64,000 nucleotides of DNA from Eledone cirrhosa. Its lineage: Eukaryota. The position numbers and the translations under genes are program-made. Below are positions 1-64,000 of the stretch, in pieces. The notes under the pieces were generated by a model that saw only the letters and a list, made by a program, of their open reading frames with translations, was not told where the DNA came from and made no database searches. The stretch lies in NCBI GenBank assembly GCA_964016885.1, contig CAXHJY010001673.1, forward strand, positions 69,366-133,365, written 5' to 3'. Position 1 is the stretch's first letter. Every line of letters starts with the position of its first letter.

Positions 1-37
<37 letters not shown>

Positions 38-219
38 TCTATCTACACATACAAATACACAAATATGCATAGGCACAAACACATCTTTAAGCATAGAGTA
101 AAAACGCGCACACATACATCCACATCAAGAAATCAACAAACACACTCTCACACACAGAGAGGTGCATATGCATACATATACACAAACATTGAAAGATACA
201 GAATTCCAAACACACACAT

Positions 220-252
<33 letters not shown>

Positions 253-399
253 CATATACATGCATGCACACAAACATATACGCTTATACACTCACATACA
301 TGCATATAAGATGTGTGTTTAGACAAAGTACTGTTTGTACATAGTATGTATATCAGTATTGTATTTAGGTATGTATTTGGCGGCTATGTACACACGAAG

Positions 400-830
400 A
401 CATGATCGAGTATTTAAAGATTTTGCTTCACATTCATGGGGTTTCCCGTTAAATTTCCCCTCGAGGGGCATCGTGGACAATTGTCTTTTGTTGTAATATT
501 GAGTCGAGATAACATTTGTGAAAGAAACTGAAGGAAAGAATGTATCCATTTCTATTATGAGACAGGCTATGGGTTTTGCGCCTCTGGCTGAGAAACCATC
601 TGCTTGATCCTTGGAAAGTTCTTCTCTGAAACACAAGCTTGAGCAAGGTTTTATGGAAGCCCAGCTGTTGCCCATGAATGCCAATCTCCACCCTCTACGC
701 CACAAATGTTGTTCAAAGTAAAGATAAATACAGCTCAACGGCAGTGTCATTACAACCCATTCATAGATACGACTCATTTAGTTAGTTTAAGTAGACTGGA
801 GCAACTTCAAATAAAGTAAATTGCTTAGGT
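400..830 (-). mobile_element. Degenerate tRNA/CORE-type SINE, family 2
   Basis: Aligns by eye with 27332-27640 (ttcccctc..gaggg, gcaaggtt..tggaag.ccagc, actggagcaac.tcaaataaag). Confidence 0.6.
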
Positions 831-889
831 ATGGTATACACACATATATATATATGTGTGTATGCACATATATGTATGTTTGTCTGTAT

Positions 890-922
<33 letters not shown>

Positions 923-924
<2 letters not shown>

Positions 925-1350
925 AAACGTTAGAATATGTGTAATAAGGCCAAGACAATGCAGATATGGACATAGAAAAAAGAATGCAATAGTGAAAGAT
1001 ATTGATGTGAATTCGTCTTTCACCTTGAATTTATTTAAATGTCCTTAATTTTCGAGATAATATCTCTTCTTCGGAGGGAAGTAAAGGTCTCAGTCCAGCG
1101 TCTTTAAATCTCTAATATTTAGAGATTTAAAGACGCTCTGAGACCTTTACTTCCCTCCGAAGAAGAGATATTATCTCGAAAATTAAGGACATTTAAATAA
1201 ATTCAAGGTGAAAGACGAATTCACATCAATATCTTTCACTATTGCATTCTTTTTTCTATGTCCATACCTGCATTGTCTTGGCCTTATTACACATATTCTA
1301 ACGTTTTACCTCATTACACAATGCTTCAAGTGAACTATAACCTCCTCCCA
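923..1350 (+). mobile_element. Hairpin element in (TA)n (PLE pLTR-like): ~190-bp inverted arms plus 42-nt tail
   Basis: Arms 923-1115 and 1119-1308 are reverse complements apart from one substitution and a 3-nt indel. Unpaired tail 1309-1350. TA tracts on both sides. Related to 32514-32730. Confidence 0.85.
1154..1188 (+). ncRNA. Minimal type I hammerhead-like motif, U4C core variant
   Basis: CCU-CCGAAGA-A-GAGA(uauua)UCUC-GAA-AAUU-A^AGG. Stem I CCU/AGG, palindromic AAUU stem III. Mirrored on the minus strand in the left arm. Confidence 0.5.
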
Positions 1351-1396
1351 TATGTATATATATATATTTAATAATAATAGTATATATTAAATCATT

Positions 1397-1469
1397 TTTC
1401 ATTCTAATGAACGATTTCAGATGTCCGTGTCGAGCTCGTCTTCCTTCGTGAAACCTTTGGTAAATGGAA
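1397..1469 (+). ncRNA. Degenerate type I hammerhead (G5A), family C
   Basis: UUUCAUU-CUAAUGA-ACGA...UCGU-GAA-ACC(uuu)GGU-A^AAUGGAA. Downstream sequence matches 6580-6680 and 54541-54630. Confidence 0.6.
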
Positions 1470-1494
1470 TAATTGTCTTATGTTGTTTATTACA

Positions 1495-1566
<72 letters not shown>

Positions 1567-1568
<2 letters not shown>

Positions 1569-1758
1569 ACCCAGTAGAGGAAGACCACGAAAATCATGAG
1601 AGCTGATCTCAGAACGCTGAAGCTCACGGAGGAGGTGAAGAAGGACCGTAACGAACGATCGTAACGAATGGAGAGATGCTGTGCTGAATAGGGAATGTCC
1701 CACCCTTGAAAGCAGGGATAAGCAGACGTAAAATGATGATGATGATGATGATGATGAT
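1567..1758 (+). mobile_element. RTE-type LINE 3' end with (GAT)n tail
   Basis: Translates as RPSRGRPRKS...DLRTLKLTEE..KDRNEWRDAV, matching the RTE C-terminal RGRP..W / DR..W motifs, then a trinucleotide tail. Confidence 0.7.
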
Positions 1759-1780
1759 ATATATATATATATATATATAT

Positions 1781-1954
1781 CCAGTGGGTGTAACTAGGAG
1801 TTACTGCAGGTTTACCCGGGTGAGCACTCGATGTTTAGGTTCACTTCTGTGATGATGTGTAGAGCTATACAGAGTGTAAAATATAGAAAGGATAAAAAGG
1901 ACGATTGATTATTCCTTCGTTGCATTTTATTGATAGGTGACGCGCGTTTCGCCA

Positions 1955-1958
<4 letters not shown>
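1781..1958 (-). mobile_element. 5'-truncated ribozyme element in (TA)n with the 3' half of a hammerhead
   Basis: Minus strand reads GC-GAA-ACGCGCGU-C^ACC (1939-1950), then AATAAA, and a tail with GAGTGCTC (1822-1829). Homologous degenerate copy at 55960-56040. Confidence 0.6.
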
Positions 1959-2025
<67 letters not shown>

Positions 2026-2368
2026 TGGTAAACGGAATAGAAAATGCTGACAAATTGTTCACAGTTGAAAAATGGTTTAATTAGGAATAAAAGAGTATTA
2101 GTGATTGTATGGGTTAGTATTCAGTTGTGGTTTTAAGTTTTTAAGTTTTTACCGGTTGCGCATTTCTAAATGCTTTTCAAAAATAATTTTGAGATAGAGT
2201 GTCCGTGCTGTTTGCTCTGATCTGATTAGTTTTGGGAATTCTACCTGTTTTTATGTTAAAAAAGTGGCTCCAGCGTTATTTTTGTGTTGCAAAAATGCTT
2301 GTGGTCAAAACAATTTTGATTGGTCGGTAGAGGTCATGTGAATGTAAAAAGTTGATTTTGCGCCAAGA

Positions 2369-2425
<57 letters not shown>

Positions 2426-2554
2426 AAGTTTTATTTAAATTGTTGGGTTAACAACGAGTAAATATTTATAACTGATATAAAAGCACTCAACAAGTATTTG
2501 GAGTATATTTACGATATTAAATAAATGGAAACTATATTTATAAAACCATATTTA

Positions 2555-2616
2555 TTTCATTATATATATTTCAGGGATATCATATTAAAAATATGTTATG
2601 CCTTCTTCAGACAAAA
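2555..2616 (-). ncRNA. Type I hammerhead ribozyme (left arm copy)
   Basis: Reverse complement of 2713-2774. Confidence 0.7.
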
Positions 2617-2712
2617 TACAATATAAACAGTCTTATAAATAGATAGATTCGACATACCTTTCAACTTCGACTTCTATTTGAAAAGTTGATTTATAAGACT
2701 GTTTATATTGTA

Positions 2713-2774
2713 TTTTGTCTGAAGAAGGCATAACATATTTTTAATATGATATCCCTGAAATATATATAATGAAA
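2713..2774 (+). ncRNA. Type I hammerhead ribozyme
   Basis: UUUUGU-CUGAAGA-AGG...CCU-GAA-AUAUAUAU-A^AUGAAA. Intact core, stem I 6 bp with two GU pairs, palindromic stem III. Confidence 0.7.
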
Positions 2775-2816
2775 TAAATATGGTTTTATAAATATAGTTT
2801 CCATTTATTTAATATC

Positions 2817-2892
<76 letters not shown>

Positions 2893-4389
2893 CATGTGAA
2901 GTGAATTGAACGATTTCATGGTGTTTTCGAATGGCTTAGATGAATCTTCTTGATACAATTCCTATAGTTTCAATACACAATCTATGATCAAGTCACTTGC
3001 TTGAGAAATATATCTGAAATTTCTTAAAATGGTCTGTCCACTAATAAGTCAATAATTATGACAACATACTCTCCTCTTCGTTGATATATCTGACTTAGTA
3101 TAAAATTGTCTACGGCCATAGACCAATCTCTCTCTCTGTGTCTCTCTCTCTCTCTGTCTCTCTCTCTGTCTCTCTCTGTCTCTCTCTCTCTCTCCCTCTC
3201 TCTATCTCTCCCTCTCCCTCTCCCTCTCTCTCTCCTCTCCTCTCCAATCTCTCTTTCCTCTGACGGTTTCTCTCCTCTCTTTCCTTCCGTCTATCTATCT
3301 GTCGCTTTCTCTCTTTCTCTCCTGCTCTGTCTGCATGCCTCCCTATCTGTCTCTCCGATCTCTCTTTCCCTATCTCCCCCTCTCTCCCTCTCTCTCCCTA
3401 TCTCCCCTCTCTCCCTCTCCCTCCCTTCTATTCAACTTGAATCAATGTCAAGTCTTTAATAGTCTGGTGTAGACTCAGTAGCGATATTTCTTTTCCTAAA
3501 CACCGCACTAGACTGTACAGTAATGACGGAAAATCCTTTCTGCGGCTGTCAACATATGTCCTTAATAATTTACGTTATTCGGAAGGTCTAGTTTAAAGCT
3601 GCACCATTGAAATATATAGCAAGAACAAGTACAATCTGACGAGGGTTTAATTTGAAGGTTATCAATAAAGGGAGATAAGAATGTTGTTGGGTTGTCAATG
3701 TAATTTGGAGCATGTTTATTCCCTAACGAATAGAAAAGAATTAATAGATTCTCACATCATCACCAGCATTAGACTTAAATGTTGCTAATTAAATGACGTG
3801 TCAGTGTGTAATCAATAAACTAGCCACACAATATATCGACTGCCATATACAACATACACACTGTATCACATAATATAACTACGCTCACCATCATACAATA
3901 ACACAGTATTATTCACAATATCACACATACACACTATATCACATATTTCAATTCGCCACCATATAACAACACACTATTCAATTTCTATTAGTGAAAACTT
4001 TGATTTATCTCCTTCTATAATTTCTATCATTCGTTCGGTCTCGTGACGCTAATTTTTGTGACTGCGCTATTATCATACGTGCCTACTATCACCGAACTCA
4101 CCAATGCTTCTAAACACATATTCAAGTCTCCTTTATTAGTATTAGTATTATTAGTTCTAACACCAGACTTACAACCTCAAATCAAAACACTTTCGTTGCA
4201 ATCATAAAACACTGCATTATTTAAAGTTGTGATAATCAATGACTTTTAATATGTACTCAAACATATTACATTACTAAATAAGATATTCATAAAGGATACT
4301 CACTAAGTCACTTCCTCTCAACGTAGTATGATGTTGTTGCTGAAGCAATATACAATACTACCTGTAGGAAAGAATGCATGCATGGTCTC

Positions 4390-4505
4390 GTAACCTTTGA
4401 GGGAGTCTTAGGGACACTCTGTAGACATTCGGCATTACTAGGGCATATTTACTTAAACCTGGTGGAGCCCATCTTCTTTACAGGTCTGAATACAACAGAT
4501 TTCTC

Positions 4506-4580
<75 letters not shown>
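4390..4580 (+). mobile_element. Unclassified interspersed repeat (retroposon-like 3' end followed by (GA)n)
   Basis: aaacctggtggagcccatc..caggtctgaatacaacagatttc is shared with minus-strand copies at 14510-14630 and 21960-22040. Confidence 0.55.
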
Positions 4581-4582
<2 letters not shown>

Positions 4583-4907
4583 TTGAGAAAATTATATTGC
4601 AGAAAGAATCGATCCCAGTACTTGGCTGATATTTTTTTTTTATCGACTTCGAAAGGATGAAAGGTAAAGTTGACCTCGTTCTAACGACTCTGTCAATTCG
4701 CTACCTGTAGGAAAGAATGTACTGGTATAAATACAGAAAAGATATTATTTTTTTGATTTAAGATAAGCTCCAGTTTCCACAGCTTGTATGGGATTCTCTG
4801 TTTAAGCAACTTTACATCATTCATGGTCAAAATTCAGTTTTTACCTTCTTTAAATTGCAGCAATTTGTGCCTAATGAAATTTAACCATTATTATAATTAC
4901 AATTAGT

Positions 4908-5108
4908 TAAGGCGGCGGAGTGGCAGAATTGATAGGGTATTGGACAAAATGCTTTGCAGTTACGATTTAGACTTTAAATCCCACCGAGGGTAACTTAGCT
5001 TTATATCCTTTCACTGTCAATAAAATACCCCTAGTGAAGAACTTGGTCGATAAAATCAACTTTCCCATTCCCTGCAAATTGCTAACTGTGTGCCTAAATT
5101 AGAAATTA
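4908..5108 (+). mobile_element. tRNA-derived SINE, family 1 (old copy)
   Basis: ggcggcggagtggcagaatt head, aaatcccaccgagg..aact core, tgtgcctaaattagaaa end. Confidence 0.7.
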
Positions 5109-5139
5109 CAATTAATTGATTTGTTAATGAATATATCAC

Positions 5140-5455
5140 TGCTGAAAGCAATGAGTAATAATTTATAAATATGAGACTTTCAAGTCCCGCCATTAAAAAA
5201 AGGAAATAATTCTGATTTCAATTTTCTGCGCAGATTTGTCTGCGATAAAAACCAGTATATAAGTATTTATAGGCCAATATTCTAATTATAATTGATTTCT
5301 TAATAAATATGTTTCTGCTATAAGCAATGAGTAATAATACATAAATATAAGACTTACAAGTCCCTACATCTGTGTTTAAAAAATCTTCTGCCTTCAATTT
5401 CCTGCAGAGATTTGTCTGCGATAAAAAACAACAGTATATAAGTATTTATAGGCCA
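5140..5455. repeat. Diverged tandem duplication, ~176-bp period
   Basis: aagcaatgagtaataat...agatttgtctgcgataaaaa...cagtatataagtatttataggcca occurs twice. Confidence 0.8.
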
Positions 5456-6395
5456 GCAGCCTAAACAGAAAAAAAATTATTCTTTGAAATAAAAATGTGT
5501 CAGACACTTCAATATCTAAGTCCCATTTCTTTCTCGTGTTTTCTTTTCTTTTCTATTGCAAGAAATATATAAATTCTAAGATCTTGTTTGAAAATCATTT
5601 CTAACAGAAACATATATTTTATCTCATAAACTTAATCTGTTTAAAAGAACTTGTTTTAAACAAATGGCAATTGTCTGCGAGAGAGAAATAACTTGCTTTA
5701 AGCATCGATGGTGTTTAATGTCCGAAATTAATTGGTTCTATCGATCTATCTATCAGTAATGATCTTTGAGATATTGGGCTAAGAAATTTGAAGAAAGGAA
5801 TAAGAAAGAAGAAAAGAACAAAAACAGATTCTCTTCTGATAACATTTTTACTTTAGCTGAACTTAAAAGAAAAAAACAAACAAAATAGTACAAAACAAAA
5901 TAATATTCAACAGGAAAAGCAATAAAACGAAATGAAGAAAAAAACAAAAAACAACATGGTGTCTTCAGTGGAATGGATATGCATTATTAAAAGGTTTGAT
6001 CCTGGATGATTTCACAGGCTAAAAGTGGTTGATAATTTTTTTTTTAAAGATATCATCATAGATAAGAGAATTCTTTGGATAGGAGGAGGATAAATGAACG
6101 CTATCTCAACCTAAATATAGAAAAGCATTAACTTACGAAACAGATCTCTTAAACTGTAGCGATGATGATGATGATGGCGATGATGATGATGATTGTTTCT
6201 ATATTTGGCACAACGCCATCAATAGCAATTCGAAGGGAAGGAGAAAGACGATCAAATCAACCTCGGTGTGTTATGGTAAAGTATTGGTTCGTCTCTGTAA
6301 GAAAATAAAGTACCAGTAAACTAAACTCTACAAGGACTCAAACTGTGAAGATGTTCATATCCTTATATTAAATATATTTTATATGTTCACATACA

Positions 6396-6425
<30 letters not shown>

Positions 6426-6428
<3 letters not shown>

Positions 6429-6570
6429 CGAAGGAAATGTGGTAAGGAACCAGATGGACCATAACGCACCAAAGTACTCAATACTTAGGGTAGTAGAGTG
6501 GGTAATAGGAACGAGTAGGACCCCGTCGAAACGGCTTGATCTCAGCCGTCGGTGTCCTACTCGTTCCTAT
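6426..6570 (-). mobile_element. Family A (TA)n-targeted hairpin/tail element
   Basis: Tail taacgaaggaaatgtggtaaggaaccag...gagtgggtaa plus hairpin ataggaacgagtagga...tcctactcgttcctat. One of ~16 copies in the window. Confidence 0.85.
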
Positions 6571-6619
6571 ATATATATATATATATTATTATTATGTAAT
6601 AAACAACATAAGGCAATTA

Positions 6620-6679
6620 TTCCATTTACCAGTGGTTTCTTAAAAGCAAAAGGTTTTGCTTTCAATCCTCAGAACGGAA
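6620..6679 (-). ncRNA. Type I hammerhead ribozyme, family C
   Basis: UUCCGUU-CUGAGGA-UUGAAAGCAAA(accu)UUUGCUUUUAA-GAA-ACC(acu)GGU-A^AAUGGAA. Stem I 7 bp, stem II 11 bp, GUA cleavage triplet. Confidence 0.85.
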
Positions 6680-6817
6680 AAATCCTGGTTTGTTTATTGA
6701 ATTTGGATTACAAAAAAAAAAAAAAAAAGACATATATATATATATATATAAATATACACACACACATATATATATACATATATATAATATGTATATGTGT
6801 GTATACACACACACACT

Positions 6818-6883
<66 letters not shown>

Positions 6884-7024
6884 TATATATACATATATAT
6901 ATATATATATGAGTGGTTAGAGAATTGGATTCGTGATAGGAAAAAGTAAAGGAAATATTGTTTCCTCGGTCCGATTTGACGAAAGTCGATCGACTGTCGA
7001 TATATATATATACATGAATACATA

Positions 7025-7128
<104 letters not shown>

Positions 7129-7134
7129 TATATA

Positions 7135-7172
<38 letters not shown>

Positions 7173-7668
7173 CATTTACGTTGCAAATGGCAAAAGTCTT
7201 GCTGGGAGTCTATTCTCTTTTATTACCTGCTGTGTAGAAAACGTCGCATTTTCTTATTTTTTCTTAATATTTAATTGAATTTCGTTTAAGCAACAATGTT
7301 TGCTCTCATAATATTTGTAGACAGTAATGTTTCAAAATACTTGTATCTCATCAGTACAAGGTAATTAGTTGTACTCTGATTAAATTACATTTGGTAAAAG
7401 TTGAAAAACGAAAACGTGGGAATTAATAGATAGCAATAGATAGAAATATTTGATAGCAATATTTGATAACAGTATTTGATATAAAATATTTGATAAAAAT
7501 CAATACGGATCTTAGTTCATTTCAAATCAGGTATAGACGAAGGTAAATTTAAACTGACAGAGATTTTATTGATATTTAAAAAATAATTACTATATATCTT
7601 CTTCTTCGACTGATATTAATTGTATTTTTCAGTATTATTGAATATCATGTAGGGTCTCATTCCACCAG

Positions 7669-7744
<76 letters not shown>

Positions 7745-7787
7745 GCTCTTTCTCTCGCTCTCTCTCTTTCTCTCTCTCTCTCTCTCG

Positions 7788-7818
<31 letters not shown>

Positions 7819-8378
7819 TGTATATATATATATATATTGTAGGTTTTCTGCTAGCATGTGTAGTGTGTATATTGATATTATACGCAAATATATATGCATT
7901 TAGATATGATACGCCAAATAAAATCGTAATTGACAATATGCACAGAAATTGAACGAAGTCTATGTTACACTGTCTTCTGTAATCAGTAAAGTAATCCATG
8001 ATACATTAAAAAAAGACAATATTATATATAAATAGCATATATGATAAACTAAAATGTTATGAAAATGAATAAATATGAAATTAGCGACGGAAATATAAAT
8101 CTTATATAACGATACAAATATATAAACGTTTATGTAAGCGATGAGTGTTATGATATAACGGACGCTAACCGGAAGTGTTGACATTTGAAAATTTTAAAGA
8201 AGTGAATGTTAAAATAAGTAATACTTTATATATAAGAATATTTATGTTTAATGAAGAGCTACGAAATTTAGTAAATAAATTAAATATTATTCATTAATTA
8301 TTTATTCAAAGTAATCCAACTTATTTTACTAATGGGATAAAAAATTATAAACCGGACGCAGTCCCGCACTCCTCCATT

Positions 8379-8464
<86 letters not shown>

Positions 8465-9157
8465 CTGTTTTCCTACTAACTAAAGCATGAAACTAACATA
8501 ATTCTTGTGACGTTTGTTCACCTTTTGCATACACTCCCACGCCCACACATATATATGATTAATAGAGTTATATATGAAGGCATGTATACTTATGTATACT
8601 TATACACACACACAATCATACACACACATGTATATATGTATAGGCTTTGCACTCTGTGGTTTAATACAGTGCATGTGTACCAATGCTACATATATAAGGA
8701 ATGAGAGGAGGAATGGAAGAAAAAATAAGAACGAAATGATGACAAAACAAATCTGGGTGAGTCTAAATATTTAAACGTTCAAATCCACATTCCAGCCCAC
8801 ACCCTCCTCGTCAGGAATTACGTGTATATTGACAATCCTTGAAATTTTTTAAAATAGTAAAAGAGATTTAAAAAAAAAAAACAGAAAAAAAAACGACAAA
8901 ACAAACCGAAACAACTAAGGTCATTTAAGTACAAAATGATTTTTTTTTCAAAACTTAATCACTTCCTAAGTAACGGGATTTTGATGTGCTTCATAATTCT
9001 ATGTGAGGTAGAATAAAGGCTTTGTGAAAATGACAACAGGTCATGAGTAGTGGTGAGGTCATTACATAGCTTCCTGGCTTAACGTTTGATCTGTCGAATC
9101 ATCAATAGATAGCTGGAAAAGGTCGCTATCTTTCCGTTTTGACACACCACACACACA

Positions 9158-9220
<63 letters not shown>

Positions 9221-9363
9221 ATATATATGTATATATATATGAATATATATGTATATATATGTATATATATATATATATTTATATACATACCTACATACAT
9301 ATATGTATGTTATATATACCTACATACATATATGTATGTATATATATATATATACATACCTAC

Positions 9364-9394
<31 letters not shown>

Positions 9395-9459
9395 CATATA
9401 TATATGTATGTATATATACATACCTACATATATATATATGTATATATATACATATACCT

Positions 9460-9517
<58 letters not shown>

Positions 9518-9819
9518 CATAGATAGCTTGTCGAATTATGTAAATATGTGAAATCTGAATCTAATTCGTTTAATCTGGTATTCAGTCGCTCTAATCATTT
9601 GCTAATATTTAAATATAAAAAAAGTACAAAAAATAAAGAAAAAAGAAAAACAATACAAAACCGAAAAGCCGATATATCTCAAAACAGAAACGGATACATG
9701 TACTAAACACAAACACACATATATACCTATATTGGAAACCACACACATACACACACACATACATACATACATACATACATACATACATACACACATATAT
9801 ATATATATATATATATATT

Positions 9820-10001
9820 TAATATAGAAAAGGCTTCTACGGGACTAGAACTGTTTCATTCGGGAGAAATCGTCACGATTTCTCCTGAATGAAACAGTTC
9901 GAGTCCTGTAGGAGCCATTTCTATATTACATATTTATATTCTGTTTTGTATTGAGTACCTTACTTACTGTGGTTACCCCCGATTGAACACGGGATAAACT
10001 T
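9820..10001 (+). mobile_element. Family B hairpin/tail element with truncated hammerhead
   Basis: Arms 9820-9873 and 9875-9928. The axis lies inside the (C)UGACGA core. GAAACAG-uucgaguc-CUGUA. Tail 9929-10001 carries GAGTACC. Confidence 0.85.
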
Positions 10002-10014
10002 ATATATATATATA

Positions 10015-10390
10015 GTGACGAAACATAAGTCAATTGTATGAACTCATAATCCTTTATTTACCGCTATATATATTTCGTTGATAGCCATTATATGGCTATG
10101 ACCTCATCAGGCAGTCAGTAAGTTCTTAGATACGCCAGTTCTGGGTTTTTGGTGTTGATGGTTTTAGAACCTTGGGACATATGAGGTTGTTAGGGATAAT
10201 TTAATGTTGTCAACAGGAATAGTCTTAATTCTCATTGGTCAGTTTGTAGATGCTAGTAGGATTGGTATTTGACTTCAAAGAGATCTGTGGTGTTGTAAAG
10301 TTCAAACCCTCAGCCAAGATGACAATAGTTCCATATGACTGATTTTCACAAAAAGCATTCTTGGTCAGATATATATTCAATTGAGGTTTA
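10015..10390 (-). mobile_element. PLE-like 3' fragment between (TA)n tracts
   Basis: Minus strand begins with a KPQLN reading (10389-10375), resembling the C-terminal P.LN motif of PLE GIY-YIG domains, and carries an intact hammerhead downstream. Confidence 0.6.
10060..10115 (-). ncRNA. Type I hammerhead ribozyme
   Basis: ACUGC-CUGAUGA-G(guc)AUAGCCAU(aua)AUGGCUAU(caa)C-GAA-AUAUAUAU-A^GCGGU. Stem I 5 bp, canonical core with G10.1-C11.1. Confidence 0.85.
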
Positions 10391-10821
10391 TATATATATA
10401 TGTGTGAGTGTGTGCCTGTGTGTAGTAAAAGGTTATTTCCCGACAGCTGATCTCACGGCGTTCCACAAGCATTTTACTATACGTATATCCTACTTTCCCA
10501 AGTATTGAGTACTTAGCTGAACCTTGTGAAGAAATCTTGTGAAGAAATCGCAAAGGCAGATTTGATCCTGAATCTTGGCTCTCTGACTATATCTACTTCG
10601 GACGTTTGTGATCACCATTCTTGTGTCACCTCTGTTCCTGATGCTGTGGTTTCATTAGCCGGAATCGGTGAAACATGTCATCTGGTCCGCTCATATATGG
10701 CGCTCCCTGTTGGAATCTTAACTGGCTGACAATATCTGCATCGGACATCTGTAATCACCGTATATTGACGGCCCCTAGTTAGAACCGGTGAACATGTTAT
10801 CAGCCATTGGACAGCCCTTTA

Positions 10822-10970
10822 CGTTCTGAGTTTAAATCCCGCCGAGGTTAGCTTTGAATTTCATCCTTACGAGGTCGATAAAATAAAGTACCAGTGATAC
10901 ACCGGGGTTGATTTAATCGAATTTTTCCCCCTCACCGAAAATTGCTGGACTGGTACCTATAGTAGAACTC
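10822..10970 (+). mobile_element. SINE family 1
   Basis: ctgagtttaaatcccgccgaggttagctttg..tttcatccttacgaggtcgataaaataaagtaccag. Confidence 0.85.
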
Positions 10971-11332
10971 ATTAACTGCCAGACAATATCTTGGGCGACC
11001 TTTAGTTATGATGGTGTGGATACACTGGTTGAAACCGGTATATATGTTACGTACCACTGGAATATCAACTGTCTGGCAATATTTCCGTCTGATGTCTTTG
11101 CTCACCTTAATGGTGATTCATTGATCTGCTCCGGCTCAACCCATCCTGAGTAAAAGTAAAGCCCGACACAAGACAACAATACAATACATGATATGAGTAT
11201 AGTTGACATTACCAGAACTCGCAGCTATTTTGTGTTGTATTTTAATGAATGCCATCTGTAATGTATCGTCGACATTTTGCCCGATACCAGAAATCCGATC
11301 GGTGAGATGCAAGACTGTACAGATAAAACTGA

Positions 11333-11597
11333 ATTGGAAAAAAGACAAACAAACAAACAAACAAACAAACAAATAATCAAATAAAAAACGGGGAAATGAT
11401 AACGAGTACTTGGCGAAAGCATTAAATAAAATACACCCTCTTTCTCTCTCTCTTTATATATATATATATATATACAAAGAGAGAGAGAAAGAGGGTGTAT
11501 TTTATTTAATGCTTTCGCCAAGTCCTCGTTATCATTTCCCCGTTTTTTATTTGATTATTTGTTTGTTTGTTTGTTTGTTTGTCTTTTTTGTCTTTTT

Positions 11598-11603
<6 letters not shown>
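11333..11603. repeat. Inverted duplication (~125-bp arms) centred on a (TA)n tract
   Basis: 11333-11455 is the reverse complement of 11475-11603, with 1-2 substitutions and a 9-bp local duplication. Confidence 0.9.
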
Positions 11604-12721
<1,118 letters not shown>

Positions 12722-12865
12722 CGAAGAGGCAACATTTCTAGTTTAGCGTTGTTTTTATGTTAAGCTGTGAGAATTACGATAGATGCTGGCCTTTCACAGA
12801 AAACATCTTGAAATAACCTCTGACACCATATTTTAGGCAGTTAACTTATGTACGTTTAAAAGTAC

Positions 12866-13580
12866 ACACACACGTAATCATCTAACGTTACAAACACATA
12901 CATATACATACATATTTCCACACATTAACACATACATCCATCCACACAAGCGCCACACACACATAATCTCTTTTGCACACACTTGGATTTCCTCATACAC
13001 ATACACACAGTGACACACATATAGACACCCGTAAACACACACAGGCACGTAGACACATATACACATAGACATATGCATACACGTAGATGCACGCCCACTC
13101 ATAGTCGCACACACCCATAGATGAATACACACACACATACACACACTCTTCCTCTCTTCCCCACAAACATACACACATACAAGCATAAGGACAAAGATAC
13201 ACACAGGCTTATGGTTACACACCATCAACCCATCATCACACACATACACACATGCATATATAGAAACATCCACCCACAAGGACACACGCACACACATACT
13301 CACATATACTCTCTGTCTCCCTCCCCCCCACACACACAGATACACACATACACACACACCCATCAACTCATCATCCCACACAGAGACTCATACACATATA
13401 GAAACATACACCGACAAAGACACACACACACACACCTATACATACACACACACACGCACACGCACACACACGCACACACACTCACATATGCTCTCTGTAT
13501 CCTCCCCACACACACAGATACACACACACATACACACATACATAGACATACACACATACACAGATGTACATACACAACAT
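12866..13580. repeat. Degenerate (CA)n-rich low-complexity region
   Basis: CA/CATA-rich sequence that gives spurious HT/VC ORFs. Confidence 0.85.
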
Positions 13581-15621
13581 TTCTAATAAGCTAAACAAAA
13601 TAATAGAAATATCAACATATATTTAGGAGTTCCCATTGACTAAGGCTTAGGAAAAGAAATTGTGTTAAGCTTACGACTTCGTCAACTCAACGAGTTCTGT
13701 TGTATTTAGAGAACAGTTTTTCTTCTATTTGGCTTTTATTTGGAGGGTGGGGTTGGTGGAAGGTTGTCGTCAAAATTGAATCGAAAAAAGGTCACTGATT
13801 TGACACAAACCATAACATTCATTGTTGGAAATATAATCTAATAGCGTAGCAATTGTTTTAGATCAAGATTAACCTTTTGTCTTCTTTCTTATTGGGAGCA
13901 ATTGTTTTGACTTGTCTCGTAAGGTTTTAAGACTTGGAACTAACAAACATGTCCTTTAATCTGTGTGTTTTCTTACGTTCGTTTATTACATTTTCGAGGG
14001 GGTAAATTGACAAAGTCGTTAGAATGTCGGATAGAGTATAGACATATATTTTGAGGTATTCATTCTGTTTGGATCTCTGAGCTCTCTCTGTGTTCACATC
14101 CCGCTGTAATCAACTTTACCTTTCATTCTTCCATGATCGATAAATTAAATACCAGATCAATACTTAGGATTAATTTTTCTTCTATATATCTTGGGTGGTA
14201 GTAGTTCCAGCTTCACGCATAGAAAGACTGGTGTAGTGGTTCTGAAAACAATGTGGCTTTGCAGATGATCAATGCAAATTGACAATAGAAAGGCGCTCCC
14301 GCTCAAGTTAGAAGATAACTATTGACCTTCAGGAGAAGCAGCGACCCCTGATTGTATTCAGCAACCGAAACAAATATGAATTACACCAAATACAATGCTC
14401 ATAGGGGCGGCTCTGGTTCTTCTTATTTGCGAGTGTAAACTCGGCCAGATTAGATTAGATTAGATTAGATTCTATGTATCTTTCTCGTTTCTATTTCTCT
14501 ACCTCCTTGTATAGAAATAAATCAACTGTGTTCAGACCTGCAGAACGATGGGCTTCATCAGGTTTAAAATGAGCAAGAAACCCGATGGCCAGCGTCTCTA
14601 TGACTCATCAGGAGTTTTGAGCGGCGGATTAAATTTACCGCCGATAGAGACCATAATAGGAATTGAATAAAAAATCTGGAACAGCTACTAAAAGTCATTT
14701 TGTTCTATGTTCCAACGTCATCGCCACATATTCACTCGAAATCACTAATTTTAATTGAAATTTATCGATCATTTAACATTTTAGATTTAGTCAACTTTTA
14801 TTTATGTGAAGAGAAATTTTTTTCCTTTATTCTTTCTTTTGTTCTTAATAATGCGTTTGTGTAATTTTGTTAACAACATTTCCAACATCTGGACAAGCTT
14901 TTTCTTACGTAAAATAATCTAATAAAATAAATACTAATAAATGGTCATTTCTATGTAATTTTTTTAATTTGTCACGTAAAATCATAGAAATAAATTTTCG
15001 TTGGTTATATCAAACATTTAATGATTTGATTTTCAAGCCATTTTGTTTGTTTTCTAGATAGTAAGAGTATATAATTCAGACAAAGAGAGCAAACAGAGAA
15101 AACGAAAAGAAAGACAATTATAATATTAATAAAAAATACCTATAGCATTAAATCGCTTAGTTATTCCTAGTTACTGTTACAAAGAGTGACAAATATTACA
15201 ACAGGCTAGAGTAGGAATTGATAACATAAAACATATCACCCAATACTTGAAGAAATACCATTCACCAATTTATGCTCCTTTGTATATGTCTATTATACTC
15301 TTATATAAGACATTATTTAATCGCTGTGTTAATACTAATACTGTATTACTCCACAATATATAACAAGTCACAACTTAATGCCATTTAATTTTATAGTCGA
15401 AATATTAGGTGCAGAAACGAGAATAAAATTGCTTATTTAGTAAAACATAAAAATGGAAAATGCCTTAACTTTGGGATTGTAGTGGTGCTACACGACATGT
15501 CTTGGATATTTTAAATCTCGAGAGGATTTGAACATTGGACACAGTGAACCGAAACAAATACCGAGGTATAGTGAATACGGCGACCTAACGTCTCTTCCAA
15601 TTCACTGCCAATTGAAACAAT

Positions 15622-15689
<68 letters not shown>

Positions 15690-17008
15690 ATATATATATA
15701 TATATATATATATATCAGTTGCACCCCCACCCATCCTCATCTCTTTAAGTAAGTATCTCTTGCGAGAACATTTTCTCATTTTTTGTGTCTTCCCTATTTT
15801 TTGTGTCTTTGCGACGCCTAAAACCACGCACACACACACACATACTCTCTCACACACCCCCACACATTTTAACTGTGTCTCTGAAAAAAATTGGCTGTGT
15901 TCAGATTTAGAGAAAGTAGGGCTCGACTTTATTTTAATTCCCAAGACGGTTTTTCTCCGGCTCCAACAAGATTTCAGTGTGTCGCACACTGATGGGAATG
16001 CAATATCTAACGTGACGTTCCCTTTTAAAGAAAGTAGACGTTTTTTAAGAGAACTTTCGTTGCTACTTTCTGCAAGTCGAGCGATTATATACAAGCATTC
16101 CCGTTGTCATGTATTCATTCATATAAAGCCATGTAAGCTTAGATATAATGAAGTAAGTAATTAAGAGTTATGGCTGTGAAAGTAGCTTCAATAGGGTTGT
16201 ATCAAATTCGAGTCATGCTCCAGAAGTTTTCGTTTCAAATGTTATTGAAAGAAATAACTCTATCTAAGCATACTTTGTATGCATGATCCAGTAGATTGAG
16301 GTAGCACTTGAGATTTAGTGAAGTGTTGAGACAAACAACCTCGAGAAAGAAAGAGAGGGGGAGAGAGATTTTATCTATTAATTGTATGGATAATTTTAAT
16401 TCATCAAAGCTTTTTTTAAAAACCTATCTATATTACGTTTGCGAGATGGCAACGTTGTTGAATTTTAATATTCAGACGAACTTCCAAGGTTATTTTACTT
16501 CAGGTGTATAACGTTGATATTTATAACCAGTAATTATATTCTCCCCTTCTATATTACTAATTTTAGTCTTGTTTACGTTACTTGTTGGTTTAAGCCAACA
16601 AATACAGCTTCAGTCGGAGCAACATAAGTTTGGGGGACAACAAATACGACGGGCTTAACTCTAGCACATAATTTTTAGCTCAAAATCAAACAATAGACTT
16701 ATAGGCTAATTCAACTTATATGCCTCGGTTTTACTGCATACATTTCTGACCAAGGTAGAAAATATATAATAAATTCTGTTATATTACCAAAACTATGTCT
16801 TTTGAATCCGCAGATGTCGTATTTTCTGGCATTAACGTCTGGTGAATTCTTTCTGCGGCCTTCATTTAAATATATTCAGTGTCTCGTGTGGGTATTTTGT
16901 CATCGAGTTAACCGATTATCGCACCCGGAGCCTTTATAAAATATAAATATACAGACTTGTCAACACCCCCCTATAGCTTTCATTATCTAAAATCTCCCCC
17001 CCCCCCCC

Positions 17009-17112
17009 GCCGAGGTTAACTTTACCTTTCATCCTTACGGGGTCGATAAAATAAAGTACCAGTAATACATTGGTATAATTGCTGGCCTTGTGCCAAAAGT
17101 AGAAACAATTAT
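17009..17112 (+). mobile_element. SINE family 1, 5'-truncated
   Basis: cgccgaggttaactttacctttcatccttacggggtcgataaaataaagtaccag...ttgctggccttgtgccaaaagtagaaacaatt. Confidence 0.85.
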
Positions 17113-17786
17113 CTAAAATCTCCCCATTTTGCCTCATTTATCCCCGTTTTGGGGCACTTTTTCTCATGGTACTCCCCGTTTGGATGTTTATAGGTTGGCA
17201 GGTTGGAGCATGACGGAGCCTAATTGCAATGGCTGGATCTGCTAGAATAATCAGCCAAATATATTTTATATTACACCCATCATCCCAAAGCAAATGTCAA
17301 GGGCATAATGTATAATGTTGCAAACACTTTCAAAATAAAAAAGGATGGGTTGATTACGGTTGGAGAGCTTTTGATCATAGATTTACTCGCTTTAGACTTA
17401 GACTTATCTGGGCTAAACAAGAACAAGAACAAATAGAACAACGAGAAAAAATAGCATATAAAAGAATCAACAATTTTAAAATATAAAATAAAATAAAAAT
17501 GAAGAACAAATAATACATATGATTTTGTGGATGGAAAGAAAACCAGTTTATCTTTCCTGTGGTGTGTCAACAACCAAACTAGGTAGGAGACTAAACATAA
17601 AGAGCAATAAACAACAGACCTCTCTAATGGAACGTAGATTTAGGTTAGTTCTGTTCACGTTTCTTTGCTATTTATCTAATGATTTCATATTGTGGAGTGA
17701 AGCGAAGGTGAGGAGAAATCACTGGACTGTGACGTAGTGGTTACCATCTAAATATCGCATACTATTTTATAGAGAGTCATTATCAA

Positions 17787-17975
17787 GACGCGTGGCTTCG
17801 TAGTTAGGAAGTTCGGCTTACGATCTTAAGGTTATGAGTTCGATTCCCACCAGTTTATACTCCTCTACTGAATTAAGCTGTAATTCAAAGTGGGTGAGTT
17901 TTTTTCCCACGCTGAGTCACGCTGAATCTTTCTGAGAATTACCTGAAGGGTATACGTGTCTGTGGAATTACGGTG
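17787..17975 (+). mobile_element. tRNA-headed SINE, family 2/3
   Basis: A-box-like gtggcttcgtagttagg and B box gagttcgattccc. Body is the reverse complement of 31230-31330. Confidence 0.6.
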
Positions 17976-18029
17976 AACTGGTAGAGTCGTTAGAACATCT
18001 CGGCGAATCCCTGCTATATTTGTCCAGAT

Positions 18030-18062
<33 letters not shown>

Positions 18063-18132
18063 CATCTAGTGAGCAAGAGACGGCTTGAAGATGCACCTAT
18101 TCTCTTCGACTAGCTTCGTAAACCAATATATG

Positions 18133-18348
18133 TATATTTATTTTATTATAGAAATAACTTCAAGAGGACTAGAACTGTTTTATTCGTAAGACATCACCCG
18201 GAAAGAAATTTCCTGATGATTTCTTACGAATGAAACAGTTCTAGTCCCGTATAAATCATTTTTATAATAAAATGAACATACCTATAAGCAACTAACGTAA
18301 GGAGTACCTTTTTAACAGGGGTCGCTTCCCTAATTACACCGGGACTCT

Positions 18349-18350
<2 letters not shown>
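18133..18350 (+). mobile_element. Family B hairpin/tail element, diverged hammerhead
   Basis: Imperfect arms ~18133-18197 and 18213-18281. CUGAUGA-uuucuuacgaau-GAAACAG-uucuaguc-CCGUA at 18213-18251. Tail carries GAGTACC (18302). Confidence 0.75.
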
Positions 18351-18399
<49 letters not shown>

Positions 18400-18427
18400 A
18401 GAATTGAGATGGAGGGTTTGTGGTTTT

Positions 18428-18484
<57 letters not shown>

Positions 18485-18487
<3 letters not shown>

Positions 18488-18620
18488 AAAAGGTAAACAG
18501 AAATAACAACACAATCGGTACAGTTTATGGAAGGAATATATTAGGTTAACGCTTGATATAGCAGGAAGAGGGTCTTAAAGATTCGGACGCTAGTTCTTCA
18601 TCAGAAGAAAGAATGAGAAA
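18485..18620 (-). mobile_element. Degenerate minimal-hammerhead element next to (TG)n
   Basis: Minus strand CUU-CUGAUGA-AGAAC(uagc)GUCC-GAAUCUUU-AAG (18574-18607). Homologous to 41702-41825 (+). Confidence 0.5.
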
Positions 18621-20239
18621 TAAGATAGATTGAGGGGACGGGCGGGTTGGAATTGGAAAAAATGTCTTTAGATAAAAATAACAGGTCCGTTCAAGTTGAC
18701 CCATCCATCTCACTCTCGTAGTTCTTTAAACTATATCTCAAACACTATCTCATCAATTCCTTTTCTACAATATGGCAAGATTTCTCAATTAAAACGACAG
18801 AATGCAATTGATTGAACATTTTCATCCTTTAAAATAGCATCATTGATCGATGTCTCAATTACGCCCACTCTCCTCTCTTTCTTCCTTCTTTAATGTACCA
18901 CTCCCCCTCCTCTTCTTCTTCTTCTTCTTCTTCTGTTCATCATTCAAATTTTATTCGTATTGTCTACATATTTTTTTTGTAAAAATATTTTTGTTTCTTA
19001 TTCTATTGGGACTTTTTAAAAGTTAATTCTAATGTCAACGCCAGGTCTTACAGAAGGATAACTTTTGCAAAATTCCAACCAAGTTTATTTATTTTTAAAT
19101 TTTATTTTTTCCTATTTCGCTTTGTCCCTTTTTTTTTCTTAATTTCTTTCAAAGTTTGATGTGAAATTACAAAACAAAATAATGCTTTCTAATATAAGCC
19201 CAAGGCTAGCGATGCAGAAATTATTGAATTGGTTGAGGGACTTATAATCATAAGCTCATGGTACAACACCTGGATCAAGCGCAGAGCATTGTGTTCTTGA
19301 ACGAAATATCTCACGTTCTCCCTTCAGTCTGGAGTTGCGACAAGTAGTTTGTATCAGCAACTGAAAAACCACAAGAAATATTGCTGTCCTTGGTCAGATC
19401 AGACGAACGAATCCTTTTCTTTCTTATTTCAAATTCAATATAAGAATAAAACACATGATGACGGTCGGAGATCAAACTGAACGAAACGTACAGTAAACGT
19501 TAATATTCGCTAAAAGCGAAACTAATAATCCGGAAAATTATAATCTTTCTGAGAACAATTCATTTCAGTGTCGACATTCATTAATTCCTACGACTATAGT
19601 GTTATTAACCTGACTATAAAGAAACAACTCTCTGTGATATTTCACAACACGTCACGCATGACATATAACAAATTCCACAGCTTTTGATCAGTTGTTGAGA
19701 GAAAAATAAGGCCGGATATATGTGCACAAAGTCTAAAGTGATTCTTTTTTTTGCTTATTGCTTAGATCCATACATATAACATTTACAAGCCGCTATGTCG
19801 AAATAGACCCGTCAGTTAACTTCAGTCGTATATAAAAGTACTTACCTGGTCGTTTACAAGTCTATTTTTCACTCTTATTCGTGTCTTTGTATTTTTGTGT
19901 AATTTTAGTCAGCGGATTCAGACATGCGAGATGTGTATAATAGTGTGTTTATTTATATATGGGTGTGTTTATTTATATGTGTGTGTGTTTATCTCTGTGT
20001 GTATCCGTGTGTATCTTTGTCACGAAAAATTTTCAAATTTTTTTTTCTCTATTTAATTCTGTTTACAATAAAATAGAATTAGTAAATGTATCAATCTAGC
20101 TTTATATGTCAACTTGTATAACTACGTGTATTCTCTGTCTCTCACTCCTGCCCCTTATATATTTCATCTAAATCCCCCCCCCTCTCTCTCTCTGTCTCTC
20201 TCTCTCTCCACATTCTTTTGTATAAATCTTCAAATTCTC

Positions 20240-20522
20240 CGAATTGAGAGATCACTACTCCGATACTATAGACATGTGCTTACACTGTCTTAGGAAAGAA
20301 CCTGTGGACAGATTTTACAGGCAAAACCAACAGGTAAGAGACCCAGAGGTAGACCACGAGCAAGATGGTTGGATAACATCCATGAGCTTGGCTGCCCACG
20401 CTTGGGGATCCAGCCGGATCAGTTGGAGACGGTTGCTTCTGATAGGACCCGCTAGAAGGAGTGTTTGAGGACTCTTCTACCAAGACCCTCTCAGGAATAA
20501 GTGGGCTAAGAAGAGAAGAAGA
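20240..20522 (+). mobile_element. RTE-clade LINE ORF C-terminus/3' end (pseudogenised)
   Basis: IERSLLRYYRHVLTLS*ERTCGQILQAKPTGKRPRGRPRARWLDNIHELG...VASDRTR*KECL. GKRPRGRP..RW.D is a hallmark of RTE ORF ends. Confidence 0.85.
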
Positions 20523-20548
20523 CTCCAGTTGCGTTTTCAATTTCTCTT

Positions 20549-20618
<70 letters not shown>

Positions 20619-20656
20619 ATATTTCTGCGGGCTTTTTATGAAACTATATATATATA

Positions 20657-20776
20657 TAACGGAGGAAATGTGGTAAGGAACCAGGTGGACCATAACGCAC
20701 CAAAGTACTCAATACTTAGTCCAGAATTAGCCGTCGAAACGGCTTGAGCTCAGCCGTCGGGGTCCTACTCGTTCCT

Positions 20777-20778
<2 letters not shown>
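20657..20778 (-). mobile_element. Family A element
   Basis: Tail plus inverted arm agaattagccgtcGAAACGGCttgagctcaGCCGTCggggtcctactcgttccta. Confidence 0.85.
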
Positions 20779-20846
<68 letters not shown>

Positions 20847-20855
20847 TCATCTATA

Positions 20856-20913
<58 letters not shown>

Positions 20914-21761
20914 TCATCTATAGTATATAACTATATAACATGGTATAGAACTGCAGTATAACGTATTTTGTTGTTGTAGTTGTTGTCAGTAATTACACAG
21001 GAAAACACATATACCGGTTGACATACGAAATTTTTTTGTGTGGAAGAAATTGTTAGCTTGGTCGTAGTCTAAACTGAATATTTACGATCAGAAAAGCGAC
21101 ATAATTTCTTTCGCCTTTTTATCAATGTTTGAGTCCGACATAGACAGAACATTTCAGCTTCTTTCTTGGGGAACAAATCGATCGGAATTCTTTCTTAGAA
21201 ACTCCACCTTTAGTGTTGCATGAAAGCTCTAAATATGAACACATAGACAAGAAGTATAAAAATAAGAAGAAAAAAAAAAAGCTACGTTATTGTTATTATT
21301 ATTTTTATTATTATTTATTATTATTTATTTATTTATTTATTTTTTTTTTTTTGCATTTCTCAGAATCGAACTAATAAAATATTCATAAACGTTTGAGAAC
21401 AAAACTTCAAAGAAAGAATTTTTGGTTATCTCTCGAATGAATACTTACCAATTATGTTAGTGAGTAAAATAATAATAAAAAAAATAAAGCAAACCAATTC
21501 TTTTGGAATAGTTTTAAAGGTATAAGGACTGTCTTGAAGTTTCAATTGTGATAATTGCTGAAGCAAGAAATAATAATCTTACTGTATAAGTTTCGGATAT
21601 ATGAAAGAATCTAAATTGCCCGAAGAGATTTAACTTCTGATATAACTAATTTGAGTCAATATGAGACATTAGATGGTAAAGATCTTGACCGGGTTTCGAT
21701 TTTAAGTGGTAGATAATCCGCATAATTTGCAGCGTTTTTAATGTAGGTAATGCTCAATATA

Positions 21762-21918
21762 AGCAGCGAATTGGTAGAGTCGTTAGAATGTCGGATAGAA
21801 TGCTTTATGGTATTCGTTCCAGCTATCTGCTCTCTGAGTTCAAATCCCGCCGAGGTCACCTTTGCCTTTCATCCTTTCGAGGTCGATAAAAAAGTACCAG
21901 TCTATTACTGGGGTTGAT
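21762..21918 (+). mobile_element. SINE family 1
   Basis: Head gcagcgaattggtagagtcgttag, B box gagttcaaatccc, conserved central domain. Confidence 0.85.
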
Positions 21919-22559
21919 TCTTCCTCTATATCTCTTTCTCATTTCCCCTCTCTCACTTTCTATCTTTCTCTGGAAGAAATCTGCTGTACTCAGGCCTGGA
22001 GAGAGATGGCCTCCGCCAGGCTTAAAATGTCCAAGAAACATCGTATGTCAATGCGGCGCCCCTACGATTATATAAGGAGTTACAGGATATACATTCATAC
22101 AGTGCTCAATATAGCCTAATAAAAATGTCAGTTGTAAAGCTAAACTGAAGCACAAGCGTGCTCTTCTATTTTCCACCTCGTTATATCCTGTGGACGCTCA
22201 CAGTGGGATTACAGAAGAACATACTGACATTTGAAATGAAATGATGATACAGTAATCTTACGGGCATCTCCTTCGCAGTAAACACAAGCAACAGAAGCAT
22301 TTTCACGGCAGTCAACCAACGGCAACTCTAGGCCTATCCAAAGATAAGAACTGGCCTAATGAGCTTCCGGGATCGAGACAGACTTTAGACCTTTCAGACA
22401 TGTTTCAGTGTAATGCTCAGCCACTTACACTGTAATTTCATAAACAGACTGTTCTATTTATTGAACAACTGAAACATTCATCGTCAAAAACGACGGAGTC
22501 CCACTTTATTTTTATGTTATAAGTGAAAAACCAGTATGAAACTTAACAGTAACTATGCC

Positions 22560-22800
22560 ACAACATTTTTTCCCGGCGCTCTACCGATACTGCTAATATC
22601 CACAACCCTTAAATAACGGTTTCTGATTTAGGTACTAGTCCAACAATTTTAGTGGGAGTGGGGAAAATAAATTAAATCGTTACTGGTACATTAATTTATC
22701 GATCCCGCAAGGATGAAAGGCAAAACTAACCTAAGCGGGATTTGAACTCAGAACGTAAGGGGTGGTTCTCTATGCCACAAAGCTTATTGTCCGAGGCTCT
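22560..22800 (-). mobile_element. SINE family 1 (diverged, two pieces)
   Basis: tttatcgatcccgcaaggatgaaaggcaaaactaacct..gcgggatttgaactcag. Confidence 0.7.
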
Positions 22801-24355
22801 ACCCACACTCTTAATCTACGGCTCTGCTGGTTCAAGAAATAATAAAGTGAAACTCTTGATGTGAGAAAATACGTATATATTAGATATAAATTTATTACAT
22901 CGTGTTTATAGTTCAACTACTTACATATCCTTAATTTATTTGGAGGAAATATGAAAATTAGAACGCGGTAATTTTAATTATGAACATAATATAAATTTTA
23001 TCTTGACTATTATATGTATGTATTATGCAGCATTTTAAATTTTACATCAATTTATTTCTGTTTCATATGTATTTTGTATTTTTCTCACACACACACGTTC
23101 TTTTGTCTCTCCAATGTAGTTGTCTAATTGTACTGAGAAACGTGTGACTTGAACACTTTAGCGAAGTTTTAGTTGAAAATATTAACCTCTTCATCTATGT
23201 GTTTTGTGTCACTAACTCTGGAATGATGTAATTATTTCAACATACGTCGCTAGAAAACCTCCCCCAGCCCTCTATCTGCCTCAACAGTTCACCTTCGCCC
23301 TAATAAAACTGCCACAGCTGCTACAGGAGGAGTAACGAAATTTAAAATCACAAATTACCGAGAAGATGAGAGTCTTTTCTATATTTTCTCTGTCATTTTG
23401 TTAACATTTCCTTCATCCCTTTACCATCGCCAGGAAATCTGGGATAATCTCCAACAAGGGGAAAACTAATTGTGTTCGACCAGCTAGCGAAGGAGGAACA
23501 ATCTGTTATTTCTAATTACTGCCGTTGCAAATTAGTCTTCGACTGGATTGTCCAGTCTTGATTAGAAAATCTGACTGCGAACGGCTTATCAATCAAAGCA
23601 ATTGAGACCAGTTGTCTAGATTCCAAATATCACGCCAGACGTAGAAGACTAACGATTGACAGCGGGAAATGCCGCTCGGAGCAGAGTATGTAGTCGGTCT
23701 TCAGAAGCTGAAATCAAAATTTAATTAAGTGGAAAGAATGAAATACTTTGGTAGAGCACATAAAAATAAAGAAAGGGAGAAAAAGAACAGAATAAACGAT
23801 TTAACAGACAGCTTTCTGGAGACTCTATAACTGATGGTAGAAGAAAAAAATGTCTGAATGATCGATTGCAGAAAAAATTAAGTTGAATCTAGGTAGGGAA
23901 GAGCAGAATATCTCTCCATTACTATTTTTGTTTTAATTTTTGTCATTTTACAAAATATTCCTGCAAAATATATTTGCTCGTCGTTTTATTTCCTACTCTA
24001 ATTTCATTTTGTAATATTTGCTCTTCTATGAAAAAGAAAAAAATGACATGAACATCCCATTGTTATAATATTAATATTTATGATTTCGTACATGATATTT
24101 TATGATATTATTTCATAAACAAGAAGCTATCTGATAGCCGACATATGCTTATCAATTTGATCGCTAAACATTATCTCTTATATATCAAGTGTAGAAAAAG
24201 AAACAACAAAAAAAAACATTTCTAGCTTTGAAAACAAAACAAATTCAAATTCGTACAAATATTTATCCGATGATCGGGAAAATTGATATGTTCACTCTTT
24301 GTCCATATTTTCAGCAAGTACATAATAATAACAATAATAATAATAATAATAATAA

Positions 24356-25068
24356 TATTTACAAGGAGGAGGCTAGCCCACTGTGCAGGATCTGTGGAGA
24401 GAGAGAGGAGACTGTGGCTCACATTGTATCCGAGTGTAAACACCTAGCCCAGACTCACTATAAGGGCTGGAGACATGATGTGATGGGCAGGGTGATCCAC
24501 TGGCACCTATGCAAAGTAAACAATTTACCACATTCTGAGAAGTGGTATGAGCATAAGCCAGAGTCGGTGATAGAAAACGATCAGGTGAAGGTGCTGTGGG
24601 ATTAAAATCCCACAGCACCTTCACCTGATCGTTTTCTATACAGACAGACAAGAAACTGGAACACAATAGACCTGACCTGGTGGTTTTGGACAAAGAAAAA
24701 AGATCGTGCCTGATTGTGGATGTGGCCTGCCCATTCGACACGAGAGTGCAAGAGAAGGAGAGGGAGAAAATTAACCGATACCAGGACTTAAAGTGGCAGG
24801 TAAAAAGGATTTGGAACTGCCATGAAGTCAAAGTGGTCCCGATTGTCATAGGCGCACTAGGTACTATCTCAAAAAGTTTCCAGGGATGGTTAAAGAAAAT
24901 TGGCCCCGCCACGCTTTTTGGAACACTTCAAAAGGCATGCTTGCTGGGAACAGCAAGAACCCTGCGATACGCCATGAATATCTGAGGCTGCAGGTAGTGG
25001 CTTGATATTCATTTCAACAAACTTTCCAGTTAACTAACATCAATGACTGAGACTCAAAGAACAACAAC

Positions 25069-25102
<34 letters not shown>

Positions 25103-25105
25103 GTA
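24356..25105 (+). mobile_element. 5'-truncated non-LTR retrotransposon with restriction-like endonuclease (R4/Dong-like), inserted in (AAT)n
   Basis: CCHC knuckle CRICGEREETVAHIVSEC, RHD, VLWD..IQTD..LEHNRPDLVV, IVDVACP, KINRYQDL, VPIVIGALG, LQKACLLGTA, stop at 24985. (AAT)n flanks at 24324-24355 and 25070-25101. Confidence 0.92.
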
Positions 25106-25106
25106 A

Positions 25107-25326
25107 TAATTGTTTCTTATATAGGCACAAGGCCAGCAATTTTGGGGGAGGGGGGAAAGTCGATTAAATCAACCTCAGTACATTACTGGTGCTTTATTTA
25201 TCGATCCTGTAAGGATGAAAGGCAAAGCTAACCTCGGTGGGATTCGAACTCAGATCGTAAAGGGCCGTAACTCAATGCTGCAAAGCATGGTGTTCGACCC
25301 TCTACCAATACAGCCAATCCACCGCC
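25107..25326 (-). mobile_element. SINE family 1, full length
   Basis: Complete head-core-tail match to 41441-41630, flanked by (AAT)n. Confidence 0.85.
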
Positions 25327-25629
25327 CTCTAATAATAATAATAATCCGCACCTTCATAATAATAATAATAATAATGTGAACAGAAAACGGATAATCTTGT
25401 TGAACATGATTTTAATTTTATAAATGTGTTGTAAAGAACAATGTTTCCCACATTTTTGTGTGTGACGTAAATGGGTGAAAACGAAACTTTTTGGTTGAGA
25501 ATCTTTTAGGGTAACCCCAAAGTCTAATATTGCTAAATGGTCGTAAATATACTCCTCTACCTTTTTTCACGGAACACAAGACAAACCTTTGCGGAGCCCA
25601 CTTTGTGAATCACTGGTCTAGAATATTCT

Positions 25630-25719
25630 AAACTTTTTCCTATTTCCCACTCTACTACCCTAAGTATTGAGTACTCTGGTGCGTTATGGTCCATCTGGTT
25701 CCTTACCACAATTCCTTTG

Positions 25720-25722
<3 letters not shown>
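25630..25722 (+). mobile_element. Family A tail fragment
   Basis: cccactctactaccctaagtattgagtactctggtgcgttatggtccatctggttccttaccaca...gtta(TA)n. Confidence 0.85.
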
Positions 25723-25778
<56 letters not shown>

Positions 25779-25843
25779 TATATATACATATTTATATATA
25801 CATATTTATATATACATATTTATATATACATATTTATATATAC

Positions 25844-25918
<75 letters not shown>

Positions 25919-26011
25919 TATTTGTATAAATATATTTATATATATGTATGTGTGTGGTGTAAAAATTTTCGCCAATAGCTTAAAAAAGATGGAGACGAGG
26001 GACATGCAAAA

Positions 26012-26060
<49 letters not shown>

Positions 26061-26064
<4 letters not shown>

Positions 26065-26250
26065 GTTATTCCGGGTTGAATCGGAGGTAACCACAGTAAG
26101 TAAGGTACTCAATACATTGCAGAGTATAAAAGTTTTAATATAGATGAGATTCTACAGGACTAGAACTGTTTCATCCTTTAGAAATCATCAGGATTCCTGA
26201 TGATTTCTAAAGAATGAAACAGTTCTAGTCCTGTAGAATATCATCTATAT
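26061..26250 (-). mobile_element. Family B hairpin/tail element
   Basis: Arms 26138-26193 and 26195-26250. Tail 26061-26137 matches the tail of 9929-10001. Confidence 0.88.
26193..26239 (+). ncRNA. Type I hammerhead ribozyme, family B (U10.1-U11.1 variant)
   Basis: AUUC-CUGAUGA-U-UUC(uaaa)GAA-U-GAA-ACAG(uucuaguc)CUGU-A^GAAU. Across copies the stem II loop varies (uaaa, uuac, cucc, uccc) while the UUC/GAA stem is kept. Confidence 0.75.
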
Positions 26251-26269
26251 ATATATATAATATTATATA

Positions 26270-26309
<40 letters not shown>

Positions 26310-26671
26310 TTTAACTATACATATACACACATATATATATATATATATAAATAAATGAGTGGATAAAAAAACAGAGGAGAGTAAGGGATTGCTTGAGATT
26401 TGAAGGAGAGCACCAGTGTAACAAACTTGCTAGAAGTATTGAATAGGTGAAGTTAAAGAGGAGAGGGATTTACTGAAAGACTAGTGAAGGGAAAGCAGGG
26501 GCTATATAAAAGGCAATATTTGTTGACAATAGACTCAACTCCCCCAGCTGAAAAAAGAATAGAAAAGAGGTTGTATATAGAAAGAGAAACGATTAAATCG
26601 GCTTCGTTTTCACCATTGTGTTTGTTGTTTAACCGTTGAAACGTGGAGCAACAACTAGTTTGTGAAGGGAC

Positions 26672-26750
<79 letters not shown>

Positions 26751-26757
26751 ATGTATC

Positions 26758-26791
<34 letters not shown>

Positions 26792-27331
26792 TGTATGTAT
26801 GTATGTATGTATGTATGTATATATAAGACTGTAGCTAATATCTCCCAGCTAGACGTGTCAACAGCAAACAGAAAGAGCCTAGTTTTTCACAGTTGGAGAA
26901 TAATACTTTCAGGCACCTCCCCTGCCACCACCACCACCACCACTCTTCCACCATCACCATCACCAGCAGCAGCACCCCTAACCCCACCACCGTTAATACC
27001 ACCACCATCATGATAACCATCAACAACACTAACACCAACACTGCCACCACCACCATCACCACGAAATTAATAAAATAAACGAAAATAAATCAAAATAAAA
27101 TATAAATAAGCCCCACGCGTTTATTGTACGTAGGTGATGACTATAACCCTGCAGCCACTTCATTTCTCCTTCAATAAGTCTTTTTCTTTTTAGATAGGCG
27201 CAAGGCAACATTTATTTATATATAAAATTAATAAGAAACGAGACGTTGTGGCATTCATGCCTTCGTAGTTCGTCAAATGATTTCATAATCAATAAAACCG
27301 AATCAAATCTATATTTTAATGTCAGGGTTAA

Positions 27332-27640
27332 AGAGAGTAAAGACCCCTCTTCGGTCACGAATGACCATGGGATTTGTACTTAGAAAGTTCCCCTCCGAGG
27401 GACAAGTCCGGGCAAGGTTCTTTGTGGAAGACCAGCAATCGCCCATGCATACCAGTCCCCTCTCTCGATGCCACCGATGTTAACCAAGGGAAAGGCAATG
27501 GCCGATACAGCTTGGCCCCAGTGTCATCACAACTCATTTCTACAGCTGAGTAAACTGGAGCAACGTGAAATAAAGTGCCTGCCTCAAGAACACAACGCAA
27601 AGCCCGGTCCGAGAATCGAACTCACAAACTCGTTATTGTC
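27332..27640 (-). mobile_element. tRNA/CORE-type SINE family 2 with LINE-like tail
   Basis: Minus strand B box gagttcgattctcgg, CORE-like gtgttcttgaggcaggcactttatttcacgttgctccagtttactcagctgtagaaatgagt, tail ending gggtctttactct. Confidence 0.75.
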
Positions 27641-27675
27641 ACTAGCGACCGAAGGAGGTCTTTACCCTTTACCCT

Positions 27676-27758
27676 GAAGGTAATTTTATATAAACTATAT
27701 ATACTCTATAGGTAGTTTTATATAAAGTACATATACCTTGAAGGTACATTTATATATT
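27676..27758. repeat. ~31-bp tandem repeat, ~2.6 copies
   Basis: aggta.ttttatataaa.ta.atatac repeated. Confidence 0.65.
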
Positions 27759-28674
27759 TTGAAGATAGTGCTAAGTGGAAATTTCCTTTGTGACGAATCA
27801 TGTCAGTAGAAGAAAGACGTTTGTATTTTGGACGTTTGGGAATGTTTAAGTTGTAGCAGTGATGTAGTCATATTGGAAGTTTTTTTTTAATATGAAACCG
27901 TGTGTTGAAACAGATATTGTTATATTTGTAGAAAGTCATGCTGTTCTAATATTGCCAGAAAAATATAGTAAAGCACACACACTTTGGTTTGGTTTTCGCT
28001 TCAGTATATCCTTCTATTTCTATAAATAATTTAGCTGGCAATCAATGTTTATCGTTGATTGACTAACTAAATATAGTTTCTCAGAGTTCTGAAGTTGTAC
28101 TGTAAAAAGGTTTAAGTCTGTTACTCAATCATTTCTGCACATACTACGGTGGTTCCATGTACCGCACAAAATATAAGGACAGCACAAAATCGACAAAAAA
28201 ACAATAAAAAATAAATCATTTCTAAATCTATGTAATTTTAATATTTCTCAAATAAAAATGTATAAAAATAACATTATATATATTTTTTTCAAATATAAGA
28301 AATCGAAGCTAAGTAAATAAAATTATTTAAAATTATTTGTTTAAATTTTGTTTCGATATTTTTTGTTGCTGTTTATATTTTTATAAAATTCTGTCTGGAA
28401 ATAATATTTATTTATTTGTTGCTGTTTTTGTTTTGTTAATTTTTCTGCCGTCTTTGTGTTTTTGGTGTGTTACTTTTTAATTGACACCAAAACGAATTAA
28501 AAAAAGCAAGGTGTTTTAATTTAATTTTTTATATCTTCGTTGTTAATTTTCAACGATGTTGTATATGTGTGTGTATTGTATCTATGTGGATATTGCTGGA
28601 GAACATTTGATACCGATTGGCTGAGAAATGCTGGTGCATTTAATAAGATAGGAAAATGTAAGTGGCAAACCAGT

Positions 28675-28717
<43 letters not shown>

Positions 28718-28906
28718 TTGTAAATCGGAATCAAATATTGATTTATATATTTTTATTATTATAGAGAAAGCCTTGTGAATTTCACAGAAGAAAAAAAATT
28801 CACCAATTATAAGATCGAATTGAAAATCGGATATTTTAGATAACGATTTTCCCCCACAGGTAATTTTCCGTTTAATTGCTTCTTCTTTTTCACCCCTACT
28901 CTAACC

Positions 28907-28982
<76 letters not shown>

Positions 28983-29067
28983 TTGTCTATCTATCTATTT
29001 GTCTGTCTGTCTGGCGGTCCGTCTGTCTATCCATACTTATATATATCTATTCATCTCTCTCCATATG

Positions 29068-29109
<42 letters not shown>

Positions 29110-29190
29110 TATACATATATACATATACATATATATATATGTATGTATGCATATATACATATATATGTATATCGCCACCTCTCTCTTTCT

Positions 29191-29273
<83 letters not shown>

Positions 29274-29429
29274 TTTTCTCCCTATCCCTCCCTCTCTCTG
29301 TAATTCCTTCGATCCCTCTCATTTACTTATGTATATCCTATTTAAATCTATCCTTCATTTTCACGTTCCTCCCTAAACTCAATAATCTAAACCAATTCAA
29401 ATAACTCTGTTCCCTTCACAGGCGACTTA

Positions 29430-29974
29430 GCAAGAGATGCAGAGGAGATAGTAGAGAAAGAGAGGAGGGAGAGAGAGAGAAGGAGAGAGAGGGTGAGAGA
29501 GTGATGGGGGGGGGGATGAGACAAAGGGTTGGGGAAAGAGAGAGAATGGAAAAAAAAATGACGGAGATGAGAAATGAAAAGACGGTTAGGGAGGAAGAGT
29601 AAATGGAATGAGAGAGAGGCAGAGACAGAAGAGGGAAGGGTGGGGGAGAGGATGGGAAGTAGAGTGTATTGGAAAGTGAGACAAAGACAGGACAGAGAAA
29701 GGGGATAGTGGTAGAAATATAGAGAGTTACAAAGAGACAGAGAGAGAGGAGAGAGGGATAGAGAGGGATGATGAAGATTAAGAGAGACTGAGAGAGCGGG
29801 AGAGAGAGGGATATGATAGCATGTATATTGAAGGGAAGAGAGAGAGAGAGAGAGATGATAACGATTGAGAGAAAATGAGAGAGCGGGAGAAAGAGACATG
29901 ATAGCATGTGTGATAGAAGGGAAGAGCGAGAGAGAGAGAGAGAGAGAGAGAGTAAGGGAATGGTAGACTGAGAG

Positions 29975-30043
<69 letters not shown>

Positions 30044-30144
30044 AGATAGCGAGCGAAAGTGAGAGGAAACGAAAAAGAAGATGATAACAAGTGTGATAAA
30101 GAGGAAGACAAAGAGAGAAGTAGATAGGAAGGGAACGGTAGACT

Positions 30145-30194
<50 letters not shown>

Positions 30195-30240
30195 GAGAGA
30201 GAAATATGGAGATGAGAAGGAAAGAAAGGAGAATAAAGCG
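29430..30240. repeat. Polypurine (GA)-rich low-complexity tract
   Basis: ~800 bp of mostly G/A with pure (GA)n blocks. Confidence 0.9.
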
Positions 30241-30561
30241 AGGACCAGGTAAAGAAAATAATAAGATTTATGTAGGTAAGTAATTCTGTAGTAATCGATA
30301 AATTTTGTCATCGTTATTTATGATTGCCTACATAAACTATAATTACACGAGAATTATCGATTAAGCAGTGCACCTCTACTGCAGTAACATGCTGACTGAA
30401 TATTTCTCAGAAGCATGGAAACTAGCAATTAAGTTCAACACTATCACTTCATAGACATTATCTGCCGCAGTTTTGCTGTGTATAAGACACCCGCCCTTTT
30501 AACTCAAAATTCGAACTGAAATTCTTCCTTCCTGCCTACACACACACACACACACACACAT

Positions 30562-30590
30562 CACATGTATATATATATATATAAATATAT

Positions 30591-30657
<67 letters not shown>

Positions 30658-30667
30658 TATATACATG

Positions 30668-30713
<46 letters not shown>

Positions 30714-30925
30714 TATATACATGTATGTATATATATATATACATATATATATATATACATGTATATATATATACATGTATATATATATATATACATGTAT
30801 ATATATATATATATACATGTATATATATATACATGTATATATATATATATACATGTATATATATATATATATACATGTATATATATATATATATACATGT
30901 ATATATATATATATATATACATGTA

Positions 30926-30964
<39 letters not shown>

Positions 30965-31022
30965 GTATATATATATATATACATGTATATATATATATAT
31001 ATACATGTATATATATATATAT

Positions 31023-31062
<40 letters not shown>

Positions 31063-31066
31063 ATAT

Positions 31067-31135
<69 letters not shown>
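30562..31135. repeat. (TA)n-CATG palindromic minisatellite
   Basis: ~20 tacatgta nodes separated by variable (TA)n. Confidence 0.9.
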
Positions 31136-31144
<9 letters not shown>

Positions 31145-31149
31145 TACTG

Positions 31150-31360
31150 CCACTCCGTTGGTGACAACGACGAGTGTTTCAGTTGATAGGATCAACGGAG
31201 CAGCCTGCTCGTGAAATTAACGTGCAGGTGGCTGAGCATTCCACAGACACTCATACTCTTTACGTAGTTCTCAGGGAGATTCAGCGTGACACAGAATGTG
31301 ACAAGGCTGGCCCTTCGAATTACAGGTACAACTCATTTTTATTAGCTGTGTGGACTGGAC
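31150..31360 (-). mobile_element. SINE family 3 body (octopus-type)
   Basis: cagcctgctcgtgaaattaacgtgcaggtggctgagcattccacagacac...cagggagattcagcgtgacacagaatgtgacaaggctggccc. Degenerate copies at 39755-39945, 40670-40960 and 46880-47015. Confidence 0.75.
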
Positions 31361-31481
31361 CACTCAGTGACTATTTCCAAGTTCCAAAGCAATCCTTCTT
31401 ATTTGGTACAAGCATGTATCCTTCTGGAAAATATGAAGACCATATTGCGAGCGAGACGTGTATTATTAGTTCACGTAGAAG

Positions 31482-31676
31482 GGCGATGGATTGGCAGTAT
31501 CGCTAGAGAATCGGACACCATGCTTTGCATTATAGAGTTACGGTCCTTTACAATCTGAGTTCAAATCCCGCCGAGGTTAACTTTGCCATTCATCCATACG
31601 GGGTCGATAAAATTAAGTACCAGTTATGTACTTATGGGTAATTGCTGGCCTTGTACCAAAAGTAGAAACAATTATT
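31482..31676 (+). mobile_element. SINE family 1, full length
   Basis: ggcgatggattggcagtatcg head, gagttcaaatcccgccgagg, core and tail. Confidence 0.88.
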
Positions 31677-32101
31677 AGTTCATGTAGAAATTATGATGGA
31701 ATAACATCTCGTCTACCATTCATTCTTCATATGTGTGTAAGCTTAATTTGTGTAATCATCATAAACATTGTTTGACTTTTATTGAGGAGATACGTATGTA
31801 GTTTAATAGTGCTTAGTAATGGCTATGAGTTTTCACAATGCTACAAACTTCACAAAGGAATCTTGTACTCATTTTCTAAGTGGATGAAGCGTTGTTTCAA
31901 AGTAAATAAACCTTAATTAAAACTGTCTCGGTTGAAGTGGATGCATTGATACACTTGGTTGAGTTGACAAGAGTAGATATATAATATATATATCAGTGTA
32001 AGTTGTTTATTCAACTAGTATCTATATCTATATTATATATGTTTTACGTAATTCCGAAGGAAAAGCAAAGGAAAGAGAGGGCTCTATGTATTATAGAACA
32101 G

Positions 32102-32171
32102 AGCTATGTCTGATGACCGATCCAGACATATATTAATATTGTCTGCGATCCAGAAACCTTTGGTAATGGTT
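32102..32171 (+). ncRNA. Degenerate type I hammerhead
   Basis: CUGAUGA-cc-GAUC-CAGACA...UGUCUG-c-GAUC-ca-GAA-ACC(uuu)GGU-A^AUGG. Base of stem II mismatched, stem I weak. Confidence 0.55.
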
Positions 32172-32198
32172 GAATTATATTTTGTGTTGTTCACTTTC

Positions 32199-32227
<29 letters not shown>

Positions 32228-32230
<3 letters not shown>

Positions 32231-32433
32231 GGAATCAGTAAGACCCCGTCGGCTGAGCTCAAGCCGTTTCGACGGCTAATTCTAGACTAAAATGGTCCAG
32301 AATTAGCCGTCGAAACGGCTTGAGCTCAGCCGACGGGGTCTTACTGGTTCCTATTACCCACTCTACTACCCTAAGTATTGAGTACTTTGGTGCGTTATGG
32401 TCCACCTGGTTCCTTACCACATTTCCTTCGTTA
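32228..32433 (+). mobile_element. Family A hairpin/tail element (complete layout)
   Basis: Perfect or near-perfect ~60-bp arms 32228-32354 plus 79-nt tail to 32433, between (TA)n tracts. Confidence 0.92.
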
Positions 32434-32450
32434 TATATATATATATATAT

Positions 32451-32482
<32 letters not shown>

Positions 32483-32513
32483 ATTATATAAATTATATAT
32501 ATAATATATATAT

Positions 32514-32730
32514 AGTGCGCTTCATCGGACACTCGATTAGCTCCTTTTATTTGCCTCGGAAGAAAACATGTTAATCTCGAAATATCAGGACATGTAAATA
32601 AATTAAGGTGAAAGACACATAACACCTTGTTTCATCTGACATATCCGCCCATTTCGTATAGTTGTGACTTTCAAACTTCGAATTCTTTATACCACATACA
32701 ATGCTTCAAGTAAACTACACATTCTTCCTT
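32514..32730 (+). mobile_element. Relative of the 923-1350 element with degenerate minimal hammerhead
   Basis: CCU-CGGAAGA-...UCUC-GAA-AUAU-C^AGG (32554-32589). Shares aataaatt.aaggtgaaagac and the tail acaatgcttcaagt.aacta. Confidence 0.7.
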
Positions 32731-32987
32731 ATATATATATATAGGCACCAGGCCATTGTCGATATACGTCTGTGAGTATAGATATATTATTTTTTAGATC
32801 GATACAGGCAGACTATATGTATTTGAATGAAGATATTTCATTCTAGTAAATTAATTGTCAATTTACAGTAAAACCACATAAGTGTTGATCATATATTTAT
32901 TTATATTAACTTATATTGTACTGCTCAGAAATGCTTCTTTCTTAGAGCTGAATAATTGTAATTGACCCCTGAGTGTAAACTCTAAAT

Positions 32988-33035
<48 letters not shown>

Positions 33036-33065
33036 AGATCAAAAGATGGTTAAAAGAGTTCCATG

Positions 33066-33136
33066 TATTTTATTATGCGCATTTCAAAAACAAATATCAT
33101 CATGAGATGACATTTGCGTTTTCGTCAGATAAAATA
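33066..33136 (-). ncRNA. Type I hammerhead ribozyme
   Basis: UAUUUUAU-CUGACGA-AAAc-GCAAAUGUCAUC(ucau)GAUGAUAUUUGU-uUUU-GAA-AUGCGCAU-A^AUAAAAUA. Perfect 8-bp stem I, long stem II, palindromic stem III. Confidence 0.88.
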
Positions 33137-33228
33137 GGGAGACATGATATGAAGGTTAAAAAACACTTGTGAACAGTACAGTTTTAAATCAACATATTTA
33201 TTGTACTACACTAAAACTGACCTCCTTC

Positions 33229-33261
<33 letters not shown>

Positions 33262-33388
33262 AAATTTATCCAATCAAAGTAACGTAATTGGTGGAGCCTG
33301 TCGTTGGGGTTCTACACTAAACGTTAGACTGTTTGTCCATTAAGCCATTTTGATGAGTCTTAGATATGCCTGGCGGAGCCACCCCCCC

Positions 33389-33423
<35 letters not shown>

Positions 33424-33425
33424 CA

Positions 33426-33603
33426 TAATTTCTTCTACTTTCGGCACAAGGCCAGCAATTTCCTCAGTACATTACTGGTACTTTATTTTATCGACCCCGT
33501 AAGGATGAAAGGCAAAGTTAACCTCGGCGGGATTTGAACTCAGAATAGCAAGGGCCGTAACTCCATGCGTTAAAGCATAGCGTCCGACCCTCTACCGATG
33601 TCT
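33426..33603 (-). mobile_element. SINE family 1
   Basis: ctggtactttattttatcgaccccgtaaggatgaaaggcaaagttaacctcggcgggatttgaactcag. Confidence 0.88.
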
Positions 33604-34641
33604 ATACCCTACCAAAGCGTTGGTAGAAATGATTTCTACAAAATTAGAACTGTTTAATCCGTATGTGTATCTTTGCTCTTTTAAACTGTGCTCCGCCCTC
33701 CCGCCCCCCGACACAGCTACATATATACATATATACGTAAATAAAAAATATATATACATATATATGTGTGCATACACACACACATATATATATACATATA
33801 TATATATATTTATATATATATATACATACATATATATACATACACATATACATACATATATATATATATACACATATATGTATATATATATATATATATA
33901 TACATGTGTATATTTATATATATATATGTATGTATATGAGAGAAAATTGGCACCATATATATATATATATGGTACTTAAACTAAAAATAAAATGTATATA
34001 CCGTTATCTGTAATATATCTGTGAGCAGAGAAGAAGAGAATAATTCTAAACCTGCCATTGTTTGCAAATCTTGATTAAATGGCAGATAAAATACACCATC
34101 ATTTTAGGTATATTATCTCTATGGTAACGAGGTCATATTAATCTATCAACATCCCCCAACAACACCCACTGTTTCCCACCCAATATTTCACAAATATAAC
34201 CCCTCTAGCTGCTGAGGATAGAAAACGGAGTTTAATGAATGACCCAGATTTTTCGTGAAATATTTTATCAATGAAAATCTTCCCCTAGAAATATTTAGAA
34301 ACGGCCTCTGGTCATACATAGATGACACTGGCTGTATCTTGTTCTCTTGTTTGAGTTTGGTTTTGAAGTAGGGGAAATATTTCATATTTATTTTGGTTAT
34401 TTAGTATAAAAAAACTGATCATTTATAATAATAGCTTTGCGTGAAATCAGTGTCGTCTGCTGACTTGCCTAAATATCTCCTTCGTCGGCTTCATTGTCAA
34501 TGATTTGTTTTTCATTTATCGATCGACATATCTATCTATAAATATACACATTAATGTATGTATATTTATATATATATATATATAAATATACACATGAATG
34601 TATGTATATATATATATAAATATATATATCTATTTCTATAT

Positions 34642-34680
<39 letters not shown>

Positions 34681-34712
34681 ATAATATATATATATAATCG
34701 GGGGTAACCACA

Positions 34713-34754
<42 letters not shown>

Positions 34755-34756
<2 letters not shown>

Positions 34757-34935
34757 CATTATCATCATCATCGTTTAAGGTTAGCATGGGTTAGACGGGA
34801 ATTGTCCCACTTGAGGCAAGATTGATGGGGTGACCATGTCTCGCTCGTATAGGACTGTATCTGGCATGTTTTCTACGGCTGGATGTCCTTCCTAACACTA
34901 ACCACATTTACAGTGTGGACTGGGAGCCTTTAGTG
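34755..34935 (-). mobile_element. Retroposon 3' end with (ATG)n tail
   Basis: catcatcatcgtttaa..agcatgggttagacgg...ggctggatgtccttcctaacactaaccac, resembling an RTE-tail-type SINE end. Confidence 0.5.
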
Positions 34936-35001
34936 TTATGTGGTAGTAAAGTTTAAGGTGCGACTGCACATCATTTGAGAGGGGTTTGTTGGTTGAAGTT
35001 T

Positions 35002-35163
35002 CTTCTTCTTCTTCTTCTTCTTCTTCTTCTTCTTCTTCTTCTTCTTCCTGAGAGGGTCATGGGGGGGGGGGGGGGGGCAGAGTCCTCAAACCCTCCTTCC
35101 AGCGGTTCCTGTCGTAAGCAACAGTCTACAATTGATCCTGCTGGATCCCCAAGCGAGTTCTTT
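35002..35163 (-). mobile_element. RTE LINE 3' end with (GAA)n tail
   Basis: Reverse complement matches 20398-20497 (cgcttggggatccagc.ggatca.ttg.agac.gttgctt...gaccctctcaggaa). Confidence 0.85.
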
Positions 35164-35757
35164 CCGTAATCTATTTTTCTTTTCTCCCGCCTCAGATGAT
35201 ACAAAATTTTCTATTTTGTGTTTATAGAATTTCCTATTTAATATGTTATGGCTCTTATGCTGCTTCAAGCCCAAACCCAAGCAAGACATATTCAGAGTTT
35301 TATACATGGTTAGAGGCCCTTTATGAATATTTCTAGGTGTAGATGATCATTGGTAAATCACTTTACTTGAAAACTAGGTCATTCAGTAAATTTTACTTTC
35401 TTTCCTCACCAGCTAGAGAGCTCCCAGGTAGGCTGTGTATAAACCCTGATTTCTCTAAACATTGTTTGCACTGTATACTATGTCTATATGTTAACCAAAT
35501 GTAATACGATCGATTAATTCTGTGACTGTGCTCTAATCAATAAAGCAAGGAAAAGTATTCCCTCACTAACTATAGTTCTTTTTTCAAATAGCTATATAAT
35601 ACGCACATACACACACAAACACATACTCATACACACAGACGTATTTACACACACAAAAACACTCACAGAAACTCACATACAAAAGCACACACAAACACAC
35701 ACTCATATAATATAATATATATATATATATATAAGCACACACAAGCACACACTCATA

Positions 35758-35812
<55 letters not shown>

Positions 35813-35829
35813 TATATATATCTATATAT

Positions 35830-35995
35830 ATTAATAATAATAAATTTGAAGACTAAAATCCAAAGAGGGCTCGATAAGGATAAATTTTTGAAATGGTTAC
35901 TTCTGCGTTCACAGATTGACTTTTTTAGTTTCAGAAGATCCCGTTAAGGGTGAAAGCAGCGATTCTTTGCTTAAACTTTAATCTGTTATTTTAAT
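35830..35995 (+). mobile_element. Short (TA)n-embedded element
   Basis: Homologous to the reverse complement of 54651-54750 (acttctgcgttc.cagattga...ctttgcttaaactttaatctgtta). Confidence 0.65.
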
Positions 35996-36019
35996 AAATA
36001 TATATATATATATATTATA

Positions 36020-36275
36020 TTTAGAGTTATAAACTCAAACAGTCTTTTACAATTAATTAGCTCAAAGAAAGAAGCATTTCTGAGCCGTGAAATACAAGTT
36101 AATATAAATTAATATATGATAAACACCAATATAAACATATAAGCGTTTGCATTGTAAACGACCAAGTTAGCTAGATTGAAAATTTTTTCAATCTAGCTTA
36201 CTTGGTCGTTTACAATGCAAACGCTTATATGTTTATATTGGTGTTTATCATATATTAATTTATATTAACTTGTAT
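36020..36275 (-). mobile_element. Hairpin/tail element in (TA)n, ~90-bp arms
   Basis: Arms 36092-36182 and 36185-36275 with one mismatch. Tail 36020-36091 is homologous to 32920-32987. No hammerhead core is retained. Confidence 0.85.
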
Positions 36276-36858
36276 ATATATATATATATATATAAATGCA
36301 TAGGTTTTCCAATGGTTCATTTCTTCACTTCAAACGACAGGTTGTGAGGTGATAGAATGTGGCTGTTATTTCTCAGGTCACAGAGAGGCTCTCTAGTGAA
36401 CTAGATACCACAGTATATGAGAGATAAGTAAAATTAAAGACACACTGACACTGCATGAGAATCTACGAACAAAATGATAATAGTTATAATAACAATAATA
36501 ATCATTAATTTTTTTACAAATTGGCATGAGCCCATCGATTTGTAACGGAATGATATAATCGATTGAGTCAACTCCAATAAAACATTTAAAATTTTATTGG
36601 TTTCGGGAGAGTGACAGGCAAAATCAATATCTGAGTGTACTGAGATACAAAAAAATATAGAGAGATATGACTAAATATTTTGTGGCATTCCATCCGGTAT
36701 TCTAGCTTAACATTTCATTAACAAACCTACAATGAGACTACCACCAACACCACCGCCGCCACAGTGGCATTTTGTCCGACGCTCTGATGACTTTGCTAAA
36801 CCAACGCCCTCAGCCTTAATAATAATGATGATGATGATGATGATAATGCCCCCCCCCC

Positions 36859-36889
<31 letters not shown>

Positions 36890-37069
36890 GTATATATAAG
36901 GAAATGATTTTTTAAAAATAAATAAAAAACGAGATGTCCTACACGGGTAAAAGTATAAGGAAAGGAAATCGAAAATGTAACTGCAGTCTTCTTTAAAAAT
37001 ATTTATTTATTACCTTTACCTGTTTCACAGTTCTCATGCTTTACAAAAGTAGAATGGAAGCGGTAAAAA

Positions 37070-37271
37070 CCAGTTAGACCATTACTCACCAGAGTACTCG
37101 ATGCTTGTGGTAGTATCTAGCTGTTCGGATCTAGCTGTTGAAACGACAGGAGCTCAGCCGTCGGGGTCCCGAATCTTATATATATGCATATATATAGGAA
37201 AAGAGTCAGTAACTATCGAGTACTCTGCTGGGTAATGGCTCACCTGGTTTCTTACCACAATTTCTTTGTTA
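37070..37271. mobile_element. Two rearranged family A copies in opposite orientation
   Basis: accagagtactcgat...gaaacgacaggagctcagccgtcggggtcc and taggaaaagagtcag...cgagtactctgctgg...ttaccacaatttctttgtta. Confidence 0.7.
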
Positions 37272-38625
37272 TATATATATATATGTATATATATATCTAT
37301 CCTTGTGGTTGATTGGATGATATACAGGCCTTCTGGTGAAACAAATGGAACACTAATCGTCTAAAACGACGGAGATCCAACACACACATACACATACAAA
37401 GCTGGTGAGCGATTCTAAAGAAAGAAAGTTAACTAAATAAAATGATATCAAAAGGAGGGAGAAACACCTGTGGATAGGTAAAAACAAACAGAAAGAGGTG
37501 AAGATGAGGAAAGAGAAGTGAAGTATAGCTTAAAGAATACTGTTTAATAATTACTGAACAATTAAGCTGTTTATACTGATGTGATAGTTGCTAAAAAGAA
37601 TTATAATGTCGGGTGGAAAGAGATAGAGAAAATAAAAAGATTGAGAGCTGGAAAACCAACAAGCCGCTGTTTGGTTAGGAGCGGATAATAAAAGATATTT
37701 TGTGCTATATAACGAGTGGGGTATCCGGTATTAGAAGGGAAGCAATAAGAGGAAGTAAAAAAAAAAAAAAAAGTGTGCGTATAGCTTCTTCAGTAACATG
37801 TACACCCCCTCGTTCGTTGATCTAGTGGCGAGGCGATCCGATTGATTTAACGGTACTAGAAGAGGAGAAAATAACCGGTTTCAGATAAAGTAAAAAAAAA
37901 AATAATTATAAAATAATAAAAGAAATAAAGTAAAAAATATTTTGACAAATATTTTCTTCAAGTAACTGGTCTTCTAAGAGAAGATCACTCGAGTCTGCCC
38001 CTTCAAGTATACTTCACTCCGCTAGTTTCTTTGAAGATAGAGGAGAAATGTAAATACAAGCTGTAAATCCGTCGTGGTATAAGCGATGATTTTGTACGTC
38101 GAGTACTTTACACAGTAGCAGTAATTCAAGATCTACTAATATTTGATATATTCGTCTAGGCGATAACACTATACTTATCATTGTATTTTATAGATTGAAA
38201 AGTACTTGTTTTATAGAAACAGAGGGGAGGGTATAATGTATTTTCAAACAAAACCTTCTCTTTATTCTAGTTACAAATTCACCGCCTAGTAAACTGAACA
38301 TATTGATTCATTGTCTTTTAATTTACTTCCATATTTGTATCTATATTTGTTTTTAAATAAGAATTAAAGTTCTCTTTTGCAGCTGAGTGTTCACATATAA
38401 ACTAATCTCCTTGATCTATCTAACTTTATTTAAAACCGTTCGTCGTCCAGTGTAGAGCTTGCCTATCTTAAAATCAAAGTCCTTTGCTGTTGTTACAGCT
38501 CACACCTCTGTAGATTTAACCGGTCTCCTATGAGGTTGCAGCTTATAGGAGGTATCTTGGGTGTTTTAATGATAAGGTCTCTATAGCAGTTGATGGCTCT
38601 GTATATATGTATATATATATATATA

Positions 38626-38822
38626 TAACAAAGGAAGTGTGGTAAGGAACCAGGTGGACCATAACGCACCAGAGTACTCGATACTATGGGTAGTAGAGTG
38701 GGTAGTAGGAAAAGAGTCAGGACCCCGACGGCTAAGCTCTGGCCGTTTCGACAGCTAGATCCGAACCGGTCGAAACGGCTGGAGCTCAGCCGTCGAGGTG
38801 AGGTCCTGGCTCTTTTCCTATA
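38626..38822 (-). mobile_element. Family A hairpin/tail element (subfamily A2)
   Basis: Tail 38626-38706, hairpin taggaaaagagtcaggacc...ggtcctggctcttttccta. Confidence 0.88.
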
Positions 38823-39057
38823 TATGTATATATATATGGGAAAACAAGTTATCGTTAAAGGTAATCCAGTAGTTAGAGGTTGTGAGTACTCTGCGTCGTG
38901 GATAGTTTTAACGTACGGCTTTCTTTGACTCAACAAGATGCTTCCATAGTTATGCAGCGAGTTCGCGGTAATTCCTATGCAGGTTATACTTGGAGTAATA
39001 ATAGTGAAAGAATGAAGAGTAACCTGGTTGGCTGTACAATAAGGGGCTTTATTTCAA

Positions 39058-39168
39058 GTACTGACAATTGTTTCGTTGATCAGGTGAGTTTAGAGGTCGC
39101 TAATCGCTTGAAGTTGCGTCACTCTATCTCCAATACATTATTTACCTCTGGTCAACACATCAGAGTAC
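39058..39168 (-). ncRNA. Type I hammerhead, A9U variant (left arm copy)
   Basis: Reverse complement of 39275-39385. Confidence 0.75.
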
Positions 39169-39274
39169 GTAGATATAAAAATAATTCACTCGAGGCAAGA
39201 CATATATAGAAGAATAGCGTATAATCTATTCTTTTATATATGTCTTGCCTTGAGTGAATTATTTTTATATCTAC

Positions 39275-39385
39275 GTACTCTGATGTGTTGACCAGAGGTA
39301 AATAATGTATTGGAGATTGAGTGACGCAACTTCAAGCGATTAGCGGCCTCTAAACTCACCTGATCAACGAAACAATTGTCAGTAC
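39275..39385 (+). ncRNA. Type I hammerhead, A9U variant with ~82-nt stem II domain
   Basis: GUACU-CUGAUGU-GUUGAcCAG...CUGaUCAAC-GAA-ACAAUUGU-C^AGUAC. Stem I 5 bp, G10.1-C11.1, palindromic stem III, GUC triplet. Confidence 0.78.
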
Positions 39386-39435
39386 TTGAAATAAAGCCCC
39401 TTATTGTACAGCCAACCAGGTTACTCTTCATTCTT

Positions 39436-39485
<50 letters not shown>

Positions 39486-41125
39486 TATATTTGGACATGT
39501 AATTCCGATGGAGTCGTAGTTGCCCGTCGTGATATAGAGCGTGTCTTTGTTTTTTTAAACCTTCCCTCTCCAGATCTGAACACAGACGATTTCTTCTAGG
39601 GAAACGTAGAGATTGGGTGAGAGGCAGTAGGGAAAGAGGCATAGAGGAAGACTTGACCCCACCTCAAAAGGATGAAAGGCAAAGTTGACTTCGGCGCGAT
39701 TTCAACTCAGAGAGCAGAGACCAAAAACGAATACCACTTCTTAACGACTCTACTCAGGGAGATTCGGCGTGCACAGTGTGTGGAAAGATTGGTCTAATGG
39801 CATCATAATTACAACTATGTTTCAGCTGAGCGGACATGAGCTATGTGAAATAAGATATCTTGTTCAAAGACACAACGAGGGAATCCAACTTACGGTCTTA
39901 TGATTTTGAGCCGAACACTTTAACTAATAAGCTAGGCAACTTCATGAAAGCCATATAAAGGATTATTTAATGACATATTGCAATCGTTTAGAGAGATATT
40001 TCTAAAATATAATGAGAGACGCCATTACAGAAATGTTAATATAATGTCTGTTTATTTTCTGTTGTTTTTTTTCCTGCTTTTCTTTAACACTTGAATGAAG
40101 TCCTAAAACCATTAAATTTAATCTTTTCATATGATATGCGAGAATGGTTGGAATACCGTTCCAACAGTCGAAGTTATACCTGCCTCTATCATGAGATCAA
40201 TATCCTCATGAAACGATTTCATGTTAGCTGAACGAAATTATTAAGTGATCAATTCAATTAGGTACTCCCTTCAACTACTGTCTTTATAATTGGAGCATGA
40301 AATAATAGATTAAATGCAGGAAATTTTCTATTGTTACTAAAATATTCAAAATATCTAAAAAGGCGAAATGCTTCTAATTTTCTGGTAAAATTTGTAAAAA
40401 TTCCTCTGGTCTGTTTATTTAATAATATCCTTTACTATCCTTTTTTCAAAAGCTTGCAGTCAATGAAGTTTAGAAGAAGAAAAACAAAGCAAAATTAATA
40501 ATAAAGATGTAATACCTTTAGTGGCGAATCCTTGTTAGCGCTTAAAATCCTGTAATGATTTAGTAGAAAATATCTAAAAACCAGTTTTTCCATTCAAATA
40601 TTTATAGTATATTTTACTGGAGGAGAGATTTTTGGAAATAATTTGCGATATTAGAGTAAATATTCTAATAGTAGAACAGCATGCTGGTTAATTTAGAAAC
40701 ATAGAAGTGGCTGAGCACTCCAAAAATAATTTTATCCATAATATAAATTGTCGGAGCGTCAGTGTAATAGAGTATGTGACAAGATTCACCTTATGAATAA
40801 CAGACACAGTCTCTCCGATGGGATGTTGTACAGCTTACATCTACCCAATTGCACTCCATGGCTATTTTAAATGTCAGTTGCACAAGACACCTTGCATTGG
40901 AATCGACCTTGAACCCTCATGGTTACAAATGGCTAAAATCTTGAGCCCTTCAGCCAGCCTTCGTCCACTGGCCTTGAATAGAGTGGAAATGATTATTGAT
41001 CCGTCAAGTATTGAAAAATATGATAACAATATATTGCCGGAACAGACAGAGTAAATATACCTCCGTAGGTGGCGCTGTGGTGGGAATATGGAACTGCATG
41101 AAATGTCTCGTGTATGATTTAGAAT

Positions 41126-41350
41126 AATTGTTTCTATATTTGGTTCAAAGCCAGCAATTTGAAGGGAGGGGGAAGCTGGATTAAATCGCCCCCAGTGCGT
41201 TACTGGTACTTTATTTTATCAATCCTCCCATAATGATGACAGATAAAGCTAACCTTGATGGGATTTGAACTCAGAACATAAAGTGCCGTGGCTCATAACG
41301 TAAAGAACCACAAATCATGTTGTCCGACGCTCTACCGATACAACAAACCA
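41126..41350 (-). mobile_element. SINE family 1 (older copy)
   Basis: ctggtactttattttatc...gggatttgaactcagaac...tccgacgctctaccgata. Confidence 0.75.
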
Positions 41351-41440
41351 CCGACCGCACTTTTATAATTTTGAATATTGATAGAAGTCTCATGAGAGAT
41401 GAAAGTGCTAGATACAAATTATAAACAATGTCTTATTAAT

Positions 41441-41630
41441 ATAATTGTTTCTACTTTAGGCACAAGGCCAGCAAATACCCAGTGCATTACTGGTACTTTA
41501 TTTTATCGACCCCCGTAAGGATGAAAGGCAAAGTCAACCTCGGCGGGATTTGAACTCAGATCGTAAAGGGACGTAACTATGCTGGAAAGCATGGCGTCAG
41601 ACCCTCTACCAATACTGCCAATCCACCGCC
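41441..41630 (-). mobile_element. SINE family 1, young full-length copy
   Basis: Minus strand A box tggcagtattgg, B box gagttcaaatccc, central gcctttcatccttacgg..tcgataaaataaagtaccag (resembles the LF-SINE/Meta-type domain), tail gtagaaacaattat. Confidence 0.9.
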
Positions 41631-41924
41631 ATTATTATAATGTTTACCAGTTTGATAAAAGGTGTCTTCTTAATTCCTGTGATATTTTATACTTTATTAA
41701 TATGAAGGACTAACGTTCGAAGCGTTAAGACTCTTTTCTTATCATATCAAGCGTTAAACTAATATATGTTATCATGGTATTGTATTGTTCATCAGTGAGA
41801 TTTTCCTTATTGACTTTTCTCACAAACACACACATACACACACACACACACATATATATATATGTATGTATATACATATATATATGTGAATGTGTGAGTG
41901 TGTGAGTGTGTGTGTGTTTGTGTG

Positions 41925-41977
<53 letters not shown>

Positions 41978-42136
41978 ATAAATACATACATACATACGAG
42001 AAAATATGTGTGTGCGTATGCAGGCATGTATATATATATACATGTATATATATACACATACCTGTGAGAAAATATGTTTATGTGCGTATACAGGCATGCA
42101 CATATATATATATATATATATAAAATAAACCATATG

Positions 42137-42171
<35 letters not shown>

Positions 42172-43221
42172 AAATAAACCATATGATATATATATATATT
42201 TATAAATATATATATATGTATATAAATATATATATATATAAATATTTATATATATAAATATTTATATATATAAATATGTATATATATAATATATATATAT
42301 ATATTTATATATATAGTGATACACACATATATAGTGATACACACACACACACATATGTTCACAAAGACTACAGATCCTCATATATACATATATAGAACAG
42401 AAAGGGAAAAAACTAAAAACAAAAAAAACACTACTGAAATGAAATCCATAAATAAAAAAAGAACATCTTTACAACGGTTCCTTTGACTGGAGATGTCAGT
42501 CAGCTTAACACTGCTTAGTCTAGCGTAGTATGAAACTAGTTTTGTTTCAATATTACAACATACTACTTAAATAAAGCCGGTATTAGCAGCGGGTGGCGGA
42601 CAAGCTATACGCTTGCTAACTATATACAAAAGAAGTTAACGGTGAAACCCCCGAACATATTTGACCAGGTAATTCAGTTGAAAATGCATAAATCTGACAT
42701 AGATACGGTCATATTTCTCATCAAATAGATGTCATTGTTGTTTATTTGCTCGCCATTTTTTTTATTTTAAAACTCATACATGACTAAACATGACTTTCTC
42801 GTCGTTCCTGATTCCTGTATAGCTAGCTAGCTAATAAAATTATCAACACCATTATCATTATCATACACACCCGCCTCATTCTCCTCCCCTCTTCCACAGT
42901 TCCTCCTTATTATCATCAATATTTATTTATTATTTTTATTATTTGTATTTGGGTTTGTGTTTATATTGTTAATTGTTTTGTGTTTGTGGTTGTTTTATTG
43001 TTGTACACAGACACAGGCACAAATACACATACATACATACATACGCACACATTCACAGAAATGAAACTCGGGTTACAGGTTCAAATCAACCCTGGTTAGG
43101 TGAGCAACATTGTAAAAAAACATGTGGTGTCGTTCAAGCCTCTCTTAGTTCTGTTAGTCACATTTTATTTCTTAGTAATAAAAACAGGAATTCTCATCGA
43201 CGTAACCAACGGAGTGCCACT

Positions 43222-43315
<94 letters not shown>

Positions 43316-43330
43316 TATATATATATATAT

Positions 43331-43566
43331 GATAGGAAAATCTGCTTCGTAGAATCGAGTCGTATATGATGACCGTGTTGATTTCAGAGTCAGGTGTGAT
43401 CACCATATCGATCTTGCCTCGAGCTGGTCGCTCGAGAAACATTTGTAATTCCTTTCGACGCAACACTGATTGTCTTTTTTCTGTGATATCATACTCTGCC
43501 CTACGAGGGCATTGAGTGCTCATACGGCCTACCGCATACGGACGCCTTAAGCATCCAACACTAATT
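43331..43566 (+). mobile_element. (TA)n-embedded element with degenerate hammerhead-like motif and GAGTGCTC tail
   Basis: aUGAUGA...GAA-ACA(uu)UGU-A. attgagtgctc at 43511-43521, ~45 nt before the TA junction. Confidence 0.5.
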
Positions 43567-43579
43567 ATATATATATCAA

Positions 43580-43621
<42 letters not shown>

Positions 43622-44450
43622 GGAGAGAGGGGGGGGGAGAAAGAGAGGGGGGAGGGAGAGAGAGAGAGAGCGAAAGAGAGATACATATAAATATGTATAT
43701 GTATCATACATATAAATATGTATATGTATCATACATGCATCATACATAAAAAAAACTTTCCCAACTGAAACTTTTTTCACCCATTTTTGCGATTAAGTAA
43801 AAACGGAGTTATCGTTCTTAAGATTTCGGCGTGGAGAAATTTAAGGAACTGATGTCGCTACAACGTCAAAGTATTTACCTCTACTGTTGCATCATGGGAG
43901 GAGTAATGGCTGAATTTTATTTTTTTTAACGACGTCAAACTTTTTAATTTCTTTCGCGGCATCTTGTTCCTTGTTTGACGTAAGAAAATAAATAAAACGA
44001 TTAATTTACTCCCCCACCTCTCTTTAATCTGAAGATTAGATTACCGTGGGGTCGAGAGGGGTTAAGATAAAGCAAGGGTAACATAAACCGGTGTCAATTT
44101 TAATTTTACACTATTATTCTCAAAACATGTCGGGTATTAGGATTATTTTCAAGTTTTATTTATCTTCTATCGCTGCACTTTCTGTATTTATAATTAATAA
44201 ATAAATTTAAGGTTTTAATACTTTAAATATATAAAACTTTCAGTAAATTTTCTGGTAGCTTCGTTGGTAGGAGTAATGGGTATTCATTCTTTCGTAACGA
44301 GGTGAGAGGTTCAATCTCGCGCTGGCACTTGCAGAGACAATATTATTTTACTATTTTAACATACAAATGATATAATGTATATATATATATATTTATATGT
44401 ATATATACATATTTATGTGTATATATATATATATATATATTTATATGTAT

Positions 44451-44498
<48 letters not shown>

Positions 44499-44520
44499 GT
44501 ATATATATATATATATATAT

Positions 44521-44870
44521 ATAGGAACGAGTAGGACCCCGACGGCAGAGCTCAAGCCGTTTCGACGGCTAATTCTCGACTAAAATCAGCCGTCGAAACG
44601 GCTTGAGCTCAGCCGACGGGGTCCTACTCGTTCCTATTACCCACTCTACTACCCTAAGTATTGAGTACTTTGGTGCGTTATGGTCCCCCTGGTTCCTTAC
44701 CACATTTCCTTCGTTATATATATATATTATATATTTATACATATGAAAAGATTCAGGACCCCGACGGCTGAGCTCCGGCCGTTTCGACAGCTAAATCTGA
44801 ACTAAGCCATCAGTATAACCCACTCTACACCCCAAGTATTGAGTACTCTGGTGGCCTATGGTCCACCACA
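44521..44870 (+). mobile_element. Two tandem family A elements
   Basis: Complete hairpin plus tail at 44521-44716. Second copy 44742-44870 has the inverted arm joined directly to the tail. Confidence 0.9.
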
Positions 44871-45557
44871 TCCTATAAGATATTAATATATATGTGTGTG
44901 TGTGCTCCTGGTATGATTTTTGTGGAGATACCAGTCTATTTCTCAAGTGGACAAATGCTGAAGTGTGTGAATCTAGAAGTTAAGAGGATTGAACGCAAAA
45001 GCAGGATTTGTGTGGTGGCGGATTAAGAAAACCTTGCTTGAGCAAGCTTGAGTAAGGACTGTATAAACTTGTATGTCAATGACAGCAAACCTTTGTATAG
45101 CACCCAAACTACAGATATGGTCTAACGCGCCCCGCGACCTTCATACCATCACATTTTGCAACTAGACAATCACACACCTACACACACATACACATACACA
45201 CTTATAAACACATACATATAGACACATACCCACACATACATACATACATACATACATTCACACACGTACACACATACATATACAGAAATACATACACACA
45301 TATAAACATATATATTCACACACAAAAAAACGCACAGAAACACACACACAAACACATGAATTCACACACCATACTCACGCACATACACATGCATTCACAC
45401 ACATACATTTTGTTCTCCTTCTTTGATGTTTATCTCCCATTCAATATCTTTTAAATCTCTAACTTCGTTCAGGGTGGCTTACAAACAACAACACATGATC
45501 TCTCACCTCTCTAAATGTTTTCTCGTTTCCTTTCTTTTAAGAATGCATGTATATATA

Positions 45558-45738
45558 TAATTGTTTGTACGTTTGGCACAAGGCCAGCAATTATCCCAGC
45601 GTATTACTGGTATTTTATTTTATCGACCCCGTAAGAATGAAAGACAAAGTTAACCTCGGCGGGATTTGAACTCAGACCATAAAGGGCCGTAACTCTTTGC
45701 TGCAAAGCATGGCGTTTGACCGTCTACCGATACTGCCA
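45558..45738 (-). mobile_element. SINE family 1
   Basis: Matches 41441-41630. Confidence 0.88.
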
Positions 45739-46061
45739 AGGGGCTGCAAACTCTGCTAAGAGTATTGCAGAAAATGGTGCACTTGTAGGCTACGGCCAGC
45801 CGCACAAACCTGCAACAGATCCTGAACAAGCAATATCTGTGCTTTGAATGTTTTTTTAAATGGGGAAAGGCCTTGCACTTGACCAACCCCACTCTCTTAG
45901 CATCGAAAACACTACCCGAAAAGGAAAGCTGGTCAACATCATCGGATGTTTCCCAAGCCGCAGGTTTTTTTTTACCAGAGTTCCCTCTCTTCACAACAAT
46001 TGGGGGCCTTTCACTTCCAGGTAAAAAAGAAAGAAAAAATCAGAATGGATGCAGTAAAAAC

Positions 46062-46277
46062 CTGTTAGACCATTACTCACCAGAGTACTCGATACTTGGG
46101 ATAGTAGAGTTTGGTAATATATATATATATATATATAACGATTAAAGTGTGGTAAGGAACCAGGTAGACCACAACGCACCAGCGTACTCGATACTTAGGT
46201 CAGTAGAGTGGGTAATAGGAAAAGAGTCAGGACCCCGACGGCGGAGCTCAGCCGTCGGGGTCCTGACTCTTTTCCTA
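46062..46277 (-). mobile_element. Family A tail fragment plus short-hairpin copy
   Basis: Hairpin ataggaaaagagtcaggaccccgacggc-ggagctca-gccgtcggggtcctgactcttttcctat, tail on the left. Confidence 0.88.
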
Positions 46278-46288
46278 TATATATATGC

Positions 46289-46319
<31 letters not shown>

Positions 46320-47056
46320 ATGTGTGTGTGTGTGTGTGTATGTGCGTGTGATGTGTGTGTGTGTGTGTAATGTGTGTGTGCGTGGTTGTGTGTGTGTGTA
46401 TGTGTGTGATTGCATTAGTTTGATTGATTGAATGCCTCTGTATATTTTATCTTATCCCTGATATAAAAATATAACAACTTACGTCCCCCTTCTTCTCACT
46501 CTCACTCTCACACCACGCCTCTCTCACACCACTCCTCCTAACGGTGGTGAAAATTGTACATTATAATAGAGAATGTTGTTCGGATGGATAGAAATATCGA
46601 TAAAAAAGAATATCACCTATTATTTGGTATTCATTAGATTTATTGGTTTTCGTTTTTCGACCAAAGACAATTCATTTATAAACGTTTGATTTATAATCGA
46701 TACAGGAACGGGACGTGCTAAGAGCGGCTGTAAATGTGGTACCTTAGCTAGAGTAATACAACGTAGTTATTCCCCGAATGTATAGTCACGTCTTCTAGGT
46801 TTGTCATTGGTGGTTTAGATTGACAATAAATATATTGATAATATTGATACACCTTAACTCATATTGAACCTCTATTGCTTTCTATAACAAATGTTCTAGT
46901 TTTTCGATCAAAGGAACAACACTCTTGTGAAAGGAACGTACAGGTAACTGATAATTCCACAGACACGTGTACCCATAAAGTCATTCTTGTCAGAGTCAGA
47001 CAGTGTGTAACAAGAATAACGGTAAATTTTGGTTATCTTTATCTCTCTCTCTCTCA

Positions 47057-47120
47057 CTGATGATTTCCTCCGAATGAAACAGTTCTAGTCCTGTAGAAGC
47101 TATTTCTATATCAAATATAT
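47057..47120 (+). ncRNA. Family B hammerhead, 5' strand of stem I lost
   Basis: CUGAUGA-U-UUC(cucc)GAA-U-GAA-ACAG(uucuaguc)CUGU-A^GAAG. Confidence 0.6.
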
Positions 47121-47176
47121 ATATATATGTTTTGTAAGGTTTTTTGAGATGAAATCGTGTGTCGAAACAAATATTG

Positions 47177-47288
47177 TTATACTTGGGGAGGGTCATATTG
47201 TTGTAATATTGCCAGAAATAATAACAGAGCACATATTGTTATAATATTTCTGGCAATATTATAACAATATGACCCTCCCAAAGTATAA
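47177..47288. repeat. Inverted repeat, ~44-bp arms, within an interspersed repeat
   Basis: ttatacttggggagggtcatattgttgtaatattgccagaaata pairs with tatttctggcaatattataacaatatgaccctcccaaagtataa. Related sequence at 27890-27980. Confidence 0.8.
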
Positions 47289-47295
47289 AAATGTA

Positions 47296-47331
<36 letters not shown>

Positions 47332-47379
47332 CACACGTACACACACGGACACACACACGCACACACACTCACACACGCA

Positions 47380-47473
<94 letters not shown>

Positions 47474-47556
47474 CACCTCCACCTCTCTAGCACTTCAGCT
47501 TCCTGCAACGATAAATCCCCAGATTATTTCCTTGATCAATATATATCTCGACTGGC

Positions 47557-47627
47557 ACAACGTACAACAACGTACAACAACGTAAAACGTACAACGTACA
47601 ACGTACAACGTACAACGTACAATGTAA
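47557..47627. repeat. (ACAACGT)n heptamer repeat
   Basis: acaacgt repeated ~9 times with variants. Confidence 0.85.
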
Positions 47628-47682
47628 AACCTAGTATATAGAATGTTATATTATGTTTATTATAAATTCTTGGAATTCAACT

Positions 47683-47717
<35 letters not shown>

Positions 47718-47922
47718 GATTCTCACACACGCTCTCAAGTTGTCTCTCTCTCTCTTCTCTCTCTCACTCTCTCTCTCTCCCTGGTTCTCACGCACACTCT
47801 CAACGTCTCTTTCTCTCTCTCTCTCTCTTTCTCTCTTTGTTTCTCACACACACTCACAACCACTCTCTCTCTCCCTGGTTCTCACACACGCTCACAACTT
47901 CTCTCTCTCTCTCCCTCTCTCG

Positions 47923-47973
<51 letters not shown>

Positions 47974-48264
47974 ACACTCTCTCTGTTTCTCACACACGCT
48001 TACAAGTAACAAAACCTTGTTTCTTGAGGCGTTTTCAGATACAAGTAATTGTGTGGATGAATGCCATAAACGCTAGCCTAGTTGGTTAGCTTCCGGCCAC
48101 ACTAGCGAACCTGGCGGCTGTAGAAGCAGTTACGTTAGTTCACATTGTTTATATCAGAAACAGTTGATTCCCATTGACCCAGTCCATCATTCCATGTTTA
48201 ATGGTACAACATGGACGAACAGTATATCGCATTCACTTATTCCTTAATTCCTTTTTACATTCTG

Positions 48265-48735
48265 TCATTCCCTCACTCATTCTTACATTCATTCAATGCT
48301 TTACTCATGTATTCCCTCATTCCCCCCATTCCCTCAATCACTCATTCCTTCAGTCATTCTTACATTCATTCAATGCTTTACTCATGTATTCCCTCATTCC
48401 CCCCATTCCCCCAATCACCCATTCCTTCACTCATTCTTACATTCATTCAATGCTTTACTCATGTATTCCCTCATTCCCCCCATTACCCCAATCACTCATT
48501 CCTTCACTCATTCTTACATTCATTCAATGCTTTACTCATGTATTCCCTCATTCCCCCCATTCCCCCAATCACCCATTCCTTCACTCATTCTTACATTCAT
48601 TCAATGCTTTACTCATGTATTCCCTCATTCCCCCCATTACCCCAATCACTCATTCCTTCACTCATTCTTACATTCATTCAATGCTTTACTCATGTATTCC
48701 CTCATTCCCCCCATTCCCTCAATCACTCATTCCCT
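48265..48735. repeat. 77-bp minisatellite, ~6 copies
   Basis: caatgctttactcatgtattccctcattcccc recurs at 48294, 48371, 48448, 48525, 48602 and 48679. Confidence 0.95.
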
Positions 48736-48949
48736 TACTCCTTCCTTAACGCATTCCCTCAATCAGTCATTCTCTTATTTACACATCCCCTCATTTACTT
48801 GTCATCCCACCCACTCGTTCCCTTACTCACACATTCCCTCACCCTTCCTCCCACGCATTCTTTCATTCTCTCATCCACCCATTCGTTCATTCATTTCCGA
48901 ATACAGTAGAACTGAATGAAGAGCAGCCTCGTTGATAACTGTCGAAGAA

Positions 48950-49497
48950 GATGGCAAAATGGCGAATTGTAAGTACTTCGGGTGGAATGCTTAGCAGTAT
49001 TTATTGGTGGATTGGCAGTATCGGTGGAGGGTCAGACGCCATGCTTTCCAGCATAGTTACGTCCCTTTACAATCTGAGTTCAAATCCCGCCGAGGTTGAC
49101 TTTGCCTTTCATCCTTACGGGGTCGATAAGTATTGCTGGCCTTGTGCCTAAAGTAGAAACAATTATTATATATGTTTTTGCTGGTATATGTATAAGTCCC
49201 GTGTTGAAATCCTACTAGGGTCCGCTTTATCTTTCATCCTTCCAAGGTCTATAAAATAAAACACCTGTAAAGTACTGAGGTCAATATAGTTGACTTTCCC
49301 CTCCTCACAACCGAATTGATAGCCTTATGTAAAAATTAAAAATCATTATTACCAGCATAGTTACGTCCCTTTACAACATGTGTTCAAATCCCGCCGAGGT
49401 TGACTTTGCCTTTCATCCTTACGGGGTCGATAAAATAAAGTACCAGTAATGCACTGGATAATTGCTGGCCTTGTGCCTAAAGTAGAAACAATTATTA
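48950..49497 (+). mobile_element. Nested/tandem SINE family 1 cluster
   Basis: Young copy 49006-49168 interrupts an older copy (head 48950-49003, body 49170-49350), followed by another young copy at 49352-49497. Confidence 0.8.
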
Positions 49498-49579
49498 CAG
49501 TGAAGTATCTATATATAAAATTATATTTTATATGCTTACATTTCCATCTGTTTCTTTCATACATTTTAACTCTTTAAGT

Positions 49580-49876
49580 CAGGCATGGGCAACCTTTTTC
49601 TAGAAGCGAGCTGCATGAGATATGGCTCATCATCAGGCGGGCTCCAAGCGGTAATTTACATTCGTGTCCACATTAAAAAAAAAAAAGGGGGCAGTAACTC
49701 AGGTTGTTTTGATTTGTTTCTTCAGAATTCGTACACGTTGTTTTCCTCGATCGTAAACATGATAGAAAGATAAATTACGACTGAAAAGTTGTGGTGAAAA
49801 AATCAGAAAGATTTCACTTAGGTAACTTAGGCGGGCAATTCAGAAAGCTTCGCGGGCCGCAGGTTGCCCATGATTG
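49580..49876. mobile_element. hAT (Charlie-like) MITE
   Basis: TIRs caggcatgggcaacct / aggttgcccatgattg, subterminal gcgggccgc, degenerate 8-bp TSD ctttaagt / ccttcagt. Confidence 0.75.
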
Positions 49877-50216
49877 CCTTCAGTCATTGTTAGCAACTAC
49901 ATATAGTACAGTACTATCAACCTAGTTATACGCGATGAACTGTGAAATCTTGTCAGGTCGGCTGAGAGAAGCTTTGATATATTTCAATATATAGACTAGA
50001 TGCCATATACTATCCTTGATTTGTGGCCAAATGACACGAAAACCTTATTATTTCATCGGTTCTCTTTACTGACTGATTGGTCCCAATGGAGGTCAGTGAT
50101 GGCGTGAGCTGTCCGAATTGTTGGTCTTACAAACTGATAAGGAGGACAAAGGGACGGAAAAAGTTTCCACTACACCACTCCACACCACTTCTGGCTCTTA
50201 CCGATATATATATATC

Positions 50217-50305
<89 letters not shown>

Positions 50306-50322
50306 ACACAGACATACACACG

Positions 50323-50353
<31 letters not shown>

Positions 50354-50401
50354 GTATATATATATATACTTCTGTTCACATATTCCTGACAGGGGCTATA
50401 T

Positions 50402-50656
<255 letters not shown>

Positions 50657-50952
50657 AACACACGCACACACACACACACATACACACACACGCACACACA
50701 CACCCACATGTATATATGTGTGTATGGATGTATAAATATGTGTGTTTGTGTGCACTAGGATGGGTGTTGAAAGTATCGAAGTTTCATTGTATGTAAAACA
50801 GTTCACATTAACAGAATGTGTGTACACAATGTTTCAGCCTAGTTGCTTCATCTGTGTCCTGCAGAAGTAATATCTTCCCCCCACCATCTCTCTCTCTCTC
50901 TCTCTCTGATTATATGTATATACATATATACCTACATATATCTATATCTATA

Positions 50953-51040
<88 letters not shown>

Positions 51041-51046
<6 letters not shown>

Positions 51047-51302
51047 AACGAGTAGGACCTCGACGGCTGAGCTCAAGCCGTTTCGACGGCTAATTCTGGA
51101 CTCTACTACCCTAAGTATTGAGTACTTTGGTGCGTTATGGTTCACCTGGTTCCTTACCACATTTCCTCCGTTATATATATATATATAGGAACAAGTAAGA
51201 CCCCCGGGGGTCTTACTTGTTCCTATTACCCACTCTACTACTCTAAGTATTGAGTACTTTGGTGCGTTATGGTCCACCTGGTTCCTTACAACATTTCCTC
51301 CG

Positions 51303-51305
<3 letters not shown>
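51041..51305 (+). mobile_element. Two tandem family A elements
   Basis: 51041-51173 (inverted arm plus tail) and 51185-51305 (42-bp perfect palindrome plus tail). Confidence 0.9.
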
Positions 51306-51356
<51 letters not shown>

Positions 51357-51359
51357 TAT

Positions 51360-51782
51360 CACGATAAATTAACGGAGGCATAGGCCCTCGCTATTCCCTG
51401 TTTATTCTAGCAGTTCGTCCCTCAGAGGCCACCGGTTCACTGCCCTTAAACACGCTGTGACTCCTCTCTCCCACGTGTAGCTGGACAGTCAATTGTAAAA
51501 TTCTCTTAGTGTTGTCTGAAATGTATGGCCTTACACACGCTGATGAACCGAGACTAGACCATTTCTTTCAACAAATTTTTGGTGAAACATATCTTTGGAT
51601 TTGTACGTGTGTTATATAGTTATAGAGGTATTTATTTACGCTTTAATTTATATTTTTAATTATCGTGTCTATAGTCTGCCTCTCATAGGTTATAGATTCC
51701 ATGCACTGGTGGTTTTTCCCCTGTATTATTGATAACGCACTGTATACACGTATCTCTCTCTGGTGTGTTACCTTTTCAACAT

Positions 51783-51788
<6 letters not shown>
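51360..51788 (+). mobile_element. ~430-bp ribozyme element between (TA)n tracts
   Basis: Non-repetitive island bounded by TA tracts, containing a canonical hammerhead. Confidence 0.7.
51533..51612 (+). ncRNA. Canonical type I hammerhead ribozyme
   Basis: ACACACG-CUGAUGA-ACCGAGA...UUUUGGU-GAA-ACAuAUC(uuug)GAUuUGU-A^CGUGUGU. Stems of 7, 7 and 6 bp, GUA triplet. Confidence 0.9.
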
Positions 51789-51843
<55 letters not shown>

Positions 51844-51958
51844 ATGTGTGTGTGGGTGTTTGTGTGGGTGTTTGTGTGTGTGTGTACTGTAATGTACGAA
51901 CGCAAGTACAGAGCACTCAATACATTGTGAATAGATTATAAGTGTATGTGTTTGCATG

Positions 51959-52195
<237 letters not shown>

Positions 52196-52232
52196 ATATA
52201 TATCTGTGTGTGTGTGTGTGTGCGTGTGCGTG

Positions 52233-52310
<78 letters not shown>

Positions 52311-53248
52311 CGTGCGTGTGTGTGTGTGTGTGTGTGTGTGCGTGCGTGCGTGCGTGTGCGTGTGTGTGTGTGTTTATGTGTGTGTGCTTAACGAGAAAAA
52401 AACCATATTTCCACCAACGTTAGTTGAACAAAATTGTCACCACTGAAACAAACAACAGCAAGCGTGGTCTTCATGTGAAAAATAATAACATGAATTTGAA
52501 GTCAATTTCCTCGGCTTAATTGATTGATATCTTACTTACAACACTGACTGGGCCGGGCTGACATCCCCCTCCTTCTCCTACACGTCTTTTCTAAATGAAA
52601 TATGTATCATCCTTGGAGTTAGAGGGAGACAGCAGCCTATGGGTATAGTTTTTGTTTAGCTCAGGATAGATCAGAAGATAGCTTGATAAATAGATATAGA
52701 TAGATAAATAGAGAGGGTATGGAAAGATATTGAGAGAGTTAACTGATGATAGAATCAGACCACAGAGATAGAGAGAGAAGAAAAAAACATTGCGATATTT
52801 CAAGCAATTGGGAGTCTGACTCGTTATCCTAGTTTTCTTCATTCAACACTGTGTCATTTCATCACACGTATGCAATTTGTCATTTCGTATCCGTCAAACA
52901 GTCCACAGTGAACTCAATATTCTATTTATGTCCGATATATTTAACTTGGTTAACTACTTAACACATTTCTGTCATGTTGTATATAGACTAATTCCTATCT
53001 CTCAACACCTTGGCGTTTAACTTGTCTGACCTGACAAGTGGGCTATACTGTATAGCTACAGTATTGAGTCTACAGGGAATGTAAAATGTAGATGCAGTCA
53101 CTTCACTCACAGCTCAACACATATTTTACTCACTGAATCAAAGTAGGCACTGAAAGTGAAAGGTTTGATTTGGTTCGGGAAGAAGAATTTGTTTTCATTG
53201 AATTACGTATATAACTTATGTATGTATATACGTGTATACATCTATCTC

Positions 53249-53357
<109 letters not shown>

Positions 53358-53525
53358 TACATACACACACACACGCACACATATATATATCTCATATTTT
53401 TGTAATGATATATGTGTGTGTGTGTGTGTGTGTATTCATATATATATATATTTATATATATGTGTATATATATATAAATATATTTATCAGTCTCTATCTT
53501 TCTCTCTGTCTATATATATATATAT

Positions 53526-53686
53526 ATATGAATAAAGTTAATCCTTCATCAGTGATCTTCCAACCATCATTGGTATTTCATCGCTTAAAGCGATGAAATA
53601 CCAATGATGGTTGGAAGATCACTGATGAAGGACTAACTTTATTCATATGTAGCCCATTAGCAACCACGCAGCACGTTTATTCTCAT
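53526..53686 (+). mobile_element. Hairpin/tail element, ~60-bp arms plus ~38-nt tail
   Basis: atatgaataaagttaatccttcatcagtgatc...atcgc-ttaaa-gcgat...gatcactgatgaaggactaactttattcatat with one mismatch. Confidence 0.88.
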
Positions 53687-53780
53687 ATATATATATATAT
53701 ACACACATAAATACACCACACACATACATACATGCATATACACACACATACACATACACATACATATATACACATATATA

Positions 53781-53861
<81 letters not shown>

Positions 53862-54218
53862 GAATAATCGAGTATCGAAAAATCGGCGCACGAGTTCACG
53901 ATAAACAAAATTCGAGATGAGCGGCAGATATACGCAGGGCAAGGAAATACTTGATTTTGGTGTCCCAGTGCATATAGCTGACTCAGGCGTGTGAAACCCC
54001 TGGTCTTTGATATTAGGACATAATTCTAGGAGAAGGGTAACAAATATAAAACTTGCAACTAGATGCCAACTAATGACTTTGACTTGAACTGATCTTCCTT
54101 CGTTTTGGACACCGTTCACCCTTGTTCAGGAATGAACCAGTGCAAGGCTTTCTTCATTTAAACAACTATATATATGGATGCTGGCCGACCGCCGCAACTT
54201 CTATTTTACTAACTCCAC

Positions 54219-54300
<82 letters not shown>

Positions 54301-54540
54301 GTATATGTATGTGTATGTATATGTATACACATATATATGTGTGTGTGTGTGTGTATATGTGTGTGTGTATGTATGTGTGTATGTATATATATATATGTGT
54401 ATGCATATGATTGTGTGTGTGTGTGTGTGTGTTTGCATGTGTGTTTATTTTTCCTTTCCTTCTTCCTTTTCCAGCCTCACTTTCATATAGATTATATTTT
54501 TGATTTTTAAAATCCAATACCAATAAATACACCAGGATTT

Positions 54541-54601
54541 TTTCATTCTGATGATTGAAAGCAAAATTTGTTTGCTTTTAAGAAAGCACTGGTAAATGAA
54601 A
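54541..54601 (+). ncRNA. Type I hammerhead ribozyme, family C
   Basis: UUUCAUU-CUGAUGA-UUGAAAGCAAA(auuug)UUUGCUUUUAA-GAA-AgC(acu)GGU-A^AAUGAAA. Compensatory stem I changes relative to 6620-6679, one stem III mismatch. Confidence 0.8.
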
Positions 54602-54826
54602 TAATTGCCTTATGTTGTTTATTACATAACTATATATATATATATATATATAACAGATTAAAGTTTAAGCAAAGAAAAGCTTTCACTCTTAACAGAATCT
54701 TTTGAAACTAAAATAATCAATCTGAGAACGCAGAAGTAAATATTTCAAAAAACGTTGCAACCAGAGGAAGACAGAAAGACGATACTTTGGTTCGTGGAAA
54801 CGTTCTCTGGCAAAGAACGGATAAAG

Positions 54827-54870
<44 letters not shown>

Positions 54871-54928
54871 TTTTAAGCTTGTTGAATCCCAACAAATTAA
54901 AAATAACCTCTGCATATATATATATATA

Positions 54929-55151
54929 TAACGAAGGAAATGTGGTAATGAACCAGGTGGACCATAACACACCAAAGTACTCAATACTTAGGGTAGTAGA
55001 GTGGGTACGAGTAGGACGAATAGGACTCCGACGGCTGAGCTCAAGCCGTTTCGACGGCTAATTCTAGACAGAATTAGCCGTCGAATTAGCCGTCCAGAAT
55101 TAGCCGTCGAAACGGCTTGACCTCAGCCGTCGGGGTCCTACTCGTTCCTAT
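54929..55151 (-). mobile_element. Family A hairpin/tail element with triplicated axis sequence
   Basis: Tail 54929-55005. gaattagccgtc occurs three times at 55071-55109 next to the axis. Confidence 0.88.
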
Positions 55152-55309
55152 ATATAGATATATATATATATATTTATATATATATATATATTAATATATT
55201 ATCTGTATTTATATAACCTACCTGACGCCCTTTGTACTTTTATGGTCAGGAACCTGTGGACAGGACGTCATCTATGATATGCACAGTTGAAGCCATCCCA
55301 AACCATCCG

Positions 55310-55410
55310 CGAGGTTAACTTTGCCTTTCATCCTTACGGGGTCGATAAAATAAAGTACCAGTAATGTACTGGGTAATTGCTGGCCTTGTGCCTAAAGTAG
55401 AAACAATTAT
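55310..55410 (+). mobile_element. SINE family 1, 5'-truncated
   Basis: cgaggttaactttgcctttcatccttacggggtcgataaaataaagtaccag...gtagaaacaattat. Confidence 0.88.
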
Positions 55411-55752
55411 GAGGTTCATCACAAACCGCAAACTAATCGGCCATATGAAAATTGTTGATCTGCTCAAAGCGGCAAAAATAGTTCTTATGATGCGCATTAT
55501 CAAAGGCGAAGTTCTGAAGTGGTAACACAAATGTCATTTTTAAACATGTATGGATGGCGGAATTCAGGGTTAAAAAGATAGGGGTAGACAACAGAGGCAC
55601 TGTGGAGACTGTCTAGAAATGGGCTGGTCTAAATTTATAAGAAATAAACGTTGCCACATAACATAGGAAACCTTTGAAGAAAGACTTGGGAGTGTTCAAT
55701 CTGCCGCACGCGGAAAGAGCGAATGATTATATATATATATGTATATAATCAG

Positions 55753-55806
<54 letters not shown>

Positions 55807-55811
55807 ATCAG

Positions 55812-55851
<40 letters not shown>

Positions 55852-56054
55852 ATCAGTAATTATATATATATATATATTTTTTTTCATTACCACTAAAAGG
55901 GGTCTAAGGAGCTGTGGATTACCAGAGTCGGGCTAGTAGATCGATACAGAACGACCCTTGAGCTGATCGGTGCCGAAACGTGCTTCACCAACCACTAAAC
56001 GCAATGAAGGTGTAACCACTTGTCCTTGTTTTACTTTATATATATATATATATA

Positions 56055-56132
<78 letters not shown>

Positions 56133-56387
56133 AGTGTGTATTTATATATATATGTGTGTGTATGTACATATATATATGTGTGTATTTATAGATATATATA
56201 TATATGTTGAAAAATGGATGAATAAACGTTTTAGATATATAAAAAGACATCTAAAAGAAGAAAAGTATATTGAATTCTACAACTCTTCTATAGCTTGAAG
56301 CAGACGTGCAGTGCCAGGATGGACTTACATATTGAACAACATGCATATATGATTACATATTCTAATACAATTTAGTGCAATAACAGA

Positions 56388-56446
<59 letters not shown>

Positions 56447-56518
56447 TATATTTTAATATATCATATATATATATTTGTATGTATGTACGTATATATATAT
56501 ATATATATTAATATATAT

Positions 56519-56576
<58 letters not shown>

Positions 56577-56698
56577 TATATATATATTAATATAATATAT
56601 ATATATATATGTATATATATATTAATATATATATATATATATAATATGCATGTGTATATATATATATATATATATTAATATATATATGCATATATATA

Positions 56699-56788
<90 letters not shown>

Positions 56789-56913
56789 TATATATGTATA
56801 TTAATATATATATATATGCATGTGTATATATATATATATTAATATATATATATATGCATGTATATATATATATATTAATATATATATGCATATATATATT
56901 AATATGAAATATG

Positions 56914-56985
<72 letters not shown>

Positions 56986-57067
56986 AAAAGAGAAATGAGA
57001 TGGAGTTGGAAAGTGTCAGTGATAGAGAGAGAGGAAGGAGTAAGTGAAAAGAGAGAGAGTGAGAGAG

Positions 57068-57115
<48 letters not shown>

Positions 57116-57439
57116 TTCTTTATTAGCCACAAGGGCGCAACAAGAAAGGGGACAATACAAAGACATGCCGGGGATTTTAGATATATAGATAGATAGATAG
57201 AGAGAGAGGTGTCTTTCAGTTAAAATAAGAGAGATGCAAATATGGTTCGTGGCGTCTTTCCATCTTTACCTGAGTAATGGTCGCTGTGGATAGATGCAGA
57301 AAAACCAGGAGAAAATCAAGATGGCAGCTTTGCCTAGAGGTTTTCGGTTCATCAGATTTTTTTTTTATCTCTTGTCAACATTTTTCGATAAAGGATAGCT
57401 GCGGTGACACAGAATAACGGTCTGGAGTATACGAGGCAA

Positions 57440-57607
57440 AATAATAATATTATTAATAATAATAATAGTAATAATAATAATAATGATGATGTTGATGATG
57501 ATGATGATGATGATTATGATGATGATGATGAGGAGGCGGAGGAGGAGGAGGAGGAGTATGACGAGGATACGATAATGATGAATATAATGATGATAATAAT
57601 AATAATG
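57440..57607. repeat. Compound trinucleotide microsatellite (AAT)(GAT)(GAG)(AAT)
   Basis: Direct reading of the sequence. Confidence 0.9.
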
Positions 57608-57626
57608 CAAATATTAATAATATATA

Positions 57627-57667
<41 letters not shown>

Positions 57668-57732
57668 GCATATAAGTGTCTATATATATATATTTTAACA
57701 TTACATATATATAACTATGTATGTCTCTCTCC

Positions 57733-57803
<71 letters not shown>

Positions 57804-57827
57804 TATACATATAATATAATATATAAA

Positions 57828-57872
<45 letters not shown>

Positions 57873-58658
57873 TAATATATATATATATATATTTATTTAT
57901 ATATATATATATATATAATATATATAATATATATATAATATATATATATATAATATATATATATGTGTGTGTATGTATGTATGTGTGTGTGTATGTATAC
58001 ATGTATGTGTTTATATGTGTGCAAAAAAAAAAAACGTAAGGGAAAAAGAACATGAATGAGAAAGGAAAACTGTCCGCGTGACATGAGTCAACAATGCAAC
58101 ATTTTCTCGTGGGAAGTTAGACTGTTTTTTGTCTGAAAATTTCGGCATCTCTTCTGGCAACACTTCTTATTCTTTTTGAGAGAATCGATTGAACTAATGC
58201 TTCCTAGAACGAAATATTTAGAAAAAAATAAAAATAATAATAATAAAGAAGCAACAATAACAACAATAATAAAGCAACAATAACAACAATAATAAAGCAA
58301 CAAGAACAAAAACAAAAAGCAGAATTAAAATATATAAATAAAATAATAGTAAAATACTAAAAAAAAAAAAAATGGTAAGATAAAATAAAATTGTAGCTTA
58401 CAAAAGGGAAGACTTGACAACCTGCTAGCTTTTCTACATTTTTTTTCTCTTAGTTCCTGGAAAATTTCCCGAGATAAACAGTTCTAATAGATTTTAGACA
58501 GAAAATTGATAGCTACGAGTGAAACGTAGGGGTAAAATGGAAGAAGAATAAAGGGGAGAGAACTAAAAAAAAGTAAGCCCAAAACAATAATAATGGTGAC
58601 TTTAAAGTAGTAGATTTAAAACATTACACACACACAAACAAACCCACACACACTCACA

Positions 58659-58745
<87 letters not shown>

Positions 58746-59098
58746 TCACACATACACACATATATATATATATATAGATAGATGTGTGCGTGTACGTGTG
58801 TGAGTTTATATTTATTTCTGTGAGTAAAAAAGCGGATGGTAAACTATTAGACTACAATAAAATGGATAAAATGTTTAATAATTTTGTTGTTAAATGTGTT
58901 ATTTAAACACGTTTACGAGCGATAAACTCGATAAACTGGTTGTATACACACACACATATATATATGCATACATACATACATTACACACATACATATATAT
59001 ATATCACACAACACAAATATATATATATATGTTTGTATGTATGTATATATATATATGTTTATATGTATATATATATAATATATATTATATAAATAAAT

Positions 59099-59166
<68 letters not shown>

Positions 59167-59344
59167 ATACATAGATAGATAGATATACGTAAATACAAAA
59201 CTCTACCACATTGATTAATTTTCTGCTGTCACTATTTCGAAAGTTAACGTAAGTTGTAAGTTATATGTTCAAAGCATGAGGAAAGGATAGCATCATTTCA
59301 GTTTCCAACCTCATATGTTTGACATTGAAATATGTTGGGTGTTG

Positions 59345-60640
59345 GTGTGCTGTGTGATGTATGCTATGTGATGTGTGCTGTGTGATGTGTGCTGTGTGAT
59401 GTTGTGCTGTGTAATGTATGCTGTGTGATGTGTGCTGTGTGATGTGTTTTCTGTTGTGTATGTTGTGTGTTGTGTGGTGTGTGGTTTGTGTTGTGTGATG
59501 TGTGATGGGTGATGTATGCTATGTGATGTGTGCTGTGTGATGTGTGCTGTGTGATGTGTGCTGTGTAATATATGCTGTGTGATGTGTGCTGTGTGATGTG
59601 TTTTCTGTTGTGTATGTTGTGTGTTGTGTGGTGTGTGGTTTGTGTTGTGTGATGTGTGATGGGTGATGTGTGCTATGTGATGTGTGCTGTGTGATGTGTG
59701 CTGTGTGATGTGTGCTGTGTGATGTACGCTGTGTAATGTATGCTGTGATGTGTGCTGTGTGATGTGTTTTCTGTTGTGTATGTTGTGTGTTGTGTGGTGT
59801 GTGGTTTGTGTTGTGTGATGTGTGATGGGTGATGTGTGCTATGTGATGTGTGCTGTGTGATGTGTGCTGTGTGATGTGTGCTGTGTAATGTATGCTGTGT
59901 GATGTGTGCTGTGTGATGTGTTTTCTGTTGTGTATGTTGTGTGTTTGTGTGGTGTGTGGTTTGTGTTGTGTGATGTGTGATGGGTGATGTGTGCTATGTG
60001 ATGTGTGCTGTGTGATGTGTGCTGTGTGATGTGTGCTGTGTGATGTACGCTGTGTAATGTATGCTGTGTGATGTGTGCTGTGTGATGTGTTTTCTGTTGT
60101 GTATGTTGTGTGTTGTGTGGTGGTGTGGTTTGTGTTGTGTGATGTGTGATGGGTGATGTGTGCTATGTGGTGTGTGCTGTGTGATGTGTGCTGTGTGATG
60201 TACGCTGTGTAATGTATGCTGTGTGATGTGTGCTGTGTGATGTGTTTTCTGTTGTGTATGTTGTGTGTTGTGTGGTGTGTGGTTTGTGTTGTGTGATGTG
60301 TGATGGGTGATGTGTGCTATGTGATGTGTGCTGTGTGATGTGTGCTGTGTGATGTACGCTGTGTAATGTAATGCTGTGTGATGTGTGCTGTGTGATGTGT
60401 TTTCTGTTGTGTATGTTGTGTGTTGTGTGGTGTGTGGTTTGTGTTGTGTGATGTGTGATGGGTGATGTGTGCTATGTGATGTGTGCTGTGTGATGTGTGC
60501 TGTGTGATGTACGCTGGGTAATGTATGCTGTGTGATGTGTGCTGTGTGATGTGTTTTCTGTTGTGTATGTTGTGTGTAGTGTGGTGTGTGGTTTGTGTTG
60601 TGTGATGTGTGATGGGTGATGTGTGCAATGGGATGTGTGA
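59345..60640. repeat. ~154-bp higher-order minisatellite (8 copies) built on a 14-bp gctgtgtgatgtgt subunit
   Basis: Marker ttttctg at 59447, 59601, 59767, 59921, 60090, 60245, 60400 and 60554. Confidence 0.92.
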
Positions 60641-60719
60641 TGTGTGATGTGTGATGTGGGATGTCTGCTGTGTGGTTTGTGTTGTGTGATGTGTGATGTG
60701 TGATGTGATGTGTGATGTG

Positions 60720-61000
60720 GTGCTGTGAGTTGTGTGTTCTGTGATGTGTGCTATGTGATAGTGCCGTGTGATGTGTGCCGTGAGTTGTGTGTTCTGTAAT
60801 GTGTGCTATGTGATAGTGCCGTGTGATGTGTGCTTGTGAGTTGTGTGTTCTGTGATGTGTGCTATGTGATAGTGCCGTGTGATGTGTGCTGTGAGTTGCG
60901 TGTTCTGTGATGTGTGCTATGTGATAGTGTCGTGTGATGTGTGCTGTGAGTTGTGTGTTCTGTAATGTGTGCTATGTTATAGTGCCGTGTGATGTGTGTT
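60720..61000. repeat. 55-bp minisatellite, 5 copies
   Basis: gagtt at 60727, 60782, 60838, 60893 and 60948. Confidence 0.9.
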
Positions 61001-61706
61001 ACGTGAAGTGTGATTTGTACTGTGTGTTATGTGATGTGAGCTGGGTGTTGTTTGATGTGTGCTAGGTATTGTGTGTTGTGTATTGTGTGCTATGTGTTGT
61101 GTATTATGTATTGTGTATTGTGTGTTGTGTGCTGTGGTTTTGTGTGCTGTGTTGTGTGCTTTATTTTCTGTATGGTGTGTTGTGTGGTATCTGTTGTGTC
61201 CTGAATTAATATATAATAGTTATTTGGTTTGAAAATAGCAGGGCCTAGTGTGTTGGATATAGGTTGTCACCATCATGAGGTCTTGGACTGATTTCCTCGA
61301 CAGAACGTTGTGTTGAGTTCTTGAGCATAACGATTCATTTCCTGTTACCTACCATGATATGACAAGGGCTCGTATGATTAAAACATTCGAGAAATGTACA
61401 ACTCAATTTGTTTAATTAAATCGTCAGTTGTTTCTTTTAGATTACTACATTAAATAAATAAATAAATATATTTATTGGGTTTAAGCAAAACGTGTCCCAG
61501 AGGTTTTGGTGATGGACGTAGGAATATAAAGTCAGGGTTTCTAATCACGGATCGGAGAATGCGATGTGTTCTTTAACAAGTTACTTCATTCTACATTGGT
61601 CTTCATGATAAGATTGGCACCCCTATCGTTAAAACTCTGCAAGGAACTTCCTATGAAGTACATCAGTGCATCCTCGTAAAAGGCATATATATATGCGTAT
61701 ATATGA

Positions 61707-61770
<64 letters not shown>

Positions 61771-61776
61771 TGTATG

Positions 61777-61808
<32 letters not shown>

Positions 61809-61903
61809 TGTATGTATGTATGTATGTATGTATGTATGTATGTATGTATGTATGTATGTATGTATGTATGTATATGTATATACATATATATGTAATGTGT
61901 GTG

Positions 61904-61951
<48 letters not shown>

Positions 61952-61969
61952 TATATATATATGTATATA

Positions 61970-62019
<50 letters not shown>

Positions 62020-62258
62020 TGTTTTTGTATATATATATGTGTATGTATGTATGTATATATGTATATATATATATATATATACATATATATACTTTGAAAA
62101 CCTTGATAATATAAAAACGATAATTATAAAATTTCAGCAGATGATGACGTTGACATAGCTGTCATCGCTCTGGAAATAACTGGACAATTATTTGTGGATT
62201 CATTATATATACACACACACACATAGACACACACACACACAGATACACACACACAGAT

Positions 62259-62368
<110 letters not shown>

Positions 62369-62410
62369 GAAAAGTATAGAAATTATTGTAGCAAGAAACC
62401 ACAGTATTCC

Positions 62411-62474
<64 letters not shown>

Positions 62475-62515
62475 TATACATATATATATACATATACATA
62501 TATATATATATACAT

Positions 62516-62567
<52 letters not shown>

Positions 62568-62568
62568 G

Positions 62569-62618
<50 letters not shown>

Positions 62619-63093
62619 CACACACACATATATATATATTTATATATATATATATATGTATATATGAATTATTCATTTTTTACCAACTAATCGTGGATCT
62701 ACTACTACTTACAAGCTGGAAATTCAACACTACTGATAGCAATAGAAACATCGCTTAGTAAAACTGATCAGATTTCACCCAATGGCCGGGGAAGATTTTA
62801 CACGCCATTTGAAAACACGCAAACATTATGATGCATGCAACATTATCAGAAAATAACTGAAGGGAAAATAAAGAATATTGTTACTGTGAAATTCTTTGAC
62901 ACAGACCGTCAAAAACTGGAATTGTAAGCAAACCTTAAACATTGTAAGCTGGCAATAGTTAGTTTCATAGGATAATCTTTGTAGCAAACTCTATCATACT
63001 CGTTAAACAGTTAGAATTCTTTCTCCAAACATACCTCCACCCACTATTGTCTCTCTCACACTCTCCATTCTCCCCCTCTCTCTCTCTCTCTCT

Positions 63094-63147
<54 letters not shown>

Positions 63148-63752
63148 ATCTTCTCTCTCTTTCTCTTTCTCAACAACTGAAACTTTGAGTATATTTACTT
63201 TACTTCTTTTGATAGCTTTGATGTTGTCAAAGGTACTTAAACTATTCGTTATTGTATTTCTAATGAAGGTCACTGCCTCTTCTCATTATGAAGTTTATAT
63301 TTAGAGTATAACTTAATACATTCTCTTATATAAAATCATGATGGAAGAATGTTTAGATAAATATAAACGATTAAAAGCGGTAGTTTCATATAATAGAGAC
63401 AGCATCGGTTTCATGCGGTTTGTTATCAACCAGGTTAAAGAAGAATAGTTTGCCCTCGTTGACGAAGGAAATACATTGTTATATGCTATATTCAAGCCAT
63501 GTCTTGCACAAATACAACCAGAATTCCAGTTAATAGCCATCTCTAAATAAAGTGTGCATTGGTAAAGTCGTTAGAACGTCGGATGAAATGCTTTGCGGTG
63601 TTCCTTTAAAACTTCTTCCCCCGAGTTCGATATATAATTTGACATTCACCCCTTCAAGTTTATATATATAAAGTTGCAATAAAAAATAGTGACGTTCCTT
63701 CCTCTTTGTGCCTCTTTCTTTCTTACATTTTCTCCTTTTACTCTAGATAATA

Positions 63753-63824
<72 letters not shown>

Positions 63825-64000
63825 GAATAGCTTTCACCGTATTTTTGACTAAAGAAATTTTAGCCTGATAATGGGGTTTAGAACCCTCAGATAAATGGAA
63901 AAAGATAAGTATTGACGTACCAAAACATACTTACTTGTCATATATATATATATATATATATATATGTCAGTAAGCAGATGATACACGGTGCTGCTACTCG

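What the first reader, a model, noticed from the sequence alone, without database searches (positions are those of the whole stretch)
51533..51612. Fully canonical hammerhead that should fold as a monomer
Seen: 7-bp stem I, intact CUGAUGA/GAAA, 7-bp stem II with a 23-nt loop, 6-bp stem III with a tetraloop, GUA triplet. Unlike most motifs here it should not need dimerisation. Inference: if the region is transcribed on the + strand (e.g. as an intron), it would cut the RNA after 51605. Best first candidate for a wet-lab test.
Basis: partly seen in the sequence, partly recalled or inferred. Interest (0 to 1): 0.7.

Follow-up and report, generated by a model that had tools for sequence, protein, structure and literature searches.

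The report
Hammerhead in a truncated Penelope-type retrozyme
The self-cutting RNA motif is real but is part of one truncated copy of a non-coding repeat present over a thousand times in this animal genome, likely spread by Penelope-type jumping-gene enzymes, so it is a new family of a known kind of mobile element rather than a one-off gene switch.

Summary
The type I hammerhead is there and beyond chance, but it is not fully canonical. Stem III has a U·U mismatch, the base of stem II is A-U rather than G-C, and the hammerhead fold is predicted in about 1% of the ensemble. It sits in a 541-bp non-coding unit with over 1,000 copies. Insertions land in (TA)n and form tandems and back-to-back arms. 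The arms stop at two fixed points 88 nt apart, one of each in 63 of 67 classifiable pairs: the Penelope 'tail'. The window copy is under one unit long and has one ribozyme, so it cannot release a monomer. Copies read through the cut site (959 of 1,082), so the template was likely a re-ligated circle or uncut RNA. I found no excess of ends at the cut site, no editing scars and no RNA run. The scan already reported this class in this genome (310-478-bp families); I found no note on this family. Verdict: new member of a known kind.

The parts
51533..51612 (+). Type I hammerhead motif: stem I 7 bp; CUGAUGA; stem II 7 bp (A-U base pair, two G·U) with 23-nt loop; GAAA; stem III 5 of 6 pairs with a U·U mismatch and UUUG loop; GUA triplet
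51605..51606 (+). Predicted self-cleavage bond (after A17); unit position 275/276
   Evidence: hammerhead consensus applied to the sequence; cleavage untested
51405..51789 (+). Long arm of the insertion: unit positions 74-453, 5'-truncated, ending at the family's short fixed 3' end; 95.6% identical to the reference unit L022:1428-1968
51356..51401 (-). Short inverted arm: unit positions 496-541, ending at the long fixed 3' end (the 88-nt tail side)
51304..51359 (.). (TA)n target tract, left
51787..51821 (.). (TA)n target tract, right
51524..51624 (+). Predicted distal extension of stem I: 51524-29 with 51619-24 (6 bp) beyond a 3x6-nt internal loop
   Evidence: 98.4% of cells paired in 55 copies, one-sided changes only
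51518..51565 (+). Candidate pseudoknot: 51518-23 pairs with loop II 51560-65 (6 bp, -3.3 kcal/mol as a duplex)
   Evidence: 97.5% of cells paired in 55 copies, one A-U to G·U subfamily change, no two-sided change; inferred

Best explanation
The motif is the hammerhead of a 541-bp non-coding repeat with more than a thousand genomic copies, likely a non-autonomous Penelope-like element (non-LTR retrozyme), and the window holds one truncated two-armed insertion of it. Shown: copy number, unit length, lack of coding capacity, (TA)n targets, tandem and back-to-back layout, two fixed 3' ends 88 nt apart, one shared haplotype across both arms, and read-through of the cut site. Inferred: a multi-unit transcript from an array self-cleaves once per unit, probably slowly and as a monomer helped by the pseudoknot or by protein. 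The unit RNA is then ligated into a circle, where the alternative hairpin keeps the ribozyme off. A Penelope RT-GIY-YIG enzyme cuts (TA)n DNA on both strands and primes at the two internal start sites (unit 453 and 541), giving the two arms. The window copy has one hammerhead and less than one unit, so it cannot yield a monomer or circle; if transcribed on the + strand it could at most be cut once.
For: Family size: 230 exact core 30-mers with control 0; 1,082 exact 27-mers; 227 further hits, 90 of the first 100 an older variant. Period 541, with arrays up to 2,359 bp, about 4.4 units. Longest stop-to-stop frame 87 aa; no similarity to 19 Penelope ORFs of this genome, best E 0.11. In 148 de-duplicated loci, 234 of 283 arms end at unit 541 (123) or 453 (111), and 221 of those 234 run into (TA)n. 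Of 96 back-to-back pairs, 63 join a 453 end with a 541 end, 4 join like ends and 29 have one end unclassified. This matches the Penelope tail (PMC8557442), which lies between two RT start sites of an enzyme that cuts and extends both strands of AT-rich DNA (PMC11167929). Opposite arms agree at common polymorphic sites in 289 of 296 comparisons, against 66.7% between insertions. The genome is rich in RT+GIY-YIG elements (10,596 GIY-YIG candidates; both domains in 4 of 8 ORFs, and in L171); a surveyed element shows the same two-end, (TA)n pattern. Across subfamilies the only recurrent subgroup-level core change is at the free position N7 (8 of 17 mid copies); stem I position 3 is G-C in 16 of 20 old copies and A-U in 35 of 35 others.
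Against: Covariation does not exceed shuffles (384 of 500 reach the score), and the stem I compensation depends on how a 2-nt indel is aligned. Core conservation between old and young subfamilies (0 of 12 columns differ, against 47 of 393 outside the ribozyme) is too small a sample to be significant. The 10.1-11.1 position is an A·C mismatch in most old and mid copies. Thermodynamic models disfavour the hammerhead fold in all 7 copies folded. There is no excess of 5' ends at the cut site (4 true truncations, against 4 at a control position) and no A>G editing excess. In the anole element, hammerhead cleavage was not needed for insertion in vitro, and 8 of 9 Xenopus retrozyme dimers did not cleave. 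The partner enzyme is not identified.
Confidence: 0.7

Rival explanations
1. Same element and same Penelope machinery, but the template is an uncut linear read-through multimer and the hammerhead is a slow or protein-dependent passenger with no part in copying.
For: Copies read through the cut site (959 of 1,082) with no end enrichment there. The hammerhead fold is disfavoured. Unprocessed RNA was the main substrate for the anole enzyme. Units of array L077 differ, with private alleles in an alternating pattern.
Against: Core and helices persist across subfamilies about 18% apart from the reference unit, with tolerated changes. Tandem pieces within an insertion share one haplotype (354 of 362 comparisons), and the two full units of array L067 are identical to each other yet at most 98.2% identical to any other sampled unit, as expected from one circle. 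A homogeneous source array would give the same result.
Confidence: 0.25
2. The 541-bp unit is the pseudo-LTR of an autonomous Penelope element whose ORF-bearing copies were not sampled.
For: Tail, tandem and inverted layout and hammerhead are all features of Penelope terminal repeats. One locus (L126) has a Penelope ORF fragment collinear with an arm's 5' end.
Against: Units join head-to-tail directly with no ORF between them. None of 148 loci shows an ORF joined at the unit boundary; the L126 junction is at unit 352 and occurs once. The unit has no long frame and no protein similarity. The sample is only about a tenth of the copies and mostly from the largest contigs.
Confidence: 0.08
3. This copy has been co-opted as a cis-acting cleaver of a host intron or UTR.
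For: The motif is intact and may fold as a monomer.
Against: It is an ordinary young copy, 97-98% identical to the best 40 others; the same ribozyme sequence recurs at other loci. No host exon was found among 11 ORFs tested. With real flanks the predicted fold share falls to 1e-4.
Confidence: 0.03

Closest known systems
Metazoan non-LTR retrozymes (Cervera and de la Peña 2020, PMC7229834, parts 2-4 of 6 read; Li, Clavereau and Pollet 2026, bioRxiv 10.64898/2026.07.22.740005, parts 1-3 of 5 read)
   Same: Non-coding, low-GC (38.8%) tandem unit with one type I hammerhead per unit; short arrays and solo copies; co-occurs with Penelope elements, which both papers propose as the mobilisers.
   Different: The 541-bp unit is longer than the 150-450 bp of the 2020 paper but inside the 51-972 bp of the 2026 preprint. 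Stem III is long and non-palindromic and loop II is long. Insertions show the two-ended Penelope tail and back-to-back arms, which the parts I read do not describe for retrozymes. Circular RNA is not shown here.
EN+ Penelope-like elements, e.g. Poseidon of Anolis (Frangieh et al. 2024, PMC11167929, parts 1-2 of 4 read; Craig et al. 2021, PMC8557442, passages read)
   Same: 5' truncation, partial tandems, adjacent inverted copy, one-sided tail, AT-rich or microsatellite targets, hammerhead upstream of the RT start sites.
   Different: No RT or GIY-YIG ORF; the tail is 88 nt rather than 30-40; the hammerhead is not of the minimal, dimer-dependent type.
Large-stem-III type I hammerheads of fungal and protist Penelope elements (Cervera and de la Peña 2014, PMC4209133, parts 1-2 of 4 read) and pseudoknotted hammerheads (Perreault et al. 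2011, PMC3088659, passages read)
   Same: Large helix III with no recognisable canonical loop-loop contact; a candidate 6-bp pseudoknot between the stem I and stem II regions.
   Different: Animal host, non-autonomous element, A-U or A·C at 10.1-11.1; activity untested.
Sister retrozyme-like families of 310-311, 422, 467-468 and 478 bp noted earlier in this genome (AI notes)
   Same: Two arms, two fixed ends, (TA)n targets, hammerhead per unit.
   Different: Different sequence (no look-alike found by sequence), unit length and tail length; arrays sampled here are short, and I found no editing scars or cut-site ends.

Membership tests
Type I hammerhead ribozyme | Core CUGANGA, GAAA and UH triplet | tested here: met
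Type I hammerhead ribozyme | Three helices around the core, stem I open | tested here: met
   Stems of 7, 7 and 5-of-6 pairs; helices paired in 76-98% of cells in 55 copies, stem III counted separately
Type I hammerhead ribozyme (canonical form) | G10.1-C11.1 pair | tested here: not met
   A-U in the window and 16 of 18 young copies; A·C in 13 of 17 mid and 12 of 20 old copies
Type I hammerhead ribozyme (canonical form) | [quoted passage not shown] | tested here: inconclusive
   Candidate pseudoknot 97.5% paired, without two-sided changes
Type I hammerhead ribozyme | Match to an Rfam hammerhead model | tested here: not met
   0 hits at gathering score in the window; 0 at E<=10 on a unit
Type I hammerhead ribozyme | Site-specific self-cleavage | not testable with these tools
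   Needs an assay; the genomic proxy (ends at the cut site) was negative
Non-LTR retrozyme | Tandem units of a few hundred bp, each with a type I hammerhead | tested here: met
   541-bp period, up to four hammerheads in a row
Non-LTR retrozyme | Non-coding, GC below 50% | tested here: met
   Longest frame 87 aa; GC 38.8%
Non-LTR retrozyme | At least two consecutive complete ribozymes at a locus ('active' in the 2026 preprint) | tested here: not met
   Not met by the window copy (one ribozyme); met by other loci of the family such as L077, L067 and L051
Non-LTR retrozyme | Expressed as linear and circular unit-length RNA | not testable with these tools
   No RNA holder listed
Non-LTR retrozyme | Target-site duplication longer than 4 bp when present | tested here: inconclusive
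   Ends lie in (TA)n, so a duplication cannot be read
Non-LTR retrozyme | No LTR, primer-binding site or polypurine tract | tested here: inconclusive
   No LTR layout in the mapped loci; primer-binding site and polypurine tract were not searched
Autonomous Penelope-like element | ORF with RT and GIY-YIG endonuclease | tested here: not met
   None in the unit or joined at its boundary in 148 loci
Penelope-type insertion | One-sided tail (two fixed 3' ends), 5' truncation, tandem and inverted arms | tested here: met
Penelope-type insertion | AT-rich or microsatellite target | tested here: met
   221 of 234 fixed ends run into (TA)n

The most novel reading that the evidence does not exclude
This family carries a switchable, monomer-active hammerhead: a long-range pseudoknot between loop II and the strand beyond an extended stem I turns it on in the nascent multimer, and a hairpin kept across subfamilies turns it off in the 541-nt circle. 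A dimeric Penelope enzyme then copies the circle from two start sites. The chimeric insertion L079 records one enzyme complex carrying both this RNA and the RNA of its autonomous partner, naming the enzyme that mobilises an animal retrozyme.
Probability: 0.15. Interest if true: 0.65.

Novelty: new member of a known kind. Interest (0 to 1): 0.3.

Why it matters
As a single locus it matters little: it is one dead-end copy among more than a thousand. As a family it adds genomic evidence that animal hammerhead retrozymes are inserted by Penelope enzymes, a link the papers read here propose from co-occurrence and phylogeny. It also supplies a defined test system: a unit RNA, two predicted RT start sites, a candidate partner enzyme, and a hammerhead whose long stem III lets cleavage be studied without dimer formation. 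The scan has already reported the same class several times in this genome, with longer arrays, which lowers the added value.

Tried and rejected
(1) Genomic fossil of in-vivo cleavage. Three of the first 100 sites were truncated exactly at the cut site. The genome-wide test gave 9 hits, of which 4 were true truncations, against 7 hits with 4 true truncations at a control position 8 nt upstream. Rejected. The first design was swamped by an older subfamily. (2) A-to-G editing scars on the hammerhead strand: none (A>G 17 against T>C 39 in young copies, rate ratio 0.72; 1.07 and 1.05 in mid and old). (3) Expression: no RNA holder listed; three runs of unrecorded kind were laid and gave only repeat contigs. 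This is no evidence either way. (4) Autonomous partner by sequence: the unit matched the 50 GIY-YIG loci only in a 40-50-nt AT-rich stretch at 78-80% and in one nested 66-bp piece of the family itself; no match at protein level. L110, with three copies about 3 kb apart, is a composite duplication with no Penelope ORF hit. Of 19 non-(TA)n 5' junctions only L079 is a clean foreign 3' end; L063, L015 and L032 are not. (5) Formal covariation: not above shuffles. One search was mis-indexed except for the pseudoknot helix, and for the distal stem. (6) Promoter: no tRNA, no A box, only one-mismatch B-box-like words. (7) A covariance model was not built, because a genome search would return the family's own copies first. 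(8) Print searches found no description of this family. Supplements were not read; those of PMC7229834 and PMC8557442 may list cephalopod elements.

Full report
Observation. The motif is at the stated place: stem I 51533-39 / 51606-12, CUGAUGA 51540-46, stem II 51547-53 / 51577-83 with a 23-nt loop, GAAA 51584-87, stem III 51588-93 / 51598-603 with a UUUG loop, and GUA with the predicted cut at 51605/51606. A strict descriptor finds it once in the window and never in 300 locally shuffled windows. It is less canonical than reported. Stem III has a U·U mismatch, and stem II opens with A-U and holds two G·U pairs. Rfam does not match it. The constrained hammerhead fold is -13.8 kcal/mol against a minimum of -14.5, but it makes up about 1% of the ensemble, and 1e-4 with 443 nt of flanks (no tertiary contacts in the model).

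What it belongs to. The surrounding 381 bp have 2,275 candidate matches in the 3.0-Gb genome; the 40 scored are 97-98% identical, apart from the window itself. A 30-mer over the core occurs 230 times, a 27-mer just past the cut site 1,082 times, and a variant pattern another 227 times, mostly an older subfamily. Tandem copies define a 541-bp unit of 38.8% GC, with no frame over 87 aa and no tRNA. The host is an animal with a large (TA)n-rich genome; the label 'cephalopod' comes from earlier AI notes and was not tested.

Insertion anatomy. I mapped 160 family loci on one real unit (L022:1428-1968) and dropped 12 overlapping or duplicated ones, leaving 148. They were chosen through patterns in the ribozyme region, mostly on the largest contigs, so they are not a random sample. 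Of 283 arms, 123 end at unit 541, 111 at 453 and 49 elsewhere; 5' ends are scattered (before de-duplication). Of the 234 fixed ends, 221 run into (TA)n. Of 96 back-to-back pairs, 63 combine one 453 end with one 541 end, 4 combine like ends, and 29 have an unclassified end. The window copy is such a pair: unit 496-541 inverted at 51356-51401 and unit 74-453 at 51405-51789. At 13 common polymorphic sites, opposite arms agree in 289 of 296 comparisons and tandem pieces in 354 of 362, against 66.7% between insertions. One template variant therefore made each insertion.

Comparison with Penelope elements. Craig et al. describe 5' truncation, partial tandems, an adjacent inverted copy, a 30-40-bp tail at one end and microsatellite bias (PMC8557442, passages). 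Frangieh et al. show that a purified Penelope protein cuts and extends both strands of AT-rich DNA and starts reverse transcription at two internal sites that bound the tail; hammerhead cleavage was protein-assisted and not needed for insertion (PMC11167929, parts 1-2). This genome has 10,596 GIY-YIG candidates and ORFs with both RT and GIY-YIG. One family surveyed has its own two ends about 43 nt apart, in (TA)n. The 541-bp family has the footprint but no enzyme. That fits a non-autonomous element of the non-LTR retrozyme kind (PMC7229834, parts 2-4; bioRxiv 10.64898/2026.07.22.740005, parts 1-3).

Is the ribozyme under selection? In 55 aligned copies from three subfamilies, the only recurrent subgroup-level core change is U to G at the free position N7 (8 of 17 mid copies); old copies show only scattered core mutations. 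Young copies were selected on the core, so they do not count. Stem I position 3 is G-C in 16 of 20 old copies and A-U in all 35 others when read from the cut site. Position 10.1-11.1 is mostly A·C in old and mid copies and A-U in young ones. Stem III position 3 is G·U in old and mid copies, so the window's U·U is the derived state. A distal stem I (98.4% of cells paired) and a 6-bp pairing between loop II and 51518-23 (97.5%) are kept, with one-sided changes only, and covariation does not beat shuffles. Pseudoknots of this general kind are needed for fast cleavage in other hammerheads (PMC3088659, passages). A hairpin that buries the core is the predicted minimum in all 7 copies folded. The evidence fits a maintained but weak or regulated ribozyme; it does not prove activity.

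Template. Of 1,082 sites with the 27-mer after the cut, 959 also have the six bases before it, and arms run through the site for up to about 4.4 units. A cut linear monomer primed at unit 541 could give at most 266 nt, so the template was a circle or an uncut multimer. Truncation at the cut site is no more common than at a control position (4 against 4), and there is no A>G excess. The circle is favoured by analogy with the coral, mussel and axolotl retrozymes, and weakly by within-insertion homogeneity. The unit folds more stably as a circle than shuffles (z about -3.1 on 60 shuffles). The uncut-multimer rival stays open. No RNA holder was listed.

Partner. No autonomous element shares the unit's sequence in the loci sampled. 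One locus, L079, has a family arm ending at 541 joined 5'-to-5', over about five shared bases, to the last 137 nt of the L171-family Penelope element ending at that family's short end. This is the long-plus-short pattern of ordinary pairs. It is 1 of 19 non-(TA)n junctions, and two insertions plus a deletion would look the same, so it is only a lead.

Verdict. It is the ribozyme of a young, abundant, Penelope-type retrozyme family, here in a copy too short to propagate. Earlier notes of this scan describe the same class for other families in this genome; none matched this family by sequence, place or words. Five paper searches found no description of it; supplements were not read. New member of a known kind; interest 0.3.

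Noticed in passing
L079:2692-3240 (G000:C3, near 20899400): Two-armed insertion with one arm from the 541-bp family (long end) and the other from an RT+GIY-YIG Penelope element (short end); possible record of the mobilising partner.
   Followed up: partly
window 2510-2818: Back-to-back pair of another hammerhead-bearing repeat (cores at 2604-2610 minus and 2719-2725 plus) with a palindromic 6-nt stem III region, ending in (TA)n; likely another Penelope-type two-armed insertion whose ribozyme needs a dimer.
   Followed up: partly
window 33122-33128 (minus) and 6666-6672 (minus): Two more hammerhead-like motifs with short, palindromic or near-palindromic stem III regions.
   Followed up: no
window 51046-51304: Fragments of a different (TA)n-embedded repeat directly upstream, including a perfect palindrome at about 51188-51224; the same repeat recurs beside several family loci.
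   Followed up: no
window 24195-24985: Broken retroelement ORF fragments with a weak zf-RVT hit (E 7.5e-4); recalled resemblance to R2/R4-type elements, not tested.
   Followed up: no
L077:2602-4960: Array of about 4.4 units in which two private alleles alternate with period two, hinting at a dimeric template or later unequal exchange.
   Followed up: no
L126:2994-4321: A Penelope ORF fragment (58% identical to the L171 protein) is joined collinearly to the 5' end of a family arm, at a short hairpin; template switch or deletion.
   Followed up: partly
L161-L180: Several young RT+GIY-YIG families with open frames up to 1,096 aa; their hammerhead-like motifs often have U·U at the base of stem II, and one has a palindromic minimal stem III.
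   Followed up: no
L092, L095, L096, L109, L111, L130: A mid-age subgroup carries a 14-nt duplication within stem III of the hammerhead and still spread.
   Followed up: no
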